NCBI GenBank assembly: GCA_965215015.1 | Contig: OZ244042.1 | Location: 4,096,001 to 4,160,000, forward strand | Source: Candidatus Poribacteria bacterium | GTDB lineage: Bacteria; Poribacteria; WGA-4E; PCPOR2b | Length of the DNA stretch: 64,000 nucleotides | Reading direction: 5' to 3' | In this document: in pieces, positions 1-64,000 of the stretch | How positions within the stretch are numbered: the stretch's first letter is position 1 | Layout of the letters: every line of letters begins with the position of its first letter | Program-made: the position numbers and the translations under genes | Notes under the pieces: generated by a model | Told to the model about the DNA's origin: nothing | What the model saw: the letters and a program-made list of their open reading frames with translations, nothing else | Databases searched by the model: none

Positions 1-1
1 C

Positions 2-2083
2 CACTATTTTCGACAATACAAGGACGTTATTATCATAGATGAGGCACACCATTTTCGGAATGCCGGTTCCAAGCGCGGTCAATTTTTGATGGAACTCGCT
101 AAAGAGAAGCAGCTTTACCTCCTCACTGCCACGCCAATCAACAATAGCCTCAACGATATTTCTAATCTGATTAATTACTTTGGGCAGCACCCAAGCCACT
201 TTGCTCACATCGGTGTTCACGATTTCCGAAAACACTTTCGGGACATTGAAAAACGGTTTGAGGATGAACACGCCGAGATTGCCGAACAGGCTGACGACGA
301 AGATCTCTTGCGCCAAGACCCTGTTCTCAAACAAATTCTCATCCAGCGCAGCCGGGAATACATCAAACATGCTGAGAAGGAATCTGGGACTGATATCCTC
401 TTCCCTGAGCGTGTTATCCAACCTACGGTACAATACTCGCTCCGCCAAGTCTATCGCACGCTCTATAGTGAACTCCAAAGTGCTTTTGACCGGGATGATC
501 CGTTTCTCAATTTGGCAATCTACAACACTACCAGGTATCACAAAAATCCGCAGAGAGGGATACAGCAACGGCAAACGCAATTGATTGGTCTCCTCCGCAC
601 CCTTGTGCTCAAACGCTTGGAAAGCTCATGGCGAGCCTTTGAAGCCACTATTGAAAACCTACTTCTCAAGATGGCAGTTTGGCTCCAAAGATATGCCCCT
701 GAACGCTTTGACATGTGGGAGGCTACCAATCCGAGATGGTGGCGTGTTGTTCAGGTACACATCTGCGAAAGACTCCAAGAAGATGGAATCCTACAAGGAC
801 AATCCCCACAATATACAATCCCACTGGAAAATCTGCAAAACTCCGTTGCGTCCAACTCCTCGGAAGAAGAAGACGATATCGCTTCGGTTGAAAGCGAGGC
901 GGAATTCATTCCTGAGGATCACGATTTGGATCCTTTGTTTAATGATGTGGTAGACGATATGAATTTCTTAACTGGCCTCCTCAGTCGAATATACCGACGC
1001 TTCTATGCCGATCAGTTGGCTAGCGACCCGGATACGCAGAAGGATGATAAATTTCAACAACTCCTGAATCTCTTAAAAAAGCATCCGGACGAGAAATTAC
1101 TCATTTTTACCGAATTTTGCGACACCGCTCGCTACCTGTATGCCCAACTGCAAAATTCTGGCTTTGAGCAGCTCGCCCAAATTGATAGCCGCCGCAAGGT
1201 GAACCGTGAGGAGATTATTATACGCTTTTCGCCTTGCTACAACTGGAGGGACCCTCAAACGGTTGTGCCAATTCAGACGCTTATCACAACGGATGTCCTC
1301 GCTGAAGGGCTGAACCTGCAAGATGCGTCCATCATCATCAATTATGACCTGCATTGGAATCCTGTCCGGCTGATGCAACGAATCGGTAGACTGGACCGCC
1401 GCCTTGACCCAAAAATCGAGACACGACTCAACCGAATCAACCCGACTGTTCGCGTCTGGAATTTTCTTCCACCCGTGGAGCTCGATGACCTCCTCAAACT
1501 CCGCAGACGGGTTGATGGTAAAATCCTCCGCATCAGTCGAACCCTTGGCATTGAAGGTAAGTTTGTTTCACCGGATGACCCCGAAGAGACCATCCGTCTC
1601 TTTAACGAACAATATGATGGTACTGAAAGCATTGAAGAGCTGATGAACCTTGAACGTCAGCGAATCGCTGAATCACAACCCGATTTATGGGGTCAACTGC
1701 CAAACCTACCGCTGCGCCTCTTTTCGGGCAAACGCTCAAATGACGAACCACCACCTTTCCGTAATCGCGAAAACGAACTGATTCTACTTGAGCGCACCGG
1801 TGCCACCGGAATTTTCTGTTGTTATCAGATGCCAAACGATGAGGTTCAATGGTATTTCTATAACGCTGAAACTGATGAAGTGCTTGACAACATTGAGCAA
1901 ATCTGGCCTGAAATCCGATGCGGTGTGAAAACACCGCGCCATATTGAGGGTGGACAGGGTGGGCTCGTAGCCGCACAGAAAAAGGTTGAACGCCATATCC
2001 GCCGCACCTATCTTCGACGCATACAGGCCTCTATTGGAGCAAAGCCCAAACTTCTTGCGTGGATGGAAATTTCCTCAGGTTAA
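2..2083 (+). CDS. SNF2-like SF2 helicase (5' part outside window), partner of the downstream DNA methyltransferase
   Basis: Frame open from base 2: IIIDEAHHFRN (motif II), LLTATPINN (III), TTDVLAEGLNLQ (V), YDLHWNPVRLMQRIGRLDR (VI). Confidence 0.9.
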   Translation, partial: HYFRQYKDVIIIDEAHHFRNAGSKRGQFLMELAKEKQLYLLTATPINNSLNDISNLINYFGQHPSHFAHIGVHDFRKHFRDIEKRFEDEHAEIAEQADDEDLLRQDPVLKQILIQRSREYIKHAEKESGTDILFPERVIQPTVQYSLRQVYRTLYSELQSAFDRDDPFLNLAIYNTTRYHKNPQRGIQQRQTQLIGLLRTLVLKRLESSWRAFEATIENLLLKMAVWLQRYAPERFDMWEATNPRWWRVVQVHICERLQEDGILQGQSPQYTIPLENLQNSVASNSSEEEDDIASVESEAEFIPEDHDLDPLFNDVVDDMNFLTGLLSRIYRRFYADQLASDPDTQKDDKFQQLLNLLKKHPDEKLLIFTEFCDTARYLYAQLQNSGFEQLAQIDSRRKVNREEIIIRFSPCYNWRDPQTVVPIQTLITTDVLAEGLNLQDASIIINYDLHWNPVRLMQRIGRLDRRLDPKIETRLNRINPTVRVWNFLPPVELDDLLKLRRRVDGKILRISRTLGIEGKFVSPDDPEETIRLFNEQYDGTESIEELMNLERQRIAESQPDLWGQLPNLPLRLFSGKRSNDEPPPFRNRENELILLERTGATGIFCCYQMPNDEVQWYFYNAETDEVLDNIEQIWPEIRCGVKTPRHIEGGQGGLVAAQKKVERHIRRTYLRRIQASIGAKPKLLAWMEISSG

Positions 2084-2086
2084 TAA

Positions 2087-2800
2087 TTGTCTGAATCAGG
2101 ATTTTCAGGATGAAAGGATTGGCAGGATGATTTCATTCAGGTTGACAGTCTGTTCATGAGTGCCATAGAAGTATTTGCGGTTAGGATTTTAATGGCATTT
2201 GGGTGTTAGCCAAGCCGTATGCCGTAGCGGTTGTCTGAATCAGGATTTTCAGGATGAAAGGATTGGCAGGATGATTTCATTTAGACTGGCAGTCTATTCA
2301 TGCACACCCCAGAAGTATTTGCGGTTAGGATTTTAACGGCATTTGGGTGTTAGCCAAGCCGTATGCCGTAGCGGTTGTCTGAATCAGGATTTTCAGGATG
2401 AAAGGATTGGCAGGATGATTTCATTCGGACTGACAGTCTGTTCATGAGTGCCCCAGAAGTATTTGCGGTTAGGATTTTAATGGCATTTGGGTGTTAGCCA
2501 AGCCGTATGCCGTAGCGGTTGTCTGAATCAGGATTTTCAGGAGGAAAGGGTTGGGGGGATGATTTCATTTAGACTGGCAGTCTATTCATGCACACCCCAG
2601 AAGTATTTGGGGATAGGATTTTAATGGCAGTTGGGTGTTAGCCAAGTCGTATGCCGTAGCGGTTGTCTGAATCAGGATTTTCAGGATGAAAGGATTGGCA
2701 GGATGATTTTATTTAGACTGGCAGTCTATTCATGAGTGCCCTACAAGTATTTGAGGTTAGGAGTTTGATGGCAGTTGGGTGTTAGCCAAGCCCTATACCG
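2087..2800 (+). repeat. Tandem array of five 144-bp units (starts 2087, 2231, 2375, 2519, 2663)
   Basis: Each unit begins TTGTCTGAATCAGGATTTTCAGGATGAAAGGATTGGCAGGAT (variant in unit 4) and units 1-4 end GTATGCCGTAGCGG; exact 144-bp period. Confidence 0.97.
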
Positions 2801-2839
2801 TTTGATTCTATCCGAAAGAAAAAAAATGGAGATAATTTA

Positions 2840-5800
2840 GTGCCCCAAATAACGCCTGAGAATATTCACAGTATCTATAACTTTGACGCATTGTTAAACT
2901 TTTTGCGAGAAAAGCTTGACTGGCCCATCCCTGAAGGGGTTGAACTTGAAGATGTTGCCTTTCCTTGGTCCCCCGAAGATCTCGATCTGGATGAACCGAC
3001 TGAGGGGCGAATCATTGACTGTTGGCAGCTGCCGCCTTTCTCAACTGACCAGCTTGAACTCGGATTTCATGAGGGGGGCCAACCGTGGGGCATCTTTTTT
3101 GTCCAATTTAAGAGTGAATCCATCTATCGGACTGCCCTAAGACGTGTTCTACGTGGGCTTGTTGAGAGACGGGACCGAGATCCAAACCTTCCCGTTTGGA
3201 ATCATGATCAACTCCTCTTTATCTGTACCACAGATGACTTTCAACGCTTCGCTTTTGCACACTTCGCCTCCACCGAAAACTGGCACCGCGCTGTGCTCTC
3301 CATCTTTTCGTGGGAACAGGGAGATACCCACCTCCGCACCCTCTGCGAATATAACCTCCCCGCCCTCACGTTTCCAACAGGAGGATTCTCAAATAATCAG
3401 GACTGGCTCCGAGAATGGCAAGCAGCATTTGACGTGGAAGCAGTTACCGAAAAATTCTTTGCCGAATACCAACGTATCTTTGAACAGGTAGAAGCTGCAA
3501 TCGAGGGTATTCCAGCAAGCGAAAAAGCGCAACGTCGGTTGTATATGCAACGACTCTTCAACCGGCTGATGTTCCTTCGATTTGTTGAAAAGAAGAAGTG
3601 GCTTACCTACAACAGCGATTACAACTACCTACGCGCTCTTTTCAACGCTGCGAACGAAACTGACGAAAACTTTCTCAATGACCGGCTCTATTGGGCCTTC
3701 TTTAATGGACTCGGCACCGCAGCAGATTTACCTCACGACTGCGCTGAAATTGAGGAGCGGCGAGGTAAAGTTCCTTTTCTCAACGGTGGGCTCTTTGAGA
3801 TGCAAGAATATGATGAACGCCATGCGGTGCATATCCCTAACACTGAGTTTGGCAAAATTTTGGACCTTTTTGAGCGATACAACTTTACGGTAACCGAATC
3901 CACTCCACTTGATATTGAGGTTGCTGTTGATCCCGAGATGCTTGGAAAGGTGTTTGAAGAACTTGTGACAGCCAGACACGATACCGGCAGCTACTACACA
4001 CCGCGCCCGGTTGTCTCCTTTATGTGCCGAGAGAGTTTGAAAATCTGCCTTCGTAATAAAACCGATGAAACACCGGCATGTCTTCAAGCATTTGTCGATG
4101 CCGATGATGCGACGGCAATTAGGAATCCAGAGCAGGTATTACAGGTGCTTCAAACGCTCCGCATTTGCGACCCAGCGTGTGGGAGTGGTGCCTATCTGCT
4201 CGGAATGATGAGCGAACTGCTTCGCTTGCGCGATGCCCTGTTCCAAAGCAATCAGATTGATGCCAAAACGACCTATCAACGCAAACTGGACATCATTCAG
4301 GAAAACCTCTACGGCGTGGACAACGATGAATTCGCTGTCAATAATGCCATGCTCCGCTTGTGGCTTAGCCTCGCAGTTGATTATGAGGGTGATATACCAG
4401 AACCGTTGCCTAACTTAGACTATAAAGTTACTGTTGGAGATAGCGTAACGGGGCCTGCGCCTGAACCTTCCGATGGCCAACTCCGGTCCGAAGACAGTTT
4501 AATTCAACAGATTCAGGAACATAAAGCCAACTATCTGGTTACCCACACTGATTTTGAGAAACAGAGACTTCGAGAGAGGATTACCGAACTCAAAAGAGAT
4601 CTTCAAGGGTGGAGTGTAAGCCAGGATGAGTTCGTCTGGCAGGTCGAATTTTCAGAAGTCTTCCAGGAAGGTGGATTTGATATTATCGTCGGCAACCCCC
4701 CTTATGTGCGACATGAGCTTATCAGACCGATTAAACCGATTTTAGAACAGCGATTTTCGGGTTTTTTTGTAAGCACTGCGGACCTCTATGTCTACTTCTA
4801 TAAACGAGGAGCGGAATTGCTCCGCGGGGGCGGGATTCTCACTTATATCTCCTCCAATAAATTTTTGCGAGCAGGGTACGGTCGGAAACTCCGGCAGCTC
4901 TTGACGAATAAAATGTGCCTTCAAAAACTGCTCGATTTTGGGAGTGTGCCAGTTTTTGGGGCGAGTGTGGATACCTGTATTGTCCTTGTTGAAAACGCTA
5001 TTCCGGGGGGAGAGACGTTTGCGGCGGCAATCTTTCGTGACAAGGCCGATGTCCCTCGCCTCTCTACAGCGTTTCAAGAGCATGCGATTTCTATGTACGC
5101 CCGCGACTTGTCCCCAGATGGATGGACTTTGACATCACCGGAGGCACTGAAACTGCTCGAAAAACTCCAAGGAACCGGAACACCGCTGGGAGAATACATG
5201 GATGGTGATTTCTATATCGGCGTGGTAACAGGCTGCAATGAGGCCTTTATAATTGATGCCTTAACGCGTCAGCAGCTGATTGCTGAGGATCCCAATAGTG
5301 GTGAACTCATAAAATCCTTGTTTCGTGGACGCAATCTTCAAAAATGGAGAACAGAAGCAACAGACGAGTATCTTATAACAATAGCGAGCAGCGCGAACGT
5401 GGAATGGCCTTGGTCAAATGCAGCAAACTATTTAGAAGCGGAACAACTTTTCGCCCAAACTTATCCGGCAATTTATCAACATTTGAACGCTTATCGGGAA
5501 TCGTTGATTTGCCGTATCGACCAAGGCACATTTTATTGGGAACTCCGCTCCTGTTTTTATTATACCAAGTTTGAAAAACCGAAGATTGTCTACCGAGACA
5601 TGGCAAAGTTCTTCTCAGCAAGCTATGATACTAAGGGAACATTCAGTTTAAACACAACATTCTTCATACCCACCGGCGATCTCTCTTTACTCGCTATTCT
5701 GAATAGTCAGCTCTTTGATTGGTATGCCCGACACAAGTTTCAGACCCTTAACGACCCGTGGGCGGGAGGTGGGCTGCGTTTCTTTGTGCAGTATATGCGG

Positions 5801-6004
5801 CGTGTTCCGATAGCAGGCCGTACTGCGGTGCAAAAAGCAGCTTTGGCGCGTTTGGTTGAACGGATACTCATAGACCCCAAAGGTGATAAGGTACGTGACT
5901 TTGAGAGGGAAATAGATGCACAGGTCTATCAACTCTACGACTTAACAGATGAAGAGATTGCGTTGATTGAGCGGACATACGAGGAGGCAGGGATGCAGCG
6001 GTGA
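2840..6004 (+). CDS. Eco57I/TaqI-like (type IIG-related) N6-adenine DNA methyltransferase with C-terminal target-recognition domain
   Basis: GSYYTPR (X), DPACGSGAYL (I), DIIVGNPPYVR (IV), TaqI_C-like C-terminus; GGAG RBS before GTG. Confidence 0.88.
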   Translation: MPQITPENIHSIYNFDALLNFLREKLDWPIPEGVELEDVAFPWSPEDLDLDEPTEGRIIDCWQLPPFSTDQLELGFHEGGQPWGIFFVQFKSESIYRTALRRVLRGLVERRDRDPNLPVWNHDQLLFICTTDDFQRFAFAHFASTENWHRAVLSIFSWEQGDTHLRTLCEYNLPALTFPTGGFSNNQDWLREWQAAFDVEAVTEKFFAEYQRIFEQVEAAIEGIPASEKAQRRLYMQRLFNRLMFLRFVEKKKWLTYNSDYNYLRALFNAANETDENFLNDRLYWAFFNGLGTAADLPHDCAEIEERRGKVPFLNGGLFEMQEYDERHAVHIPNTEFGKILDLFERYNFTVTESTPLDIEVAVDPEMLGKVFEELVTARHDTGSYYTPRPVVSFMCRESLKICLRNKTDETPACLQAFVDADDATAIRNPEQVLQVLQTLRICDPACGSGAYLLGMMSELLRLRDALFQSNQIDAKTTYQRKLDIIQENLYGVDNDEFAVNNAMLRLWLSLAVDYEGDIPEPLPNLDYKVTVGDSVTGPAPEPSDGQLRSEDSLIQQIQEHKANYLVTHTDFEKQRLRERITELKRDLQGWSVSQDEFVWQVEFSEVFQEGGFDIIVGNPPYVRHELIRPIKPILEQRFSGFFVSTADLYVYFYKRGAELLRGGGILTYISSNKFLRAGYGRKLRQLLTNKMCLQKLLDFGSVPVFGASVDTCIVLVENAIPGGETFAAAIFRDKADVPRLSTAFQEHAISMYARDLSPDGWTLTSPEALKLLEKLQGTGTPLGEYMDGDFYIGVVTGCNEAFIIDALTRQQLIAEDPNSGELIKSLFRGRNLQKWRTEATDEYLITIASSANVEWPWSNAANYLEAEQLFAQTYPAIYQHLNAYRESLICRIDQGTFYWELRSCFYYTKFEKPKIVYRDMAKFFSASYDTKGTFSLNTTFFIPTGDLSLLAILNSQLFDWYARHKFQTLNDPWAGGGLRFFVQYMRRVPIAGRTAVQKAALARLVERILIDPKGDKVRDFEREIDAQVYQLYDLTDEEIALIERTYEEAGMQR

Positions 6005-6151
6005 GGCAGAGGGTTAAATTCGTTTTCCAGAAGTAAATCCGATGAGATTTTCACGGGCACTGCGAACTGATAATGAGGGAGACAAATTCTATCTAAGATT
6101 TGTTATTTCTGAACAAGGATTATATTTTTCCGTAAGTGGTTTAGCTAATCC

Positions 6152-6524
6152 GTCTGAATCAGGATTTTCAGGATGAAAGGATTGGCAGGAAGATTTCATT
6201 CGGACTGATAGTCTATTCATGAGTGCCGCACAAGTATTTGAGGGTAGGCGTTTAATGGCAGTTGGGTGTTAGCCAAGCCCTATGCCGTTTAATTCTATCC
6301 GAAAGAAAAAAAATGGAGATAATTCAGTGCCCCAAATAACGCCTGAGAATATTCACAGCATCTATAACTTTGACGCATTGTTAAACTTTTTGCGAGAAAA
6401 GCTTGACTGGCCAATCCCTGAAGGGGTTGAACTTGAAGCAGAGGGTTAAATTCGTTTTCCAGAAGTAAATCCGATGAGATTTTCACGGGCACTGCGAACT
6501 GATAATTAGGGAGGCAAATTCTAT
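6152..6524 (+). pseudogene. Internally deleted tandem copy of the methyltransferase cassette (one repeat unit + RBS + first 37 codons fused to the 3' flank)
   Basis: 6152-6438 matches 2665-2951; 6439-6524 matches 6007-6092; residual 40-aa ORF at 6327-6449. Confidence 0.92.
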
Positions 6525-6530
6525 TCCATC

Positions 6531-8219
6531 ATGCGTCCAATTCCCCGCCGTCTTTTCCTACAATACTGCCTCTTTGGGTTAGGGATGCCGTTTTTGCCGC
6601 GGTGCTCATCCCCTTCTCCTAAGCCATTGACCTTCAACATCCCGGGTGAGATTATCGGTGAACCGAGTGGGATTGGCCATCTTGTGCGGCAGCCACTCGC
6701 GGAGACGCTCATCCCTCCGTCGACCGGGAGGCGACACACCGCACTCATTGTCGGCGGTGGAGTCTCAGGGGTCAGTGCAGGTTGGAAATTGGCGAGATCC
6801 GGTGTTACCGATTTTGTCATTCTTGATTTGGGGGACCAATTGGGCGGCACCTCAATTGCCGGTCGCGTCGAAGCAGATGGTATCGCATTCCCCTGGGGAG
6901 CGCACTACATCAACACACCGCCGATGGAGGCGGATTGTATCCTTGAGGTGCTCGAAGAGCTTCAGGTTGTCGTGGACTACACCCCCCTCGGATGGCCCAT
7001 TATGAATCCGGATTACGTTCTGCGCGAACCGGCGGAACGTCTGTTTATTGAGAACCGTTGGGTGGAAAATCTCGACCCCTTTTCCACCGGGTCCCAGGGG
7101 GATCAGCAGGCGTTCCAAGAATTTCAGACCGATATGCTTCGGTGGACGTTCTACAGAGGCGCGGATCAACGCCGTGCGTTTACGCTGCCGTTAGAATATA
7201 GCAGTGCGGATCCGGAGGTGCGTGCGTTGGATAAGATTACAATGCGGGAATACATGCGACAAAAGGGATGGGATTCAGAGCGATTGGATTGGTTTGTCAA
7301 CTACGGCTGCCGCGATGATTACGCCTGCCCGATTGATGAAGTTTCGGCGTGGGCGGGCATCCACTACTACGCGTGTCGTTATTACGCAGGTCAACTACAG
7401 GATCGCTTTCCAGTCCATACAGTCACATGGCCCGAAGGCAATGCCTTTCTGATAAACGGTATGGCACAGCGTTTTTCGTCAACCAACGTCCGCATGAATG
7501 CACTCGTCCTTTCCATTCACCAGCAGGGGGATGAGGTGCTCGTAACCTTCATGGACACCCAAACCCGTCAATTCACGACGTTGCGCGGACAAACAGCAAT
7601 CTACGCCGGACAGAAGCATATCGCCAACCATATCATACCCAATCTCCCCAATGATCAGAAGACTGCTTTCCAGGGGTGCCAATATACCCCGTGGCTGACA
7701 GGGAGCATTCACCTCAAACGTCTACCTCAGACAAGACGGAACGCGATTGCTTGGGATAATGTCATGTATGAGAGCGAAGGGTTAGGCTATATCGCCGCCG
7801 AGCATCAGACGCGGGATGCAGCAGATAGTGGAGGCCCATCGGTTCTTATCTACTACCTTCCCTTTGCCCGCGAACCGGATATTAAGCGGAGAGAACTGCT
7901 TGACAAGGGACACGATTTCTGGGTGAACGAAATCATGAAAGATCTCTGGCAGATGCACCCCGGTATCGAAAAGGACATCACCCGAATCGATCTCTATAAA
8001 TGGGGGCACGCGATGATCAGGCCGACGCCCAATTTTATTTGGCATCCGAATCGGGCATTACGTGGGCGTCCATTTGGCAGGATTTTCTTCGCAAATGCGG
8101 ATGTGACCGGGCTGCCGCTTTTTGAGGAGGCGTGTTATTCTGGCATCCATGCAGCGCAGGGCGCAATGAACGCACTACAGATTCCTTATGCGGATTCAAT
8201 TCGAGGAAGTATTCACTGA
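6531..8219 (+). CDS. FAD-dependent amine oxidase-like oxidoreductase, possible Tat export signal
   Basis: IVGGGVSG FAD motif, WGAHY, SAWAGIHY, WGHAMIRP, LPLFEEA; N-terminal RRLFL. Confidence 0.8.
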   Translation: MRPIPRRLFLQYCLFGLGMPFLPRCSSPSPKPLTFNIPGEIIGEPSGIGHLVRQPLAETLIPPSTGRRHTALIVGGGVSGVSAGWKLARSGVTDFVILDLGDQLGGTSIAGRVEADGIAFPWGAHYINTPPMEADCILEVLEELQVVVDYTPLGWPIMNPDYVLREPAERLFIENRWVENLDPFSTGSQGDQQAFQEFQTDMLRWTFYRGADQRRAFTLPLEYSSADPEVRALDKITMREYMRQKGWDSERLDWFVNYGCRDDYACPIDEVSAWAGIHYYACRYYAGQLQDRFPVHTVTWPEGNAFLINGMAQRFSSTNVRMNALVLSIHQQGDEVLVTFMDTQTRQFTTLRGQTAIYAGQKHIANHIIPNLPNDQKTAFQGCQYTPWLTGSIHLKRLPQTRRNAIAWDNVMYESEGLGYIAAEHQTRDAADSGGPSVLIYYLPFAREPDIKRRELLDKGHDFWVNEIMKDLWQMHPGIEKDITRIDLYKWGHAMIRPTPNFIWHPNRALRGRPFGRIFFANADVTGLPLFEEACYSGIHAAQGAMNALQIPYADSIRGSIH

Positions 8220-8259
8220 GCAAATAGGCTACTTTTTTTATTCTGTTTTTTGACAGCTG

Positions 8260-8268
8260 TGATATAAT
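8260..8268 (+). promoter_or_regulatory. Extended -10 promoter (TGaTATAAT) of speD
   Basis: TGnTATAAT about 70 bp upstream of the start. Confidence 0.55.
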
Positions 8269-8338
8269 TATCTTGCTTTACACAATTTTGTATTGGTCAA
8301 CGAGATAGCAGACATCGTAACGGGGCAGGAATTCGGCA

Positions 8339-8719
8339 ATGCAGGCACTAGGACGACAAATTCTGATTGAATTTTACGATTGCCAGAGTGAGGTACTTAC
8401 CGATAGAAATCAAATCCGTCAATATATGCTTGAAGCAGCCCGCCACGCCGGAGCGACGGTGATATCGGATACATTCCATCATTTCAAGCCGGATGGCATC
8501 AGCGGTCTGGTCGTCATTGCGGAATCTCATATATCCATTCACACTTGGCCCGAGCACCGTTACGCTGCGGTCGATGTATTTACCTGCGGCAATTCCGTTG
8601 ATCCTTGGGGCGTTCCGCGCTATCTCCAAGAAAAATTACAATCTGAAAATGTCTCAAGCATGGAGATAAAGCGCGGACTGTTCCAAATTCCGGTACAGTA
8701 CAAACCTACTAATGGGTGA
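8339..8719 (+). CDS. speD: S-adenosylmethionine decarboxylase proenzyme
   Basis: IAESHISIHTWPE self-cleavage motif and DVFTCG. Confidence 0.95.
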   Translation: MQALGRQILIEFYDCQSEVLTDRNQIRQYMLEAARHAGATVISDTFHHFKPDGISGLVVIAESHISIHTWPEHRYAAVDVFTCGNSVDPWGVPRYLQEKLQSENVSSMEIKRGLFQIPVQYKPTNG

Positions 8720-8917
8720 AACGTGAAAACAATTTGTTCATTCGTGTATTAATGAATAAGTAAATAAATGAAACGGGGGTAAAAACGAGATTCTCACCAA
8801 CCCGCACCAAAGGTTAATAAAATCTTCTAAACTTATCTCTTGACCGCTCCCCACCTTAAAAGACAGGGTTTTAGATCGGAAGATCGGAATAAAAATACTT
8901 GTAGGAGGAAACTACCG

Positions 8918-9715
8918 ATGAAAGTGAATCTAAATGAACGGGTGGCCATCGTTACCGGCGGTGCACATGGCATTGGACGCGCCATTGTGCAGGCGTTATC
9001 CGACAACGGCGCACATATCGTCATCGTGGATATCGACGCTGAAACCGGTGAGAAAGCTGCGAACGAGATTATCGAGGGCGGTGGCGCGTGTATGTCGCTA
9101 GCGGGGGACGTATCCGACGTAAAACAGATGGAAGCTGTGGCAGAGCAGGTCATGGATCGCCTTGGACGGATTAATATATTGATTAATAACGCAGGCATCA
9201 ATACCCGCAGTGACCGCGTGCCAATTCATCAATATTCGCTTGAAGATTGGAATCGTATTGTGGACGTTGACATGACGGGCGTTTTTGTAACCAGTCGTGC
9301 GGTTATTCCTGAAATACTGAAGAACTCCGATGGTGGACGCATCGTGAACACGAGCTCCATTGCGGGCTTGGTGCCCCTACGGTTACAGAGTGCCTATATC
9401 GCTGCCAAAGCGGGCGTTGCCAACTTGACAAAATCGATGGCGATAGAGCTCGGTTCACAGGGGATTCTTGTCAACGCGGTTGCGCCGGGATCTACCCTGA
9501 CTCGCGGGACTGAGGCGTTGTTCTATGGTCCCGATGGCGCGTATACCGAGAACGCTGCGAGTTTGTTATCGCACATCCCGCTGGGTCGACCGGGTAAGGT
9601 AGAAGAGATTGCACACGCTGTGCTATTTTTAGTGTCGCCGGAAGCGAGTTATATTAATGGGGTCGTCTTGCCGGTGGATGGGGGTTGGACTGCTGGTTAT
9701 GTGCGCGATTGGTAG
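8918..9715 (+). CDS. Short-chain dehydrogenase/reductase
   Basis: TGGAHGIG, NNAG, YIAAK; AGGAGG RBS before ATG 8918. Confidence 0.92.
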   Translation: MKVNLNERVAIVTGGAHGIGRAIVQALSDNGAHIVIVDIDAETGEKAANEIIEGGGACMSLAGDVSDVKQMEAVAEQVMDRLGRINILINNAGINTRSDRVPIHQYSLEDWNRIVDVDMTGVFVTSRAVIPEILKNSDGGRIVNTSSIAGLVPLRLQSAYIAAKAGVANLTKSMAIELGSQGILVNAVAPGSTLTRGTEALFYGPDGAYTENAASLLSHIPLGRPGKVEEIAHAVLFLVSPEASYINGVVLPVDGGWTAGYVRDW

Positions 9716-10073
9716 CCTATGTCGGTTCATTAGCTTATTGGTTGGTTGAACTGATGAACCTTATACATTGGGCTCAGCTGGATCGAAAGGTAGAACACTT
9801 GACGCGGGGAACGCCGCCCCTACAGGAAAATTGATAGATTTTCAATACCTATAGGAGTTACGCACTTCGTTGGCAAAAATCGTGTCCTGAACCCAATCCG
9901 ATCACAGGTTAGGGAACCCCGGTTCTGTTGACCTTTGCGAGATATGAATATAGACTTACAGGTTATATGCTAGTATTGGATCGATTGGGAGGAGCGGACA
10001 AGATGCCCGGTCTACGGGTTTGGTGTTTGGGTTACACTATATCTACATGATAAGCCTGTGTTGTTGCAAAGGG

Positions 10074-10173
10074 TAGGTTCTGTTGTGGTTGATAGGAATT
10101 CGCTTTTACCGTTCAATCCAACTCCGTTCCGAGAGCCTGTGACCTATGTGTTGTCAAATGTCAACACGTCCTA
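10074..10173. mobile_element. MITE-like element with imperfect terminal inverted repeats (TAGGTTCTGTTG ... CAACACGTCCTA)
   Basis: Internal CTCCGTTCCGAGAG recurs inverted at 54841-54900 (with the TIR) and at about 56688-56713. Confidence 0.55.
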
Positions 10174-10277
10174 GCAACTTGAGTTTTCTTAAGTACGCTA
10201 ACCTCAACCTGCTCGGTACTGTCAAATCTCGAACATCGCAGTGGGAGCGTGGGAAATTTCTATAGAGGAGCCACAAT

Positions 10278-11165
10278 ATGAACATCATAATTGGCAGCGC
10301 GCCGGACTCATGGGGCGTCTGGTTTCCAAGCGATTCACAGCAGACTCCGTGGCATCGATTCTTGGATGAAATTGTCGAAGCCGGCTACGAATGGACGGAG
10401 TTGGGACCGTACGGCTATCTGCCCACCGATTTACCTACCCTTCGCAGAGAACTCGGCAATCGCGGTTTGAAGGTGGCCGGAACAGTTGCAATGGCGAATG
10501 TTGAAGAACCGTCGTTATGGATAGAACTGGAGGAGCAGGTGTTAGGCGCATGTGAGCGGCTTGCAGCCCTGGATGCAACATATCTTGTGCTCATTGACGA
10601 TACTTATACGGACCTTTTTACTGGCGAGGCAATCCTGCCTAAATGTCTTGATGAAGGTGCGTGGGGCCAGTTCATCGAAACAACGCACCAGATGGCGGAT
10701 ATAGCGCGAGATTGGTTTGGTCTCCAGTTGGTTTTTCACCCCCACGCGGAGACGCACGTCGAGTACGAAGACCAGATTGAGGCCTTTCTGGAGCAGACCG
10801 ACCCGGACCGCGTATCCCTCTGCTTCGATACGGGACACCATGCGTATCGCGGCGGGGATCCCATCAATTTTATGCGCCGACACCATGACCGTATCCCTTA
10901 CCTGCACCTCAAGAGCATTGACCCAGAAATACAGAAACGGGTGGAAGCGGAAGGGATTCCATTCGCCGAAGCCGTGAAAATGGATATATTTGTTGAGCCG
11001 TCCAAAGGTGCGGTGGATTTTCTCGCATTCCGAGATATGCTACAGGAGATTGATTACAATGGCTATGCTATTGTTGAGCAGGACATGTATCCCGCCCCTT
11101 TTGATAAACCGTTGCCGATTGCCAAACGTACCCGTGCTTATCTGCGTGAGATTGGGATAGGTTGA
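10278..11165 (+). CDS. IolE-like (2-keto-myo-inositol dehydratase) xylose-isomerase-type TIM barrel
   Basis: APDSWGVWF, ELGPYGYLPTD, FHPHAETHVE, DTGH, HLK, VEQDMYP. Confidence 0.82.
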   Translation: MNIIIGSAPDSWGVWFPSDSQQTPWHRFLDEIVEAGYEWTELGPYGYLPTDLPTLRRELGNRGLKVAGTVAMANVEEPSLWIELEEQVLGACERLAALDATYLVLIDDTYTDLFTGEAILPKCLDEGAWGQFIETTHQMADIARDWFGLQLVFHPHAETHVEYEDQIEAFLEQTDPDRVSLCFDTGHHAYRGGDPINFMRRHHDRIPYLHLKSIDPEIQKRVEAEGIPFAEAVKMDIFVEPSKGAVDFLAFRDMLQEIDYNGYAIVEQDMYPAPFDKPLPIAKRTRAYLREIGIG

Positions 11166-11226
11166 GTGCGGAGAATTTCTGACAACAACATTTACGAATT
11201 ACATTTTAGTGGGAGGTTATGTGGAT

Positions 11227-12306
11227 ATGTATCGTGTGGGGATTATGGGTTGTGGACGTATTGCCAGTACGATGGAGGACGAGTCTGATGTGCATCCCAT
11301 TTCGATTGCAGGTGCGTTTGAAGCACTGCCCAACACCGAAGTGGTCGCAGGGTGTAACCGGGGTGCAGAGAAATTACGCGCCTTTGGCGAGCGATGGGGG
11401 GTGAAGGCACTCTATCACGATTATCATGAGATGCTAGCAAAAGAAGATTTGGACATTGTCTGCGTCGCTACGCATCCACCACTACACCCGGAGATGGTAG
11501 TTGCCTCTGTTCAGGCGGGTGCGAAGGGGATCTTTTGTGAAAAACCGATGGCGTTGAGCCTAGGCGAGTGTGATGCGATGATCAATAGCTGTCAACAAAG
11601 CGGCACAAAGATGCTGATTAACTGTTCTCGGCGATGGTCGGGAGAGTATCAAGCTGCCAAGGATTTGATAGACTCCGGTGAGTTAGGCCCCCTACTTCAC
11701 GTCGTCGCGCATTGTGAAGGATGCAAGCCATCCCCGGAATGGGTCGCCGATACCGAGGGGCCGTTGCTGCACGATGCAGTGCACACCTTCGACACCCTCC
11801 GTATCTTTGCGGGCGATGTTGAATCGGTGTTGGGGACCGCACGGAGGCGCGCCCGTCATGAGTTTCGCGTGGAGGACACCAGCTATTCTCTGTTGCAATT
11901 CCAGAACGGTGTGGATGGCGTTGTTATCAGCGATGAATTGACCGAATATGAGCGATGGGATGTGGAATTACAGTGCGAAAAGGGGGTAGTGCGGTTAGGC
12001 TTTGGTGCGGGTATGTGGAAGGCGGAACCGATAGAATTCGAGAAGGGATCGTGGTGGGCCCTTGAGCCTCGTCCGTTTCCGGATTCGGCTTGGGAGGAAA
12101 CCACAACCCTGCGTGCTGCTCAGGACCTGATTGACTGCGTTGAGAATGACTCTCAGCCGCGCTGTACCGGACACGATGGTCGCGCTGCTATTGAGGTTAT
12201 TATGGCAATTTACGAATCGGAACGGCGCAATAACGGTTGGGTTGAATTACCGCTTGGCGTGGGTGATTCGTTGGTTGACATTTTGCGACGAGAGGGAAAA
12301 CTATAA
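11227..12306 (+). CDS. Gfo/Idh/MocA family oxidoreductase
   Basis: GIMGCGRIA, CEKPMA, HDAVHTFD. Confidence 0.9.
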   Translation: MYRVGIMGCGRIASTMEDESDVHPISIAGAFEALPNTEVVAGCNRGAEKLRAFGERWGVKALYHDYHEMLAKEDLDIVCVATHPPLHPEMVVASVQAGAKGIFCEKPMALSLGECDAMINSCQQSGTKMLINCSRRWSGEYQAAKDLIDSGELGPLLHVVAHCEGCKPSPEWVADTEGPLLHDAVHTFDTLRIFAGDVESVLGTARRRARHEFRVEDTSYSLLQFQNGVDGVVISDELTEYERWDVELQCEKGVVRLGFGAGMWKAEPIEFEKGSWWALEPRPFPDSAWEETTTLRAAQDLIDCVENDSQPRCTGHDGRAAIEVIMAIYESERRNNGWVELPLGVGDSLVDILRREGKL

Positions 12307-12462
12307 GAACATGAAACGTGAAAACTATTGATTCATTGGTTCGTTTTAGTACAATTGCAGTAGGTGCGCTTCACCGTTACGCCGTATGCCTACTACTGTG
12401 TGGTAACTTGGTTATAATAACCTTTCAGGCTTCACGCAATACAGACAATTGGAGGATTTAAG

Positions 12463-13278
12463 ATGCATCCACTCGTAAATCTCAAAGTACAGGAGGGGGC
12501 TGTTGCCGTTCATTGGTTTGAGCAGAGCACCTTTGCGGTGAAGGATTCGCACGGAACAGTTGTACAGATTGACCCGTACTTTCCACACGATCGTCCCGCT
12601 GACAGATTTATCCACACCGAACCGCCGTTAGACGAATCTCAACTCCCGACGGACTATGTGCTATTGACACACAACCACGGCGACCACACTTGGCCTGAAT
12701 CAATTAACCGCATCCACAAAACTTCACCGGAGGTAAGGTGTGTCGGACCGGAAGAGAGTATCGCACAGGTGCTATCAGATACGGATGTTGACACAGCTCA
12801 CACGACGACAATCCATGCCGGTGAGTCAGCATCACTCGGAACTCTCACGGTTGACGCTGTCTATGCGAAACCGCCTAATGGACACCCCGCCGCAAATATA
12901 GCACCGCCCGATGTAACCCATCTCGGCTACGTCCTTAAAACGGATGGGGTAACACTCTACTTTTCCGGCGATCCCATCAATACCTTTGCCGACCACGATG
13001 CGCTGGTGAACGCTGTCGCTGCATACAATCCGGATATTGGATTCTTGACCAATCACCCGACGGAAGGTGAATTTCCGTTCTATCATGGCTGTGTAAAGAT
13101 GGCGCAACGGATTGGGCTTAAGCACGCTGTTCCCTCGCACCGATCCTGCTTTGTCACGCGGGATTATAATCCGGATGAGTGGGCGGCGCAATTTCCTGCT
13201 GATGGACCTCAGCCGCTGATCATTCCCCGAAATTCGCACGTTATTTATCCGAGTCTGAATCAGGATACTCAGGATTGA
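12463..13278 (+). CDS. Metallo-beta-lactamase-fold hydrolase (UlaG-like)
   Basis: IDPYF, THNHGDH, YFSGD, PSH; last residues come from the downstream repeat. Confidence 0.88.
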   Translation: MHPLVNLKVQEGAVAVHWFEQSTFAVKDSHGTVVQIDPYFPHDRPADRFIHTEPPLDESQLPTDYVLLTHNHGDHTWPESINRIHKTSPEVRCVGPEESIAQVLSDTDVDTAHTTTIHAGESASLGTLTVDAVYAKPPNGHPAANIAPPDVTHLGYVLKTDGVTLYFSGDPINTFADHDALVNAVAAYNPDIGFLTNHPTEGEFPFYHGCVKMAQRIGLKHAVPSHRSCFVTRDYNPDEWAAQFPADGPQPLIIPRNSHVIYPSLNQDTQD

Positions 13279-14246
13279 GGGATTGACAGGATAAAAACCG
13301 TGAATCGGATAATATCGGGATTCAAACCAACTGGTTCGTCAAGTTGATTGAGCTGATACCCTCTTGTCTGAATCAGGATACTCAGGATGGAAGGATTGAC
13401 AGGATAAAAACCGTCATCGGATAATATCGGGATTCAAATCAACTAGTTCGTCAAGTTGATTGAACTGATACCTCCTTGTCTGAATCGGGATACTCAGGAT
13501 GGAAGGATTGACAGGATAAAAACCGTCATCGGATAATATCGGGATTCAAATCAACTGGTTCGTCAAGTTGATTGAGCTGATACCCTCTTGTCTGAATCAG
13601 GATACTCAGGATGGAAGGATTGACAGGATAAAAACCGTGAATCGGATAATATCGGGATTCAAACCAACTGGTTCGTCAAGTTGATTGAACTGATACCTCC
13701 TTGTCTGAATCGGGATACTCAGGATTGAGGGATTTACAGGATAAAAACCGTGAATCGGATAATATCGGGATTCAAACCAACTGGTTCGTCAAGTTGATTG
13801 AACTGATACCTCCTTGTCTGAATCAGGATACTCAGGATGGAAGGATTGACAGGATAAAAACCGTGAAGTTGACTATGATACTGGTAGAGGGGCATGGGGG
13901 GCTATGCCTACTACTACCCCCTTGTCTGAATCAGGATACTCAGGATTGAGGGATTGACAGGATAACAGCCGTGAAGTTGACTATGATACTGAATAGGGGG
14001 GGCATGGGGTTGCTAGGCCTACTACTACCCCCTTGTCTGAATCAGGATACTCAGGATGGAAGGATTGACAGGATAAAAACCGTGAAGTTGACTATGATAC
14101 TGGTAGAGGGGCATGGGGTTGCTAGGCCTACTACTACCCCCTTGTCTGAATCAGGATACTCAGGATGGAAGGATTTGCAGGATAAAAACCGTGAAGTTGA
14201 CTATGACACTGATAGGGGGGCATAGGGGTTGCTATGCCTACTACTA
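13253..14246 (+). repeat. Tandem array of nine 108-113-bp units with a shared ~48-bp head and two body types (A x5, B x4)
   Basis: Head GTCTGAATC(A/G)GGATACTCAGGAT...CAGGATAA at 13253, 13366, 13478, 13590, 13703, 13816, 13924, 14035, 14144. Confidence 0.97.
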
Positions 14247-14267
14247 AGTTCGTAAAAAGGAATTAAA

Positions 14268-15179
14268 ATGGGTTGGAAAGAAGAACTTGCGTCCCTTATC
14301 CAAAACCGAAACACTCCTTCTAAACTACGCTTTGACGAACCACTCAGTAAGCATAACTATTTTGGTATAGGTGGCAGTGCGGCGGCGTATTTTGAAGTGA
14401 GCACAGTCGGCGAATTGACGTATGTGGCACAACTGAGAAACCATTGGCAAGTGCCGGTTGCTATCATCGGTCGGGGATCGAACCTGCTGGTCAGCGATGC
14501 CGGATATCCGGGGATTGTCGTCCGATTAATCGGGGAATTTGATCGGCTTGAGTTTGACCAAAACCGTGTTCGGGTAGGCGCGGGCGTTTCCTTACCACGG
14601 TTGTCGAAAATAGCGGCACGGCGTGGATTGAGCGGTGTTGAGTTTGCGCTTGGGATTCCGGGCTCTGTCGGGGGGGCGCTGATTATGAATGCAGGGGCTT
14701 GGGGCAGCAGCTTCGGTGACTTGGTCGAGCGTGTGCAGGTGATGACCCACGAAGGCGAGGTGGTAGATCTCAACCGTGATGATGCCCAGTTTAGCTATCG
14801 TCATAGCGGTTTGCACATCTACTTCTGTATTACACGGGCCGAGCTCACCCTGACACCCGGCGATGCGGCGGCAGTTGCTGATCGTATGCAAGATCTCTAC
14901 AACCAGAAAATTACGAGCCAACCCTTTGCGGAGGAAAACGCGGGGTGCATGTTCAAGAATCCCCCCGGTCATTCGGCCGGGAAGCTGATCGATGAATGCG
15001 GCTTGAAGGGCTATCGAGTTGGTGGGGCGGAGGTATCTAAAATCCACGGCAACTTCATCCTCAACCTCGGTAACGCAACCGCTCAAGATGTGTTATCACT
15101 TGTTCGCCATATCCAAGCCCACGTCAAACGAGAGAGGGGGGTTAATCTAGAGATGGAGGTTCAGCTGCTGGGGTTTTAA
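14268..15179 (+). CDS. murB: UDP-N-acetylmuramate dehydrogenase
   Basis: IGRGSNLLV, GIPGSVGGALIMNAGA, FSYRHS, AGCMFKNP, HGNFILN, LEMEV. Confidence 0.96.
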   Translation: MGWKEELASLIQNRNTPSKLRFDEPLSKHNYFGIGGSAAAYFEVSTVGELTYVAQLRNHWQVPVAIIGRGSNLLVSDAGYPGIVVRLIGEFDRLEFDQNRVRVGAGVSLPRLSKIAARRGLSGVEFALGIPGSVGGALIMNAGAWGSSFGDLVERVQVMTHEGEVVDLNRDDAQFSYRHSGLHIYFCITRAELTLTPGDAAAVADRMQDLYNQKITSQPFAEENAGCMFKNPPGHSAGKLIDECGLKGYRVGGAEVSKIHGNFILNLGNATAQDVLSLVRHIQAHVKRERGVNLEMEVQLLGF

Positions 15180-15232
15180 GGGTGAAAGCCCCCTGATTCA
15201 TCACTGAATTTAATGTGAAAAGGGAGTTAAAA

Positions 15233-16099
15233 ATGCTGAAATCTATAAGCGAAGATGTACTCGAGGCTGCCCGAGCAATTCTATATCCACAAGAGCTTTA
15301 TCACTTCGATTCAATTGCGGAAGGGATTTGGGGCGGTTTTGAAGCTGTAACGGATGCGGAGGTACAGTTTTTCCACAAGCACGGATACCTAGTCATCCAC
15401 GATGGGTTCAGTCCAGAAGAGGTGAGTGAAACATTGGATGGCATGCTGTACCTGATGGATGGGAAAAATCCAGATTACCGGGGTATTCAATATGAACCGA
15501 AGTTAGTGAAGCAAAAATCGGTGTTGTCCACGGAAGAGAGGCGCGATATCATCCGCAAAATTGCCAGTTTTGTGAAATTTGAGCCGCGTCTGAAAGCGAT
15601 ATCCGAGCATGAAGGCCTAATTACTGTCGTTGAACGCCTGATTGAGGACACGCCCAGGTTATTCCAAGATATGGGATTGATTAAACCACCGCATGTCGGT
15701 TCAGAGAAGCCGTGGCATCAGGACTGCGCTTACTTCAATTTGCCGTTGGATACACCGGTCGTTGCTGCTTGGATCGCCCTGGATGAAGCGACCCCCGAAA
15801 ATGGCTGTATGCACATCATCCCCGGTTCTCATAGAGAGGGGCCGGTGGTGCATTTCAACCGACGTGATTGGCAGATTTGCGATACGTATGTCCCCGTGAA
15901 TCGAGAGGTGATGGTGCCGCTCAAGGCGGGAGGATGTCTGCTTTGGCACGGACTGTTGCATCACGGTACGCCGGCAAATCGATCGAATTTGCGCCGCCGG
16001 GCCCTACAATTCCATTATTGCCCCGAAAGCACCGAAAAAATTAAGACCCAAGAGCGGATGGACGTGTTCGGAAGCGAAGGCAAAGCTGTTGAGTGTTGA
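15233..16099 (+). CDS. Phytanoyl-CoA dioxygenase (PhyH) family Fe(II)/2OG oxygenase
   Basis: KPWHQD, WIALD..ENGC..IPGSH, HHGTP..N...RR. Confidence 0.92.
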   Translation: MLKSISEDVLEAARAILYPQELYHFDSIAEGIWGGFEAVTDAEVQFFHKHGYLVIHDGFSPEEVSETLDGMLYLMDGKNPDYRGIQYEPKLVKQKSVLSTEERRDIIRKIASFVKFEPRLKAISEHEGLITVVERLIEDTPRLFQDMGLIKPPHVGSEKPWHQDCAYFNLPLDTPVVAAWIALDEATPENGCMHIIPGSHREGPVVHFNRRDWQICDTYVPVNREVMVPLKAGGCLLWHGLLHHGTPANRSNLRRRALQFHYCPESTEKIKTQERMDVFGSEGKAVEC

Positions 16100-16144
16100 A
16101 CGCAGAAACTTACAATGACTTAAATCAATCAAACAGGGAGAGTT

Positions 16145-18169
16145 ATGCGTTATATCGGCAGTAAATTAAATCTGTTATCCCAGATTGAAGGGGTCGTTGA
16201 CAATTTGGGGGTTAGAAAGGGGGTATTTTGCGACCTGTTCGCGGGCACAGTGTGTGTTGCGGCACACTTTAAACGCAAAGGATTTCAGATTATCTCTAAC
16301 GATTTTCTCGAACTCTCCTACGCCTTTCAGCGAGCATTGATTGCTAACAATGCGGAACCCGAATTTGCGAGTATTGTCGAAACACTCGGTGATGTACAAG
16401 ATGATAGCCTGTTTACTAACCTTTCACCATGCCATAAGGTGGTTGCCTGGTTGAACTGTCTCCCCGGCAAGAGAGGGTTTATCTTTCACAACTACTGTCC
16501 ATCAGGGAATAACGAATATGGTCGGCAATACCTATCCGATAGCAACGGACAGAAGATTGACGCAATCCGCCAACAGATTCAACAGTGGCGCGATGCAGGT
16601 GAGATCACGGAGAACGAATTTTATCTGCTGCTGCTACCGTTGTTGGAGGCGACATCGAAGGTCGCCAATATTTCTGGCACTTACGGCGCATATCTCAAAC
16701 ACTGGGATCCTCGAACTTATAAAGATTTGCCCATGGTTCCAGCTGAGATTATTCGGTCAGATGTGCGACATCAAGTGTTTCGGGGTGATGCAAATCAATT
16801 GATTGAGGCTATTCGGTGCGATGTCCTCTATCTTGATCCGCCGTACAACACCCGTCAATATATTACCAATTATCACCTGTTGGAGACCATTGCGCGGTAT
16901 GATGCCCCCCCTCTTCATGGGAAAACGGGGCTGCGCAACTACGAAGACGGGGAAAAATCGGCGTACTGCTCCAAATCAGATTGTTATCGCGCGTTCCAAG
17001 ACCTAATTGAAAAAGCAAACGCACGATATATTCTGGTGAGTTACAACAACGAAGGCATTTTGTCGCGTGATGAGGTGATGTCTATCCTTTCGCTTCGAGG
17101 TGAACCCCATTGCAATTCCCCCATTGATTACCGGCGGTTCAAAAGCAACTCTCATGGCGATCAACCCGCTTTAGATAACCGTGTACAGGAGTTGCTGTTT
17201 CACCTTGAAGTGACAACACCTCCAAAACAATCTCGGCAAAAAAATAAAGAGGAAGAACCAAAACGACGCTACGACCCACGGAACAAACTCAATGATCTCT
17301 CTGGGAGTGAGTGGACATATTTCCTCAACTCGGTTGAACTGGAAGGGACAGAACACAATCTAGGAAGACTCAACGATCTGTCTGAGGAGGAGTGGGCAAT
17401 TGCATCGGCCCCTGTTTGGGATACGCACTATCCGACCAATGGTCCCCAATCTGATGCCCATCACATTCGGAAGCAGCACCCGTCGCCAAAACCACCGGCA
17501 TTGATGAAACGCCTAATCGAGTTTTTTACGAAAGAGGGAGGGCGTGTTCTGGACCCGTTTGTTGGGGTCGGTGGAACGCTGTTAGCGTGTTCAATGGCTG
17601 GTAGGCATGGTGTTGGAATCGATCTATCGCAGGGCTATCGTGAGATTTACCACCAAGCCTGCGCTCAACTTAGCTTAGAACCGCAGCCTTTCCTGTGTGG
17701 AGATGCGAGGGATTTAGAGAATCTCTTAGGAGAAGTTGTGCCGTTCGATCTGCTCTTGACCGACCCACCTTATGGTGATATGCTCTCTCGGAAGCGTAGC
17801 GGTGACCGAAAAAAGAGAACAGGAGATGATAGTCCAACGCCCTTTACAGACAGTCCTGATGATCTGGGGAATATGCCGCCATCTCAGTTTTACAAATCGC
17901 TTAAGACGGTGATTGTTCACGCGATGCAGCACCTCAAACCGAAAGGGTACGTTGTCATTTTCTGCAAAGATCTCCAACCGACCGAAAAGTACCATAACAT
18001 GATTCACGCCGATGTTGTCAAAACCCTTACGGATGTCGAAAATTTGCGGTTTCGAGGCTACAAAATTTGGTATGATAAATCGCTGAAACTTTACCCGTTC
18101 GGTTATCCGTATGCATACGTTTCCAATCAACTCCATCAATTCAGTCTGATTTTCCGAAAGGAGGATTGA
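16145..18169 (+). CDS. Fused double DNA methyltransferase (Dam/FokI-like N6-adenine domain + second N4/N6 domain)
   Basis: N-half: MRYIGSK, DLFAGT, YLDPPYN; C-half: HPSPKP, VLDPFVGVGGT, LLTDPPYG. Confidence 0.88.
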   Translation: MRYIGSKLNLLSQIEGVVDNLGVRKGVFCDLFAGTVCVAAHFKRKGFQIISNDFLELSYAFQRALIANNAEPEFASIVETLGDVQDDSLFTNLSPCHKVVAWLNCLPGKRGFIFHNYCPSGNNEYGRQYLSDSNGQKIDAIRQQIQQWRDAGEITENEFYLLLLPLLEATSKVANISGTYGAYLKHWDPRTYKDLPMVPAEIIRSDVRHQVFRGDANQLIEAIRCDVLYLDPPYNTRQYITNYHLLETIARYDAPPLHGKTGLRNYEDGEKSAYCSKSDCYRAFQDLIEKANARYILVSYNNEGILSRDEVMSILSLRGEPHCNSPIDYRRFKSNSHGDQPALDNRVQELLFHLEVTTPPKQSRQKNKEEEPKRRYDPRNKLNDLSGSEWTYFLNSVELEGTEHNLGRLNDLSEEEWAIASAPVWDTHYPTNGPQSDAHHIRKQHPSPKPPALMKRLIEFFTKEGGRVLDPFVGVGGTLLACSMAGRHGVGIDLSQGYREIYHQACAQLSLEPQPFLCGDARDLENLLGEVVPFDLLLTDPPYGDMLSRKRSGDRKKRTGDDSPTPFTDSPDDLGNMPPSQFYKSLKTVIVHAMQHLKPKGYVVIFCKDLQPTEKYHNMIHADVVKTLTDVENLRFRGYKIWYDKSLKLYPFGYPYAYVSNQLHQFSLIFRKED

Positions 18170-18202
18170 CATACTCCCACACGCTAAAGCGTGGGGATTC
18201 TT
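18166..18202 (-). mobile_element. Solo IS200/IS605-like right-end hairpin
   Basis: Minus strand AAGAATCCCCACGCTTTAGCGTGTGGGAGTATGTCAA: subterminal hairpin ending in TCAA; no tnpA/tnpB adjacent. Confidence 0.65.
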
Positions 18203-18470
18203 ATCCCTGTGCATAACGTGCGGGCGAGCACACGTTGGAAACCCCGATAAGATTGGGGGCAGGCCCTGTGGCTACGAGTAAATTGCCATTGTCGGCGGAC
18301 AAAGTCGGACACAATATTTACATGCAATCGCCCTGACATTAAGCCAAGATTAGCTTGACACACTTAGTGTGGATGTTGTTTAATATTTCCTGTGTCAACA
18401 CAATAAACAGTAGGTAAAGCCGTTTCAAGGTATGGAAGCGGAGTTAATTTTCTACTACAGGAGGTTTCTC

Positions 18471-19274
18471 ATGCTAACACAAGCACAAATTAACGGATAT
18501 AACAAAGAGGGTTACGTCAAGGTTGAAGGGCTTTTCACTCCTGAAGAGGTTGAAGAGCTCGGATCTGAAATGGTTCGGATTATTGGCGAATGGGGAGAGG
18601 AGACTATCGGATGGCGGGGACCGTGGCGCGAGAAATACCTTGCCGAAGATGAACAGCAAACGACCAAAGCGGTGTTCATGCACAATCCCCATTTTTATTC
18701 AGCGACCTGGGGCCGTGTAATCTTTCACGAAAGGCTGGTGGGATGTGTTCAGGATCTGATCGGTCCCAGCGTCCAATGGCATCACACCGTTTTACACGCA
18801 AAGCCCCCGGAGCGCGGGACACCTTTCCCGATGCACCAAGACTATCCCTTCTATCCCCACGACGGCCTAGACTTTGTCGACTGTCTCGTTCACCTCGACG
18901 ATACGCCACTTGAGAGCGGAAGCCTCTGTGTCGTGCCGGGTAGCCATAAGAATGGCGGGCTTGAACACATCATGGGGCCTGATACTGCGCCTCACCTGCC
19001 GACCGATGTGTATCACCCGGACAGGGTGGAATCTATTCCGATTCCTGCCAAGGCGGGAGATGTGATATTCTTTAGCTACTGCGCTATCCACTGGTCCAAT
19101 GTGAACAGAACCGATCAGTGGCGCCGGTCTGTTCGCTTCGGTTATCATGATTCGGCGATGCGCCCCGTTGGTCGATACGAGGATGACCCGTACCGGATTG
19201 ATCCCAACAACGTACTGGAGGGCAACACCAATACCATCGTCTCCGGCTTTAAGACAAATCCAGTCGTGAGCTAA
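18471..19274 (+). CDS. PhyH family dioxygenase
   Basis: FPMHQDY, VVPGSH, IHWS..N..RR; AGGAGG RBS. Confidence 0.92.
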   Translation: MLTQAQINGYNKEGYVKVEGLFTPEEVEELGSEMVRIIGEWGEETIGWRGPWREKYLAEDEQQTTKAVFMHNPHFYSATWGRVIFHERLVGCVQDLIGPSVQWHHTVLHAKPPERGTPFPMHQDYPFYPHDGLDFVDCLVHLDDTPLESGSLCVVPGSHKNGGLEHIMGPDTAPHLPTDVYHPDRVESIPIPAKAGDVIFFSYCAIHWSNVNRTDQWRRSVRFGYHDSAMRPVGRYEDDPYRIDPNNVLEGNTNTIVSGFKTNPVVS

Positions 19275-19359
19275 TCGTTAAGGAAACAGAGGCGGGGACT
19301 CGGTTTCTGGTCCTGCCAATTCGTGAATTCCGATTGATTTTTGGAGGAGATATTCTTTT

Positions 19360-20247
19360 ATGGCATTAACAGAAAACACCTATGCGAAACCGTTCATTGT
19401 CGATAAGAATTTGGGCGCGAACTTAGATCCGGAGCAGACCGATTTAACCCGAACCAATGCGGACGGTCAACCGGTGATTGAACTCACTCAGGAACAGAAA
19501 TACGTCTTCGATAGTAAAGGGTGGGTATTGATTCCGGGTGTGCTGACGGAAAATGAAGTTAAAGAGATGAGGGAATTTGGCTCCCAATTGCGTAATGCCC
19601 CGGATTCTATCCCTGAACATGAGCGTTCCCCTCTCGGTGGGCCGATGCAAAAACTTGCCGATCATCCACTTGTGGTGGGGTTCATGAACGAGTTTGTGGC
19701 CTACCCGGCGTTGGCGAACCAAGATTGCTACGGCTTCCGTATGGAATCTTGCAGCCTATTCTACCGAACAATCGGCGATGGCGCATTCGGGCCTCACAAC
19801 GGTAATGGACTGTGGCGTTTTCCGGGCGACTCGCATTTCTATCACTGTGTTCCCGGTAGGGCGCACAGCGGTTTAACCCGTGTGGTATGGGAGATGAATC
19901 CGGTGAAAAAAGGACAGGGCGGCACCCTGTTCGTCACTGCAAGTCATAAGGCGGTATACACCGCTCCCCCAAGCATTCAGGAGCCTAATTCATCCCTTTG
20001 GGATACTTATGCTTGTCCTGCCGGCTCGTTGATGTTTTTCACCGAAGCCCTAACTCATAGCGGCACAGCATGGACAAACACAGAAAATGACCGGCTCGCT
20101 ATCTTTAGCTGTTATAACACAGTTGACACTAAATGGCACGATTGGGATCCGCACCCGAAACTCCTAGAATCGATGCCGCCGAAGCGTCGCACCCTTTTCC
20201 GTCCCGTTCATGCCGCGAACAACCTCATTAGTTCGGAGGATGTCTGA
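19360..20247 (+). CDS. PhyH-like Fe(II)/2OG enzyme with H-x-G in place of H-x-D
   Basis: QKYVFDSKGW, GPHNG, FVTASHK, FTEALTHSG. Confidence 0.75.
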   Translation: MALTENTYAKPFIVDKNLGANLDPEQTDLTRTNADGQPVIELTQEQKYVFDSKGWVLIPGVLTENEVKEMREFGSQLRNAPDSIPEHERSPLGGPMQKLADHPLVVGFMNEFVAYPALANQDCYGFRMESCSLFYRTIGDGAFGPHNGNGLWRFPGDSHFYHCVPGRAHSGLTRVVWEMNPVKKGQGGTLFVTASHKAVYTAPPSIQEPNSSLWDTYACPAGSLMFFTEALTHSGTAWTNTENDRLAIFSCYNTVDTKWHDWDPHPKLLESMPPKRRTLFRPVHAANNLISSEDV

Positions 20248-20661
20248 AAAGAGGATGCCAATCTAATCTTTCAAACAGCGACATATTGCAGCACAAAAAG
20301 GCCCCGGTATCAGCATAGATTGCTGTCCAACACCGGCGTTTTTGTTTCTGTGAATTGAGTGATTTATCTAATTTTGCTGTCAACCCCCATCTCTTGATTC
20401 TGTTGTATCATTCAGATACTTATGAGATCTTCAAGAAGTAAGCACGCTCCGCCGTGCTTGCACGGCCCCCTCAAATCCCCCCGCTTGCGAGGGGATTAGG
20501 GCATACGGCGTATGCCTACTACTGTCGGGGATTTATGGTCTATCGTGACGCGGGCTGAATGCTGTTATGAACTCTTTCCAACTTTAAAAAATTCTAATAC
20601 CTTCCAGATCCATGTCAAGTCATTTGTGCTTTTCTGTGAATTTTTGACCCTCAATCTTCTC

Positions 20662-20690
20662 TTGACGAGAAAATGGATTCGTGATAATAT
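20662..20690 (+). promoter_or_regulatory. Putative sigma70 promoter of recJ-rel (TTGACG-17-TAATAT)
   Basis: -10 box ends 7 nt before the recJ ATG. Confidence 0.5.
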
Positions 20691-20697
20691 AACTACC

Positions 20698-23277
20698 ATG
20701 AAAGAACAGCAACAAAAGATCTGGGAGCCTAAAAAGCATGACATCGAGAAGAGTTCCCGGTTGGCAGTGAGACTCGGGATTTCGCAGTTGGTCGCACAAC
20801 TTCTCATCAATCGGGGAATTGAAACGGAAGACGGAGCACATGCGTATTTGTATCCAACACCCGATCAGCTGCACTCCCCATTTTTGATGTACGGGATGGA
20901 GAGGGCGGTTGAGCACATCCGTTTAGCGATGGGGCGTGGTGAGCAGATTTGGATCTTCGGAGACTATGACGCAGATGGTACGACAGCAGCTTCGCTATTG
21001 ATAAATACTTTCCGAAACCTTGACTATCCGGTGCAGCCTTATATTCCCAACCGTTTTGAGGAAGGATATGGCCTCAACAAGGAAGCGATTCGGAAGTTGA
21101 AGGAGCAGGGCTGCAATCTGTTAATCACTGTTGACTGTGGCATTACATCCGTTGAAGAGGTCGAGTTCGCTAACTCCCTCGATATAGATGTCATCATCAC
21201 CGACCACCATCAGCCCCCCCCCGGTGCGCTGCCGCCAGCAATTGGAATAATCGCACCCAAAATGCCAGAGAGCGAATATCCCTTCGATGGACTTGCGGGA
21301 GTCGGCTTGGCGTTCAAGTTAGCACACGGATTGATGGGAGGGGGGGATTTGACCCCGTTTCTGCAATCTCAACTGGATTTGGTCGCACTAGGCACGGTTG
21401 TAGATGTTGCCCCGCTGATGGGTGAAAATCGAGCCCTCACAAGCCTTGGTTTGGCGGAACTCAATAAACGTGAACGCCCGGGGATAAAAGCACTCTGCAA
21501 TGTGGCAAACTATGACGATAACAAGCGGATTGCTGGCTATACATTGTCGTTTGTCTTAGGCCCTCGAATTAACGCCGTGGGACGGATGGATGCAGCGTCC
21601 AAAGTCGTTAAATTGCTAACGACTGAATCCTATGAAAAGGCAATACCAATTGCCGAAGAGATGGAAACTCATAATCAAAAGCGGCGGGAGGTCCAGAGCC
21701 ACATTCAGGAACAAGCAGCTGCTAAGATTGAAAAGAATAGAGACCATGTAGAAAAGAAGGGGTTGGTTGTCTACGATAAAGGTTGGCATCAGGGGGTACT
21801 TGGGATTGTCGCTGCGCGGCTGCTTAATCAGTATAACCGTCCGGTGTTTGTGTTATCAGTTGAGGGTGACAAAGCAAGCGGTTCCGGTCGTTGCATTGAG
21901 GGCATGAATCTCGCTGACAGCTTAAACACATGTAGCGACCTATTGGTCAAACATGGTGGACATCAAGCCGCGGCGGGGCTAACAGTCAAAACCGAGAACA
22001 TCGATGAGTTTGCTGTCCGATTTAACCAATATGCGTGCGACCACCTTTCTGATGAGGATCTAATCCCCAAGTTAAAAGTCGATCTTGAGGTGCCGGCTTC
22101 TTATTTGACGCTGCAAGCCTTAGAGGAGTTACAGCGTCTTGAGCCATTTGGAGCGGGTAATTCCGCCCCGCTCCTTACAATGTACAATCTTAGCCTCCAA
22201 AGGACGCCAAGCTTAATGGGGAAGGAGAAGAACCACCTCAGGCTATTTGTGACAGACGGAGGGCATACGCTCGAAGCGGTGGGGTGGGGTATGTCGGATT
22301 ATTTCATCGCGCTGAAAAACAGGAACATTCGATTAGATATAGCTTTTAAGCCAGAGATTAACGAATGGAGGGATACCCGCCGCCTCCAACTAATGATTGA
22401 TGATTTGCACCTCCAAACACCCGAACGACATGCCCCTAATGGAATATTTCCAACAAAGGAAAAGAAAACCCCTGTTAGAATTGTTGATCGCAGGGTTTTG
22501 GGCAGCAAGCAGGATTACCTATGCAACCTTCTCGGACAGGAAGAACCCACCTTGCTATATGTGCGGGATGAAAAAGCGTTAGATCAACTCTTTGAACTGA
22601 TTGGTTCAAAAGAAAAGATTGGGCGATGCGAAACTAATATGACTGAAGCTGACAAAGCGCAAGTCGTCAACAAGTTGGCACGCGGTGAATTGCTCGCAAT
22701 CGCTGCAAGTTGTACTTTGATCCACCTGCCTCATATTGCCCACTTGGTTTTTTGTCACCCAACGCTTCAACAATTGACTTTCTTTAATCGATGTCAACCT
22801 GCATTTAAACATTCTGAAACGACATATATTCATCTCATTTATCAACCCAAAGATATAGAATGGATGCGACAGTGCATCTCTTGGCAGTATCCAGATGTGC
22901 AAATCTTGCGAAAGCTTTATAAACGATTGCAAACGCTCAGTCAGGACAACGGGCGCCGACTCACGCTTGAAACAGTGATGGGGGGAGCACAGACTGATTC
23001 AATCCCGGTGCCTGCTGTTAAAAATGGGCTTTCAATCCTTGAGGAATTGCAGCTTTTGACGCAATACCCGGATTCTCCAAAATCAGAAATCCAACTTTTA
23101 CCACCACCATTGAAAAAGCGTCAACTCCATGAATCCGAAACCTATCTAAATGGCGAACAAATCAAGCAAACAAGCCAGTGGTTTTTGGAATTTCAATTGC
23201 GGCAGAACATCAAACAGATTTGGAAGAAGGTGTCGTATGAGTGTCAACTATCTAATCCGCCAAATCCAAGCCTATAA
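20698..23277 (+). CDS. recJ: Single-stranded-DNA exonuclease RecJ with long C-terminal extension
   Basis: GDYDADG, TVDCG, ITDHH, GPRINAVGR, GGHQAAAG, LEPFGAGN. Confidence 0.96.
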   Translation: MKEQQQKIWEPKKHDIEKSSRLAVRLGISQLVAQLLINRGIETEDGAHAYLYPTPDQLHSPFLMYGMERAVEHIRLAMGRGEQIWIFGDYDADGTTAASLLINTFRNLDYPVQPYIPNRFEEGYGLNKEAIRKLKEQGCNLLITVDCGITSVEEVEFANSLDIDVIITDHHQPPPGALPPAIGIIAPKMPESEYPFDGLAGVGLAFKLAHGLMGGGDLTPFLQSQLDLVALGTVVDVAPLMGENRALTSLGLAELNKRERPGIKALCNVANYDDNKRIAGYTLSFVLGPRINAVGRMDAASKVVKLLTTESYEKAIPIAEEMETHNQKRREVQSHIQEQAAAKIEKNRDHVEKKGLVVYDKGWHQGVLGIVAARLLNQYNRPVFVLSVEGDKASGSGRCIEGMNLADSLNTCSDLLVKHGGHQAAAGLTVKTENIDEFAVRFNQYACDHLSDEDLIPKLKVDLEVPASYLTLQALEELQRLEPFGAGNSAPLLTMYNLSLQRTPSLMGKEKNHLRLFVTDGGHTLEAVGWGMSDYFIALKNRNIRLDIAFKPEINEWRDTRRLQLMIDDLHLQTPERHAPNGIFPTKEKKTPVRIVDRRVLGSKQDYLCNLLGQEEPTLLYVRDEKALDQLFELIGSKEKIGRCETNMTEADKAQVVNKLARGELLAIAASCTLIHLPHIAHLVFCHPTLQQLTFFNRCQPAFKHSETTYIHLIYQPKDIEWMRQCISWQYPDVQILRKLYKRLQTLSQDNGRRLTLETVMGGAQTDSIPVPAVKNGLSILEELQLLTQYPDSPKSEIQLLPPPLKKRQLHESETYLNGEQIKQTSQWFLEFQLRQNIKQIWKKVSYECQLSNPPNPSL

Positions 23278-25399
23278 TCCCGATGCAGATTGCGATCTTT
23301 TGCGAAGCGGCTATGAATATAGTAAAGCCTGTCATCAGGGGCAGCAGCGGATCTCCGGGGCCCCTTATTTCACCCACTGCTTTGAAACAGCTAAGACGTT
23401 AGCTGAATTGAAATTGGACACAGATACTATCTGCGCTGGGTTGTTGCATGACGTGTTGGAAGATACCTCCGCTACCCGCGACCAGCTTGCGAATCAGTTT
23501 GGAGAGACAATTACCGAGCTGGTTGAAGGCGTGACCAATATTAGTAAATATAAATTCAAAGGCGGGGTCCAACAAAGACAGGCGGAAAATTACTTGAGGT
23601 TGCTGCTAGCAACAGCGAAGGATACACGAGTCATCCTAATTAAGTTGGCGGATCGTTTGCATAATATGCAAACCCTATCCTCTTTGCCCCCGCACAAACA
23701 GGAACGTATTGCCAAGCAAACCTTTGAGGTTTACGCCCCACTTGCCCATCGACTGGGCATTGCGCGGATTAAAAGTAGGCTTGAAGATTTGGCGTTCAAA
23801 TTCCTGCATACCACCGAGTACAAAGAGGTTGCAGATTTACTTGCGTCGAAGTTGACTGAACGGGAAGCGTATACGAAGTGGATGGTCGATGTCATGCAAA
23901 AGGAACTGGACCTGATGGGGGTCAAAGCGAGGGTCTACGGTCGTCCAAAGCATATCTACAGCATCTATCAGAAAATTCATCAGCGAGGGGTTCCGTTTGA
24001 ACAGATTCGAGATCTCTTCGGTCTTCGTGTGCTGGTCAATAGCGTGGGGGATTGTTATGCGGTGCTCGGAATTCTACACAACAAATGGAATCATATTCCG
24101 GAACAATTCAAGGATTTTATTGGTCTCCCAAAAGCGAACGGCTATCGGTCTTTACACACAACAATTTTAGAGCAAGGCCAGCCTGTAGAGGTACAGATTC
24201 GGAGTTATGAAATGCACCAGATTGCCGAATATGGCATTGCTGCCCATTGGCGGTATAAGGAGGGTATACCTTCGGAAACGGAGAACGAAAGGATTTTTGC
24301 GTGGTTCAGAGAGATGCTTGCGGAGATTCAAGAGTTCAAAGATCCTTTTCAGTTTATCCGTTCAATGAAGGGTGAGCTGTTTCCGGACGAGGTTTTTGTC
24401 TTTACACCCAAAGGGGACCTCCACAGTTTGCCAGCGGGTTCAACGCCAATTGATTTTGCGTACAAGATACACACCGATATTGGACAGACCTGTTGTGGCG
24501 CAGAAGTGAATGGCGTGATAGTGCCCTTTAAGTATCGGTTACAGAATGGGGATCGGATAAAAATCCAGACTCGGGCGAACGCACATCCAAGTCGTGATTG
24601 GCTCCGATGGGTTAAAACGGCCCGAGCGCGTAATAAGATTCAGTATTGGCTCAATGAACAAAACCGTGCACAAGCCATTGATCTCGGAAAGCGGCTCCTC
24701 GAGCTCGAGATGCGGCAGTGCCAATTGAATCTGAAAAACTATCTCAAATCGCCAGAGCTACTTGCCATAGCGGGGAAACTCGTGTCCAAAAAGAAGACGC
24801 AGTTACCGCTAATTGATGAACTTTTTAGGCAGATTGGCAATGGTAAGGAATCAGCAACACATATTGTCAACTTATTGCAACCGGAACTCCCTACTCCTGA
24901 GAAAAAAGAGAAAACTGCGCGCCCACCCCAGTCCGCACCAACAATCGAACTGGAAGGAATTGATTTAGATGTGGCGCGGATTATGAAATGTTGCCATCCC
25001 ATTCCGGGGGAGGGAATCATCGGGTACCTCACACGGGGACGCGGCATTTCCATTCACAGGGCAGATTGTCCTCGAATTATTAATGAGCCAGAAAGAATTG
25101 TGGATATTGAATGGACACCTGTTGAGAATGTCACTTATCCTACCCCAATTACAGTTGAATGTGATAACCGTCCCGGAATGTTGGCAGAAATTACAACCTT
25201 AATTGCCCAATACAAAGTGAATATTGACACGATCGGTTCTCACAGACTGAATAGGGAAACTGGATACGGTCAATTCACTTTAGAAGTGAATGGAATCGAA
25301 CAGCTAGAAGCTATTATAGAGTCAATCCGATACTTAAAAGGAGTACGAAGTGTTACGCGGGTTACCTCTCTCTCTTCTGAAAAGCGCGCCAGCGTTTGA
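23237..25399 (+). CDS. rel: Bifunctional (p)ppGpp synthetase/hydrolase (long RSH)
   Basis: LLHDVLEDT, KLADRLHNM, GYRSLHT, EVQIR, AAHWRYK, TGS (TPIDFAY), CCHPIPG, ACT; overlaps recJ 3' end. Confidence 0.96.
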   Translation: MSVNYLIRQIQAYNPDADCDLLRSGYEYSKACHQGQQRISGAPYFTHCFETAKTLAELKLDTDTICAGLLHDVLEDTSATRDQLANQFGETITELVEGVTNISKYKFKGGVQQRQAENYLRLLLATAKDTRVILIKLADRLHNMQTLSSLPPHKQERIAKQTFEVYAPLAHRLGIARIKSRLEDLAFKFLHTTEYKEVADLLASKLTEREAYTKWMVDVMQKELDLMGVKARVYGRPKHIYSIYQKIHQRGVPFEQIRDLFGLRVLVNSVGDCYAVLGILHNKWNHIPEQFKDFIGLPKANGYRSLHTTILEQGQPVEVQIRSYEMHQIAEYGIAAHWRYKEGIPSETENERIFAWFREMLAEIQEFKDPFQFIRSMKGELFPDEVFVFTPKGDLHSLPAGSTPIDFAYKIHTDIGQTCCGAEVNGVIVPFKYRLQNGDRIKIQTRANAHPSRDWLRWVKTARARNKIQYWLNEQNRAQAIDLGKRLLELEMRQCQLNLKNYLKSPELLAIAGKLVSKKKTQLPLIDELFRQIGNGKESATHIVNLLQPELPTPEKKEKTARPPQSAPTIELEGIDLDVARIMKCCHPIPGEGIIGYLTRGRGISIHRADCPRIINEPERIVDIEWTPVENVTYPTPITVECDNRPGMLAEITTLIAQYKVNIDTIGSHRLNRETGYGQFTLEVNGIEQLEAIIESIRYLKGVRSVTRVTSLSSEKRASV

Positions 25400-25441
25400 A
25401 AGCAATCAAAATCCGACATAACTCATTCCGTCCTGATGCGT

Positions 25442-25675
25442 TTAATTGCCGTAGGCAACTTGCTCGCCACCAGAAATAGCCTTTATGATTTTCCCGGTGC
25501 GGAGGCATCGTGCACATACACGGACCCGATGATTTCCACTTTCCGTTTGAATACGGACCCGCTGTAAATTTGGTAGTTGTCTGTGCTTTGAACGCTTACT
25601 AATTTGCCCACGGGTTCGGGCAATTTTGTTACCTGCCATCGGTTTTTTCCCACAAACATAGCAAACTCGAGCCAA
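25442..25675 (-). CDS. rpmB: 50S ribosomal protein L28 (Zn-ribbon form)
   Basis: ARVCYVCGK..GN..PNLQ..VCARCLR; AGGAGG upstream of probable TTG start. Confidence 0.93.
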   Translation of the reverse strand: MARVCYVCGKKPMAGNKIARTRGQISKRSKHRQLPNLQRVRIQTESGNHRVRVCARCLRTGKIIKAISGGEQVAYGN

Positions 25676-25831
25676 TTGGACCACCTCCTTTCTACGTAAT
25701 ACAACCTCTTTAACATATCATATGCCCTGCTGAAATGCAAGTTTTTTTATGCCCTTTGGATTGAGTTTTCTCCATTTAATTACAAATATCGAAGTGACCA
25801 TTCTGGCTGTTGCTAATGATTTGAATTTTCG

Positions 25832-27403
25832 CTACCCTCCCGGCGGTGCGATCCGCTCTACTTCAAGCCCTTCCGGGCGGAGGAAGTCTTTGTAGCGCGT
25901 CTGTACCTCGACACCGTTGAGACTGCGGGTAAAGCCTGCTGTTTTTGCCAAATGTTTCGTTTCAATTTCGAGGGTATTCTGCCCTCGTTTAAGGTTATCC
26001 AACTCCAGCTGATACCGAAACCAATGGGCGGACATACCAAGCGGTGCTTGGATGTGCATCGAACCCGCAAGTTTTACTTGGATGGTCAAAGCACGCTCGT
26101 CGGTGATCTCCGCGTCCTCCCAAGGCAGCACCCTGTCATTGAAGCGAAACTCAATATCGTCCTCGATGCAGAAGAAGGAGAAACGAAGGGTGAGGATAGG
26201 GTTGCGCATCTCCCCGTCTTTCTTGGCACTTTCGATATCATCAGCAACCCAGATATTGATAGCAGCGGTTTCTCCTTCCTTGATTTCTAATGGTAGCTGA
26301 CGCTCCGGTGTCGTTGTCGGTTTGTCTAGTTCTCCCTCTCGTGGCTGGAGAAGATAACGCTTGTCGCGTCGCATGTGGACTTCGGGATAAGCGACCTCCC
26401 GCAGAATCTGATACTCCCTTTCGCTGAAGGGCCAAGACAGATAGCCGTCATACATGCCAGCCCATCCCTCCCAGTGAAGCGTTTGCACTAATGCGTTGTA
26501 CATCTCAATACTTGGCAAACCAACCCGTTCATCATAGACGCGTCGGGGCGGCCGGTAGTAAGCTGCGGCACCGGCTGCGTTGGCAGCATCAGGCAGCCAG
26601 CGAGGCTTTGGCTCCGTGTCGTTTAGCACATACGGGTCTTGTCCGACGACATAATTGATGTTGCCTTCCTTGAGCCATGTTTCTACATCCAGTCCCATCG
26701 CCAGATTTTTCTCTCTGTTGAGATCGATACGCGCCATAATGGGAATTTCTCTTCCCTGTTCACTGCCAATGGTGTTTGCCATCTCCCGAATTTCAGCGAC
26801 GAATTGACTCATCAACGGGGTATGTTTCTCTATCTCAGGCTGCTTAAAATAATACGAATCAAACATAAAATCTAACTCTATCCCATCGGCGTTATAGTCC
26901 TCCAATATCTCCCTAAGTACAGCGAGCTTATCCTGTCGCACCAACTCATGGGCAAAGTCATAACACCATTCCGCTCTGCCTGCCTCTCCGATACAGACTT
27001 CGGCCCCATGATGCCATTTCAGCAAGCCGCACCGCTCGCTTTCCGGCGGCGAACTTGCCTGCAACTTCAGCGACGGGAATACAGTTAGCCCCATTTCGCG
27101 TCCCCGCTTTATGACCTCGCGCACCTGATCCGTGCCCATCTTCTGGGCTTCCTCCACCATCCGCATAATTCGCCAGTCAATGTAGTTTTCCCAAACTTCC
27201 TTCATTTGTCCCACAACACGCCCGACCTTGCTGTTATGGAAATAAACATCAGCATATCCGAGTCCCAACACCAAGAGATCTACGCCGGTGCCAAGCACCT
27301 CATCAACGGGCCATTGGAGTTTATGGATGGAAGCCGGTGGCTCTATTCGCTTCGCATTGAAGTGATGGGCGTCATTGTAGTAAATCAGTCGAGGTTTCTG
27401 CAT
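25832..27403 (-). CDS. Hypothetical glycoside-hydrolase-like TIM-barrel protein (GHL10/DUF187-like) with C-terminal beta domain
   Basis: IYYND, YDFAHELVR...YNADGIELDF pattern. Confidence 0.6.
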   Translation of the reverse strand: MQKPRLIYYNDAHHFNAKRIEPPASIHKLQWPVDEVLGTGVDLLVLGLGYADVYFHNSKVGRVVGQMKEVWENYIDWRIMRMVEEAQKMGTDQVREVIKRGREMGLTVFPSLKLQASSPPESERCGLLKWHHGAEVCIGEAGRAEWCYDFAHELVRQDKLAVLREILEDYNADGIELDFMFDSYYFKQPEIEKHTPLMSQFVAEIREMANTIGSEQGREIPIMARIDLNREKNLAMGLDVETWLKEGNINYVVGQDPYVLNDTEPKPRWLPDAANAAGAAAYYRPPRRVYDERVGLPSIEMYNALVQTLHWEGWAGMYDGYLSWPFSEREYQILREVAYPEVHMRRDKRYLLQPREGELDKPTTTPERQLPLEIKEGETAAINIWVADDIESAKKDGEMRNPILTLRFSFFCIEDDIEFRFNDRVLPWEDAEITDERALTIQVKLAGSMHIQAPLGMSAHWFRYQLELDNLKRGQNTLEIETKHLAKTAGFTRSLNGVEVQTRYKDFLRPEGLEVERIAPPGG

Positions 27404-27488
27404 TGCTGTATGTCTCCTTTGAGGTAGGTACTTGGGGCCCAGATAATGAATTCAATTTTGGAGGTAAGGTTTAACCCTCTGATATACG

Positions 27489-29024
27489 TCATGCTACAAT
27501 TTTGGGTGCTTGTCCTTGTTGAAGAACAATATGTTTTCTCCATTTAACGTCGTCCTGTTTAGGGAAATCCTCCCGATAATGTGTGCCCCGGCTCTCGGTG
27601 CGTAGGCTTGCCGCTTTCGTAATCAACGCTGCAACATCACGCATGTTTTGAAATTCAAACGCTTCGGCACTGTGCCAATAGTAATTTAGGTTTAGCTCTC
27701 TCAATTCATCGGATATTGTCTCTAAATCTTCTCCATATCTAACAAGCCCAACGTGCTGCCACATCATCTCTTGAATAGATTCCTTTGCTGTTTCAATCTC
27801 AATGTTCTGAGATACTGCTTGAGGTGAAGCAGCGTCCTCGTCAGAGGAGATGCGAAGGTTCGCATAGCTATCTGATTTGATTGTCCGTGCATACTCCGCG
27901 GCGGCACTCCCGGCACGCGCGCCAAACACAATACATTCAAATAAGGAATTACTTGCTAGCCGATTCGCTCCGTGAACGCCGGTGCAGGCAACCTCTCCAC
28001 AGGCATAAAGCCCTCGGAGATTTGTCTCTGCGTTTAGAGTTGTGCAAACGCCTCCTGCTATAAAATGTGCACCGGATCTGACCGGAATAACATCGGTGGT
28101 AATATCCATACCAAACTGATAGCAAAACTGATAGATTCTTGAAAAACGACTTCGTATGACATCGGGTGGCAGATGGGTTACATCTAAATAAACACATGGA
28201 GTTTCAGTTAATTCCATTTCGTTCAAGATTGCACGGCTTACAACATCACACGGCGCAAGTTCCTCCATTTCGTGATATTTTGCCATAAACCGTTCCCCAC
28301 GCGAATTGATTAAGATACCTCCCTCCTCACGGAGCCTTTCAGTAATTAAGAAATATGGCGTCTCCATCAGGAACAACATCGTTGGATGAAATTGGATAAA
28401 CTCCATATCGATTACTTCACATCCCGCCCGCCACGCTGCCGCAAGGCCATCACCTGTAGCAACAGCCGGATTGGACGTGCATTGATAGATATGCCCAACT
28501 CCGCCTGAAGCGAGGATGGTCGCTTTGGCAAAAATACAGTGAAGCACGTTGTCAATGAGGGCAACCACTCCATAGCACCTATCCCCTTGCGTCATAAAGT
28601 CAATTGCAAAGGCATGTTCGATGATTCGCACCTGCAACTGCTTTTTGAAATAATCAGCTAATATCTTCTCCTCTGCTTTATCGAAGTTTATACCACACTG
28701 AATCAGCTCTGAGGTCTGTTGGAGACCTTCTTCAACCATTACCCTGACAACGGTTTCATTACAGAGGCCTCTTCCCACTTCGAGGGTGTCTTCAACATGG
28801 GAAGCGATGGTATCATCTTCATCTATGGCACCAGTAAGGCCCTCCTGTGCAGAGCAGGTGTTATTATCTGTCATAGCACTCTTAGTAATCAGCAAGACAT
28901 CGCCGTGTTGATTGGCTTCAATCGCTGCCCTTAGCCCGGCGTTCCCGCTGCCGATTACTAGGAAATCGGTGTCAATTCTCGGTGATTTGGTTGAATCAAA
29001 TTGGACGATATATCTATGAGTCAT
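27489..29024 (-). CDS. nadB: L-aspartate oxidase-like flavoprotein with altered active site
   Basis: VIGSGNAG, ATGDG, QFHPT, GEVACTGVHGANRLASNSL, RTESRGTH; lacks EGGHS segment. Confidence 0.8.
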   Translation of the reverse strand: MTHRYIVQFDSTKSPRIDTDFLVIGSGNAGLRAAIEANQHGDVLLITKSAMTDNNTCSAQEGLTGAIDEDDTIASHVEDTLEVGRGLCNETVVRVMVEEGLQQTSELIQCGINFDKAEEKILADYFKKQLQVRIIEHAFAIDFMTQGDRCYGVVALIDNVLHCIFAKATILASGGVGHIYQCTSNPAVATGDGLAAAWRAGCEVIDMEFIQFHPTMLFLMETPYFLITERLREEGGILINSRGERFMAKYHEMEELAPCDVVSRAILNEMELTETPCVYLDVTHLPPDVIRSRFSRIYQFCYQFGMDITTDVIPVRSGAHFIAGGVCTTLNAETNLRGLYACGEVACTGVHGANRLASNSLFECIVFGARAGSAAAEYARTIKSDSYANLRISSDEDAASPQAVSQNIEIETAKESIQEMMWQHVGLVRYGEDLETISDELRELNLNYYWHSAEAFEFQNMRDVAALITKAASLRTESRGTHYREDFPKQDDVKWRKHIVLQQGQAPKIVA

Positions 29025-29158
29025 TGTAGGCTTGATGCCGCTGTAGTGCTCGATACGGCCTCCTTCCTTAGGGTCGTACTGTGCTCAAAGGGGGCGATCA
29101 CTCGATTTTGGTCAGTAAGGAATGTCAGCCACGCTACGCAAAGAACATCGAATAGACG

Positions 29159-29569
29159 TTAAAAAACACCGTCAACCTTTACCACCTTCCCGCTTGCTTC
29201 AGCAATCCGTGTTTTATTTTCCGAATCAATATAGGCTTTAGCCTCAATGAGACGTGTGGTCATTTTGACTCGATGGGCTGTAACGGTTAATTTATCGCCC
29301 GCCATCGCTGGTTTCTTAAATCGAATTTCAAGTTGAGCTGTCACCGCGGGCCCATTAAAGCTGGCAATACCCACATAGGTAATTGCTTCATCGAGAAGTG
29401 TACTCAAGATGCCCCCGTGAATCACATTTGCCCAACCTTGAAAATGACCGGGGGGTGTACACTCAATCTTAACCTGCGTTCCATCGGAGGTGATATCCGG
29501 ATTCACTTGTAGGCCAAAAGGGTTTTCCTTACCACAAGCAAAGCAACGATTATTGTTCTCAACGCGCAT
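29159..29569 (-). CDS. PaaI family thioesterase
   Basis: CFACGKENPFGL, HGGILSTLLDE. Confidence 0.9.
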   Translation of the reverse strand: MRVENNNRCFACGKENPFGLQVNPDITSDGTQVKIECTPPGHFQGWANVIHGGILSTLLDEAITYVGIASFNGPAVTAQLEIRFKKPAMAGDKLTVTAHRVKMTTRLIEAKAYIDSENKTRIAEASGKVVKVDGVF

Positions 29570-29639
29570 CCGCGGCTCCCTGCTGAATTTTCGAGTCTAA
29601 CAGAAGTTGGTAGGATTCTTTGGACTTTCTTAATAGATG

Positions 29640-29752
29640 TAGGAGTTATGCAATTCAGTTTATAATAGCGCAATGCGGCCCGTGTCACGACGGACGATAA
29701 ATCACCCTACTACCTACAGTCAGGCCTTGAGCGTTCAAGTGAGTAAGTCCTA
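29640..29752. mobile_element. MITE-like element with TAGGA(G/C)TTA..CA terminal inverted repeats
   Basis: TAGGAGTTATGCA ... TGAGTAAGTCCTA (10/13 inverted match); similar end TAGGAGTTACGCA at 9852-9864. Confidence 0.5.
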
Positions 29753-30078
29753 AAATGGTCGGAACTTCTTAGGATTGTCCTGATAAACCCTGCTCAATTT
29801 TGCATCCTACCCCGATTTTATCGGAATTCAAACCTACTTGTCAAGGGAAAACTCAATCTGAAAATTTGACCCTATAAACAAAAATTAGCGAGTTATGGTA
29901 AAATAACTGGCTCATGCAAAAAGAGAGTGCAAAATACAAAGAGAAGCCTACAGGAATCCATCAAACGTGCTCCCTCTGACAAGGAGGAAGCGACACAGGA
30001 GAGTACTATTTTGAATTGTATAAACATGTGCCCCATTCTTCCGGGAGTTACAATCAAAATTGAGAAGGAGAGGTGAAC

Positions 30079-30494
30079 ATGACGATTCAGATGTTGGTCG
30101 ATGTTTGGAAGGTCTCCGGGGCACATCACTCGATGAAGCCTTCGGCAACCGAAGCCGACATCCGCGCCGCTGAAGCGAAAATCGGTGTGACATTGCCCCC
30201 GCTCCTGCGCGAAGTCTATCCGTCATTCAATGGAGGTTGGACTTGGGGATTGTGTTTTTTCCCTCGCCCCCCCTCCCAGAACATTACGCGTTGACCAATG
30301 CAAGAAGTATATCGAATATAGGTGGCATATCCCTCAAGAGATTCGCCTATTTGCAGATGAAGGGGGTTCGGATGTTTTTGGCATCTACCAGCCAGAAACC
30401 GGCAATCCGATTTATAACCATCCGATTATCGATCGGAATGCCAGATGATGCCGGCTGCATGGAAGTCGTAGGCACCAACCTGTTGTTATTATAA
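30079..30494 (+). pseudogene. Frameshifted SMI1/KNR4 (SUKH) family gene
   Basis: SATEADIRAAEAKIGVTLPPLLREVY..FNGG in one frame; continuation (IPQEIRLFADEGGSDVFGI) only by changing frame. Confidence 0.72.
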
Positions 30495-30543
30495 TTGGGA
30501 GCAACTATCGGGACTGATACTGAAATTTTTACTGATAATTCTC

Positions 30544-30572
30544 TTGACAGAAGTATGAATATTTTGTAAACT
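30544..30572 (+). promoter_or_regulatory. sigma70 promoter TTGACA-17-TAAACT
   Basis: Near-consensus boxes upstream of 30659. Confidence 0.6.
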
Positions 30573-30658
30573 TAGATTCTACGTAAAAGATACGTGCACA
30601 AAAAACGTTCTACCCAATACTATCCCTTAAATCTGAAAGAGGAGAAAAAGAGTTAAAT

Positions 30659-31861
30659 ATGAAAAAGTTTTCAACCCTACTGATGTTTCTTGTTTTGGCC
30701 GTTGGCATTGGGTGTAATCAGGAACAACCGATTACACAGCTGGAGGTTGGTAGAGAGAAGCTGCTCGGGGCCGGTTTGTCAATCGAAGCCGTTGAACACC
30801 TAAAACGGGCGGAAACTGAAGAAGCCAAAACCCCAGCCGAAAAAATAGAACCGCGAGTCTTACTACTGATTGCTTACTCACACGCCATCTCTACCGGCGA
30901 CGCTAGAACACAGCGCGTTGAAGCCGAGTACAAACAGGCGCGAGATGAAAGAATTGCAGCATTAAAGGATACTGAAATGAAGAAAATGCTTCAGTTGCTC
31001 GCTCAACGATATCGTACGCAAGCGTCAACAATGCAAATCTTGGTGGATAAAGGAGCTGGGGCGGTCCCCGTATTAATCGAATATCTCGGTATCAGAAGGT
31101 ATTTGGCTCTCCGAAACGATTTGGTTGAAATGTTGTATCAAATCGGTTCCGAAGGTGTAAACCACATAACCACCACACTCAGTGATACCAATACCTCTCC
31201 GGAGATGAAAGTGATCTTGACGCGGTTAATTGGGCGGATAAATGATTCGAGCGCGATTCCTGCTTTAGAGGCAATCCAAAGCGGAAGTGCCCCCGGGCTT
31301 AGAATGGAAATTAACATCGCACTTTATAACCTTGGCAGGGAAGAGTACAGGACACAGATTATTACTGGGTTAAGTGATAACGATGTTACGGTTCGTCGTG
31401 CGGCTGCACAGGCAATGTTGCGCCTTGACAATCCTCCGGCGGATGAACTGGTCAAAGCACTCAGCGACGCTGATGCATCGGTGCGTATGTATGCGGGCCA
31501 AACGCTTGAGAAATACCCCACTGAAAACGCTATCAGTCGGCTCGTCGAAATTCTTATAAGTGATACAGATGAGGCCGTAAAAGACGCAGCGTCAAAGGCT
31601 CTGATCATTCATGGCGAGCAGGACTTTGGAAAAGGGATAGCACAAGTGCTCATTAAGGCACTACCGGGTGTAGGCGATCCAAAGGATCGGATACGGATGG
31701 TCCTCATTCTCAAAAGAGAGGCGTTTATGGAGCAAATTAAAAATGCTCCAAAGGCACATGATGATAATATTGAATACGACCTCTTTCTCTATTTTAACCA
31801 GGAACAGAATGATATGGTTAAAGAAGAGCTCAGTATGCTATTGAACAATTTAAGACGCTAA
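30659..31861 (+). CDS. HEAT-repeat lipoprotein (paralog 1)
   Basis: Signal ending LAVGIG-C; HEAT repeats LSDNDVTVRRAAAQAM, LSDADASVRMYAGQTL. Confidence 0.8.
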   Translation: MKKFSTLLMFLVLAVGIGCNQEQPITQLEVGREKLLGAGLSIEAVEHLKRAETEEAKTPAEKIEPRVLLLIAYSHAISTGDARTQRVEAEYKQARDERIAALKDTEMKKMLQLLAQRYRTQASTMQILVDKGAGAVPVLIEYLGIRRYLALRNDLVEMLYQIGSEGVNHITTTLSDTNTSPEMKVILTRLIGRINDSSAIPALEAIQSGSAPGLRMEINIALYNLGREEYRTQIITGLSDNDVTVRRAAAQAMLRLDNPPADELVKALSDADASVRMYAGQTLEKYPTENAISRLVEILISDTDEAVKDAASKALIIHGEQDFGKGIAQVLIKALPGVGDPKDRIRMVLILKREAFMEQIKNAPKAHDDNIEYDLFLYFNQEQNDMVKEELSMLLNNLRR

Positions 31862-32510
31862 ACGCACTTTGGAGTGATTGAAATCGCTGCTACAATTCAA
31901 CCATCTGTGTGAATTGATGCCAGACGTTAAAGATGGCGCCCAGAGCAGCCTCCTCTAGCTCCAATTATAGATTTGGGTAGAACCATTTGCCACCTAGCCG
32001 CATGGGAGGTAATGTCATTGCGTGCCCGTTTAGCAGCTCACAAAGCAAAGTCGGGACTGGGGCTGATGCAATGGGCAGGATTTTGCTGCCCTATGGATTG
32101 GCTACTCCTAATCTCATGCGGAAGAACTAGCATCACATGGACGCACAAAATTTGAATCCACCGAGATGTTCTTATGCCTATACGCTCGCTGGCATATTTC
32201 TAGTGGCTGCCTAAGAATTTTCAAAATCAGTTTTACGCTTCAAAAAAACTGCACAGTCTTTATATCAATCAAAAATGGTTTCCTGCTCTCTCCCGCCCAT
32301 TATGAGGTTCGGTTCTTAATTCTGAAGTACGCGGCACCAGCTGGAGCGATTGCCTCCGTAAATCCGAATCCTCGATTTTCCCTACATTTCTATTGATGTG
32401 CAAATCTGAATCTGCTATGTATGATAGTAATTGGATTAGATTGCGACGAGTACTTTTGAGGCTGAGTGTAGTTGACGTTTTCCAAATACAAAAAAATTGA
32501 GATAAATTCT

Positions 32511-35500
32511 ATGCGTAGGAAAAATAAACTCTTAATTCTATTCACGTTTATTGGAGTGACTCTTGTCATTGGGGGCGGACTGTTTTTAGGCACTCCCTAT
32601 CTACTCAATTGGACCCGTTTGTTATTAGAATCTGAATTTGAAAAGCGGTTAAAACATCCAGTTTCTATCAGCCAAATTTCAGGAGATGTGTTGACCGGTT
32701 TGAATATCAAAGGGGTGCAAATAGCGGATGCAAATCCCGAGAATCCGCCTCTAATTTCTCTGGATGAAATCCAGATAAAATATAGATTATGGAGTTTGGC
32801 GCGAAGGAAACTCCTCATCACTCACTTGCATTTCAAGCACCCTCAAATCAATGCACATCTGGACGCAAATGGGGATTTCAACCTTGCCAAGCTAATTCCG
32901 AAGGGGCGATCGGGGGCAAGTGCGAAACTGCCCATCCAACTACTAATTTCTGATATTAGTATCGAAAATGGTACTATCGATTTTGACGATAGAAGAGATG
33001 CTCTCAGAATTACAGTCAGTGGTATTAACAGTCGTAGTCGTGTTGATAACTCCCTAAAAAACTGGAAGCATATTGGCCATCTAGAGGTACGAGACGGACG
33101 TTTTGAGCTCAATGGCGTCGAAACGCAGATTGATGAATTCAGAACTGAATTTGAGTTACAGCAGAATCGAGGTGTGTTGCAATCACTGCGTCTAGCGTTG
33201 GGCAATTCTCTACTGACCGTTTCAGGCGAGGCAAGTAATCCCAGCAAACAATCCCCACGAGTCGAAACCCAAATTCACGTAACGCTCGATTTTCGTGACG
33301 TACAAAAAATCCTATCTCTCTCAAGTGAAATAGAAGGGGTAGCAGAAGTGGATGTAGAAGCCGGCGGGCCCGTGTCGGAAATTGTCGGGAGATTTGGACT
33401 TCGTGTCCCCTCCGCCCGGCTAAACTCACTTCAATTTGAGAATTTCACTATCCAAGCCGATTTTACGCCAAGCAGTGTCCGGATTACCAAAATTGATGCT
33501 CTACTTGCATCAGGTAAGTTGACGGGAGCAGTAGAAATTGACCTCCAGCCCAAGCAAGAAGATTCGCAACGTCTAGCGTACAAAGGTTGGGTACAACTTG
33601 ACTCCCTCCGGACGGAACAGCTACTACCGATTGTAGGTCTTCCCAAAGATTTTTTGGAGGTCAAAGGAGCTTTGGGGGGTAAGCTCCAATTCAGTGGTAA
33701 CGGCTTAGACCGCCGCAAGATTGCACTTGATGGGAATCTGCAATTGGACGATGCAAGTCTAAATGGGGTGCCAATTCGCCTTTCAGCAGCACGCTACCAA
33801 CTCAACAATGAGTACCTTTCAATTACAGCTAACCTCGACGACGCGCAAATTGAAATCAATGGCAAGTCCGGATTAACCGATCCACACGATATGGATCTGC
33901 ACATTACGAAAATTGATGTAGATAAGCTCGCACAAATCTTGCAACTACCAGACCTCGCCGGCGAAGGTACGCTCACCGGAAAAAGCAGTGCTGGTGTAGA
34001 AGATAATGCCCATTATTCCGTGCAAGCTCGTTTCAGTATTCCGGAAGCGACACTATATGATGTGCCAATTGGCGTTTTGACGACAGATTTCCAGTACACA
34101 GAAAATCAGGTTTTTCTGGACCCGATACGCCTTGTTAAGGGTGAAAGTGAATTGGTTGCTCATGGAATCGCCCGCATTGAAGAGGATATTCCAATTGAAC
34201 TCAAGGTGCGTGCACAACCGCTCCATATTGCGGATTATGTGAAGTTAACAGGGCATGATCATCCAATCGAAGGGATTGCAACAGGTGAGCTAGTGCTAGA
34301 CGGAACGTTAGCCCAGCTTAACGGTCGTGGAACACTTCAGGTTGCAAGCGGCAAGGCATGGGAACTAGCACTTGATCCGCTAACGCTACCGATAGAGATT
34401 GACAATTACATCGTGAAAATTCCAGATTTCGAGGTATTAACCCGTGGCCAAAAAGGTATCCTCAACGCACAAATTGATCCAAACCATGACTATGTCATTG
34501 ATTTTCAAAGTGAGTCAATGCAACTCGCAGAGATTGCGCTCGCACGTGGAATGACTGACTTCCTTTTAGATGCCGATCTGATTGTCACAGCCAAGGGGCA
34601 AGCGAACGCGGCGGATCCAATGGCAAATCTTACCTTTGAGTTTTCAAATGTTACTTACGCAGGTCATCCGCTGGAAGATGTTTATATCACTGGTACCTAC
34701 AGGGACAATGCGCTAAGCTTTGAGGGCGTTGGCTTTAATGATACCTGTCAAATCCGTGGAGTTTTGGAATCACTTGAAGGCAGCCCGTATCACATCAATG
34801 TTGATGGTGTGGGAGTTGATCTCCTTCCGTTCCTACGAATTTTTAATGCAGCAGACTATCTGACCGGCACAGCAGATGGTAATGTTGAGCTTACAGGGAT
34901 GCTAGAAGAGTTGCCAAAATTTACGTTCCAGATGCTTCTGTCCACAACCGATCTTGATATTAAGGGATGGCAGTTGATTAATCCTGATCCGATTCGTGTT
35001 TCCTTTGCGGACAATCTATGGCACGTGCAATCTCTCGTGCTCGCTGATAAACGGGATGGCAGTCCATTCCTGAACGCGGTGGGCACTTTTCCTGTTGTGA
35101 GTGAATTGGAAGGTCCTACACATGTGGATTCAAGGACTACCAATACACTCAGTTTTACTGTAGAAGCCGATGGGTTCCCATTTGAGGTATTGCACCTGTT
35201 GGGGCTCCCACCACTTCTCTCGGGCAACTTCAGCTGCAAACTCACAGGGAGCGGAACTTATGAGGTCCCACAATTGGCACTTGATTGGACAGTTCCGAAC
35301 TTGGCAGTGCAAACCCCCATTGGGCCGGTTGCGATTAGTGAAGCTGAGGGTAGTCTCGTCTATCAGGATGGGAACCTCACTGTTGGCTCTTTCGATCTAC
35401 TTGTACTCGGCAATCCTATCGCAGTGCAGGGGGATATACAAATGGATTTCAATCATTTGCAATCTTCACGCCTGAACCTCCACGCTTCATGTCCCAATTT

Positions 35501-38500
35501 TGAGTTGGATTCACGCGATTTTCAAAATTTGCCTGATTATCTGAGTAATCTTTTAATTCTGTTTAATCTGGAGGCACAAATTACTGGCGATCTAGTTCAA
35601 CCGGCGTTGACTGCCTCGGTTAATGCGACACAAAGGACGATGCAACTCTTGGATTTCCCTCAACCTGTTGAAGATGTGAGCGTCGCAGTTCAAATCTCAG
35701 CAGGCCAGAAGGCATCGCCTGACTTAATCGTAGTTAATCTGAAATCGGCGGATTGGCAGTTCGGAGGCGGTCAGTATCAGGCATCGGGGATTTGGCGTTT
35801 GCCCAAAACGGAACCGGGATTATCCCTGACCTCAATTATAGATACTCTGGAAGGGCACAATTCAGTCCAGTTTCAACTTTACGTCAATGGGGTAAATGTG
35901 GATTTCATAACGCCTCTGAACGATAGAATGAAACGAGGAAATTTCAATATAGAAAGTCGATCCAATATAGTGCTTGAACTACACGGTAGTGGCTATCGTC
36001 CCGACCAAATGTCAGCGACTCTCAGGTGTAGCGATCTGCGTACTAAGATTAACGGCCATGATGCGCGGAATATCAATGAGATTCAGCTCCATTTCACAGA
36101 TCGGAAATTCACGCTCAGACCAACCCAAATAGGTGAAGGAAGTGCTGTTTGGCTCAACGCTGCAGGTACTATCGACCTTGATGGAAATATGGACCTTCAT
36201 TTAGATTTGGATCGACTGCCTTATGGCGTGCTGCTGCCAGCAATAACACTAACACTTTTTGATCAATCTTTCCTGAAGTTTGAAGGTTTTCTGACGAGTC
36301 AAATTCGTGTACGTGGGGACCTTACAAATCCAATCATAACTGCAAAGTGGGAGTCGGATGGTTATATCGGAAACGCCAATCTTAAGGACAATGGAGGCGC
36401 AAGCTATCAGGAAAAATTGCTCTCCATCCAAAACACGCAACGGATTGTCGGTGTGAACAAGCAGCTAGAGGTATTTGGCACGATTCCAATCGATCTCGCC
36501 TTTCAACCAATAGATCTTGAAGATCGATTCCTAAATCTACCGATCGATTTGAAATTACGAGGGCAGCAGATTTCTTTGGTGCCCCTAGCGTTACTGTTGC
36601 CTCCGTTAATTGAACATGCCGATGGTATTGCTGATATAAACCTGAGAATACAGGGGACAACCGCTTCGCCTTACCCGCAAGGAAAGCTGTCGTTTCAAAG
36701 TGCCACCTTGAAGTTAGCGAACTTTGACATGCCAATTTCAAACGGGAAAGTTGAATTGCTGGCGGATAAGGGGGAAATTCGTATCCCTACACTCAGTTTT
36801 CAGGTGGGTCAAGGGGAGTATTCAGCAGAAATCAACTGTAAACTTGCTGGGCTTATCGCAACTGATTTTGAAATCTCCCGATTCAGCGTCTATAAAGCAA
36901 GAATTGCTGATTTTATCGGAAATCGATCAAGGTTGCTTAATCCCATTGTGTCGCGGTTTTTGAATCCCGAAGCGATTGGGACGGAGGTGATGTCAACCGA
37001 AGTGTTGAATGGATATATTACGGCGGAGGCCAGTTTGAAAATTCCAGTAAATCAGTTTCTTATCCCCGGCAAAACTGCATGGATTCCGACATTCATTAAG
37101 CCATTCAATCCACCAAATGTGATTAAGTATGTAACAGGTCAGCTAAATATTCAAAATATTCTAATTGAAGGGTTAGGTTATCAAATTCGTAACTCTAGGC
37201 CGATTGAGATTCAACTTGCAAACCAGAAGCTCAGCTTAGAAAACGGATTCAGCTTAGAAGATCAAAAATCGGTGCTAACCGAAGCCAAACGCCTGCGAGT
37301 CACAGGATTCGGAAGTTGGGAACTTGGTAAAAAATTGCTCTTTCATGTCGAAATGAAAAATCTTGATCTCGGCTTTATTTCGGGATTTCTGCCCGAAGCC
37401 TACGCCGTTCGTGGTTCTTTGAACTCCTCTCTTGATATACGTGGAACGGATGCTGAACCGAGGCTTTCCTTTAGGTGGGAAACCCCGGAACTGCGAATAA
37501 ACCAAGCAGAGGTTGATCAATTTACCGGTAGCGTCACGTATGAGGATCGAAAAATCCGAATTAGCGGAAAACAAAACGATGAGGCCCATCTGTCTATTGG
37601 GAAAAATCACGCCGCCCTATCTGTGCTGATTCCATTTCACCTATCCTTACTGGAATTCAAAGCTGAACCGTTACCAGAGGATATTGAAGGCGGATTAGAT
37701 ATAGCTATCGGAGATTTAGATTTCTTATCTCTCATTTTTCCTCAATTTGCTTTTACCGAAGGTACAGGGGCCCTTAATGCCACGCTTGGTGGTCGATTTG
37801 ACTCACCCGTGCTTAAAGGATCGACAAATTTAAGAGCCCTTGCGTTCGAGCTGCCAGATTCACATATTAGCTTAGAAAACGGAACAGCGCATCTCGATTT
37901 GACCGAGAGAGGTGTCAATATTCGACACATTACGGGAGATATGAACGATGGCACCTTCGAGATTAACGGAGTGATACAATCCGATTGGTTCAATGTACAG
38001 CGTATAGATGTCGTCGCTGAATTGAGTGAGGGTACCAAGTTTGAGAAACCCGGATTTTACCAACTTAGGTGTCAAAGCGTCAACTTACAGATGAAAGGCA
38101 CTGTCACGACAGATGGGAATCTCAAACTTCCACCCTTAAGAGGTTCAATCCGTGTCAAAGAAGGTCGATACGAGCAAGACTGGAAGCAGCTAGTTCAGGA
38201 TTTGGTGGATAAGGCAGCAGAGGTACAGTTTGAGGTTTGGTTCGATTACCCTATTGTGCGCAATCTCCAATTAGAGCTTGATATCATTGCCCCCAATAAC
38301 TTTTGGGTGGAATCAAATTTAGGGGAAATTGAGATTGAAACATCAATCAACGGTGAGATTGTTGGACCGATTCAAAAACCTATTTTTAGCGGACGCGTGG
38401 CCCTGTTAGAAGGTGAATTAGCTCTCTTTGGTGGTCATCAATTTGAGATTAAGGAAGGTTCGTATGTAGAAAACAAAAACGCACTAGAATTTAACCCGTG

Positions 38501-39002
38501 GTATGAGATCACTGCTGAGACAACCGAACCAATCCGAAGCGTTCCAGTTCCAACGACAGACGGTCAAATCCACACTAGAGATCTCAGGGTTACTGTGCAC
38601 TTGAGTGGCTACCTCAAGGAGAAGCATAACCCGGATTTCCAAGCGAAAGTCCTTAGAAAAGGGACCGGCGAAGATTATCAATTAACCCCGCATCAAATCC
38701 TTTCTATTTTAACACTTGGTGGAAATCCCCTTCTACAGTATATGGGTAGCGGGATTGCGAAAGTGGCGGATTTGAGCGAGACTCGTGTTGATCTGAGCCC
38801 TGACAATTTTGAACAGTCGCGTTTCCTTGTGACGAAAGAGCTCTCAGAACACCTCTCCTTGACTTATTCTTCTACCCTCCAACTTCACACAGAGCCTCGT
38901 ATTGAGGTTGAATATCAAATTAACCGACACTTTTATATCAAAGGCGAACGAAATGAACGCGGAAAATACGGCGTAGATCTCAAACTAGAACAGCGATTTT
39001 AG
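32511..39002 (+). CDS. tamB: TamB/AsmA-like translocation-assembly protein (~2160 aa)
   Basis: N-terminal TM anchor, long beta-rich body, DUF490-like C-terminus ending GVDLKLEQRF; BamA-family gene downstream. Confidence 0.85.
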   Translation: MRRKNKLLILFTFIGVTLVIGGGLFLGTPYLLNWTRLLLESEFEKRLKHPVSISQISGDVLTGLNIKGVQIADANPENPPLISLDEIQIKYRLWSLARRKLLITHLHFKHPQINAHLDANGDFNLAKLIPKGRSGASAKLPIQLLISDISIENGTIDFDDRRDALRITVSGINSRSRVDNSLKNWKHIGHLEVRDGRFELNGVETQIDEFRTEFELQQNRGVLQSLRLALGNSLLTVSGEASNPSKQSPRVETQIHVTLDFRDVQKILSLSSEIEGVAEVDVEAGGPVSEIVGRFGLRVPSARLNSLQFENFTIQADFTPSSVRITKIDALLASGKLTGAVEIDLQPKQEDSQRLAYKGWVQLDSLRTEQLLPIVGLPKDFLEVKGALGGKLQFSGNGLDRRKIALDGNLQLDDASLNGVPIRLSAARYQLNNEYLSITANLDDAQIEINGKSGLTDPHDMDLHITKIDVDKLAQILQLPDLAGEGTLTGKSSAGVEDNAHYSVQARFSIPEATLYDVPIGVLTTDFQYTENQVFLDPIRLVKGESELVAHGIARIEEDIPIELKVRAQPLHIADYVKLTGHDHPIEGIATGELVLDGTLAQLNGRGTLQVASGKAWELALDPLTLPIEIDNYIVKIPDFEVLTRGQKGILNAQIDPNHDYVIDFQSESMQLAEIALARGMTDFLLDADLIVTAKGQANAADPMANLTFEFSNVTYAGHPLEDVYITGTYRDNALSFEGVGFNDTCQIRGVLESLEGSPYHINVDGVGVDLLPFLRIFNAADYLTGTADGNVELTGMLEELPKFTFQMLLSTTDLDIKGWQLINPDPIRVSFADNLWHVQSLVLADKRDGSPFLNAVGTFPVVSELEGPTHVDSRTTNTLSFTVEADGFPFEVLHLLGLPPLLSGNFSCKLTGSGTYEVPQLALDWTVPNLAVQTPIGPVAISEAEGSLVYQDGNLTVGSFDLLVLGNPIAVQGDIQMDFNHLQSSRLNLHASCPNFELDSRDFQNLPDYLSNLLILFNLEAQITGDLVQPALTASVNATQRTMQLLDFPQPVEDVSVAVQISAGQKASPDLIVVNLKSADWQFGGGQYQASGIWRLPKTEPGLSLTSIIDTLEGHNSVQFQLYVNGVNVDFITPLNDRMKRGNFNIESRSNIVLELHGSGYRPDQMSATLRCSDLRTKINGHDARNINEIQLHFTDRKFTLRPTQIGEGSAVWLNAAGTIDLDGNMDLHLDLDRLPYGVLLPAITLTLFDQSFLKFEGFLTSQIRVRGDLTNPIITAKWESDGYIGNANLKDNGGASYQEKLLSIQNTQRIVGVNKQLEVFGTIPIDLAFQPIDLEDRFLNLPIDLKLRGQQISLVPLALLLPPLIEHADGIADINLRIQGTTASPYPQGKLSFQSATLKLANFDMPISNGKVELLADKGEIRIPTLSFQVGQGEYSAEINCKLAGLIATDFEISRFSVYKARIADFIGNRSRLLNPIVSRFLNPEAIGTEVMSTEVLNGYITAEASLKIPVNQFLIPGKTAWIPTFIKPFNPPNVIKYVTGQLNIQNILIEGLGYQIRNSRPIEIQLANQKLSLENGFSLEDQKSVLTEAKRLRVTGFGSWELGKKLLFHVEMKNLDLGFISGFLPEAYAVRGSLNSSLDIRGTDAEPRLSFRWETPELRINQAEVDQFTGSVTYEDRKIRISGKQNDEAHLSIGKNHAALSVLIPFHLSLLEFKAEPLPEDIEGGLDIAIGDLDFLSLIFPQFAFTEGTGALNATLGGRFDSPVLKGSTNLRALAFELPDSHISLENGTAHLDLTERGVNIRHITGDMNDGTFEINGVIQSDWFNVQRIDVVAELSEGTKFEKPGFYQLRCQSVNLQMKGTVTTDGNLKLPPLRGSIRVKEGRYEQDWKQLVQDLVDKAAEVQFEVWFDYPIVRNLQLELDIIAPNNFWVESNLGEIEIETSINGEIVGPIQKPIFSGRVALLEGELALFGGHQFEIKEGSYVENKNALEFNPWYEITAETTEPIRSVPVPTTDGQIHTRDLRVTVHLSGYLKEKHNPDFQAKVLRKGTGEDYQLTPHQILSILTLGGNPLLQYMGSGIAKVADLSETRVDLSPDNFEQSRFLVTKELSEHLSLTYSSTLQLHTEPRIEVEYQINRHFYIKGERNERGKYGVDLKLEQRF

Positions 39003-39237
39003 ATAGTATCATCAAATATAACTATTATTGAACTTTCCGAACCATAGTGCAACTCTCTTTCTGTCAAATAGTTGTCGATAAACGTCTCTGATATGAAGCC
39101 CTAACAAAACTGCCATAATCCTGTAACATCTCCATGCTATAATAGTTTTTTTATATCTTACATTTGAACAGTTACCCGCATCTTTGGGGACAAACTACTT
39201 GAACGATAGATGGTGACGCCAGAACAAGATCTTCACC

Positions 39238-40584
39238 ATGAAGAACCAAAAGAAATCAGGAGAACAAAATTTTATGAAGACATGTCTAGTAACCATGCCT
39301 GCTAGGCCTCAATTCCTCAAATTACATCATCATTCGGTCATCTTGAGTAGGAATCTCTCTACTACAACGATTCAGAGATTCCTTGCCTCCTTCAGGACAA
39401 CGCTTTGTGGAGGATTGATCTTGGTGATCTTGCTGACCGGCTGTGAACCGCAACAGAAAATAGATCATTTGAAAATTGGGAGGCAACAACTGCTAAATTC
39501 AGGACTTGTGGTTGATGCAGTTAAACATCTGAAACAGGCTGAAATAGACGAGATAGACAAGACCGAGCCTCGCGTGTTGTTGCTCCTTGCATACTCGCAC
39601 GGGCTCTCAACGGGAACTGCGAAAGCACAAGGGTTGGACGCGGAGTTCAGAAGTGAACGAGCACAGCGGTTAGCTGCGTTAGAAGATGTAGAAATTAAAA
39701 ACCTCCTTCAACTCTTGGTAAGACGTTCTCGGCTCCATAAAGATGCAATACAAGTAGTTGTTGACAAAGGTGTAGATGCAATCCCTATCTTGATTAATGC
39801 TTTAAGTAGCATTGAGTTTCAAAACCTGCATGGCGACATCATAGAAATGATATATCAAATTGGAAGCGATAGTCTAGATCTTATGATTGATGCTATTCAG
39901 AATGCTGATATATCAACGGAGGTGAAAGTCGCACTCGTGCGCCTTATCGGGAGGATTGGGGCGCCACAGAGTCTTGACGTTTTGGAGGGAATCCACAGTC
40001 AAACCGACGATGCCGGATTGAAGATGGAAGTCAGTGTCACACTCTACAGGCTCGGAAAGCATGAATACTCGACAGCAATTGTCAAAGGCTTAGACAATGA
40101 TGATGTGAATGTACGTCGTGCGGCTGCGCGGGCGATGATACATCTTAATGATTACCCAGTGGACCAGGTACTTAAAGTGCTTCAGGACATTGATAATAAC
40201 GTGGTTACCTATGCGGCGGAGGCATTTCAAAATCGCCCAAATACACAAGCAGTTATGCCACTCACCGAAGTCCTCACAGGTCCAGCCGATAACGCCGCAA
40301 AACAAGCAGCTTCTGAAGCGCTGCGTATTCACGCAGAACAGAAGTTGGCAAAGGGGCTGACCAGCCGGCTTATTAAAATGCTGATTTCTGGCAAAATTGT
40401 GAACGCCGAAGATCGACTCCGTATTCTTCAGCTGCTTCGGAAAGATGCACTGACAAAACAAATTAAAGTAGCTGCGTTGGTAGATCCACAACTGCCCTAC
40501 GACCTTGATCAGTACTTGAAACAGAGCGAAACACATGAAATAGTTAAAGGAGAGCTGAGATGGCTACTTTCCGAACTGGAGTGA
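39238..40584 (+). CDS. HEAT-repeat lipoprotein (paralog 2); start uncertain
   Basis: Lipobox ILLTG-C; shares AVxHLKxAE, EPRVLLLxAYSH, VDKG and DVxVRRAAAxAM with 30659-31861. Confidence 0.8.
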   Translation: MKNQKKSGEQNFMKTCLVTMPARPQFLKLHHHSVILSRNLSTTTIQRFLASFRTTLCGGLILVILLTGCEPQQKIDHLKIGRQQLLNSGLVVDAVKHLKQAEIDEIDKTEPRVLLLLAYSHGLSTGTAKAQGLDAEFRSERAQRLAALEDVEIKNLLQLLVRRSRLHKDAIQVVVDKGVDAIPILINALSSIEFQNLHGDIIEMIYQIGSDSLDLMIDAIQNADISTEVKVALVRLIGRIGAPQSLDVLEGIHSQTDDAGLKMEVSVTLYRLGKHEYSTAIVKGLDNDDVNVRRAAARAMIHLNDYPVDQVLKVLQDIDNNVVTYAAEAFQNRPNTQAVMPLTEVLTGPADNAAKQAASEALRIHAEQKLAKGLTSRLIKMLISGKIVNAEDRLRILQLLRKDALTKQIKVAALVDPQLPYDLDQYLKQSETHEIVKGELRWLLSELE

Positions 40585-41078
40585 GGGATAGTTCTCCCCT
40601 AATCGGAAAATGAACAATTCGGAAAAGCCATGTGCAAACTGCTTAATCTCCTGCATGTTACGGAGCTGCATGTCCCCAAATATTAACACTTTAAAGCCCT
40701 CTACTATGCGCTGTCTATGACAAAAAGTCCAAATTAATCCACATCAACTCTCCAATCTGCTTACCCCTTTGTGCGATAACCTATTACTATACCTCCGGTA
40801 AAATTCACACCCAACTGCTGATGAGTTCGGTTACGATAAGGTGTGCCCGTTTTCCCACAGTGATTTCTCCTTGCTCTTCTAGCCCCACCGCGATTATCGT
40901 ATTGAATTCTGATATCAAAATCGGCTACAATAAGCGTTAGCGAATACCATTTCTGGTTCCAAACCAAATTCTTAAAATCTTTAAGAGGAAAAGCGACACT
41001 CCCAGACCTTGAGTGTGGGAGACAACGGAGGTAACTCCTACTCTTTGAACCGAGCCGGAAGGGGGTGAAAATATAGGG

Positions 41079-43904
41079 ATGGGCAACTGGTCAAATCAAC
41101 GAGTTTACAAATCAACGGACCGACTCCTCTGTGCTTCACCTTTCATGTTCTATCTCTCTGCTTTATTGCTTCATATCATACTTATCTGCTCAGTCTTTTT
41201 CCTTAAGTCGGCTTGGAGCCAACCTGACACTCTTCCCATTCTTGAAATTCAGTACAGACTGAATGGCGAAATCCTCGATTCAGATTCACTGCCTGAGGGC
41301 TTGCAACGTAAGACACGACGGGTGAAAATCGGAAATCCTGTTTCGCCTTATCAGGTCCACAAGAGCATTGAGGCGATTTACACGATGGGAATCTTTGCTC
41401 AGGTTAAAGTGATTGAGACTTTTGAAGGAAATGGAGTACGATTGACGTTTGATCTCACCGACAAAGTACGAATTGGGAAGATCGAGTTTACAGGGAACAG
41501 TCTAGACGAAAATCTACTTCTCGGCGTGGTTGTCTCTCGTTCAAAAAAAGAATATTCCGGTGAACTTGCAGAAGAAGATCGGCGCAGAATCCTCGCTTTA
41601 TACAAAGATTACGGATATTTTCAGGCCGGGGTTCGCCTGACCACCTCGGCGGATTCTAGCTCTTCGCATCAAGTTGATCTGCTATACAGCATCAACGAAG
41701 GGGACCGAGTGCTTATTCAGGAAATCCAATTTGAAGGTGTCAAATCGATTGAACTCAAAAAATTGGAACAGACCATTAAAAGCGAGAAAGGCAAAGTCTA
41801 CCAAAAGCAATCGGTTGATGACGATGTTAATCGCATTCGAGAATTATACCGGAGGAACGGGTACCTGACCGTAAGAGTTAAATCTCGTTCGCCTTACGAT
41901 GAGGCGTCCGGAGCCGTCGTCCTTAACTACGAAGTCACCGAAGGAAAAAAAATTAACATCAAATATATTGGTGATAATGTAGATGAAGCGGAACTCAATC
42001 GAACACTGCCCTTATTCAAACGGGATAGCTTTTCGGAAACAATCCTAAAAAGCACAGAGGAACACATTCGTCGAATCTATCAAGAGAAGGGGTATTATGA
42101 ACCGATAGTGAGCCATAAGGTCGAAAAAGTATCGGGGCAAGAAGAAGTTATCTATTTTGATATTCAGTTGGGGCCAGCCGCACGGATTCAGCATATCAGT
42201 TTCGAGGGGAACACGGCATTTTCGGATAGCGTTTTGCTGGATCAGATGAAAACCCAACCGCGCAGTCGATTTGCAATTCCTGGATTGAGGTGGTTGTTTT
42301 CCACAGGCATTTTTAACCCAGCCACACTTGAAATAGACAAGCGAAAGTTGGAACACTTTTATAGAAAAGCAGGGTATCTAGACATTCGGGTTATGTCTGA
42401 TGAACCAGAGATTAATAAAGATAATGGTCTCATTTTACACATAAAAATTTATGAAGGGAAACAACAGCTCATAGATTGGGTTTCAATCGAAGGAGTCACA
42501 ATTTTTGAAACGGCTCAGCTATATGCAGAACTTTTCGCAAAACTTGGAAAACCTTATAGCACAGACATCACAAATCGCGATGAGCGGTATCTCGAATCCC
42601 TTTACCATCAGAAGGGATATATTTATGCGCGCATCAGCCACGATTATTATCCAGAGACGCGCACCCTTACCTATAAAATTTCCGAGGGAATTCAAGCCAA
42701 ATTTGGCAAATTCCGTTTCGATGGAGATGGTCAAATTAAACTGCATGTTTTGCAGCGAGAATTTGAAAATCTCGGCTTAGTTGAAGGGGCGGTATTTAAC
42801 GAAGAACGTTTATTGGCAGAATCCCGACGACGTTTATTGACCACGGGTCTTTTTAAAGAAGTTGAAATTACGGCGCCTGACCGAGATATTGAAAGTACGG
42901 AGACTATTGATGTAGATGTCGGTGTTGCGGTTAAAAAATCGGGAGCAATCAGCGTCAGCGGGGGATATATTTCCTCTGAGGGTATTCGGGGCACATTGGG
43001 ACTCGCCCATAACAACCTATTCAAGCGCAACATGAAAATCAGTGGGAAAATCAGTAGAGGTACAAGAGGCAATTTGTATGAAATAACGCTGATTGAACCG
43101 TGGTTCAAACTGGCACCTCTTGATAAGCTCATTGGACCTACGATAGGAACTTTCCGCCTGTTCAACGATAATCTAGAGGAGTACGAGAATATACGGGCGC
43201 AAGGTGGAACGGCGAACCTTGCCAAACGGCTTGGGCGATTTAGCAATCTTGCAGTACAGTATAAATCTCAAGATTTGCGTGACGGTGATGCCCCGCCTAA
43301 AATCCAGACAACCGTAAGTAGTCTCGGTATCGAGTTCCATCGAGATAGTCGAGATCATTTTCTGAATCCAAAAAATGGTTGGTTCAACGAAGTTGCGATT
43401 GAATATGCAGGTGGATTTCTCAAGGGGAAAACCAGTTTTTTCAAATTTACCACAGACCACCGCTACTATTGGCAGTTTTGGGGAGATGCTGTCCTTGCCA
43501 GCGCAATTCGCGTTGGGTATGAAAAAGGGCTTAGAGGAAACCGGGACCGAGAGATTATCTCCTTTGAACGTTTCTATGCCGGTGGATCAACAACAGTCAG
43601 GGGATACCCGGAGCGGGGCCTTGGACCGGAAGATGAGTTTGGGAATCATCGTGGGGATGTGTTATTTATTTTAAATACAGAATTCCGTTTTCCAATCTAT
43701 GGGTTCATCGGTGGTGCACTATTTTTGGATGCAGGCAACGTCTGGAATAAATTTTCGGATGTTAAGGAAGTCCTCCCGCGAACGGCAATAGGCTTGGGCG
43801 TGCGTATAGATACCCCACTTGGGCCTGCTCGCGTTGACGTTGGGCTACCGTTAATGGAAGAATTTAAGCCCATATTTTACCTACAGTTGGGCCAAGCATT
43901 TTAA
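41079..43904 (+). CDS. bamA: Omp85 family outer-membrane protein (BamA/TamA-like) with multiple POTRA domains
   Basis: Repeated LY..xGY POTRA motifs, ERFYAGGSTTVRGY, FLDAGNVW, TPLGPARVD, terminal LGQAF. Confidence 0.88.
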   Translation: MGNWSNQRVYKSTDRLLCASPFMFYLSALLLHIILICSVFFLKSAWSQPDTLPILEIQYRLNGEILDSDSLPEGLQRKTRRVKIGNPVSPYQVHKSIEAIYTMGIFAQVKVIETFEGNGVRLTFDLTDKVRIGKIEFTGNSLDENLLLGVVVSRSKKEYSGELAEEDRRRILALYKDYGYFQAGVRLTTSADSSSSHQVDLLYSINEGDRVLIQEIQFEGVKSIELKKLEQTIKSEKGKVYQKQSVDDDVNRIRELYRRNGYLTVRVKSRSPYDEASGAVVLNYEVTEGKKINIKYIGDNVDEAELNRTLPLFKRDSFSETILKSTEEHIRRIYQEKGYYEPIVSHKVEKVSGQEEVIYFDIQLGPAARIQHISFEGNTAFSDSVLLDQMKTQPRSRFAIPGLRWLFSTGIFNPATLEIDKRKLEHFYRKAGYLDIRVMSDEPEINKDNGLILHIKIYEGKQQLIDWVSIEGVTIFETAQLYAELFAKLGKPYSTDITNRDERYLESLYHQKGYIYARISHDYYPETRTLTYKISEGIQAKFGKFRFDGDGQIKLHVLQREFENLGLVEGAVFNEERLLAESRRRLLTTGLFKEVEITAPDRDIESTETIDVDVGVAVKKSGAISVSGGYISSEGIRGTLGLAHNNLFKRNMKISGKISRGTRGNLYEITLIEPWFKLAPLDKLIGPTIGTFRLFNDNLEEYENIRAQGGTANLAKRLGRFSNLAVQYKSQDLRDGDAPPKIQTTVSSLGIEFHRDSRDHFLNPKNGWFNEVAIEYAGGFLKGKTSFFKFTTDHRYYWQFWGDAVLASAIRVGYEKGLRGNRDREIISFERFYAGGSTTVRGYPERGLGPEDEFGNHRGDVLFILNTEFRFPIYGFIGGALFLDAGNVWNKFSDVKEVLPRTAIGLGVRIDTPLGPARVDVGLPLMEEFKPIFYLQLGQAF

Positions 43905-44013
43905 TCTAAATCGACAATGAAAAGACATCTTGATGCCCTACCACTTTTGATTTGATTGAGTGCACGCGGTTAACCATTTCAGTCAATATCAATAAACGAT
44001 GAGGAACAATTGG

Positions 44014-44904
44014 ATGAAATTGACAGACGAACAAATTGAGGAATTTAAGAGGAATGGGGTATTAATCGTCAAGGAAGCTCTACATGAATCTGAGTTGGAC
44101 CCTGTGATTGATGAGCTCGCGGATTGGGTGAATAGGCGTGCGTGTGAGCTACACACCATGGGAAAAATTCAGAATCTGTACCCTAATGCCTCCTTCGACA
44201 CGCGCTTCGGGCTCCTTTTTGAGCAGTGCAAAGAGATAGGTGATGGACTTGACATCAGCGCATCTCGCGGTCAAGTGATGTTTGAGTTCTTGCATAACAA
44301 GAATCTGCTCGATACCGTCGAATCGCTCGTTGGTCCAGAAATTACCTGCAACCCCATTCAACATGCACGCACCAAACCACCGACAGCTTACGAAGGACGT
44401 ACTGGCCCATCATTCCATGTCGTCCCTTGGCACCAAGACGCCGGTGTTATGATGCCCGAAGCTGAAGTCTCAAACATCGTAACCTGTTGGCTCCCGTTGG
44501 GAGACGCGACGGTCGAAATGGGATGTATGCAAGCACTCCCCGGCGTTTTTAATCTTGGCTATCTAAGCCATTTCAAAGAGGAGCCAGCGACCATTACGAT
44601 TCGTCCTGAAGTGTTACCATCGGTTGAACCGATGGATCTCGTCTGCTACAAAGGGGATGTGATTCTGTTGAATAAATTCACCCCGCACCGTTCAGTTCCC
44701 AATGTGTCCGACAGGTGTCGTTGGTCTCTAGATCTGCGTTACCAAACCACCGGGCATCACACAGGCAGGACGGCGTACCCAGCGTTTATTGTGCGCTCTC
44801 CAAGCAACCCAGCGAGCGTTCTACGCGATTATGATGAATGGTGTCGACTCTGGATTGATGCCCTTGAGAATCCCAGAGGGGTAACGATGCACCGGACGGA
44901 CTGA
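44014..44904 (+). CDS. PhyH family dioxygenase
   Basis: VPWHQDAG, WLPLGDAT..MGC, TPHRS..N..RWS. Confidence 0.92.
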   Translation: MKLTDEQIEEFKRNGVLIVKEALHESELDPVIDELADWVNRRACELHTMGKIQNLYPNASFDTRFGLLFEQCKEIGDGLDISASRGQVMFEFLHNKNLLDTVESLVGPEITCNPIQHARTKPPTAYEGRTGPSFHVVPWHQDAGVMMPEAEVSNIVTCWLPLGDATVEMGCMQALPGVFNLGYLSHFKEEPATITIRPEVLPSVEPMDLVCYKGDVILLNKFTPHRSVPNVSDRCRWSLDLRYQTTGHHTGRTAYPAFIVRSPSNPASVLRDYDEWCRLWIDALENPRGVTMHRTD

Positions 44905-44970
44905 TTGCGCTGTGGGTTTCATAGGGTGATTTCTAATCGTAATAAGTCGTTGTGGGCTTTTTTTAATACT

Positions 44971-45074
44971 AACCTCTGAGGCGCAGAAGGCACAGAGAAA
45001 ATAAGAAAAACGAAAGGGTTATGTCCAACATTACTTTTCCAATTCTTCTCCGCATTTTCCGCGCCTCTGCGATT
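44971..45074. repeat. Imperfect long inverted repeat (GAGGCGC.GA arms), REP/terminator-like
   Basis: AACCTCTGAGGCGCAGAAGGCACAGAGAA versus reverse complement of TTCTCCGCATTTTCCGCGCCTCTGCGATT. Confidence 0.5.
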
Positions 45075-45139
45075 GATTTTAGCCAGTAACGACTGATCCG
45101 CTTTCTAATTTATGTCATAGTCAAAAACGGAGGGAGTTT

Positions 45140-46027
45140 ATGTTCGGTTTTAGTGGTGCCTGGCCCGCTCTGGTCACACCCTTTACAGTCGAAGATAAAG
45201 TGAATGTAGCGGTGTTAAGGGAGCTCGTGGAGTATCTGATCGATAAACGGGTCGGAGGATTTTACGTCTGTGGCGGTACTGGAGAAGGACTTTTCATGTC
45301 GCCTGAAGAACGCAAACTGGTCACTGAAACTGCGGTCGACCAAGTAGGTGCGCGCGTCCCTGTCATTGCACACATCGGCAGCATGATTGTAAGCGATGCA
45401 ATCCAATTAGCAAAACATGCCCAGGAGGTAGGGGCTGCAGGGATAAGCAGCGTCATCCCACCGATGTTTCAGAACACCGAAAGTTTATATCCATACTTTG
45501 AGCGGGTTGGTGCCGCTGCCCCTGATATACCGTTGCTAACTTACATATTCGGCGGTCCTACGGACGCCGGTGCGCTGATGCGACAGTTAATGGCAATCCC
45601 TACCGTCGCCGGTGCGAAGTACACGGGTCCAAATATGTATGAGTTTAGAGAGATTGTGGAGTTGCGAGGGGATAACTGGAGCATTTTTTCGGGTATGGAT
45701 GAACAGTGTCTTTATGCGGCGATGCAGGGTGCCTGCGGCAACATCGGTTCAACGCTCAATTATATTCCCGGAATCTATCGTGAGATACACAACAGTTACA
45801 AGATGGGAGATATTGCTAAAGGGCAGGAGCTTCAGGTTCGCGCCAACCACGTGACCCGTGTGCTGTTTTCCTTCGGTTTCTTTGGTGCCCTCAAAGAAGT
45901 GATGCGGATGTTGGGTTTCGACTGTGGAAAACCCCGTCTGCCCCACGTTCCTTTCGCTGGGGAGAAACGGGACGCTTTACGAGCGCAGTTAGAAGCCCTT
46001 GATTTCTTCACAGTAGCGACAATGTAA
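45140..46027 (+). CDS. DapA/NanA family aldolase (N-acetylneuraminate lyase-like)
   Basis: ALVTPF, YVCGGTGE, GAKYT, SGMDE, IGSTLN. Confidence 0.88.
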   Translation: MFGFSGAWPALVTPFTVEDKVNVAVLRELVEYLIDKRVGGFYVCGGTGEGLFMSPEERKLVTETAVDQVGARVPVIAHIGSMIVSDAIQLAKHAQEVGAAGISSVIPPMFQNTESLYPYFERVGAAAPDIPLLTYIFGGPTDAGALMRQLMAIPTVAGAKYTGPNMYEFREIVELRGDNWSIFSGMDEQCLYAAMQGACGNIGSTLNYIPGIYREIHNSYKMGDIAKGQELQVRANHVTRVLFSFGFFGALKEVMRMLGFDCGKPRLPHVPFAGEKRDALRAQLEALDFFTVATM

Positions 46028-46048
46028 CATTTACCCCTGCTTTTGGAA

Positions 46049-46867
46049 TCAGCTGATCCAACACTCCGGCGTGTAGGCTTCCCGCAAGAACATTTTTTTT
46101 CGGGTGGGTCCGGCGCGTTCAATCCATTCGGGCGGAATCTCTTGTGTGTAGCGATGCGGTGGTCCGGCCTCCTTGAAGATGTCAATCAGGAAAAGCCGAA
46201 ATGCCTGTGGTGAATCCAGCGGCTTGGGTTCAACACCGTGAAACATCCGAGCGTTGAGGTAAACCAGACTTCCCGGCGGCAGTTCTAGGTGTCTCGCCGC
46301 AAGCTCACGACCAGCAACATCGTCAAATTCTCCCGCTAGCAGCCTTTCCGGTGTAACATCTTCCGTTGGGGGAACCCGATGGCTACCCGGAATCACCGAG
46401 AGGCTCCTATCTCCGCGTGTGAACCCATTAGGATAGTAGAGTATCTGGATGTACCACTTGTCCCTTTCAGCGAGATTGATAGGGTTATCGTGACGCCAAT
46501 GGTGATGGTCTTGATGAAAACCGAGCCGTCCCGCGCCACGAGGAGCGATATTCAGCGCGGAATGGCAGAAATGATAATCGGTACCAATCGTGGCTTGAAG
46601 CAGTGCCGTGACGAGTGGTGCATCGATAAGTCGATCCGCCCACGGCCCCCTGTTATTCCACGGTCTAACGAAGTATGTGGTCGGTTTGTTCTGCTCGTCG
46701 TTTAAAGTACGGAGATATTCGCGCGCCCCCTCCATGTTAAGGACCTCATCGGTCAATCCCGAAAGTGCCTCCTCCGTGAAGACTTCGGGTATGGCGGCAT
46801 AGCCGTCTCTATGAAAATTTTCAATATTTTCTTGCGAAGGGGCGTCAATACGAAATATCGGACTCAT
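46049..46867 (-). CDS. PhyH family dioxygenase
   Basis: FHRDGY, FHQDH, VIPGSH, MFHGV. Confidence 0.9.
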   Translation of the reverse strand: MSPIFRIDAPSQENIENFHRDGYAAIPEVFTEEALSGLTDEVLNMEGAREYLRTLNDEQNKPTTYFVRPWNNRGPWADRLIDAPLVTALLQATIGTDYHFCHSALNIAPRGAGRLGFHQDHHHWRHDNPINLAERDKWYIQILYYPNGFTRGDRSLSVIPGSHRVPPTEDVTPERLLAGEFDDVAGRELAARHLELPPGSLVYLNARMFHGVEPKPLDSPQAFRLFLIDIFKEAGPPHRYTQEIPPEWIERAGPTRKKMFLREAYTPECWIS

Positions 46868-47057
46868 AGTCGATTCTCCAGAATTTCTTATCAAGTGTTT
46901 CCCTCAAGACAAGCTGCTATTTAAGAAATCGTGCAACAGAATTAGGCCTTCCTATCCCAATTGTGCCAATGAACGCCTGAACTAATGAATCAATGAACCA
47001 AATCACGTTTCACAATCTTCGTATCTTGCTCTTTCTTTTTATCTAAATCTCAACTGT

Positions 47058-48092
47058 TTACGTCTCACTAAAAGGCGGGGCAACCGGTGTATGCGTCTGT
47101 GCGGACCGGCGACAGGCTAGACATAACTCGATTACACGCTGGGCATCCTCAATCGTCAAATCCGGATCTGTTTTGTTCAAACAACACTCCACCCAATGGG
47201 TCATTTCGTCGAGCAGATTATTATTTTGAATGCGATAAAAATTGTTGACGCCATCTTTCGTGAAAAGTGTTCCTTCATAAACGCTTTGCTGCGTCCGAAT
47301 CACACCCGTTGTGCCGACCAATTCAACCTCATAGGTAGGAAACCGAAAACCGTCGACGGAAAAATAGATGTCGATTGACCCCATGACCCGATTCTCAAAG
47401 CGCAGGATGATCTTGCCGCTGTCCATAAAAGGCGAGCGGTCTGAAAGGTAATTGTCATATTCGGCGTAAACCCTTGTCACTTCTGAATCGGCAAACCATC
47501 TAACAACGTCGGCGGCATACCAAATCAGAGACAGTTCTGGTCCCCCTTGCGCTTCCTCCCAATACCAATCATCTTTTGGAAAACTGTTAATGTTCCCGTG
47601 TTGGTGTAACGCTCGAATTGAAATTAGTTCGCCAATCACCCCGTTCTTGAAGTGCTGATATGCCTCGCGGATACCTCCGTCGAAACGCTCTGTTGTGCCA
47701 GAGGTCGCAATCACCCCGTGTTCCCGCACCGCTTTTACAATGCGCTCTGCTGCTTCAACGGTTGTCGCCATCGGCTTGGCGATGTAGATATCGACGCCCA
47801 AAGGGGCAAGCTGTTCGACAAGCCGAACAGCTTCGGTATTTTTGGCACAGATACAAACCGCAGCCAAACCCTCCTTTTGAATCATTTCTACTGGGTCATG
47901 ATATAATTGGAGGTCGTACGCTGCGGCATATTCCGTCGGTGTTTTTCCAAGGGAGATAGATATCAGATTTGGGTCGTAATCTAAATCTGCACATGCCACA
48001 AGTTTGGCGTGGGAAATAATGCTCAAACAGTTTGCGAAGGCATTAGGCCAATAAACGCTCTGAAGTCCGACAATGCCAGTTCTAATGCCCAT
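47058..48092 (-). CDS. Gfo/Idh/MocA family oxidoreductase (AKP variant of EKP)
   Basis: Rossmann N-terminus, YIAKPMA, GVIGELISI. Confidence 0.85.
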   Translation of the reverse strand: MGIRTGIVGLQSVYWPNAFANCLSIISHAKLVACADLDYDPNLISISLGKTPTEYAAAYDLQLYHDPVEMIQKEGLAAVCICAKNTEAVRLVEQLAPLGVDIYIAKPMATTVEAAERIVKAVREHGVIATSGTTERFDGGIREAYQHFKNGVIGELISIRALHQHGNINSFPKDDWYWEEAQGGPELSLIWYAADVVRWFADSEVTRVYAEYDNYLSDRSPFMDSGKIILRFENRVMGSIDIYFSVDGFRFPTYEVELVGTTGVIRTQQSVYEGTLFTKDGVNNFYRIQNNNLLDEMTHWVECCLNKTDPDLTIEDAQRVIELCLACRRSAQTHTPVAPPFSET

Positions 48093-48127
48093 CTATTTCT
48101 CCTATTACGTCGCACCCCGCCCATTAA

Positions 48128-48784
48128 TTAGATTAGGCGTAGCCAATCATGCAGCAGAAAATCAACCCGTTGGATAAGGAGAGACACACGACCCATCACC
48201 GTGTTACCGAATGCTGAACCGAACCCAATCATCAGAAAGACGATGCCAATCTTTGAAATCCCACCGACAACGCCCCGATGCTCGACCGAGAAAAAGAAAT
48301 AGGTCAGCGTTGATATGACACCGATAAGCATGAGAATCGCACCGAAGATTTGAAACAAATCTAACTCGCCCGCATGAATTTTTGCAAACGGAGTTAATGT
48401 GCCATGCACCTGTTGAAAGATGTCCGCTCTCATCACATTAGGAATTGCCAAACCAGATCCCACCCCGATGAGGATAGCGATTGGATAGCGAATCAGCCAA
48501 GCGTGTGTTGGGACAAGACGAGCGAAAAATAGCACACCAATACCGATTGGAATGAGCCTCACCAAGCCACTCCACTGTTGCTGCTTGACGGCTTCCGAAA
48601 GTGGGTCCCATGCAAATGGAATCAAGCCTTGGTGGACTGTAAGTACGATACCGTAGCCCACCGAGACGCCCACAAAAAGGTGTTCCGCAAATCGGTAAAA
48701 CGGATTATCTCGATAGAGAAAACTGTAGATGCAGAGTGTAAGTAGTGCAGCCACCCAGATACCAATCTTCATCATGTCCACCAT
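48128..48784 (-). CDS. Uncharacterised multi-pass membrane protein (gene 4 of DUF6754-type operon)
   Basis: About 6 hydrophobic helices; YSFLYRDNPFYRFAEHLFVG and FGSAFGNTVMGR; AGGAGG RBS. Confidence 0.8.
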   Translation of the reverse strand: MVDMMKIGIWVAALLTLCIYSFLYRDNPFYRFAEHLFVGVSVGYGIVLTVHQGLIPFAWDPLSEAVKQQQWSGLVRLIPIGIGVLFFARLVPTHAWLIRYPIAILIGVGSGLAIPNVMRADIFQQVHGTLTPFAKIHAGELDLFQIFGAILMLIGVISTLTYFFFSVEHRGVVGGISKIGIVFLMIGFGSAFGNTVMGRVSLLIQRVDFLLHDWLRLI

Positions 48785-48801
48785 ATATGAAACCTCCTGT
48801 T

Positions 48802-49617
48802 TTATTCAGCTTGACGCCGTTGGATAAAGAAGGCAATATTGCCCAGAATCACAAGCCCAACAACTAGCAGATGCGCGAAGGATTGAATGCTCATGCCTTC
48901 GGTTCCTTTTGCGGGCTTCTCAATCAGCTTTTCATACTCCGCAGCACCTAAGAGTCCAGGCATCAAACCGATTAACTGCTTTGTCTGTAGGTACGGGTAC
49001 ATCTGCGACACAATCACGCCGGTCACCCCTGCGGCAATCTGTTGGTTATACCTTGTGTTCGTGTAAGTAATCCACCATTCGGTTGAACTCCCCGATGCCA
49101 AATCGAGAACCAGATCAATCTGTTCATAATTTTTAATATCTGCCATCATTGGAATTTCAGAGAGCAAGGTTTCGGCATAATCGGCTTCAAAAACGGAATC
49201 GATCGCCGTACCCATTCCGAGAAGCACCTGCGTCGTCCCTGGTCGGTAGCCGAGATAAATATAATCTTCACCGTAAACCGCTTCCGCCTCTGCAGCGGTC
49301 TCTGTCAGCATTTCGTCTCCCAATGTTGCCCCCTCCACTAGAAGCGTCATACCAATCACCCGAATTTTTTTCCGAAAACAGTGGTGTATCACTGCTTTTG
49401 CCATTGGATGGAGTTCTGCTAGCGACGAGGGACCATAGTTAAATCCAATCATGAGGGTTGAGCCGGGGGGCAGGGCTTCGATATAGTCATAGGTACTGCG
49501 TGTTGGTTGAGATATGGTGATAGGGAAACTGACTTTCAGCAGGGAGGGAATAATCACCGCCAACGCCACCAAAATAAAGACAATTCGCCGATCAATGTTC
49601 ATTAGTTTTTCGATCAT
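48802..49617 (-). CDS. Uncharacterised membrane-anchored protein (gene 3 of operon)
   Basis: TM - alpha/beta domain - TM; YGEDYIYLGY, GLLGAAEYE. Confidence 0.8.
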   Translation of the reverse strand: MIEKLMNIDRRIVFILVALAVIIPSLLKVSFPITISQPTRSTYDYIEALPPGSTLMIGFNYGPSSLAELHPMAKAVIHHCFRKKIRVIGMTLLVEGATLGDEMLTETAAEAEAVYGEDYIYLGYRPGTTQVLLGMGTAIDSVFEADYAETLLSEIPMMADIKNYEQIDLVLDLASGSSTEWWITYTNTRYNQQIAAGVTGVIVSQMYPYLQTKQLIGLMPGLLGAAEYEKLIEKPAKGTEGMSIQSFAHLLVVGLVILGNIAFFIQRRQAE

Positions 49618-49620
49618 TTT

Positions 49621-50316
49621 TTAATCTCCTTCTACGCCTCCGAGATATGAACGCTCAATCCCCAAGATAATACGAATTGACTGAGAGATGACACCGAGAC
49701 TGATGCCGAGGATAATTCCCCGTCGTGCGGAGAGATTCGGATTATCTAAAATCCACTGCCGTGCGGAAGAGGGTAAGCTATCTCCTAGTGGTATTACGGT
49801 ATTCCAGACGAGGTCTCCAACGGGTGCATTCCCAATCATGACAATCAGTGCTGCAGCAAGTAGCAGGGTTGCCTCAAGGGTGCGAGCGCGAAAAGCACGG
49901 TAGGCCGCGGATGCGATAAAAAAAGCGAGGAGTGAAAACATGGTGGCGTCCATCGGGACTTGTACGTAGTTAAACAGCCACACAAATGCAGGACTCTTCG
50001 GGCCAAACGATAGCCCCATCTTTGAAAGGAAAGAAATCTTATTAAGAAAAGTAGGGATACCTATCAGCACCATGATAATGATGCCAGCGAACACAACATA
50101 ACTGTATTGCCAATGTTCTGTGCGACGACGGATGCGGACCCAGTGGGTCTGCACTAGGGTTGCGATAGCTAGTACAAGCGCGAACGGACCGATAACCAGT
50201 GCCCAATCAATGACCTCCTTGTAGAGCCCTTGAGACACTGAGTGCGGGCTAAATTCAGTGAGTGCCATCACAATACCAAATGCGAAACAAAGGACTAACG
50301 GAACTTGTCGTCTCAT
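49621..50316 (-). CDS. Uncharacterised multi-pass membrane protein (gene 2 of operon)
   Basis: About 6 helices; TMFSLLAFFIASAAYRAFRAR, IRIILGIERSYL; AGGAGG RBS. Confidence 0.8.
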   Translation of the reverse strand: MRRQVPLVLCFAFGIVMALTEFSPHSVSQGLYKEVIDWALVIGPFALVLAIATLVQTHWVRIRRRTEHWQYSYVVFAGIIIMVLIGIPTFLNKISFLSKMGLSFGPKSPAFVWLFNYVQVPMDATMFSLLAFFIASAAYRAFRARTLEATLLLAAALIVMIGNAPVGDLVWNTVIPLGDSLPSSARQWILDNPNLSARRGIILGISLGVISQSIRIILGIERSYLGGVEGD

Positions 50317-50346
50317 AACACCTCCTGAAGCGTGAAACATAAAAGG

Positions 50347-51243
50347 CTACTTGACTCGCTGGAAAAAGGTCGTCATCCAAGTAATCCCACAGAGCTCAAG
50401 AATGACACCAATTACGATAGCACCAAAAATCATCACCTTGCCGTAATCCTGCCCCTTGAGACTGCCGAGCAACATCGGTTCACGGGACAGATACGCACTG
50501 GCGGCGAATAGCTCTTCACCAATCAGTGTATAGTCACACGCAGCGATGAAGAACGGTAGCTGGTGTTCCTTGTCGGTTCCCGCAATCTGGATTGCCCCGA
50601 TGGAATTGCCGGTTTCCGCCAAAATTAACGATTCGGCGAAAAACGTGCCTTGCAGGAAAACCGCCGCCGGTTTTTCCCGTACCATCATTCCATCAACACC
50701 CGCAGCATAAGCGAACTGACTTTCGGTGAGGAAAAAGATGTTCTCCTCATTATAGGCGTCGGGACGTCCTTCATTGAGGTAAGCGGTTCTCACCATCTCC
50801 CGAACGACGTTCATCACAATGGGATCGTTGCATGGAACCCGTAGCGGTGTTTCGTAGTCTGCGGTCTTTTGGGCGACTTGGCTGAGGATGTTCATACTCG
50901 CGATAGTTGCGACGTTGCTGACCCCTCCCAAGCCAAGGATATACATAATCGAACGTCCCATCTCCGTTGCTCGACCGATTGCTTCGTCCACCGCTTCGAG
51001 TCCGGGAATACGGCGGATAAACAGTTCTTTCCCACTTCGAGCATGATAGATACAATAGACCACTGTGGCGGAGTATAGGATTACAGCAAGAAAAATCCAT
51101 ATTTTGCCGGTGTCAAACCATCGAGTATCTTCGGTTGTAGTTGCCTCTTGTGCAAAGGCATTGAGACAACACCCAAGTGCAAAAACTAGTATAATTAACC
51201 CTTGAACCAGCGGGGACAGACAAAGGATCTTTTGTCCCTTCAT
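50347..51243 (-). CDS. DUF6754-like membrane protein (gene 1 of operon)
   Basis: IRRIPGLEAVDEAIGRATEMG, QFAYAAG, AESLILAE, QLPFFIAACDYTLIGEELFAASAYL; signal peptide plus TMs. Confidence 0.78.
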   Translation of the reverse strand: MKGQKILCLSPLVQGLIILVFALGCCLNAFAQEATTTEDTRWFDTGKIWIFLAVILYSATVVYCIYHARSGKELFIRRIPGLEAVDEAIGRATEMGRSIMYILGLGGVSNVATIASMNILSQVAQKTADYETPLRVPCNDPIVMNVVREMVRTAYLNEGRPDAYNEENIFFLTESQFAYAAGVDGMMVREKPAAVFLQGTFFAESLILAETGNSIGAIQIAGTDKEHQLPFFIAACDYTLIGEELFAASAYLSREPMLLGSLKGQDYGKVMIFGAIVIGVILELCGITWMTTFFQRVK

Positions 51244-51311
51244 TTTGTAACCTCCAGTCTTTTGGTTCGATGCGTCTATTTCCATGGCTGAGACTATTAT
51301 TAATAGCCGCG

Positions 51312-51340
51312 ATTATAGCCTCGTATCGCAAGTCTGTCAA
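51312..51340 (-). promoter_or_regulatory. Consensus sigma70 promoter TTGACA-17-TATAAT for the four-gene membrane operon
   Basis: tgtcaa at 51335-51340 and attata at 51312-51317 on the + strand. Confidence 0.8.
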
Positions 51341-51414
51341 AAGGAAACAGGATGCAGCAACTTTTCTGAATGGATATTGATTCGCTCTTGAGGCTTTGTA
51401 AAAATAAGCGATAA

Positions 51415-52368
51415 TCAGAATCCGCGTCTCTTACCAACAACGTTTTGCAGTGGTTCCCCTTTCAGGTAGCGTTCCAAGTTCTCGCAGAAGAACTCAAAGG
51501 TCTTGCGTGGACGATGTTGGGAAGATCCAGCGCGGTGCGGGGTGATAATCAGGTTAGGGATGTCCCAGAGTGGGCTCTCTGGGGGTGGGGGTTCAATTTC
51601 AGTTACGTCTAAACCGGCTCCGGCAATTTCACCATTCTTCAGTGCATGAACGAGGGCATCCTCGTCAATAATACCACCACGAGTAACGTTGACTAGGTAG
51701 GCAGTCTGTTTCATAGCAGCGAGTTCCTCGCTCCCAATCAGATGATAGGTCTCCGGAGTTTTGGGGCAGGCGAGCATGACCGCGTCCGAACGGCTAAGTA
51801 GGTCGTGCAGGTTTTCCCGTGTTGCCGGTTTTAGTTCGGTGACTTCGTCCGGCTTGTCTTGGCGCACCGGATCGATGGCCAGGATGGTCATGTCGTAACC
51901 GCGGGCCCGCAGCACCATCTCTATGCCAAAGCCACCCAAACCGATAATTCCGAGAGTACTCCCTGTCAGTTCAACCGCTGGCATCTGCCATATTCTGCGT
52001 CCTTCGCTTCCCCTAACGTGCGGGATACCTCGCGCTAGACACAAAAGCAATGCCCAGGCGTGTTCACCACCTTGGCTTGCGTAGAGCCCTGCCATGTTGG
52101 TAACGACAACATCATCTCTCTCGATGATTTCCGGAAATAGAAAGTTATCCATACCTGCGCTGTTGGATTGAATCCAGCGGAGTTTCGGGGCGGCGGCACA
52201 AACCGAGGGGAGGAAAAGTCCCAATATGACCTCTGTCTCTGGTGCAAATTGGAGGGCTTCCTCCTCGCTGGTGGCGTGGCAAACTTCGTGGGCGCCGCAT
52301 TTGTGTGCAATTTGTTGGAAGGTTTTGATCTGCGCTTCGTCAAAGGAAAAATGGATTAGTATTCTCAT
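51415..52368 (-). CDS. D-2-hydroxyacid dehydrogenase family protein
   Basis: GIIGLGGFG, VNVTRG, AGLDVTEIEP, ITPHRAG. Confidence 0.93.
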   Translation of the reverse strand: MRILIHFSFDEAQIKTFQQIAHKCGAHEVCHATSEEEALQFAPETEVILGLFLPSVCAAAPKLRWIQSNSAGMDNFLFPEIIERDDVVVTNMAGLYASQGGEHAWALLLCLARGIPHVRGSEGRRIWQMPAVELTGSTLGIIGLGGFGIEMVLRARGYDMTILAIDPVRQDKPDEVTELKPATRENLHDLLSRSDAVMLACPKTPETYHLIGSEELAAMKQTAYLVNVTRGGIIDEDALVHALKNGEIAGAGLDVTEIEPPPPESPLWDIPNLIITPHRAGSSQHRPRKTFEFFCENLERYLKGEPLQNVVGKRRGF

Positions 52369-52563
52369 GATTGTTTCCTAAAAGACCAATCTCCATGAAA
52401 ATAGGGACCGGTGGGGAAAATTGGGTGGCAGTTCACTCTAACTATGATACCATCTTATCATAGGTCAATTTTTAGAACAATAAAAAAAGTGACGCAATGC
52501 AGATATTTATTTTATTTTTTTATAAAGATTTAACCTCAACAACTGGCATAGACGGAGGGCAAC

Positions 52564-53484
52564 ATGATTATAGACTCACATCAACACGCCTACTACCACG
52601 GTGTCAATCCTACTGGTATCATCACCGAAATGGATAATTTCGAGATTGACGTAACGTGGCTGCTGACTTGGTATCTGCCGCCGGCAGAGGATGCGCCGGG
52701 AAGTTGCCGCGCTTTTAATCCTTACAATATTCGGCCGGATGGCACACATGCAGGTGCCACCTTAGATGAACTCCTCGATGCGCGAGATCGATACCCGGAT
52801 CGCTTTATCGCCGGATATTGTCCGTGTCCATCCGAGGGAGATGCGGCGGCACTTTTTGAAGCCGCCTATCACATGCACGGGGTACGGGTCTGTGGAGAGT
52901 GGAGCTACCGTATGTTGTTGGACGACCCACGCGCATTGGAACTGTTCCATAAAGCTGGTGAGCTAAAGTGTCCGGTCGTGTTACACTTGGACGTTCCTTA
53001 TCTACCGGATGGAAAAGGCAAACAGGTTTATCAAACCTACTGGTACGGGGGAGGCGCAGGTCCTTTGGAACGTACCTTGCAAGCGTGCCCCGAAACAATT
53101 TTCATCGGCCATGCCCCCGGCTTCTGGCGGTATATCAGTGGAGATGCGGATACCGATCCGGCGACATATCCTCGGGGACCTATTAGACCCGGCGGTCAAG
53201 TACAACGCCTTCTCAATACCTATCCCAACCTCTACGCAGATCTGTCTGCCGGATCCGGACTGGGCGCGTTGCAGAGAGATATAGGACACGCAAAGGAATT
53301 TCTCACCCACTATGCAGACCGCCTGCTCTTTGGCCGGGATCAACACGGTCAAGCCCTACAACTATTTCTGGGTGGACTCGCGCTTCCTGATGAAGTGGCA
53401 AATAAGATTTTTTATCGAAATGCGCTACGGTTGGTGCCCCTCCCGGAATGCAGATTGAGGTACAGTAACGAAAATATCAATTGA
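52564..53484 (+). CDS. Amidohydrolase family protein
   Basis: IIDSHQH, PVVLH, IGHAPG, YADLS, LLFGRD. Confidence 0.88.
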   Translation: MIIDSHQHAYYHGVNPTGIITEMDNFEIDVTWLLTWYLPPAEDAPGSCRAFNPYNIRPDGTHAGATLDELLDARDRYPDRFIAGYCPCPSEGDAAALFEAAYHMHGVRVCGEWSYRMLLDDPRALELFHKAGELKCPVVLHLDVPYLPDGKGKQVYQTYWYGGGAGPLERTLQACPETIFIGHAPGFWRYISGDADTDPATYPRGPIRPGGQVQRLLNTYPNLYADLSAGSGLGALQRDIGHAKEFLTHYADRLLFGRDQHGQALQLFLGGLALPDEVANKIFYRNALRLVPLPECRLRYSNENIN

Positions 53485-53486
53485 TA

Positions 53487-53515
53487 TTGACGTTGCCCTT
53501 GCTTTCTGCTAAAAT
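53487..53515 (+). promoter_or_regulatory. sigma70 promoter TTGACG-17-TAAAAT with extended TG
   Basis: Upstream of the uxuA-like gene. Confidence 0.6.
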
Positions 53516-53619
53516 AGCGCGCCGACTGGGAACCGTAAATAATAAATCTAAGCGGTAGCTTTCAGTCGCTCCAATGAAACTACCTACTTATCACGTTTCA
53601 AATCTAGGAGAATACAATC

Positions 53620-54636
53620 ATGGCAAAACACCCAATGGAAACCATCGAACCAGGTATCAAAGTCACAGCACAAATGTCCCCCGAACCGAGCGAGGAAGAC
53701 CTACAATTCACCAAGCAGATGGGGGTCGAATATGTGGTGCTCTGGACAGATGGTGAACATGCCAATTACGACTATTTTATGAGTCGGCGGGAGATTTTTG
53801 AGAACGCCGGATTAAAAATCTACGGTTTCGGCAACGGCGATGTCCACAACCAGGACGCGATTGTGCTGAACCTGCCCAACCGCGATGAGAAAATCGAGCA
53901 GTATAAACGATATATCCGGGACCTAGGCCGCGCCGGGATTCCATACACCACCTACGCCCACATGGGCAACGGCATCTGGAGCACAGAACGTGAAACAACC
54001 CGTGGTGGCGCGAGTGCGAGGGGATTTGACCTAAACCAAGCGCAAGAGGGGCATTGGCGGGAAAAAACTTATCAGATGCCGCTCTCACACGGCCGTGAAT
54101 ACTCAGAACAGGAGATTTGGGACAACTACACCCATTTCATCAAAGAAGCTGCGCCGGTAGCAGAGGAAGCTGGAGTGATGATTGGCATCCATCCCGATGA
54201 CCCACCCGTTCCAAAACTAGCGGGCATCCCGCGCTGCATCTTCAGCAGTTTTGAGGGCTACAAGCGAGCATTTGAAATTGCCGACAGTCCTAATGTCGGA
54301 ATGTGTCTCTGTGTCGGTTGCTGGTTAGAGGGGGGCGAATTGATGGGTAAGGACGTCCTAGAATCCATGCGGTTCTTCGGTGAATGGGGCAAGGTCTTCA
54401 AGGTGCATTTCCGCAATGTAGACCAACCGCTGCCACACTTTGTCGAGACCTTTGTGGACAACGGGTATCAAGACATGTATCAAGTGATGAAGGTTATGCG
54501 CGAGGTGAACTTCAAAGGCGTTGCGATTCCAGACCACATCCCATCTATGGTGGGCGATCGAAGCGGGACAGCCTACACCATCGCCTATATGAACGCACTC
54601 GTTAAACGAGCAAATGAGGAAGTTGGTGGCGTATAG
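53620..54636 (+). CDS. uxuA: Mannonate dehydratase family protein
   Basis: IHPDDPP, VHFRNV, FVETFVDNG, IPDHIP. Confidence 0.85.
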   Translation: MAKHPMETIEPGIKVTAQMSPEPSEEDLQFTKQMGVEYVVLWTDGEHANYDYFMSRREIFENAGLKIYGFGNGDVHNQDAIVLNLPNRDEKIEQYKRYIRDLGRAGIPYTTYAHMGNGIWSTERETTRGGASARGFDLNQAQEGHWREKTYQMPLSHGREYSEQEIWDNYTHFIKEAAPVAEEAGVMIGIHPDDPPVPKLAGIPRCIFSSFEGYKRAFEIADSPNVGMCLCVGCWLEGGELMGKDVLESMRFFGEWGKVFKVHFRNVDQPLPHFVETFVDNGYQDMYQVMKVMREVNFKGVAIPDHIPSMVGDRSGTAYTIAYMNALVKRANEEVGGV

Positions 54637-54736
54637 GGGAGTTTAACAGTACAAGGACTTGTGCCCCTCGGTAGAGAATTCGGCAAACACTCTGTAATCA
54701 TCGCGCTGCCTGCCACAACCCCAAGTGATTATCGCT

Positions 54737-54765
54737 AGTAGTAGGCATACTCCATGCCTACTACT
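54737..54765. repeat. GTAG-family REP-like palindrome AGTAGTAGGCAT-N5-ATGCCTACTACT
   Basis: Perfect 12-bp stem; partial copies at 12359-12397, 20501-20523, 63804-63830 and inside both arrays. Confidence 0.75.
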
Positions 54766-54987
54766 TTGGGAAATCTACCGTAAACCGAGTTGTCCTTAAT
54801 CGCTCAAATTGCTTTGGATCCCGATCTTATCGGGGCACATCAGGTTGAAAACTCTCGGAACGGAGATTGGTTCAATCCGTTAAATGTCAACAGAACCTAG
54901 CTCCTGAGTTACCTTGTAACTTTGCAAGCCGTACGTAACCGGGGTTGTAGATATTTATTCAAAAATGTACAGGTAAAATCTATCGGT

Positions 54988-55725
54988 TTATCGCTCTCGA
55001 CGAATCCATTGGACTGCTGCTTGCAAGGTACTGTCGTTGTTATATTGCGAGACTATTTCCCTTAGCACAGTGGGAGACGCTTTTTGCAGTGCCTGCACCT
55101 CCTGAATTAGCAGCGGCAGGGCCCGCACCACATTATCCACAATAGTCACACCCGCCTGCTTAGCGGTTCGCGACATCGGGTTAAGGTCAACGGTTACCAC
55201 TATTTTGCCCATTTTCCGTAATGCTTCGCAACGGTCACCGTCCTCAAGAGGAACGAATACCACATCGGCGCGAAAGATTCCCTCTGGATGGACGAACTTC
55301 CGGTTTGAATCGATAAACGGCAGCTGTGCGTCCGTTCCAGGCATTAATACTTGACCCGCTCCATGTTTTTTGAGATACTTCTGTATCGCTTTCTCCCGTT
55401 TTTTAGAGGTGTGAAAGATATTTACCTCTAACGGGGCTTTGAGGACATTTGCAAACGCGACCAATTCACCGGGTGTCAGGGATGCGACATTTCCATTAAC
55501 GGAGATTACGGGGTGTTCGGCGAGTAAAAGGATGGCAGCCCCGGCACGGATTGCATTCATAGCGAAAGGTTGTGTTTTTTCGCCGATGAGGTAATCGAAG
55601 GCTTCGCCGCGACCATGCGCCATCAGACCGTGGATGGAGGTCACTCCGCTCTCCACACCGGCGACAATTGTATCTCGCAGCTTCAACGACACATACCGGG
55701 GATGATTCTCAGGAACATCGCTCAT
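54988..55725 (-). CDS. Archaeal-type phosphopantothenate synthetase (4-phosphopantoate--beta-alanine ligase, PPS)
   Basis: HPRYVSL, AHGRGEAFDYLIGE, PVISVNGN, VPLEDGDR, DLNPMSRTA. Confidence 0.93.
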   Translation of the reverse strand: MSDVPENHPRYVSLKLRDTIVAGVESGVTSIHGLMAHGRGEAFDYLIGEKTQPFAMNAIRAGAAILLLAEHPVISVNGNVASLTPGELVAFANVLKAPLEVNIFHTSKKREKAIQKYLKKHGAGQVLMPGTDAQLPFIDSNRKFVHPEGIFRADVVFVPLEDGDRCEALRKMGKIVVTVDLNPMSRTAKQAGVTIVDNVVRALPLLIQEVQALQKASPTVLREIVSQYNNDSTLQAAVQWIRRER

Positions 55726-56561
55726 AACAACCTCCCCTTCTCACCTTTAGAGAGTTTTGTTGCATTTGCCTTTTCAAAAGATTGGGTGCTGAACACGGCA
55801 TTTCCCAACATAATCATGGACGCAACCCCTCCCGCCGCCTCGATTTCACGGATAACCTCCTGTACATGTGCGTCCTCTAACAATCCACTATTGATGGAGA
55901 ACTGTTTGGACAACCGAATACACGCGTTAAAATCAACTGCGTCCGATTTGGTCAGTTTTTCTAAAGCTTGCAATGCCTCATCAGCCGCTCTGTTGATACG
56001 GTCTCTCCGCCCTGCATTTTCGAGGATGGTTTTCGTCTGGATAGAGCTAAAATATCGGTAGTAGATGGATTGTTCTGGAATCGGCAGCCGTTCTGCAGCG
56101 AGGGGATAACCTATCTTCAATTTGACGAGACAACCACCGTGGTATTGGGCGCAGACATCACCCAACCCCGTCCGATTTTCCACCTCAGCTACATGGGCAC
56201 TCATCGCCAATTCTTCCTCAGATTTGCCCAATCCTAGTAAGGCATTAAGTGCATACGCCGTGGCGAGCGAAGCTGCTCCACTCAGTCCGAACCCGCACCC
56301 AAGCGGCAGGGGAGAATCAATTTCTACTTCCACTGGCTGGGCTGTCAATTTTTGAACGACCGACACAACGGTAGGAAAATGAATCTGGCTGCTGTTAAAT
56401 CGGACAGTAGTCTGGCTACTACTCTGGGAAACCGTTACAACAACACCTTCTGTAATAGTAAATCCCATGCCGAGCGAGTGCATCTGGGTTGCTTCTGGGT
56501 GAGGGATAATCTTGAATACGCAAGAGAGATTGCCGGGTGCGAATGCTTTCGCCTTTTCCAT
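55722..56561 (-). CDS. Archaeal-type pantoate kinase (PoK, GHMP family)
   Basis: AFAPGN, PLGCGFGLSGA, AHVAEVENRTGLGDV, SMIMLGNAVF; 4-bp overlap with PPS. Confidence 0.9.
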   Translation of the reverse strand: MEKAKAFAPGNLSCVFKIIPHPEATQMHSLGMGFTITEGVVVTVSQSSSQTTVRFNSSQIHFPTVVSVVQKLTAQPVEVEIDSPLPLGCGFGLSGAASLATAYALNALLGLGKSEEELAMSAHVAEVENRTGLGDVCAQYHGGCLVKLKIGYPLAAERLPIPEQSIYYRYFSSIQTKTILENAGRRDRINRAADEALQALEKLTKSDAVDFNACIRLSKQFSINSGLLEDAHVQEVIREIEAAGGVASMIMLGNAVFSTQSFEKANATKLSKGEKGRLL

Positions 56562-56620
56562 CTTTTCCTTGTTTCCGTTGGGATTGGTCCACTGACTACT
56601 TACTACATATTTCGCCAAAT

Positions 56621-56648
56621 ATTATACGGATTTGGAGGACAGTGTCAA
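56621..56648 (-). promoter_or_regulatory. sigma70 promoter TTGACA-16-TATAAT of the PoK-PPS operon
   Basis: tgtcaa at 56643-56648 and attata at 56621-56626. Confidence 0.7.
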
Positions 56649-56852
56649 CGGAAATCAACGAACCCAGTAGAGTCATTTTGTTCTTCTGTAGGTTGAAAAC
56701 TCTCGGAACGGAGCGGAATCTCCGAATCCCGTCATATCGTTCAGACAGGGAGAAAATCGAAAATTAAATAGCTCTAACGAGCCCAGAAATACGCGAATGA
56801 GCAAATCAAATTCACAATCTCAGTATAAACCGAATCAATTCAAGGAGAGCTT

Positions 56853-57644
56853 ATGAGTGAGATAATTCTATCTTGTACGACATGTGCGTTGCGAAATCCA
56901 CCTTTGGATGAAATCTTGGAAACGTTCAAGCACGCACCACAAGCGGGGTATACCCACTGGGGATTGGCGGGACCCATTACTTGGACCCCTGGACTTATCC
57001 GGTGGTTGGATACAGAGGGGCTCCAGCGTCAGGCAGCTGAAGCGGGGTTGAAAGGATTGACTGAGGTTTACGCGGCAGCGATTTCTACCGACTCCGTTAA
57101 GGCAGCAGAGAGTTCTGTCGAAGATTTGCTGCTCAATATTGAGGCAGCGGTTAAACTAAAGTGTCCTTTGCTCGTATTTTCAGGAGGGAAGCGGCAGGCA
57201 GACGGTTTGACGCATACGCTTGCCGGACTCGACAAACTCTCTGAGGCAATTGCCGATCTACCCGTAAAGGTAGCATTGGAGCCGCATGTGGGGTCTCAAT
57301 TTCAGAATGAGGCGGATTACGCGGAAATTTTCGCACATATTACCACAAAACAGATTGGCATTACAATTGATACAGGACACTTTCACGTGGCAAGCGTGGA
57401 CTGGAAAACACTCATCCGTAGGTATTCCGACCGCATTTACAACGTCCATGTGAAAGACCACATCGGTCATCAATCCGTTCCGATTGGGGAGGGAGAAATC
57501 GATATGCCGGGACTGATTTATGAACTCCGCGCGATAGACTACCGTGGTCCATTTGCCGTTGAGTTGGAGGTCGAGGACCCAGAAAATCTTCCCCGGTACG
57601 TCGCCGATGCTTACCAATATCTATCAGGTTTAATTCACGTCTGA
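56853..57644 (+). CDS. Sugar phosphate isomerase/epimerase (xylose-isomerase-like TIM barrel)
   Basis: ALEPH, IDTGH, VHVKD, IGEGEID, VELE. Confidence 0.88.
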   Translation: MSEIILSCTTCALRNPPLDEILETFKHAPQAGYTHWGLAGPITWTPGLIRWLDTEGLQRQAAEAGLKGLTEVYAAAISTDSVKAAESSVEDLLLNIEAAVKLKCPLLVFSGGKRQADGLTHTLAGLDKLSEAIADLPVKVALEPHVGSQFQNEADYAEIFAHITTKQIGITIDTGHFHVASVDWKTLIRRYSDRIYNVHVKDHIGHQSVPIGEGEIDMPGLIYELRAIDYRGPFAVELEVEDPENLPRYVADAYQYLSGLIHV

Positions 57645-57668
57645 TAACAGATGGGTTGTTCGTTTGTA

Positions 57669-58397
57669 TCATCTCTCGACTTTCAGTTGACCCCATATCG
57701 TAGCAAGTTTTTCCTTTGATTGAATGCTCTGAGGCAGCAATTCAGTATCATACGCTTCCACGGTTGCAAGTGCACGTCGCAACAATCCCTGCGACCCTCC
57801 GATGGCATAAACCTTTCCCTGTACAGTATTGGTAGAGAGATTTCCTCTTGGAGTAGGTATATTTGGTGCTTTTTCCCAAGTATTTGTCGCCGGGTCATAG
57901 ACTTCAACGCTCTGAAGCCCCTCACGACCATTTGGTGTTCCCCCAACGGCATAAATCTTTCCGTTGACGGCACTGGTCGATAATCCCCATCTTGGCGTGG
58001 GCATATTTGTTTTCTGCGTCCAAGTATTTGTCGCCGGATCATATGCTTCGACGACAGCAAGCATCCCACCGAGGTTTCCGCCACCGATGGCATAAATCGT
58101 ATCATCCACCGAGCTCGTGGAAAATCCTTCCCGTCGGGTTGGCATGTCGGCTTTCTTAGTCCACCTGTCTGTCAGGGGATTATATTCTTCTGTCTTAGAC
58201 AAAAGCGTATTACCCACTCTCCCCCCAATAGCATAAATCTTTCCTTGCACCGTGCAGGTGGATAGCGCAAATCTTGCGGTTGGCATATCCGCTTTCTGTC
58301 CCCATTTTCCACCCTTGGCAAGACACAGTGGAGGCACAACCCAGAAAATTGCTGTGAATATGAGAATAGTTTTGAACGTCAACCCTTTCAGAATCAA
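57669..58397 (-). CDS. Secreted Kelch-repeat protein with C-terminal KLATIWGQLK tail
   Basis: Signal peptide; four MPTxR..YAxGG..ExYxP..W repeats. Confidence 0.9.
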   Translation of the reverse strand: MILKGLTFKTILIFTAIFWVVPPLCLAKGGKWGQKADMPTARFALSTCTVQGKIYAIGGRVGNTLLSKTEEYNPLTDRWTKKADMPTRREGFSTSSVDDTIYAIGGGNLGGMLAVVEAYDPATNTWTQKTNMPTPRWGLSTSAVNGKIYAVGGTPNGREGLQSVEVYDPATNTWEKAPNIPTPRGNLSTNTVQGKVYAIGGSQGLLRRALATVEAYDTELLPQSIQSKEKLATIWGQLKVER

Positions 58398-58541
58398 AAC
58401 TCCCTTCCTTTAGCTATCTGGGGGGTGCTCATAGATAGGTTTTGATGCCTGTACTTCTCAACACCTTCCCCCCTACCATTGACGCAGGCACCCTCGCTTG
58501 AATTCCGCTATCATGCGTCTCGAATTATGCACACCCCTCAG

Positions 58542-59648
58542 CTATCTGTGCCAGTCGTACTCAAGCCCTAGAGAACGATCTTCTAGTGGGAGGTCAATCC
58601 GCTCGCCACCTTGAACGGAAGACAGCTTTATCGCAATCTCAACTTCGAGCGCAACAGCAACCCGTCTGCCCGAATTTTTCGGTTCGTCAAGTTCGCCCGC
58701 TAAGCAGGCAATCACATCTGCCAACCCATGAATCGTGCCGCCACCGACCTGCATCTTAGGTCCCGGCCACGGCATCTCTATCCGGTTCCGTCCTGCGAGG
58801 GTCTCCACATCCTGAAATAGGGTCCAGTCGGAGTAATGCTCCGGGTGGAAAAGTTCGCCCTCTGTACCGGTAATCCGTACCGCCGGAGCACCCTTCCTGA
58901 AGTGCACGATAAGACCTGTGTCGGTAGCCATCATCCCTTGACCACGAAACTCATTGCTGCCCGATTCGCGCTTGGGCAAATCTCCCAAGCCGATAACCCA
59001 AGCAGGGGAGCTATCAACAAAATACGACCAGTTTTGGTGCTGGGATAGATTTTTGTCCGACTCCGCCTCAATAGAAAGCACCTCACCAATTGCGCCACTT
59101 GTTACCAAATCCTTGGCTGTGTCAAACGCAGGATGGTTGGTTGAGATAGCACCACAACAGAGAGGTACACCGGCATCAGTGCAGGTGTTAACCATGCGGT
59201 CTGCCTCCTCAAGGGTGTAAGCCATCGGCTTCTCTGTCACAATCCCTTTCGCGCCGCATTCTACGGCATAGCAGGTCAGATCAGACCGTCCCTTGGTATT
59301 GGTAGAAATAGCAACGATATCCGGCTTTTCCTTCCGCAGCATCTCCATAGGATCGGTGTATAGTACTTGGAGGCCATAACGTTCCCCGAAAGCTGCGAGT
59401 CGTTTGTGGTCCCGTTCAGCAGCGGCGACTAATTCTATTTCTGGCCGGTCTGATAATGCTTCCGCGTAGCTGCTCGGCATCGATTTTTTCGGCAGATGTC
59501 GATCGTGGTAGTAAAACTTGCGGTGGATATCCAATTCGGGTGTGGGACGGTCGATATCGTCTACATGCCACACTCCCATTCGCTGTGCTAGGTCGTAGAG
59601 CAGCCCCATCCACCCCAGTCCGATGACTGCCCCTCGATATTTCGCCAT
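58542..59648 (-). CDS. Gfo/Idh/MocA family oxidoreductase
   Basis: VIGLGWMG, TEKPMA, GAIGEV. Confidence 0.87.
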   Translation of the reverse strand: MAKYRGAVIGLGWMGLLYDLAQRMGVWHVDDIDRPTPELDIHRKFYYHDRHLPKKSMPSSYAEALSDRPEIELVAAAERDHKRLAAFGERYGLQVLYTDPMEMLRKEKPDIVAISTNTKGRSDLTCYAVECGAKGIVTEKPMAYTLEEADRMVNTCTDAGVPLCCGAISTNHPAFDTAKDLVTSGAIGEVLSIEAESDKNLSQHQNWSYFVDSSPAWVIGLGDLPKRESGSNEFRGQGMMATDTGLIVHFRKGAPAVRITGTEGELFHPEHYSDWTLFQDVETLAGRNRIEMPWPGPKMQVGGGTIHGLADVIACLAGELDEPKNSGRRVAVALEVEIAIKLSSVQGGERIDLPLEDRSLGLEYDWHR

Positions 59649-59718
59649 TTTTATCTCCTTATTCTAATCACGATTTTGACGTCGCTTGGCTAATCCACCT
59701 CAAAATTTTCCGGGAGCG

Positions 59719-61965
59719 TTATTCCTTGACCGCAATAATCTCTGAAGTCTGCTGTTGCAGCTGCACCAGTTCATGGAAAATCCCTTTTTTTTCGATCAGG
59801 TCGCTATGGGTTCCCATCTCAACGATACGGCCTCCTTCAAGTATAACCAATCGATCTGCATTTCGTAGCGTTGATAGGCGGTGGGCAATTGCGAAGGTAG
59901 TTCGCCCTTGAGTCAACCGCGCAATGGCTTCCTGAATTTGCTTCTCCGTCTCCACATCCACCGATGAAGTCGCTTCATCAAGGATGAGGATTTTGGGATC
60001 GTGAAGAATGGCGCGAGCGATAGCGACACGCTGTTTTTCTCCTCCCGACAGCTCCCCTCCTCGCTCTCCGACTTGGGTATCGTAACCATCGGATTTACTA
60101 ACAATAAAGTTGTGAGCATTCGCTGCGATAGCCGCCTCCATAATCTCCTCAAGCCTTGCCCCGGGTTTGCCGTAGCTGATATTCTCCGCAACCGTGCCGC
60201 TGAACAAGAATGGCTCCTGCGGCACGATGCCAATTTGACGCCGCAAATCCTCAAGCTGAATTTTCTGGATAGGTACGCCATCAACCTCAATTATGCCTTG
60301 ATCTACATTGTAGAATCGACAGATTAGATTCACGGTGGTCGTCTTGCCAACCCCCGATCTACCCACAAGGCCTACCATCTCGCCGGGGGCAACATCAAGG
60401 TCAATCTCGTGGAGAACAGGCTTGCTCTTATCGTACCCAAATGTGACATCTTTGAACGTTACATGACCTTTAATGCTGGATATTGAGTGGGCATTGGGGT
60501 CTTTGTACGCTTCGGCTGGCGTGTCAATGACCTCAAAAATGCGCTCGGCCCCGGCAAATGCCCGTGTCATCCAACTGTTGACCTCTCCAAACCACTCTAT
60601 GGGATCATAGAGCATCCACATGTAAGCGTAAAACGCCAACAGCGTTCCTAACGTCAGGGCGTCTTTAATAACCTCCCGTCCACCGAAAAGCCACACAACC
60701 AGTATCCCAAAACTGGTCAAGAGGGTTGTTGTGGCGAAGAAAATCTCCCAGTTAATCTCCGTCCGAATGGCAAGTTGCCGGATTTTTTGGTTCTGCACTC
60801 CAAATGCAGCAATTTCTCTCACCTCTTGGGCAAAGGCTTTGACCACGCGGATACCGGATAACGTCTCATTCACTGTCGTCATAATATCTGACCAAGCCTG
60901 ATCCCATTTATTGAAGTAGAGCCGCATCCGTCTCCAGAAGATAACACCCCACCCCATCATAAATGGGATCGGTACAAGGATAAGCAGGGCTAACAGCCAG
61001 TGCATCCAAAATAGAATGCCTAAAATGCCAATAATCATTAAGGCATTGATGACTAGGTAGGGCAGCCCTTCCACCAAAAATTCCTGTAGCCTTCCAGCAT
61101 CCCTAGTCACACGGGACATTACCGCACCGACCTGCCGTCTATCGTAGAATTGCAGCGAAAGCAACTCAAGCTGTTGATAAAGCCGGTTTCGGATATCGGC
61201 GGTGATGCGTGCTCCTAACCAACTCACTGTCCAACCGTGTGCCCATTCCATCCCCCAGTTCAACACACGTATACCGACCATAGCAAGTACCAGTAAACCG
61301 AGCAGCGTCAGCCGTTCGGACATGCTATTGGTGTTTCCTTCCTTAGGCACCAAAACACCATCCACTATTTGTCGGGTGAGCATTGGAGGGATTACTGCCG
61401 TGCCCATGCCTATCAGGGAAACGACTGCTAAGAGGATGGCATGTCCTTTGTAAGGTTTCAGGTAGCTGGCGATGCGCTGCAACGTTGCAAGCCGCCGTAT
61501 ACAGGCAGGACAGATACCGTTCTTTTCAGGGAGAAGTCTGCCACACTTTTCGCATCGCCTACGCTCGAGCTGCGTGTTAATTAGGAAAGTTTCTCCCTTG
61601 CGGAGCTGCTCAATCCCCCGTGTAACTTCAGAAAACTTTTCTGCGAGAGAGCTGGAATAAGGGACCGTAGCAGTTGCTTTGTCCTTGCGCTCAATAGTCA
61701 GGCATCCACCTCCAACGAGTGCTTCGGTCTGCACAAGGGTCAACTCCTCAATCGGTATATCAATAATATCATCAAGGCCCTCCGTCAGAACAATCAGGAG
61801 ACGCCTATCCGTAACAACTACCCACTGCGTCCCAAACTTCCCTTCCTGATTCAAATCAGTAGAGACCCGGATTAATTCCTCCTCTTCCGCGGGGAGAAGC
61901 CCTCTAATCTTCGCTCTAACCGAATGCGGCATCGATTCAAGTAATTTCGTTCTCATAAGCTTCAT
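59719..61965 (-). CDS. ABC exporter (fused permease + ATPase) with N-terminal extension and CxxC..CxxC
   Basis: GRSGVGKT, LSGGEKQR, ILDEATS, IAHRLST; about 6 TMs; CEKC/CPAC. Confidence 0.92.
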   Translation of the reverse strand: MKLMRTKLLESMPHSVRAKIRGLLPAEEEELIRVSTDLNQEGKFGTQWVVVTDRRLLIVLTEGLDDIIDIPIEELTLVQTEALVGGGCLTIERKDKATATVPYSSSLAEKFSEVTRGIEQLRKGETFLINTQLERRRCEKCGRLLPEKNGICPACIRRLATLQRIASYLKPYKGHAILLAVVSLIGMGTAVIPPMLTRQIVDGVLVPKEGNTNSMSERLTLLGLLVLAMVGIRVLNWGMEWAHGWTVSWLGARITADIRNRLYQQLELLSLQFYDRRQVGAVMSRVTRDAGRLQEFLVEGLPYLVINALMIIGILGILFWMHWLLALLILVPIPFMMGWGVIFWRRMRLYFNKWDQAWSDIMTTVNETLSGIRVVKAFAQEVREIAAFGVQNQKIRQLAIRTEINWEIFFATTTLLTSFGILVVWLFGGREVIKDALTLGTLLAFYAYMWMLYDPIEWFGEVNSWMTRAFAGAERIFEVIDTPAEAYKDPNAHSISSIKGHVTFKDVTFGYDKSKPVLHEIDLDVAPGEMVGLVGRSGVGKTTTVNLICRFYNVDQGIIEVDGVPIQKIQLEDLRRQIGIVPQEPFLFSGTVAENISYGKPGARLEEIMEAAIAANAHNFIVSKSDGYDTQVGERGGELSGGEKQRVAIARAILHDPKILILDEATSSVDVETEKQIQEAIARLTQGRTTFAIAHRLSTLRNADRLVILEGGRIVEMGTHSDLIEKKGIFHELVQLQQQTSEIIAVKE

Positions 61966-62208
61966 CAACTGTGTGTTTGGATATATGATATAACTTTACT
62001 TAATCCGTTGCCTCCGGATTTCTTCAACGAAAAGTGTAAGGATTTTTCCTTCGTTTGCCACATCAAAATTATACCATTTCTGGACGGCTACATGTGCCAG
62101 AAATTCTCTTGAATCCTTTTTGTTCTTTTTGCTTTAGTAAGATGAAGCGTGATATAATTATAAAATGGTCAATCATAGTGGAAATTCTTTAACCTCAACT
62201 AAAAATTG

Positions 62209-63339
62209 ATGGAGTCATCCTTGTCCAAACACTGCCAATGGTCAACGACTGATCGAAAATTTATGGAACACGCCCTAGCGTTAGCGGAGAAGGCGCGGGG
62301 ACGCACTAGCCCGAATCCTCTGGTCGGCGCGGTGATTGTTCGGAAGGGTGAAATTGTCGGCGAAGGTTATCACCAAAAGGCCGGGGAAGCCCACGCCGAA
62401 ATTCATGCACTGAATCAGGCAAAAGAGCTGGCAGAGGGCGCGACGATGTACGTCACGCTGGAGCCGTGCTGTCATTGGGGACGGACCCCGGCCTGCACCG
62501 AAGCCCTTATCCATGCGAAGCTATCCAATATCTTCGTCGCAATGACAGATCCAAACCCGCGGGTCGCTGGTAATGGCATAGGTCAGCTTGAAGAAGCGGG
62601 AATAAGGGTTCAGGTTGGTCTCTGTGAGAGAGAAGCAAAACAACTTAACGAAATATTCATCAAATATATCACGACACAACACCCTTTTGTCATCCTCAAA
62701 TCCGCAATCAGCCTAGATGGGAAAATTGCCACTGCTTCGGATGAATCCCAGTGGATTACCTCGGAGGCATCACGAATGAAGGGACATGAGATTCGCGCTC
62801 AGGTTGATGTGATTCTCGTCGGTGTTGGCACCGTACTGCAAGACAACCCATCGTTGACTACACGTCTACCGGGGAGGAAGGACGAAGATCCGATCCGTAT
62901 TGTCGTTGATTCGCATGGTCGCACACCACTAGGGGCGAAAATCTTCAATTCAGAGAGCAATGCAGGGACACTAATCGCCGTGACAGAAAATACGCCTTCA
63001 GAGAAAATCGAAGCCTTGGAATCCGCCGGTGCCGATGTACTAATCGTTGAAGCGAAAAGTGGACGGGTCTGTTTAAGTACATTAATGCAAGAACTTGGGC
63101 ATAGGGGAATCACGAGCGTGTTGATTGAAGGCGGCGGAGAAATCAATGCTGCTGCCTTACAAGCGGGAATTGTTGATAAACTGATGTTCTTTGTTGCGCC
63201 AAAATTGATTGGTGGCAAAGATGCACCGGGTCCAATTGGTGGCGTAGGAATTGCCCGCTTGGCTGAAGCATTTGAGCTCCGTAACGTAAAAATCACTCAA
63301 ATCGGGGTAGATTTTTTAATTGAAGGATATTTGTCGTAG
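62209..63339 (+). CDS. ribD: Bifunctional riboflavin deaminase/reductase
   Basis: PNPLVGA, HAE, TLEPCCH..PAC, SLDGKIA, IEGGG. Confidence 0.97.
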   Translation: MESSLSKHCQWSTTDRKFMEHALALAEKARGRTSPNPLVGAVIVRKGEIVGEGYHQKAGEAHAEIHALNQAKELAEGATMYVTLEPCCHWGRTPACTEALIHAKLSNIFVAMTDPNPRVAGNGIGQLEEAGIRVQVGLCEREAKQLNEIFIKYITTQHPFVILKSAISLDGKIATASDESQWITSEASRMKGHEIRAQVDVILVGVGTVLQDNPSLTTRLPGRKDEDPIRIVVDSHGRTPLGAKIFNSESNAGTLIAVTENTPSEKIEALESAGADVLIVEAKSGRVCLSTLMQELGHRGITSVLIEGGGEINAAALQAGIVDKLMFFVAPKLIGGKDAPGPIGGVGIARLAEAFELRNVKITQIGVDFLIEGYLS

Positions 63340-63363
63340 TGCTATCCAAAGGGAAATGAATTG

Positions 63364-63789
63364 ATGAAAAGATACGAATATCTAGAGCATACCGGCGATA
63401 TCGGAATCCGCGCTTATGGAGCCACGCTAGAAGAACTATTCATCAATGCAGCGCAAGGGTTGCTTGGGGCTATCGCAGATCTCAGCACGGTTGGCACAAC
63501 GACACACACTGAAATTGAGGTGTCGGCGGAATCTCTTGAAGAATTGATGGTGGCCTGGCTGGATGAATTAAATTTTCGGCATGAGGTTGAGGAGGTTTTC
63601 TTTCAGCGGGTTGAGATTCTGGCAATCTTTGAAGCCCCGTACCAGCTAACAGCGATTGCCTATGGCGAGCCGGTGGATTTTGCAAAGCACATCGTTTATA
63701 CAGAGATTAAGAGTATCACTTATCACCAATTAATCGTTGAATCCGCTCCGGATAATCGCTGGATGGCACAGGTGATTTTCGATCTATAA
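63364..63789 (+). CDS. Archease
   Basis: EHTGDIG, LEELFINAA, EIKSITYH, terminal IFDL. Confidence 0.92.
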   Translation: MKRYEYLEHTGDIGIRAYGATLEELFINAAQGLLGAIADLSTVGTTTHTEIEVSAESLEELMVAWLDELNFRHEVEEVFFQRVEILAIFEAPYQLTAIAYGEPVDFAKHIVYTEIKSITYHQLIVESAPDNRWMAQVIFDL

Positions 63790-63858
63790 TAACCTAAGTT
63801 GCTAGTAGTAAGCATACGCCGTATGCCGTAATCTCTGTATATCAGTTGGTCAAGTTAC

Positions 63859-63999
63859 TTATGCTCGCATAACGACGGGGAGTACCATCGGTCGTCGATT
63901 CGTTTTCTTTTTGAAAAATCGTCGCAGCACCACCCGAATCTCCTCCTGCACTGTTTCGGCTTCACTCTTGCCCTCTGGGCTCAGGTGGTTGATTGCATG
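63859..63999 (-). CDS. rnj: C-terminal fragment of ribonuclease J (gene continues beyond window)
   Basis: Own translation ...EEIRVVLRRFFKKKTNRRPMVLPVVMRA*, the typical RNase J ending. Confidence 0.8.
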   Translation of the reverse strand, partial: HAINHLSPEGKSEAETVQEEIRVVLRRFFKKKTNRRPMVLPVVMRA

Positions 64000-64000
64000 G

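What the first reader, a model, noticed from the sequence alone, without database searches (positions are those of the whole stretch)
2087..2800. Structured 144-bp tandem array inside a helicase-methyltransferase locus
Seen: five exact-period units fill the gap from the helicase stop (2083) almost to the methyltransferase RBS, so they are probably co-transcribed. Each head carries four AGGAT motifs spaced 9/8/9 nt. A variable segment keeps base pairing across copies: TAGACTG-G-CAGTCTA (units 2, 4, 5), CGGACTG-A-CAGTCTG (unit 3), CAGGTTG-A-CAGTCTG (unit 1). That is a T-A to C-G compensatory change plus G.U-compatible changes. Units 1-4 alternate roughly ABAB. Inference: an RNA or ssDNA array used by, or regulating, the defence pair. 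Alternatives are a CsrA/RsmA-type GGA sponge or plain REP amplification. G-ward changes in unit 4 could be sequencing error.
Basis: partly seen in the sequence, partly recalled or inferred. Interest (0 to 1): 0.72.

Follow-up and report, generated by a model that had tools for sequence, protein, structure and literature searches.

The report
Amplified repeat array, not defence RNA
The five 144-base units are a local pile-up of a small repeated DNA element that litters this sponge-symbiont genome and, unusually, occurs almost unchanged in several distant bacterial phyla; nothing ties it to the two defence genes beside it.

Summary
The array is real: 2087-2801, period 144, 5.0 copies, four AGGAT boxes per head.

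It does not look like a device of the helicase-methyltransferase pair.
- The 42-nt head occurs 270 times in this genome. It forms 32 direct arrays with many different tails, 12 inverted (hairpin) arrays and 46 single copies.
- A second array lies in front of murB in the same window.
- Three congeners keep the orthologous helicase-methyltransferase junction without any head.
- The 104-nt tail was found in none of 40 relatives. Half of it is the inside of a ~250-nt MITE.
- The proposed stem shows no significant covariation.
- No CsrA gene was found.

Best reading: a REP/BIME- or MITE-like mosaic that inserted and then multiplied locally.

Two results raise the interest.
- The head is present with 26 fixed bases in Nostocales, Poribacteria, Chloroflexota, Bacteroidota, Latescibacterota and giant sulfur bacteria. 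I could link no transposase, RAYT, Ssn or XisH gene to it.
- It sits at the stop codon of large Eco57I-type restriction genes far more often than chance allows.

This scan had already noted the same repeat family at two other loci of this genome (e1-6649072, e1-6649362).

The parts
2087..2801 (+). Tandem array: five 144-nt units, each a head, a palindrome segment and a MITE-interior segment
   Evidence: TRF period 144, 5.0 copies, 90% matches. Alignment A1 has 93% mean column identity.
2087..2128 (+). Head of unit 1 (TTGTCTGAATC plus four AGGAT boxes). The other heads are at 2231-2272, 2375-2416, 2519-2560 (three boxes altered) and 2663-2704.
   Evidence: The genome-wide consensus of 270 copies is.
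2282..2296 (.). 15-nt palindrome TAGACTGGCAGTCTA of unit 2. Equivalents are at 2138-2152, 2426-2440, 2570-2584, 2714-2728 and 6201-6215.
   Evidence: 97.6% paired, with covariation no better than 100 of 500 shuffles.
2323..2376 (+). Second half of the tail of unit 2, with equivalents in each unit. It matches the interior of a dispersed ~250-nt MITE whose ends are TGAGGGGTGCTCATAA...TTATGAGCACCCCTCA. The unit junction shares TTGT with that MITE.
   Evidence: 20 further places in the genome match tail positions 51-104 at 81-91% identity; flanks aligned by eye.
2..2083 (+). SNF2-family helicase, 5'-truncated by the window edge
   Evidence: Pfam Helicase_C 2.5e-18 and SNF2-rel_dom 7.5e-11. PADLOC HKD+Snf2 1.5e-35 and DrmD 1.1e-27.
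2840..6004 (+). Eco57I-family N6-adenine methyltransferase of type IIG kind, 1054 aa
   Evidence: Pfam Eco57I 1.4e-38 and TaqI_C 9.9e-12. PADLOC REase_MTase_IIG 1e-111.
6152..6438 (+). Solo sixth unit plus a copy of the methyltransferase 5' leader and its first ~112 coding bases. It duplicates 2665-2951 at 94% identity.
   Evidence: the repeat finder family D1; sequence.
6002..6092 (+). 91-nt direct repeat, with its second copy at 6434-6524 (97% identity), bracketing the relic. Together with 6152-6438 it reads as the scar of a tandem duplication of the methyltransferase gene followed by an internal deletion (inference).
   Evidence: the repeat finder family D3.
13253..14246 (+). Second head array (about 5 units of 113 nt and 4 of 109 nt, with other tails). 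It is inserted exactly at the stop codon of the MBL-fold gene, in front of murB.
   Evidence: TRF, sequence, Pfam MurB_C and FAD_binding_4, empty-site comparison.

Best explanation
The array is non-coding repeat DNA. It is one of 44 clusters of two or more copies of a dispersed, modular repeat family, whose constant part is a 42-nt head (TTGTCTGAATC followed by four AGGAT boxes about 9 nt apart).

Inferred history at this site:
1. A mosaic element landed just behind the helicase stop codon. It consisted of a head, a short palindrome segment and part of a ~250-nt MITE.
2. A 144-nt stretch of it was duplicated at a TTGT microhomology.
3. Unequal crossing-over or replication slippage between the repeated units then expanded it, first to an AB dimer and then to ABAB plus one more unit.

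The same family behaves like REP/BIME or MITE DNA elsewhere. It is nearly always intergenic. It often starts at or just after a stop codon. It forms hairpin (inverted) doublets and alternating arrays. It is present or absent at orthologous sites. It carries neighbouring sequence along when it multiplies.

The evidence shows the family, its distribution, the empty and filled sites, and the absence of the array in orthologous helicase-methyltransferase loci. I infer the order of events and the recombination mechanism. What moves the head, and whether it has any effect on expression, is unknown.
For: Abundance and arrangement of the head
- The head 14-mer (up to 1 mismatch) occurs 270 times in the 5.94-Mb genome, against 1 for the reversed control.
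- 273 full heads fall in 90 clusters: 46 single copies, 32 direct arrays holding 141 heads, and 12 mixed-orientation arrays holding 86 heads. Periods range from about 100 to 370 nt.
- 201 of 224 heads are intergenic by my crude gene calls.

This array is specific to this genome
- The whole tail is found only at the 5 units and at 6192-6288, and in 0 of 40 relatives. Its second half matches 20 other places in the genome, which are the interior of a MITE with terminal inverted repeats.
- Three congeners with the orthologous helicase-methyltransferase junction have 31-, 152- and 112-nt spacers and no head. A fourth, with a different upstream gene, has none either.

Empty and filled sites at murB
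- 11 of 15 congeners have only a 14-nt spacer between the MBL-fold gene and murB.
- This genome has a 1-kb array starting at the stop codon.
- One congener (G002) has a single head with related flanks.

Copy number and unit pattern
- This genome has 270 heads; its 19 congeners have 17-68 each.
- The ABAB identity pattern is shown.

Nothing points to a coding or known RNA role
- No ORF of 50 aa or more lies in the array.
- No Rfam match reaches gathering score in the window.
Against: - The + strand of a unit folds better than shuffles (-43.9 kcal/mol, z -2.62, 0 of 200 shuffles as good). The - strand gives z -1.74. An RNA role is therefore not excluded.
- No terminator-like site lies between the two genes, so the array is probably transcribed with them.
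- No transposase or other mobilising gene could be linked to the head. RAYT/Y1_Tnp has only 2 degenerate hits, far from heads. No ORF of transposase size lies between inverted heads in this genome.
- The target-site duplication at the murB site is at best 3 nt (AGT) and uncertain.
- A single head is not a palindrome, unlike classical REPs.
- Heads are strongly enriched behind Eco57I-type genes. A purely neutral or selfish model does not predict this.
Confidence: 0.7

Rival explanations
1. The head is a cis-element functionally tied to large type IIG (Eco57I-family) restriction-modification genes. It could be a 3' hairpin or terminator, a recombination hot spot, or a landing pad that lets these genes duplicate, move or swap ends. 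On this reading the array is a by-product of that activity at a methyltransferase gene.
For: - 13 of 22 Eco57I-family genes of 900 aa or more have a head within 2.5 kb downstream, and 2 more have one overlapping the stop. The figure for all 4670 crude genes is 3.6%, and for other genes of 900 aa or more it is 10 of 141. Fisher odds ratio 42, p = 4e-14.
- In six of the 22 genes the stop codon is the TGA of GTCTGAATC.
- In a sample of 30 TaqI_C-bearing genes from relatives, 12 from 12 genomes have GTCTGAATC at or within 6 nt of the stop. Most of these carry a CGGAT/CAGAT-box variant of the head (read by eye; my automated count of AGGAT-type heads within 1.2 kb was 8 of 30).
- In a cyanobacterium, all 3 large Eco57I-type genes that I examined have a co-oriented head within 36 nt of the stop. 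Two of the three, compared directly, are only 26-31% identical in parts to a Poribacteria one.
- The window holds a scar of a tandem duplication of the methyltransferase gene that starts at a head.
Against: - 30 of 44 multi-copy clusters and 185 of 273 heads are not near such genes.
- In an unselected cross-phylum sample, 0 of 33 upstream ORF ends were methyltransferases. 12 carried C-terminal domains of other gene families, among them GlpX, GUN4, a histidine kinase and Uma2.
- The Poribacteria genes are paralogues, so their heads may be inherited and not independent events.
- I chose the 3 cyanobacterial genes after seeing heads nearby in a listing. In a Dehalococcoidia genome, the 2 genes I looked at had no adjacent head.
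- At this locus the array lies upstream of the methyltransferase, not behind it.
Confidence: 0.2
2. The array is a co-transcribed structured or protein-binding RNA (or ssDNA) that serves or regulates the helicase-methyltransferase pair.
For: - The array is on the same strand as both genes, with no terminator-like site between them.
- The + strand fold has z -2.62.
- The palindrome pairs in 97.6% of cells.
Against: - The array is absent from the 3 orthologous junctions.
- The tail was found in no relative.
- Covariation is not above shuffles.
- Genome-wide, direct arrays have no preferred orientation to their neighbours.
- The same head stands in front of murB.
Confidence: 0.06
3. The heads act as a CsrA/RsmA-type GGA sponge RNA.
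For: CAGGATG-like boxes resemble the CsrA-binding core (recalled, not from a call).
Against: Pfam CsrA (PF02599) gave no match in 5 of 5 genomes. These include this one (98% complete, one contig) and two other phyla with 136 and 377 exact heads. The same search found CsrA in E. coli, B. subtilis and T. maritima.
Confidence: 0.01
4. The copy number, or unit 4's G-ward changes, are assembly or consensus artefacts.
For: Unit 4 differs from unit 2 mainly by changes to G.
Against: - Unit sequences and both flanks recur in contigs of several independent runs.
- The period is exact with no indels.
- Similar arrays are common in this and other complete genomes.
Confidence: 0.05

Closest known systems
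REP / BIME elements of enterobacteria and REPINs of Pseudomonas (recalled from general knowledge; PMC3733652 seen as abstract in a search listing; PMC3184786 seen as passages)
   Same: Short, high-copy and extragenic. Often lies right behind stop codons. Forms inverted doublets that make hairpins, clusters with alternating orientation and alternating spacers, and mosaics with other short motifs.
   Different: - A single head is not a palindrome. It is four direct AGGAT boxes behind GTCTGAATC.
- It has no GTAG or CGTC tag.
- No RAYT gene is flanked by heads.
- Long direct arrays carry along neighbouring sequence.
- Near-identical copies occur in several phyla, whereas REPs are species-specific (recalled).
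Bacterial MITEs, e.g. the 147 'type II' MITEs of Anabaena sp. 90, which have no matching IS (PMC3542288: passages and rows of Table S4)
   Same: Non-coding and intergenic, with inverted ends, filled and empty sites between relatives, and no parent IS in the same genome. Part of the 144-nt unit is the interior of a ~250-nt element with terminal inverted repeats.
   Different: - The target-site duplication is not clear.
- The head also occurs alone and in head-to-tail arrays with periods down to 40-63 nt.
- I could not check whether the Anabaena sp. 90 MITE groups contain the head. The paper gives coordinates only and the chromosomes were not at hand.
TAACTGA direct repeats shared by Beggiatoaceae, Cyanobacteria and Bacteroidetes (PMC4679880: abstract and passages)
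   Same: A short intergenic repeat with a patchy distribution over much the same distant lineages. It is suspected of horizontal spread, with no known mechanism.
   Different: That repeat is a heptamer in short runs, mostly just upstream of start codons. This one is a 42-nt composite, more often at gene ends, and it also occurs in Poribacteria, Chloroflexota and Latescibacterota.
NTS / Ssn-related motifs and the GIY-YIG single-strand nuclease Ssn (PMC11893778: passages)
   Same: A widespread repeat that starts with a GTC-containing tag, can form hairpins and occurs in hundreds of copies. It is a precedent for finding the partner protein by co-occurrence.
   Different: - The published degenerate motif does not fit: the position after GTCW must be Y and here it is G.
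- This genome has no small GIY-YIG protein, only matches in frames of 279 and 618 aa.
- No heads lie beside any of the 6 GIY-YIG loci I inspected in three genomes.
ToxI-type antitoxin RNA arrays (type III toxin-antitoxin) and CRISPR arrays (recalled)
   Same: A tandem array directly upstream of a gene on the same strand, in a defence-gene neighbourhood.
   Different: - The downstream gene is a methyltransferase, not a ToxN-like RNase.
- The units are 144 nt long.
- The 'spacers' are copies of one another (81-97% identical over whole units), not unique sequences.

Membership tests
REP/BIME | High-copy, extragenic | tested here: met
   270 copies against 1 for the control. 201 of 224 are intergenic by crude gene calls.
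REP/BIME | Each unit is a 20-40 nt imperfect palindrome with a GTAG or CGTC tag | tested here: not met
   The head consensus is GTCTGAATC plus four direct AGGAT boxes and has no internal palindrome. Only inverted pairs of heads form hairpins.
REP/BIME | Clusters of units in alternating orientation with alternating spacers | tested here: met
   12 mixed-orientation clusters, e.g. 29 heads alternating at 103/40 nt near 1.70 Mb. The array under study is direct, not alternating.
REP/BIME (REPIN-RAYT) | A RAYT (IS200-like Y1 transposase) gene flanked by the repeat | tested here: not met
   PF01797 gives 2 degenerate matches in this genome (one with a stop, one partial), neither beside heads.
MITE | Terminal inverted repeats | tested here: met
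   Inverted head pairs ending GTCTGAATCAGGAT...ATCCTGATTCAGAC occur in several phyla. A ~250-nt element has the ends TGAGGGGTGCTCATAA / TTATGAGCACCCCTCA. The 144-nt unit itself has no inverted ends.
MITE | Filled and empty sites between relatives | tested here: met
   The murB spacer is 14 nt in 11 of 15 congeners, against a 1-kb array here and one head in G002.
MITE | Target-site duplication and a parent IS with the same ends | tested here: inconclusive
   A 3-nt AGT duplication at the murB site is possible. No ORF of transposase size lies between inverted heads in this genome. Other genomes were not surveyed for one.
CsrB/RsmZ-type sponge RNA | A CsrA/RsmA protein in the same genome | tested here: not met
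   PF02599 matched 0 of 5 genomes; the controls rang in 3.
Ssn-related motif (SRM) | A small GIY-YIG ssn gene, usually flanked by the motif | tested here: not met
   There is no small GIY-YIG gene in this genome. No heads lie in the 6 GIY-YIG loci I inspected.
Type III toxin-antitoxin (ToxIN-like) | The array is followed by a ToxN/AbiQ-type endoribonuclease | tested here: not met
   The downstream gene is an Eco57I-family methyltransferase.
CRISPR | Constant repeats separated by unique spacers | tested here: not met
   The stretches between heads are copies of one another. Cas genes were not searched for.
Any Rfam family | Match at or above gathering score | tested here: not met
   0 matches in the 64-kb window. 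Only 3 chance-level hits at E up to 10 in 2000-2900.

The most novel reading that the evidence does not exclude
The 42-nt head (GTCTGAATC plus four AGGAT boxes) is the cis-site of a trans-acting system that has not been identified, such as a recombinase, a nuclease or a nucleic-acid-binding protein. That system has spread by horizontal transfer through at least six phyla. It lodges preferentially at stop codons, notably those of type IIG restriction-modification genes, and it actively drives tandem amplification of whatever lies beside it. On this reading the arrays in Poribacteria, Nostocales and Dehalococcoidia are products of one undescribed mechanism and not of passive slippage.
Probability: 0.25. 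Interest if true: 0.75.

Novelty: new variant of a known kind. Interest (0 to 1): 0.4.

Why it matters
For the finding as given, the result is mostly negative. A striking array next to defence genes is amplified repeat DNA, and it should not be annotated as a regulatory RNA, a CRISPR-like array or a Csr sponge.

The wider family deserves a note for four reasons.
- A 42-nt sequence is kept almost letter for letter in hundreds of copies per genome across Cyanobacteria, Poribacteria, Chloroflexota, Bacteroidota, Latescibacterota and giant sulfur bacteria. That is unusual for REP- or MITE-like DNA.
- It has no identified mobilising gene.
- It forms arrays in distant hosts.
- It is enriched at the ends of large restriction-modification genes.

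Finding its partner protein, as was done for the NTS-Ssn pair, could reveal a new way in which short DNA elements move between phyla and reshape restriction-modification loci. These repeats also break short-read assemblies.

Tried and rejected
- **RNA evidence.** No RNA holder was listed for window 1200-4200, so transcription and processing remain untested.
- **Copy number from reads.** The four runs I laid are short contigs that break at the heads, and none spans the array. Cover over unit 4's altered head (bins 2505-2571) is low in X1, X2 and X5. One X6 contig joins 2521 to 2801 (side 34, at 90% likeness). Neither is firm enough to show a sequencing error or a copy-number variant.
- **Literature by sequence.** Five 14-15-nt strings of the head and its complement found 2 unrelated papers. 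Word searches found no description of this element. Papers seldom print such sequences, so 'not in print' is not shown.
- **Anabaena sp. 90 MITE table**. It gives coordinates only, so I could not match it to the head. The head hit on that strain's 56-kb plasmid lies 5 nt behind the gene ANA_P20014 and is unannotated.
- **Phage collection.** No match.
- **Candidate partner genes.** RAYT, CsrA, XisH (absent from two genomes with 248 and 377 heads, a pseudogene here) and the small GIY-YIG Ssn show no co-occurrence or adjacency.
- **ORF between inverted heads.** The only case is a 451-bp stretch holding a 71-aa membrane-protein gene. That gene otherwise follows one subfamily of the Eco57I-type genes, and it is not a transposase.
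- **Neighbours of two other Eco57I-type genes.** A Schlafen/AlbA_2 protein and a ParA-like ATPase beside one, ordinary oxidoreductases beside the other, and no recombinase.
- **Replication-strand bias.** 44 heads are on the putative leading strand and 34 on the lagging strand. The GC skew of this genome is too weak to place the origin.
- **C-terminal methyltransferase motif.** A search for it upstream of cross-phylum heads gave 0 of 141, and 0 in the control.
Full report
**1. The observation**

The sequence at 2087-2801 is a perfect-period tandem array: period 144, 5.0 copies, 90% matches, no indels. It starts four bases after the stop of a 5'-truncated SNF2-family helicase (ORF 2-2083). It ends 39 bases before the GTG start of a 1054-aa Eco57I-family methyltransferase at 2840-6004. 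No ORF of 50 aa or more lies in it on either strand.

Each unit opens with TTGTCTGAATC and four AGGAT boxes starting at unit positions 12, 21, 29 and 38. In unit 4, three boxes are altered, mostly by changes to G. Units 1 and 3 match at 139 of 144 positions, units 2 and 4 at 135, and units 1 and 2 at 132, so the ABAB pattern is real.

On the six copies that exist, only one pair changes on both sides, in 2 of 6 copies. 100 of 500 column shuffles reach the same covariation score. The two C-G copies are units 1 and 3, which are sister units, so this counts as about one event.

**2. The head is a genome-wide repeat**

- The same head opens a solo sixth unit at 6152.
- It also opens nine units at 13253-14246, about five of 113 nt and four of 109 nt with quite different tails. 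These lie between an MBL-fold gene and murB.

In the whole genome (one contig, 5.94 Mb, 49% G+C), the head 14-mer with up to one mismatch occurs 270 times, against once for the reversed control. I required two further boxes and allowed two mismatches. That gives 273 heads in 90 clusters: 46 single copies, 32 direct arrays (141 heads) and 12 arrays of mixed orientation (86 heads). Direct arrays have periods from about 100 to 370 nt. Mixed arrays alternate + and - heads at fixed pairs of distances such as 103/40 or 99/49, which means hairpin doublets in series.

Of 224 full heads, 201 are intergenic by my crude gene calls. Direct arrays have no preferred orientation to their neighbours: 9 co-oriented, 12 opposed, 6 between convergent and 5 between divergent genes. 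Single heads point at a co-oriented downstream gene in 33 of 46 cases. The first head of a run lies within -15 to +10 nt of a co-oriented stop codon in 10 of 102 runs, against 2.4% for random intergenic positions.

**3. What the 144-nt unit is made of**

The 104-nt tail as a whole occurs only in the five units and in the solo copy. It was found in 0 of 40 related genomes.

Tail positions 51-104 match 20 other places in the genome at 81-91% identity. With their flanks, these places are copies of a ~250-nt element with terminal inverted repeats (TGAGGGGTGCTCATAA ... TTATGAGCACCCCTCA). The left end of that element carries a variant head with CAGAT/CGGAT boxes.

In that element the matching stretch runs ...GCCGTAACGGTTGT|GGGG. 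In the array it runs ...GCCGTAGCGGTTGT|CTGAATCAGG. The unit boundary therefore sits on a TTGT shared by the MITE interior and the head. I read the unit as a mosaic of small repeats that was duplicated internally at this microhomology and then expanded. This is inference.

**4. Orthologous sites**

The methyltransferase has orthologues at 84-86% identity in 4 of 19 congeners.
- In three of them the helicase ends ...PKLLAW(M/L)E(I/V)S, as it does here. It is followed by 31, 152 or 112 nt and then the methyltransferase start, with no head.
- In the fourth, the upstream gene differs, and there is still no head.

At murB, 11 of 15 congeners have only a 14-nt spacer, TAA AGCGAGGAATTAAA ATG or a close variant. 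In this genome the array starts exactly at that stop codon, so the MBL-fold ORF now reads 8 codons into the head. One congener (G002) has a 520-nt mosaic there, containing a single head with related flanks. Three others have different insertions.

This genome has 270 heads, against 17-68 in each of its 19 congeners. The arrays are therefore recent, lineage-specific amplifications of inserted repeat DNA.

**5. Tests of the functional readings**

- Rfam gives nothing at gathering score in the window. At E up to 10 in 2000-2900 it gives only three chance-level hits.
- A unit folds better than shuffles on the + strand (-43.9 kcal/mol, z -2.62). The minimum-energy fold pairs part of the head with one arm of the palindrome, not the palindrome with itself. 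The - strand gives z -1.74.
- There is no terminator-like site and no + strand promoter-like site in 1800-3100. Four identical promoter-like sites lie on the - strand inside the units.
- CsrA is absent from this genome and from four other head-rich or related genomes. The same search finds it in three control genomes.
- No RNA run was available.

**6. The head in other phyla**

They came from Nostocales (Dolichospermum, Anabaena, Sphaerospermopsis, Cronbergia), Candidatus Poribacteria, Latescibacterota, Dehalococcoidia/Chloroflexota, Bacteroidota (Pontibacter, Chitinophagales, Tannerellaceae, Symbiothrix), Thiomargarita/Thioploca/Thiotrichaceae and a Desulfobacterales genome.

The exact 14-mer occurs 377 times in one 4.0-Mb Dehalococcoidia genome and 136 times in a Sphaerospermopsis genome, against 0 for the controls. 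Some lie in arrays with periods as short as 40-63 nt.

Conservation stops sharply at both ends of the head. Many copies are hairpin doublets, and cyanobacteria also have direct arrays with their own tails.

Within the order of this genome, copy number runs from 1 to 270. It ranges from 4 to 248 within a single other genus. That pattern is more like a selfish element than a host signal.

Of 141 cross-phylum heads with enough flank, 33 have a co-oriented open frame of 70 codons or more ending at the head, and 7 of those use the head's own TGA. Pfam recognises the C-terminal domains of 12 of the 33. They include GlpX, a cobalamin adenosyltransferase, GUN4, a histidine kinase, the UvrD tudor domain and two Uma2 proteins. 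None is a methyltransferase.

**7. The link with restriction-modification genes**

This genome has 22 Eco57I-family genes of 900 aa or more. Thirteen have a head within 2.5 kb downstream, and in two more the head overlaps the stop. The comparison figures are 3.6% of all 4670 crude genes and 10 of 141 other genes of 900 aa or more (odds ratio 42, p = 4e-14). 14 of the 44 multi-copy clusters (88 of 273 heads) lie beside these genes.

In one paralogue group the last codons are ...GAA AAT GTC TGA, so the stop codon is part of the head. Many arrays elsewhere repeat the last ~30 bases of such a gene in front of each head. This agrees with two earlier notes of this scan on other loci of this genome.

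In a sample of 30 TaqI_C-bearing genes from relatives, 12 from 12 genomes have GTCTGAATC at or within 6 nt of the stop, mostly with the CGGAT/CAGAT variant (read by eye; the automated count of AGGAT-type heads within 1.2 kb was 8 of 30).

In the Sphaerospermopsis genome, all three large Eco57I-type genes that I examined have a co-oriented head within 36 nt of the stop. Two of the three, compared directly, are only 26-31% identical in parts to a Poribacteria one. I picked those three after seeing heads nearby in a listing. Two such genes in the Dehalococcoidia genome have no adjacent head.

The association is therefore real in this genome, but it is partly explained by paralogy. Across phyla it is suggestive and not proven.

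**8. The partner of the head**

I could not identify what moves or reads the head.
- RAYT/Y1 transposase: two degenerate matches, far from heads.
- XisH: absent from two genomes with 248 and 377 heads.
- No transposase-sized ORF lies between inverted heads here.
- The neighbours of two other Eco57I-type genes include no recombinase.

**9. Comparison with what is known**

In position, copy number, hairpin doublets, alternating clusters and mosaic build, the family works like REP/BIME and REPIN elements. In its empty and filled sites, and in its link with an inverted-repeat element, it works like MITEs.

It fails the defining tests of REPs: palindromic unit, GTAG/CGTC tag and RAYT association. 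It only partly meets those of MITEs: the target-site duplication is unclear and there is no parent IS.

Its spread across phyla resembles that of the TAACTGA repeats of Beggiatoaceae, Cyanobacteria and Bacteroidetes (PMC4679880), for which no transfer mechanism is known. The 147 'type II' MITEs of Anabaena sp. 90 (PMC3542288) may include it, but I could not check this.

I found no description of this sequence. That is weak evidence of absence from the literature.

**10. Verdict**

The array is real and ordinary in kind: locally amplified mosaic repeat DNA, not a conserved part of the helicase-methyltransferase system. Confidence is about 0.7.

The family it belongs to is unusual in two respects. 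The head is conserved across phyla, and it is enriched at the ends of type IIG genes. That keeps open, at about one in four, the reading that an unidentified trans-acting system recognises the head and drives both its spread and the arrays.

Noticed in passing
window 6002-6524: Scar of a rearrangement behind the methyltransferase gene. A 91-nt direct repeat (6002-6092 and 6434-6524, 97% identical) brackets a copy of unit 5, the methyltransferase leader and its first ~112 coding bases (6152-6438 against 2665-2951, 94% identical). This reads as a former tandem duplication of the whole gene, starting at a head, followed by an internal deletion.
   Followed up: partly
window 12463-14285: A 1-kb head array is inserted exactly at the stop codon of the MBL-fold gene, so that ORF now runs 8 codons into the head. 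It separates that gene from murB, which in 11 of 15 congeners follows after only 14 nt. Translational coupling of murB may have been lost.
   Followed up: yes
genome G000, e.g. C1:3797369-3800935, 5414668-5418174, 3333297-3336842: The genome carries 22 Eco57I-family genes of 900 aa or more. 13 have head arrays within 2.5 kb downstream and 2 more have a head on the stop codon. In six genes the stop codon is the TGA of the head.
   Followed up: yes
genome G000, 20 places listed (e.g. C1:2049535, 3760662, 1921534): A ~250-nt MITE-like element with ends TGAGGGGTGCTCATAA / TTATGAGCACCCCTCA. Its left end holds a head variant with CAGAT/CGGAT boxes. It may be the MITE noted earlier in this scan (e1-1509669), but I did not compare the two.
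   Followed up: partly
genome G000 C1:1270423-1270635, 1002246, 1835916, 4392802-4394004, 4885686-4886161: A 71-aa predicted membrane protein gene follows one subfamily of the Eco57I-type genes (those ending ...YRLGLGN). Fragments of it are repeated together with heads in the array near 4.393 Mb. One full copy lies alone between inverted heads.
   Followed up: partly
window 2186-2645, minus strand: Each of units 1-4 carries the same sigma-70-like site on the minus strand (TTGGCT, 16 nt, TAAAAT), pointing back towards the helicase gene. These are consensus matches only, and the four are copies of one sequence.
   Followed up: no
window 15215-20247: Three PhyH-family dioxygenase paralogues (15215-16099, 18432-19274, 19360-20247) surround a fused D12-class and N6_N4 DNA methyltransferase (16145-18169).
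   Followed up: no
L179 (Sphaerospermopsis record), 1200-2830: Behind a 1369-aa Eco57I-type gene lie four co-oriented heads and then four or five heads in the opposite orientation. Together they form one large palindromic block, flanked by heptamer runs (TAATTCG repeated).
   Followed up: partly
L230 6938-9214 (G000 C1:3800938-3803214): A Schlafen/AlbA_2 protein with a HATPase_c_4 domain (408 aa) and a ParA-like AAA_31 ATPase (347 aa) stand directly upstream of one Eco57I-type gene. This may be a three-gene defence module.
   Followed up: no

Follow-up and report, generated by a model that had tools for sequence, protein, structure and literature searches.

Organization of the repeat locus

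Within the window, the 64,000-nucleotide stretch of Poribacteria DNA analyzed here, the space between a gene for a metallo-beta-lactamase-fold hydrolase and a murB-like gene is occupied by a tandem repeat array, referred to as array 2 (Table 1). The hydrolase, murB and a DNA methyltransferase were identified among the flanking ORFs, and no ORF for a GxxExxY nuclease lies within the array. An SNF2/PLD helicase gene lies on one side of a second array (array 1), built on the same head, and a type IIG (Eco57I-like) restriction-modification gene on the other.

Table 1. Coordinates of the repeats and neighboring genes in the window.
Feature	Position	Strand	Description
Array 1	2087..2801	+	five 144-base units (period 144, 5.0 copies); same head as array 2, different body
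Solo head	6152..6193	+	array-1-like body; 148 bases past the type IIG gene
Metallo-beta-lactamase-fold hydrolase gene	12463..13278	+	upstream of array 2
Array 2	13253..14246	+	nine head-to-tail units
Type A units 1-5	13253..13815	+	lengths 113, 112, 112, 113 and 113 bases
Head of unit 1 (example)	13253..13294	+	GTCTGAATC, then four (C)AGGAT boxes spaced 9, 8 and 9 bases
Promoter-like site	13396..13425	+	TTGACA-18-GATAAT; consensus match only, 11/12; end of head plus body A
Second promoter-like copy	13508-13537	+	consensus match
Type B units 6-9	13816..14246	+	lengths 108, 111, 109 and 103 bases
murB-like gene	14268..15179	+	directly downstream of array 2; named from its translated sequence

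The units of array 2 follow the order described in an earlier note on this DNA, with five units of type A preceding four of type B. This layout was confirmed by Tandem Repeats Finder, which reported a period of 113 (5.5 copies, 94% matches, score 1090) for 13253-13867 and a period of 109 (4.0 copies, 91% matches, score 741) for 13807-14246, as well as by the count of the head core GTCTGAATCAGGAT. With at most one mismatch allowed, this core occurs 15 times in the window and always on the + strand, compared to 0.04 occurrences expected by chance and none of 100 shuffles reaching 15. Nine of these copies belong to array 2 and five to array 1, while the remaining one is the solo head at 6152.

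Each type A unit consists of the 42-base head, AAAAACCGTGAA (a position that reads CCGTCA in units 2 and 3) and body A, which comprises a short hairpin known from fold prediction (CAACTGG..CAAGTTG) and the tail AAGTTGATTGAACTGATACCTCCTT. In type B units the same head and AAAAACCGTGAA are followed by body B (GTTGACTATGA...GGGGCATGGGG..GCTAxGCCTACTAC). The last type B unit is shortened and continues into AGTTCGTAAA, the start of the A tail, and no closing head is present at the end of the array. Such an end without a terminal head is not predicted if two heads on either side had undergone simple unequal crossing-over. All heads of array 2 are direct copies, and two of their variants, TTGAGGG (units 1, 5 and 7) and TGGAAGG (units 2, 3, 4, 6, 8 and 9), are common to A and B units, which fits an exchange among units. 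Both junctions of array 2 and its change from A to B units are covered by contigs from two independent public runs of two studies (X1 and X6), and in part by those of another public run (X5), so that array 2 is not an artefact of one assembly; the whole array is spanned by no public-run contig, and the copy number of nine units rests on the present assembly.

At the end of the hydrolase gene, the ancestral stop codon has given way to the head of unit 1. In relatives this protein ends with ...IYPS-stop, while here the head adds seven residues (LNQDTQD) before a new stop. In 13 of 18 same-genus relatives nothing is inserted here and only 20-26 bases separate the hydrolase gene from the murB ATG, and array 2 therefore represents a lineage-specific insertion and amplification. 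Among the other five, G002 carries one composite unit at the site and four have other hairpin repeats; GTAG-type hairpin repeats take up this same hot spot in relatives. No terminator-like site was found in the spacer between the hydrolase gene and murB, and the two promoter-like sites in array 2 compare to a shuffle mean of 2.9.

Distribution of the head in the genome

The head is composed of TTGTCTGAATC and four AGGAT boxes, which are kept in 83-97% of the copies, while the spacers are variable (column counts over 270 copies). The genome under study (G000) contains 366 heads, which group into 99 clusters, and 20 direct arrays have at least three heads each. With reference to a gene set that is a crude ORF list rather than an annotation, 352 of the heads are intergenic. 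Heads sit at gene ends, often providing the stop codon. Their orientation relative to genes is not fixed across the genome, and where a direct array has co-directional genes on both sides, it is sense in six cases and antisense in 11. A start at the 3' end of a gene on the sense strand, noted earlier for both arrays in the window, is thus true of arrays 1 and 2 but is not a genome-wide rule. No replichore pattern of the head strands was detected in this genome, in which GC skew is weak.

Grouped by similarity, the 100 bases located 3' of the heads form 76 clusters, and an extended 54-base head is joined to five different continuations at one breakpoint, after CCGTGAA. Together with the copy and array counts given above, these numbers support the earlier proposal that the head is a module multiplying with adjacent DNA. 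The fixed breakpoint points to a site-specific joining step that the amplification model leaves unexplained. A total of 148 of the 366 heads are held in 74 convergent, hairpin-forming doublets of 100-110 bases. Only one of these doublets is isolated, with no visible target-site duplication, and nearly all others are found in arrays. Inverted head pairs enclose 181-455 bases without an ORF. Among the nine such pairs of this genome that are at most 8 kb apart, no autonomous element was recognized; eight enclose no ORF and one 5.3-kb pair encloses six.

Heads are strongly enriched beside restriction-modification genes, including eight of 13 Eco57I-type and all four type ISP paralogs, and arrays abut the specificity-domain ends of such genes. 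This enrichment is not accounted for by the explanation of array 2 that we favor below.

Common origin of the two bodies

Bodies A and B had been described as unrelated. However, AAAAACCGTGAA opens both of them, and each corresponds to a part of one 181-base composite unit, which is intact in this genome (C1:5616935-5617610) and also at the same locus in the sister species G002, where one unit is present. A and B are alternative deletion forms of the composite unit. In contigs of three public runs B is joined to A through the 13-17 linking letters of the composite. The additional claim that the bodies hold pieces of other dispersed repeats was correct for body 1 of array 1, which contains a different dispersed repeat found at no fewer than 12 further sites without a head, but not for A and B, whose only matches in this genome outside array 2 are to the C1:5616935 locus. 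A comparison of array 2 with phage and plasmid sets, also suggested earlier, yielded no match at E 1e-5 among 50,697 phage and 72,556 plasmid records.

A GxxExxY nuclease cassette bracketed by the head

In other genomes the head forms the terminal inverted repeats of a miniature cassette that codes for a GxxExxY nuclease of ~125 residues (TIGR04256, PD-(D/E)XK fold). Cassettes with the exact head occur in sister Poribacteria and at least six other phyla. The 42-base head is nearly identical across at least seven phyla, its carriers including Poribacteria, Nostocales, Bacteroidota, Dehalococcoidia, Latescibacterota, giant sulfur bacteria and Desulfobacterales. For one Dehalococcoidia genome (G034), two ORF-based methods disagreed in their calls of gene orientation around the heads.

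Ten PDDEXK_3 loci were compared from five genomes that represent four phyla. AGGAT heads bracket three of these loci, which belong to three phyla other than Poribacteria, and different periodic motifs bracket another five. The three AGGAT-linked proteins share 65-71% identity with each other, compared to 30-56% with the rest, same-genome paralogs included. Similarly, in relatives within the Poribacteria all four loci with at least 65% identity are head-bracketed, while none of the eight at 53-59% identity are; these carry CGGATT or GTGAT variant heads instead. Metagenome loci of the nuclease clade (61-76% identity) were searched within a 350-base limit with a head profile built from the copies in G000, and 71 of 80 have a head within this distance. 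For the 64 loci with both flanks available, heads are present on both sides in 45, upstream only in 10, downstream only in three and on neither side in six. The AGGAT head has its own nuclease clade, and other clades go with GTCTGAATC-prefixed heads bearing other box motifs. Since repeat motif and protein clade change together, the orphan family TIGR04256 gains a concrete, testable substrate.

The proteins of the clade match TIGR04256, and the predicted structure (pLDDT 92) has a PD-(D/E)XK fold with Cas4 SSO0001 as its nearest neighbor (E 1e-5). Little or no variation is seen at residues D65, E75 and K77 in the protein alignment, from which a row with a stop codon and some others were left out. 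Sequence searches with the clade returned no solved structure at E 0.01. The main texts of the literature searched held no description of repeat-bracketed GxxExxY cassettes. Literal head strings and their complements gave three literature matches that by title are apparently chance primer matches, and one passage in which "GxxExxY" is mentioned is unrelated.

Of the partner genes named earlier as worth checking, GxxExxY was found as a head-bracketed clade in other genomes but not in G000, where at 98% completeness neither a PF13366 match nor a match to the clade proteins was obtained. Array 2 is therefore regarded as an orphan derivative and not as a full cassette member. Three sister species keep the cognate cassette at a site where this genome has only a 12-head array; the flanks of the sister cassette map to both sides of the doublet array C1:1753239-1754147. 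In the count used across relatives, the cognate gene is present in G005, G006 and G014 together with 22-34 heads, while it was not found with the query in G000 and G019, which have 163 and 166 heads. Head numbers thus do not track the presence of the cognate gene, so that the head may spread independently of the nuclease, or the gene may have been lost recently. RAYT, the other named candidate, was discarded as a partner because only two partial Y1_Tnp matches (C1:1533127 and C1:2414499) are present in this genome and neither lies near a head cluster. A four-helix-bundle "23S IVS" protein was likewise rejected as a partner, none being found in G000.

Origin of array 2 and alternative explanations

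In our assessment array 2 probably arose when a selfish repeat from a GxxExxY nuclease cassette, present as an orphan copy, was amplified in tandem in this lineage. A composite consisting of A-tail, head, B and A would have been inserted between the hydrolase gene and murB, at a site that collects other hairpin repeats in relatives as well. Host recombination or replication slippage would then have produced the deletion variants head+A and head+B, and the same processes may have multiplied these to five and four copies. By analogy, the nuclease most likely would read the box array as a transposase does its terminal repeats; its binding, cleavage and movement are proposed activities that we infer. 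No dedicated function is assigned to array 2. Its effects are side effects, namely the seven extra hydrolase residues, a spacer that lacks terminator-like sites and has a promoter-like one, and a position of murB, an essential cell-wall gene, ~1 kb from its operon partner, a distance that the amplification explains.

We consider it unlikely that the head is instead an ordinary host-serviced REP-type element, such as a transcript-end or nucleoid-protein site, which spread by host recombination alone and has only a secondary link to GxxExxY. Head counts that are highest where the cognate gene was not found, hairpin doublets lying nearly all in arrays, heads that end genes and often give the stop codon, and GTAG-type hairpin repeats at the same hot spot in relatives would all be in line with such an element. 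On the other hand, host factors can hardly account for near-identity over 42 bases in at least seven phyla when the hosts are unrelated, the box motif shifts together with the nuclease clade, and the great majority of the clade loci (71 of 80) have the head. Even less probable is a domestication of array 2 as a regulatory spacer. In this case the insertion would have disrupted the tight coupling between hydrolase gene and murB, and array 2 would have given murB a promoter of its own. An 11/12 sigma-70-like match pointing to murB is present in A units 2 and 3, the ancestral gap measured merely 20-26 bases and the array has no terminator-like site; however, promoter-like sites are not more frequent than in shuffles and only two of the nine units have the right spacing.

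The remaining two alternatives appear very improbable. If array 2 acted as RNA, it could be a sponge that binds a CsrA/RsmA-type GGA-binding protein via 36 exposed GGA boxes, or a CRISPR-like, trans-acting repeat-cargo RNA as the earlier note had envisaged. The four (C)AGGAT boxes of each head fall within a stretch that is mostly unpaired by prediction, CsrB contains repeats of a similar CAGGAUG-type motif, and the two genes around array 2 run in the same direction, with array 2 on their sense strand and devoid of terminator-like sites. This is countered by the lack of csrA (PF02599), a check that had also been proposed, in the 98% complete genome, of any Rfam family in the window and of array units that fold better than shuffles (z -0.02 and +1.49), and the sponge was rejected on these grounds. 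The repeated bodies (five A, four B), the free orientation of direct arrays, the lack of array 2 in 13 of 18 relatives and the lack of phage or plasmid matches contradict the RNA reading in general, which removes a false lead at this locus: it holds no new CRISPR-like or RNA-sponge system. The least probable of the explanations regards the heads as recombination sites of an expanded tyrosine recombinase family, with arrays as stacked insertions in an integron- or shufflon-like system. G000 has a Phage_integrase family of ~15 loci, five copies of which have a co-oriented head 100-240 bases upstream (a sixth, 6759-7730, by regex scan only), GTTRRRY-like motifs are common near these copies, and arrays adjoin the specificity-domain ends of restriction-modification genes. 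Across 31 relatives, however, heads do not track recombinases: G002, G003, G011 and G025 have heads without a recombinase match, while G023, G026 and G029 have 10, two and three matches and no heads. In addition, the best NCBIfam matches are generic Xer models far under the cut-offs, and outside the Poribacteria heads flank GxxExxY genes and not recombinases. A tyrosine recombinase was thus rejected as partner, its local association in G000 being at odds with the phyletic pattern.

Returning to the nuclease cassette as the source of array 2, a broader interpretation is conceivable, although we are inclined to doubt it. The AGGAT head could serve as recognition array for a mobile element of a new kind, in which a minimal PD-(D/E)XK (GxxExxY) nuclease, rather than any known class of transposase, moves or homes a hairpin-bounded cassette across phyla and each clade reads its own boxes after GTCTGAATC. 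If true, solo heads with many bodies at one breakpoint would be one-ended events by the nuclease, and the same events would account both for the tandem arrays of head plus body and for the pile-ups at restriction-modification genes, at their 3' ends; these pile-ups could serve as recombination handles remodelling the specificity ends. 

More generally, the analysis ties a 42-base sequence common to many phyla to one clade of an uncharacterized nuclease family, and genomes with the gene and few repeats provide a natural contrast to genomes without the gene and hundreds of repeats. The repeats also yield many spurious small ORFs and break assemblies, which makes their recognition useful for annotation.

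Comparison with known repeat systems

Array 2 resembles CRISPR in the regular alternation of a constant part with another part. CRISPR arrays have unique spacers of similar length between short constant repeats, while the "spacers" of array 2 are repeated (five A, four B) and related to other genomic repeats, the units span 103-113 bases, and the constant part is found at 99 clusters in both orientations and also in hairpin doublets. CsrB/RsmZ-type sponges go with a CsrA/RsmA protein and GGA boxes in hairpin loops; here no such protein was found, and the unit folds do not surpass those of shuffles. Integron cassette arrays have an IntI-type integrase beside them and attC sites at the cassette ends; the tyrosine recombinases near heads score only as generic Xer-like below cut-offs and do not co-vary with heads, and none of them is beside array 2.

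Similar to MITEs, inverted head pairs surround 181-455 bases free of ORFs and the copies are non-autonomous. In contrast to MITEs, which derive from autonomous IS and combine terminal inverted repeats with a target-site duplication, there is no DDE transposase partner and no visible target-site duplication, and heads are mostly solo or in tandem arrays and not dispersed pairs. The BIMEs of E. coli and the BOX elements of pneumococci are mosaic repeat clusters that, like the head arrays, combine a constant module with variable numbers of other modules and are located at gene ends within operons. Their copy number varies between strains, as with the modular head arrays. Sequences and hosts differ, and we know of no nuclease-gene partner for BIMEs or BOX elements.

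Unexpected cross-phylum spread has been observed for the TAACTGA heptamer direct repeats common to Beggiatoaceae, Cyanobacteria and Bacteroidetes, which are also intergenic and of short period, with a transfer mechanism that is not known (MacGregor 2015, PMC4679880). They differ from the head in that the heptamers are in direct contact, number 2-43 copies and lie just upstream of start codons, and the abstract reports no associated gene (PMC4679880).

The REP/REPIN-RAYT system (Bertels & Rainey 2011, PMC3116915) is likewise built on short repeats in intergenic DNA, which pair up as inverted doublets and gather in clusters. In both systems the repeats bracket one small gene of single-copy type and non-autonomous copies far exceed that gene, some genomes keeping repeats without it. 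Inverted doublets are present in G000, while a RAYT (Y1_Tnp) gene flanked by repeats is not. The partner of the head is a PD-(D/E)XK GxxExxY nuclease and not a Y1 (HUH) transposase, and the head is a prefix with four direct 5-base boxes and not a GC-rich palindrome, the same sequence crossing phyla. Compared to the GxxExxY cassettes themselves, array 2 has no gene inside the element but carries the bracketing repeat of the matching clade.

Structure of array 2 and origin of its bodies

When array 2 (13253..14246) was cut at its heads, the 42-base repeats made of a shared prefix and four (C)AGGAT boxes, nine units of 103-113 bases were obtained, and the layout described in the earlier note, with type A bodies in units 1-5 and type B in units 6-9, was borne out. 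The head core GTCTGAATCAGGAT (at most 1 mismatch) occurred 15 times in the 64-kb window, always on the + strand, compared with 0.04 copies expected by chance, and 15 copies were reached in 0 of 100 shuffles. Logan contigs from sequencing runs of different studies matched both junctions and the A-to-B transition (Table), and several unit-variant pieces matched in run X1 at 0 differences, so array 2 and both unit types exist beyond this assembly. No single Logan contig contained the full-length array, and the unit count rests on this assembly.

Bodies A and B had been regarded as unrelated, which did not hold up. The same letters, AAAAACCGTGAA, follow the head in both unit types, and a four-head array elsewhere on C1, the contig of this genome (G000), carries a unit that includes both a B-like and an A-like part. 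The B end was also joined to the A middle in contigs of three runs via the 13-17 linking letters of this composite. Together, these observations identify A and B as alternative deletion forms of one composite. The head variants TTGAGGG (units 1, 5 and 7) and TGGAAGG (units 2, 3, 4, 6, 8 and 9) were each found in A and B units, which fits exchange among units.

Insertion between the hydrolase gene and murB

The locus containing the metallo-beta-lactamase-fold hydrolase gene and the murB-like gene that flank array 2 was searched in 19 same-genus genomes and recovered in 18, G016 yielding head matches only. Both genes were direct neighbours in these 18 genomes. In 13 of them the gap comprised 20-26 bases and read ...TATCCGA GTTAA AGCGAGGAATTAAAATG, and judging by this spacing the genes look like a tightly coupled pair there. 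The gap measured 1016 bases in G000 and 516 bases in G002, where it held one composite unit (A-tail, head, B-like, A-like) together with other hairpin repeats and a right-hand junction similar to that of G000. Four further relatives carried other hairpin repeats (GTTGGGTTTCACG...CAACCCAACCTAC, ATATCGCTCCTCTGGAGCG; GTAG-type REP families). This variety among relatives marks the gap as a hot spot for insertions, and the amplification to 5 + 4 units is specific to this lineage. Since the first head in G000 takes the place of the ancestral stop codon, the hydrolase gains LNQDTQD. No terminator-like site was found in array 2, and the two matches to TTGACA-18-GATAAT (11 of 12), made by head end plus body A, are consensus matches only, with promoter-like matches not above the number in shuffles. 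In an ORF of 674 residues lying 1 kb 3' of murB and a PhyH-like gene, each half weakly matched adenine/N4-type DNA methyltransferase models, and the ORF looks, from these matches, like a fused double methyltransferase.

The head family in G000

In the single-contig genome G000 (5.94 Mb, 49% G+C), a profile built from 270 copies detected 366 heads (174 +, 192 -) in 99 clusters, and the 100 bases 3' of the heads fell into 76 similarity clusters, which supplies the genome-wide count of heads and bodies that had been proposed as a check. Solo heads accounted for 48 clusters, the largest arrays comprised 28 heads, and 352 of the 366 heads were intergenic according to a crude ORF-based gene list. 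Boxes 2-4 were retained in about 75-91% of copies chosen by their first 14 bases alone, while the spacers between boxes vary freely and conservation ends past position 40. Pairs of heads facing each other across a loop of 16-20 bases formed 74 convergent doublets, mostly 104 or 108 bases long; these held 148 heads, and one of the 74 was isolated. Direct arrays of at least three heads numbered 20. Those between co-directional genes were oriented sense in 6 and antisense in 11 cases, so that orientation to genes is not fixed, and the downstream gene was co-oriented for 33 of the 48 solo heads. Downstream of some solo heads lie densely packed TGTTAGS / CTAACAG motifs; they resemble integron attC core sites (GTTRRRY) and could be another periodic-motif family or real attC sites.

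A 54-base head variant with a 12-base extension ending in AAAAACCGTGAA was present in 19 copies at 7 loci and was followed by five unrelated continuations starting at one same base, a fixed breakpoint after CCGTGAA. Plain unequal crossing-over accounts neither for this breakpoint nor for the right end of array 2, which has no terminal head.

A strong enrichment of head clusters was seen next to large genes for restriction-modification and defence: 17 of 20 scanned large head-neighbour genes (taken from 26 such neighbours) were of this kind. Head clusters flanked 8 of 13 Eco57I-type and all four type ISP paralogs in G000, often overlapping or supplying the stop codon. Four relatives had a head at 5 of 17 Eco57I loci, on the 3' side in all five assuming loci in contig orientation. 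DUF1156/DUF499 genes and further defence genes of G000 also carried head arrays at their 3' ends.

Coordinates of features in the window, on contig C1 of G000 and at retrieved loci (L numbers); X1 and X6 are independent public sequencing runs
Feature	Location	Strand	Details
Array 1	window 2087-2801		period 144, 5.0 copies (Tandem Repeats Finder)
Type IIG (Eco57I-like) or other defence gene with 3' head array	window 2840-6004
Array 2, first tract	window 13253-13867		period 113, 5.5 copies, 94% matches, score 1090 (Tandem Repeats Finder)
Array 2, second tract	window 13807-14246		period 109, 4.0 copies, 91% matches, score 741 (Tandem Repeats Finder)
Left junction, Logan contigs	window 12900-13275 (X1), 12900-13282 (X6)
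A-to-B transition, Logan contigs	window 13781-13949 (X6)
Right junction, Logan contigs	window 14186-14600 (X1), 14194-14600 (X6)
674-residue ORF	window 16145-18169
Other hairpin repeats in hydrolase-murB gap	L042, L050, L057, L059		G003 208, G011 173, G017 80, G012 83 bases
12-head array of six hairpin doublets	C1:1753239-1754147		at site of cassette in three sister species
Four-head array	C1:5616935-5617610		181-base unit: head + AAAAACCGTGAA + B-like + A-like part (CGGGATTCAAACCAACTGG ... AAGTTGATTGAACTGATAAACCT)
54-base head variant	C1:2974734, 2975092, 4109304-4110195, 5258422, 5268814-5269405, 5286737-5287186, 5616988-5617350	+
Variant heads with other boxes	C1:5617790-5617840; L279-L286
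Defence genes with 3' head arrays	C1:306149-309277, 377639-381040, 3333297-3336842, 3403066-3406671, 3797369-3800935, 3804632-3808249, 5175041-5178166, 5414668-5418174		and others
Tyrosine recombinase family	C1:6759-7730, 2380293-2381294, 2700822-2701406, 2864645-2865331, 3847736-3848721		about 10 more
TGTTAGS / CTAACAG runs	C1:3762343-3768500, 3929704, 4528762, 4741844

Distribution of the head and its pairing with GxxExxY nucleases

The pattern GTCTGAATCAGGATNNNCAGGAT (1 mismatch allowed; reversed control 0 matches everywhere) was detected in 18 of 18 genomes of the same genus at 7-43 copies each (G000: 163), in 3 of 4 genomes of a second family at 65-166 copies each and in 0 of 8 genomes of two further families. 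A stricter exact pattern matched at least 124 loci in a species-level genome collection, the matches listed including Nostocales cyanobacteria, Bacteroidota, Dehalococcoidia/Chloroflexota, Latescibacterota, Thiomargarita/Thioploca/Thiotrichaceae, Desulfobacterales and Poribacteria. There, too, the head occurred singly, in direct arrays and as hairpin doublets, and five genomes from these taxa held 213, 37, 355, 70 and 26 heads. In a Dehalococcoidia chromosome (G034), the 100 strict-pattern heads met first along the sequence, between 28 kb and 1.93 Mb, all lay on the + strand. In 20 sampled 20-kb pieces (L244-L263), head strand tracked the sign of a strand asymmetry that is extreme (G 39-41% vs C 20-23%, T > A, on one strand), with 48+/11- at positive and 11+/23- at negative skew, which hints that head strand is connected with the direction of replication or with single-strand chemistry. 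In IMG/VR, the head was found at 12 loci in 8 viral contigs (L202-L213), where its neighbours include large terminase genes, which it directly follows (L212, L213), as well as tail and KilA-N genes; phages may carry or spread it.

Head-flanking genes in genomes of other phyla were mostly unrelated housekeeping, phage and toxin-antitoxin genes, with the exception of small PDDEXK_3 genes. Among ten PDDEXK_3 loci in five genomes, three (Pontibacter, a Dehalococcoidia genome, Sphaerospermopsis) were bracketed by AGGAT heads and five by inverted runs of other motifs (CGCAGAG, CGCCAAG, CGCAGAT, CACAGAAGG, GATTTAGAT/ACGGATT). The three AGGAT-linked proteins shared 65-71% identity with each other and 30-56% with the others, including same-genome paralogs. 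We predicted, before testing 31 Poribacteria genomes, that close relatives would have the head and distant ones would not. This prediction held: AGGAT heads bracketed 4 of 4 loci with at least 65% identity (three same-genus at 78-79%, one second family) and 0 of 8 loci at 53-59%, which kept the prefix GTCTGAATC followed by CGGATT-type or GTGAT boxes. Variant heads that keep the prefix TTGTCTGAATC and have GCAGAT, CGGATT/ACGGATT or GTGAT in place of the AGGAT boxes were also seen, and bracket GxxExxY genes of other clades in Poribacteria relatives. In metagenomes, 80 loci coding for relatives with 61-76% identity were examined, and a head lay within 350 bases in 71 of them; where 300 bases or more were available on each side (64 loci), heads were on both sides (45), upstream only (10), downstream only (3) or absent (6). 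The layout head(+) gene head(-) was the commonest (35 loci). The nuclease clade and the repeat motif thus go together.

The clade proteins match TIGR04256 'GxxExxY protein'. A structure model from a 28-row alignment (pLDDT 92.3) adopted a PD-(D/E)XK fold nearest to Cas4 SSO0001 (Foldseek E 1e-5) and lambda-exonuclease-type enzymes. With G23, E26, Y29, D65 and K77 invariant and E75 nearly so in this alignment, an active nuclease is plausible, and we infer that it binds the AGGAT boxes.

A GxxExxY gene had been named as a possible partner, which stood insofar as the clade is bracketed by the head in other genomes and failed in G000 itself, where searches of the genome (98% complete) gave neither a PF13366 match nor a clade-protein match. 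The cognate cassette in three sister species (G005, G006 and G014) adjoins sequences that in G000 flank both sides of the array of six hairpin doublets. This array is most simply read as the remains of the old cassette site, with the gene deleted and the repeats kept, and G000 appears to have lost the gene. The three species with the gene have few heads (22-34), and G000 and G019, in which it was not found, have many (163 and 166). Head numbers that do not track the gene count against a simple picture in which the nuclease drives copy number.

Alternative readings and comparison with known systems

A CRISPR-like array, suggested by the layout of array 2, was rejected because its bodies are repeated and a search with array 2 returned no phage or plasmid match. 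An RNA sponge was dismissed since the proposed check for csrA found none in G000, no Rfam family was matched in the window and the array-2 units have no fold signal (z -0.02, +1.49). The array-1 unit gave z -3.4. In our judgement array 2 is nothing out of the ordinary: a selfish repeat that was amplified in tandem and has no dedicated function.

As to other partners, the proposed RAYT is represented in G000 by two fragments only, both away from heads, and a four-helix-bundle protein by none. A tyrosine recombinase has a real local association in G000, but its phyletic pattern is mismatched. Its family occupies about 15 loci, several truncated. A subgroup, 81-100% identical and seen only in G000 among 31 genomes searched, has a head 100-240 bases upstream, with head-like repeats extending into the annotated N-terminus, and probably represents an element of its own that was active recently.

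The family of head plus GxxExxY appears undescribed in print: in the literature searched, head strings led to no relevant paper, and 'GxxExxY' appears in two papers, in one of them in an unrelated passage. New here are the AGGAT type of head with its identity across phyla, the predicted and tested clade-motif pairing, the orphan, highly expanded head state without the gene and the link to restriction-modification gene ends. In way of working, the closest known systems are REPIN-RAYT pairs and MITEs, but the heads belong to neither, as no RAYT adjoins them and neither target-site duplication nor IS parent was found here. The TAACTGA repeat described by MacGregor 2015 (PMC4679880) is cross-phylum like the AGGAT head but of a different sequence.
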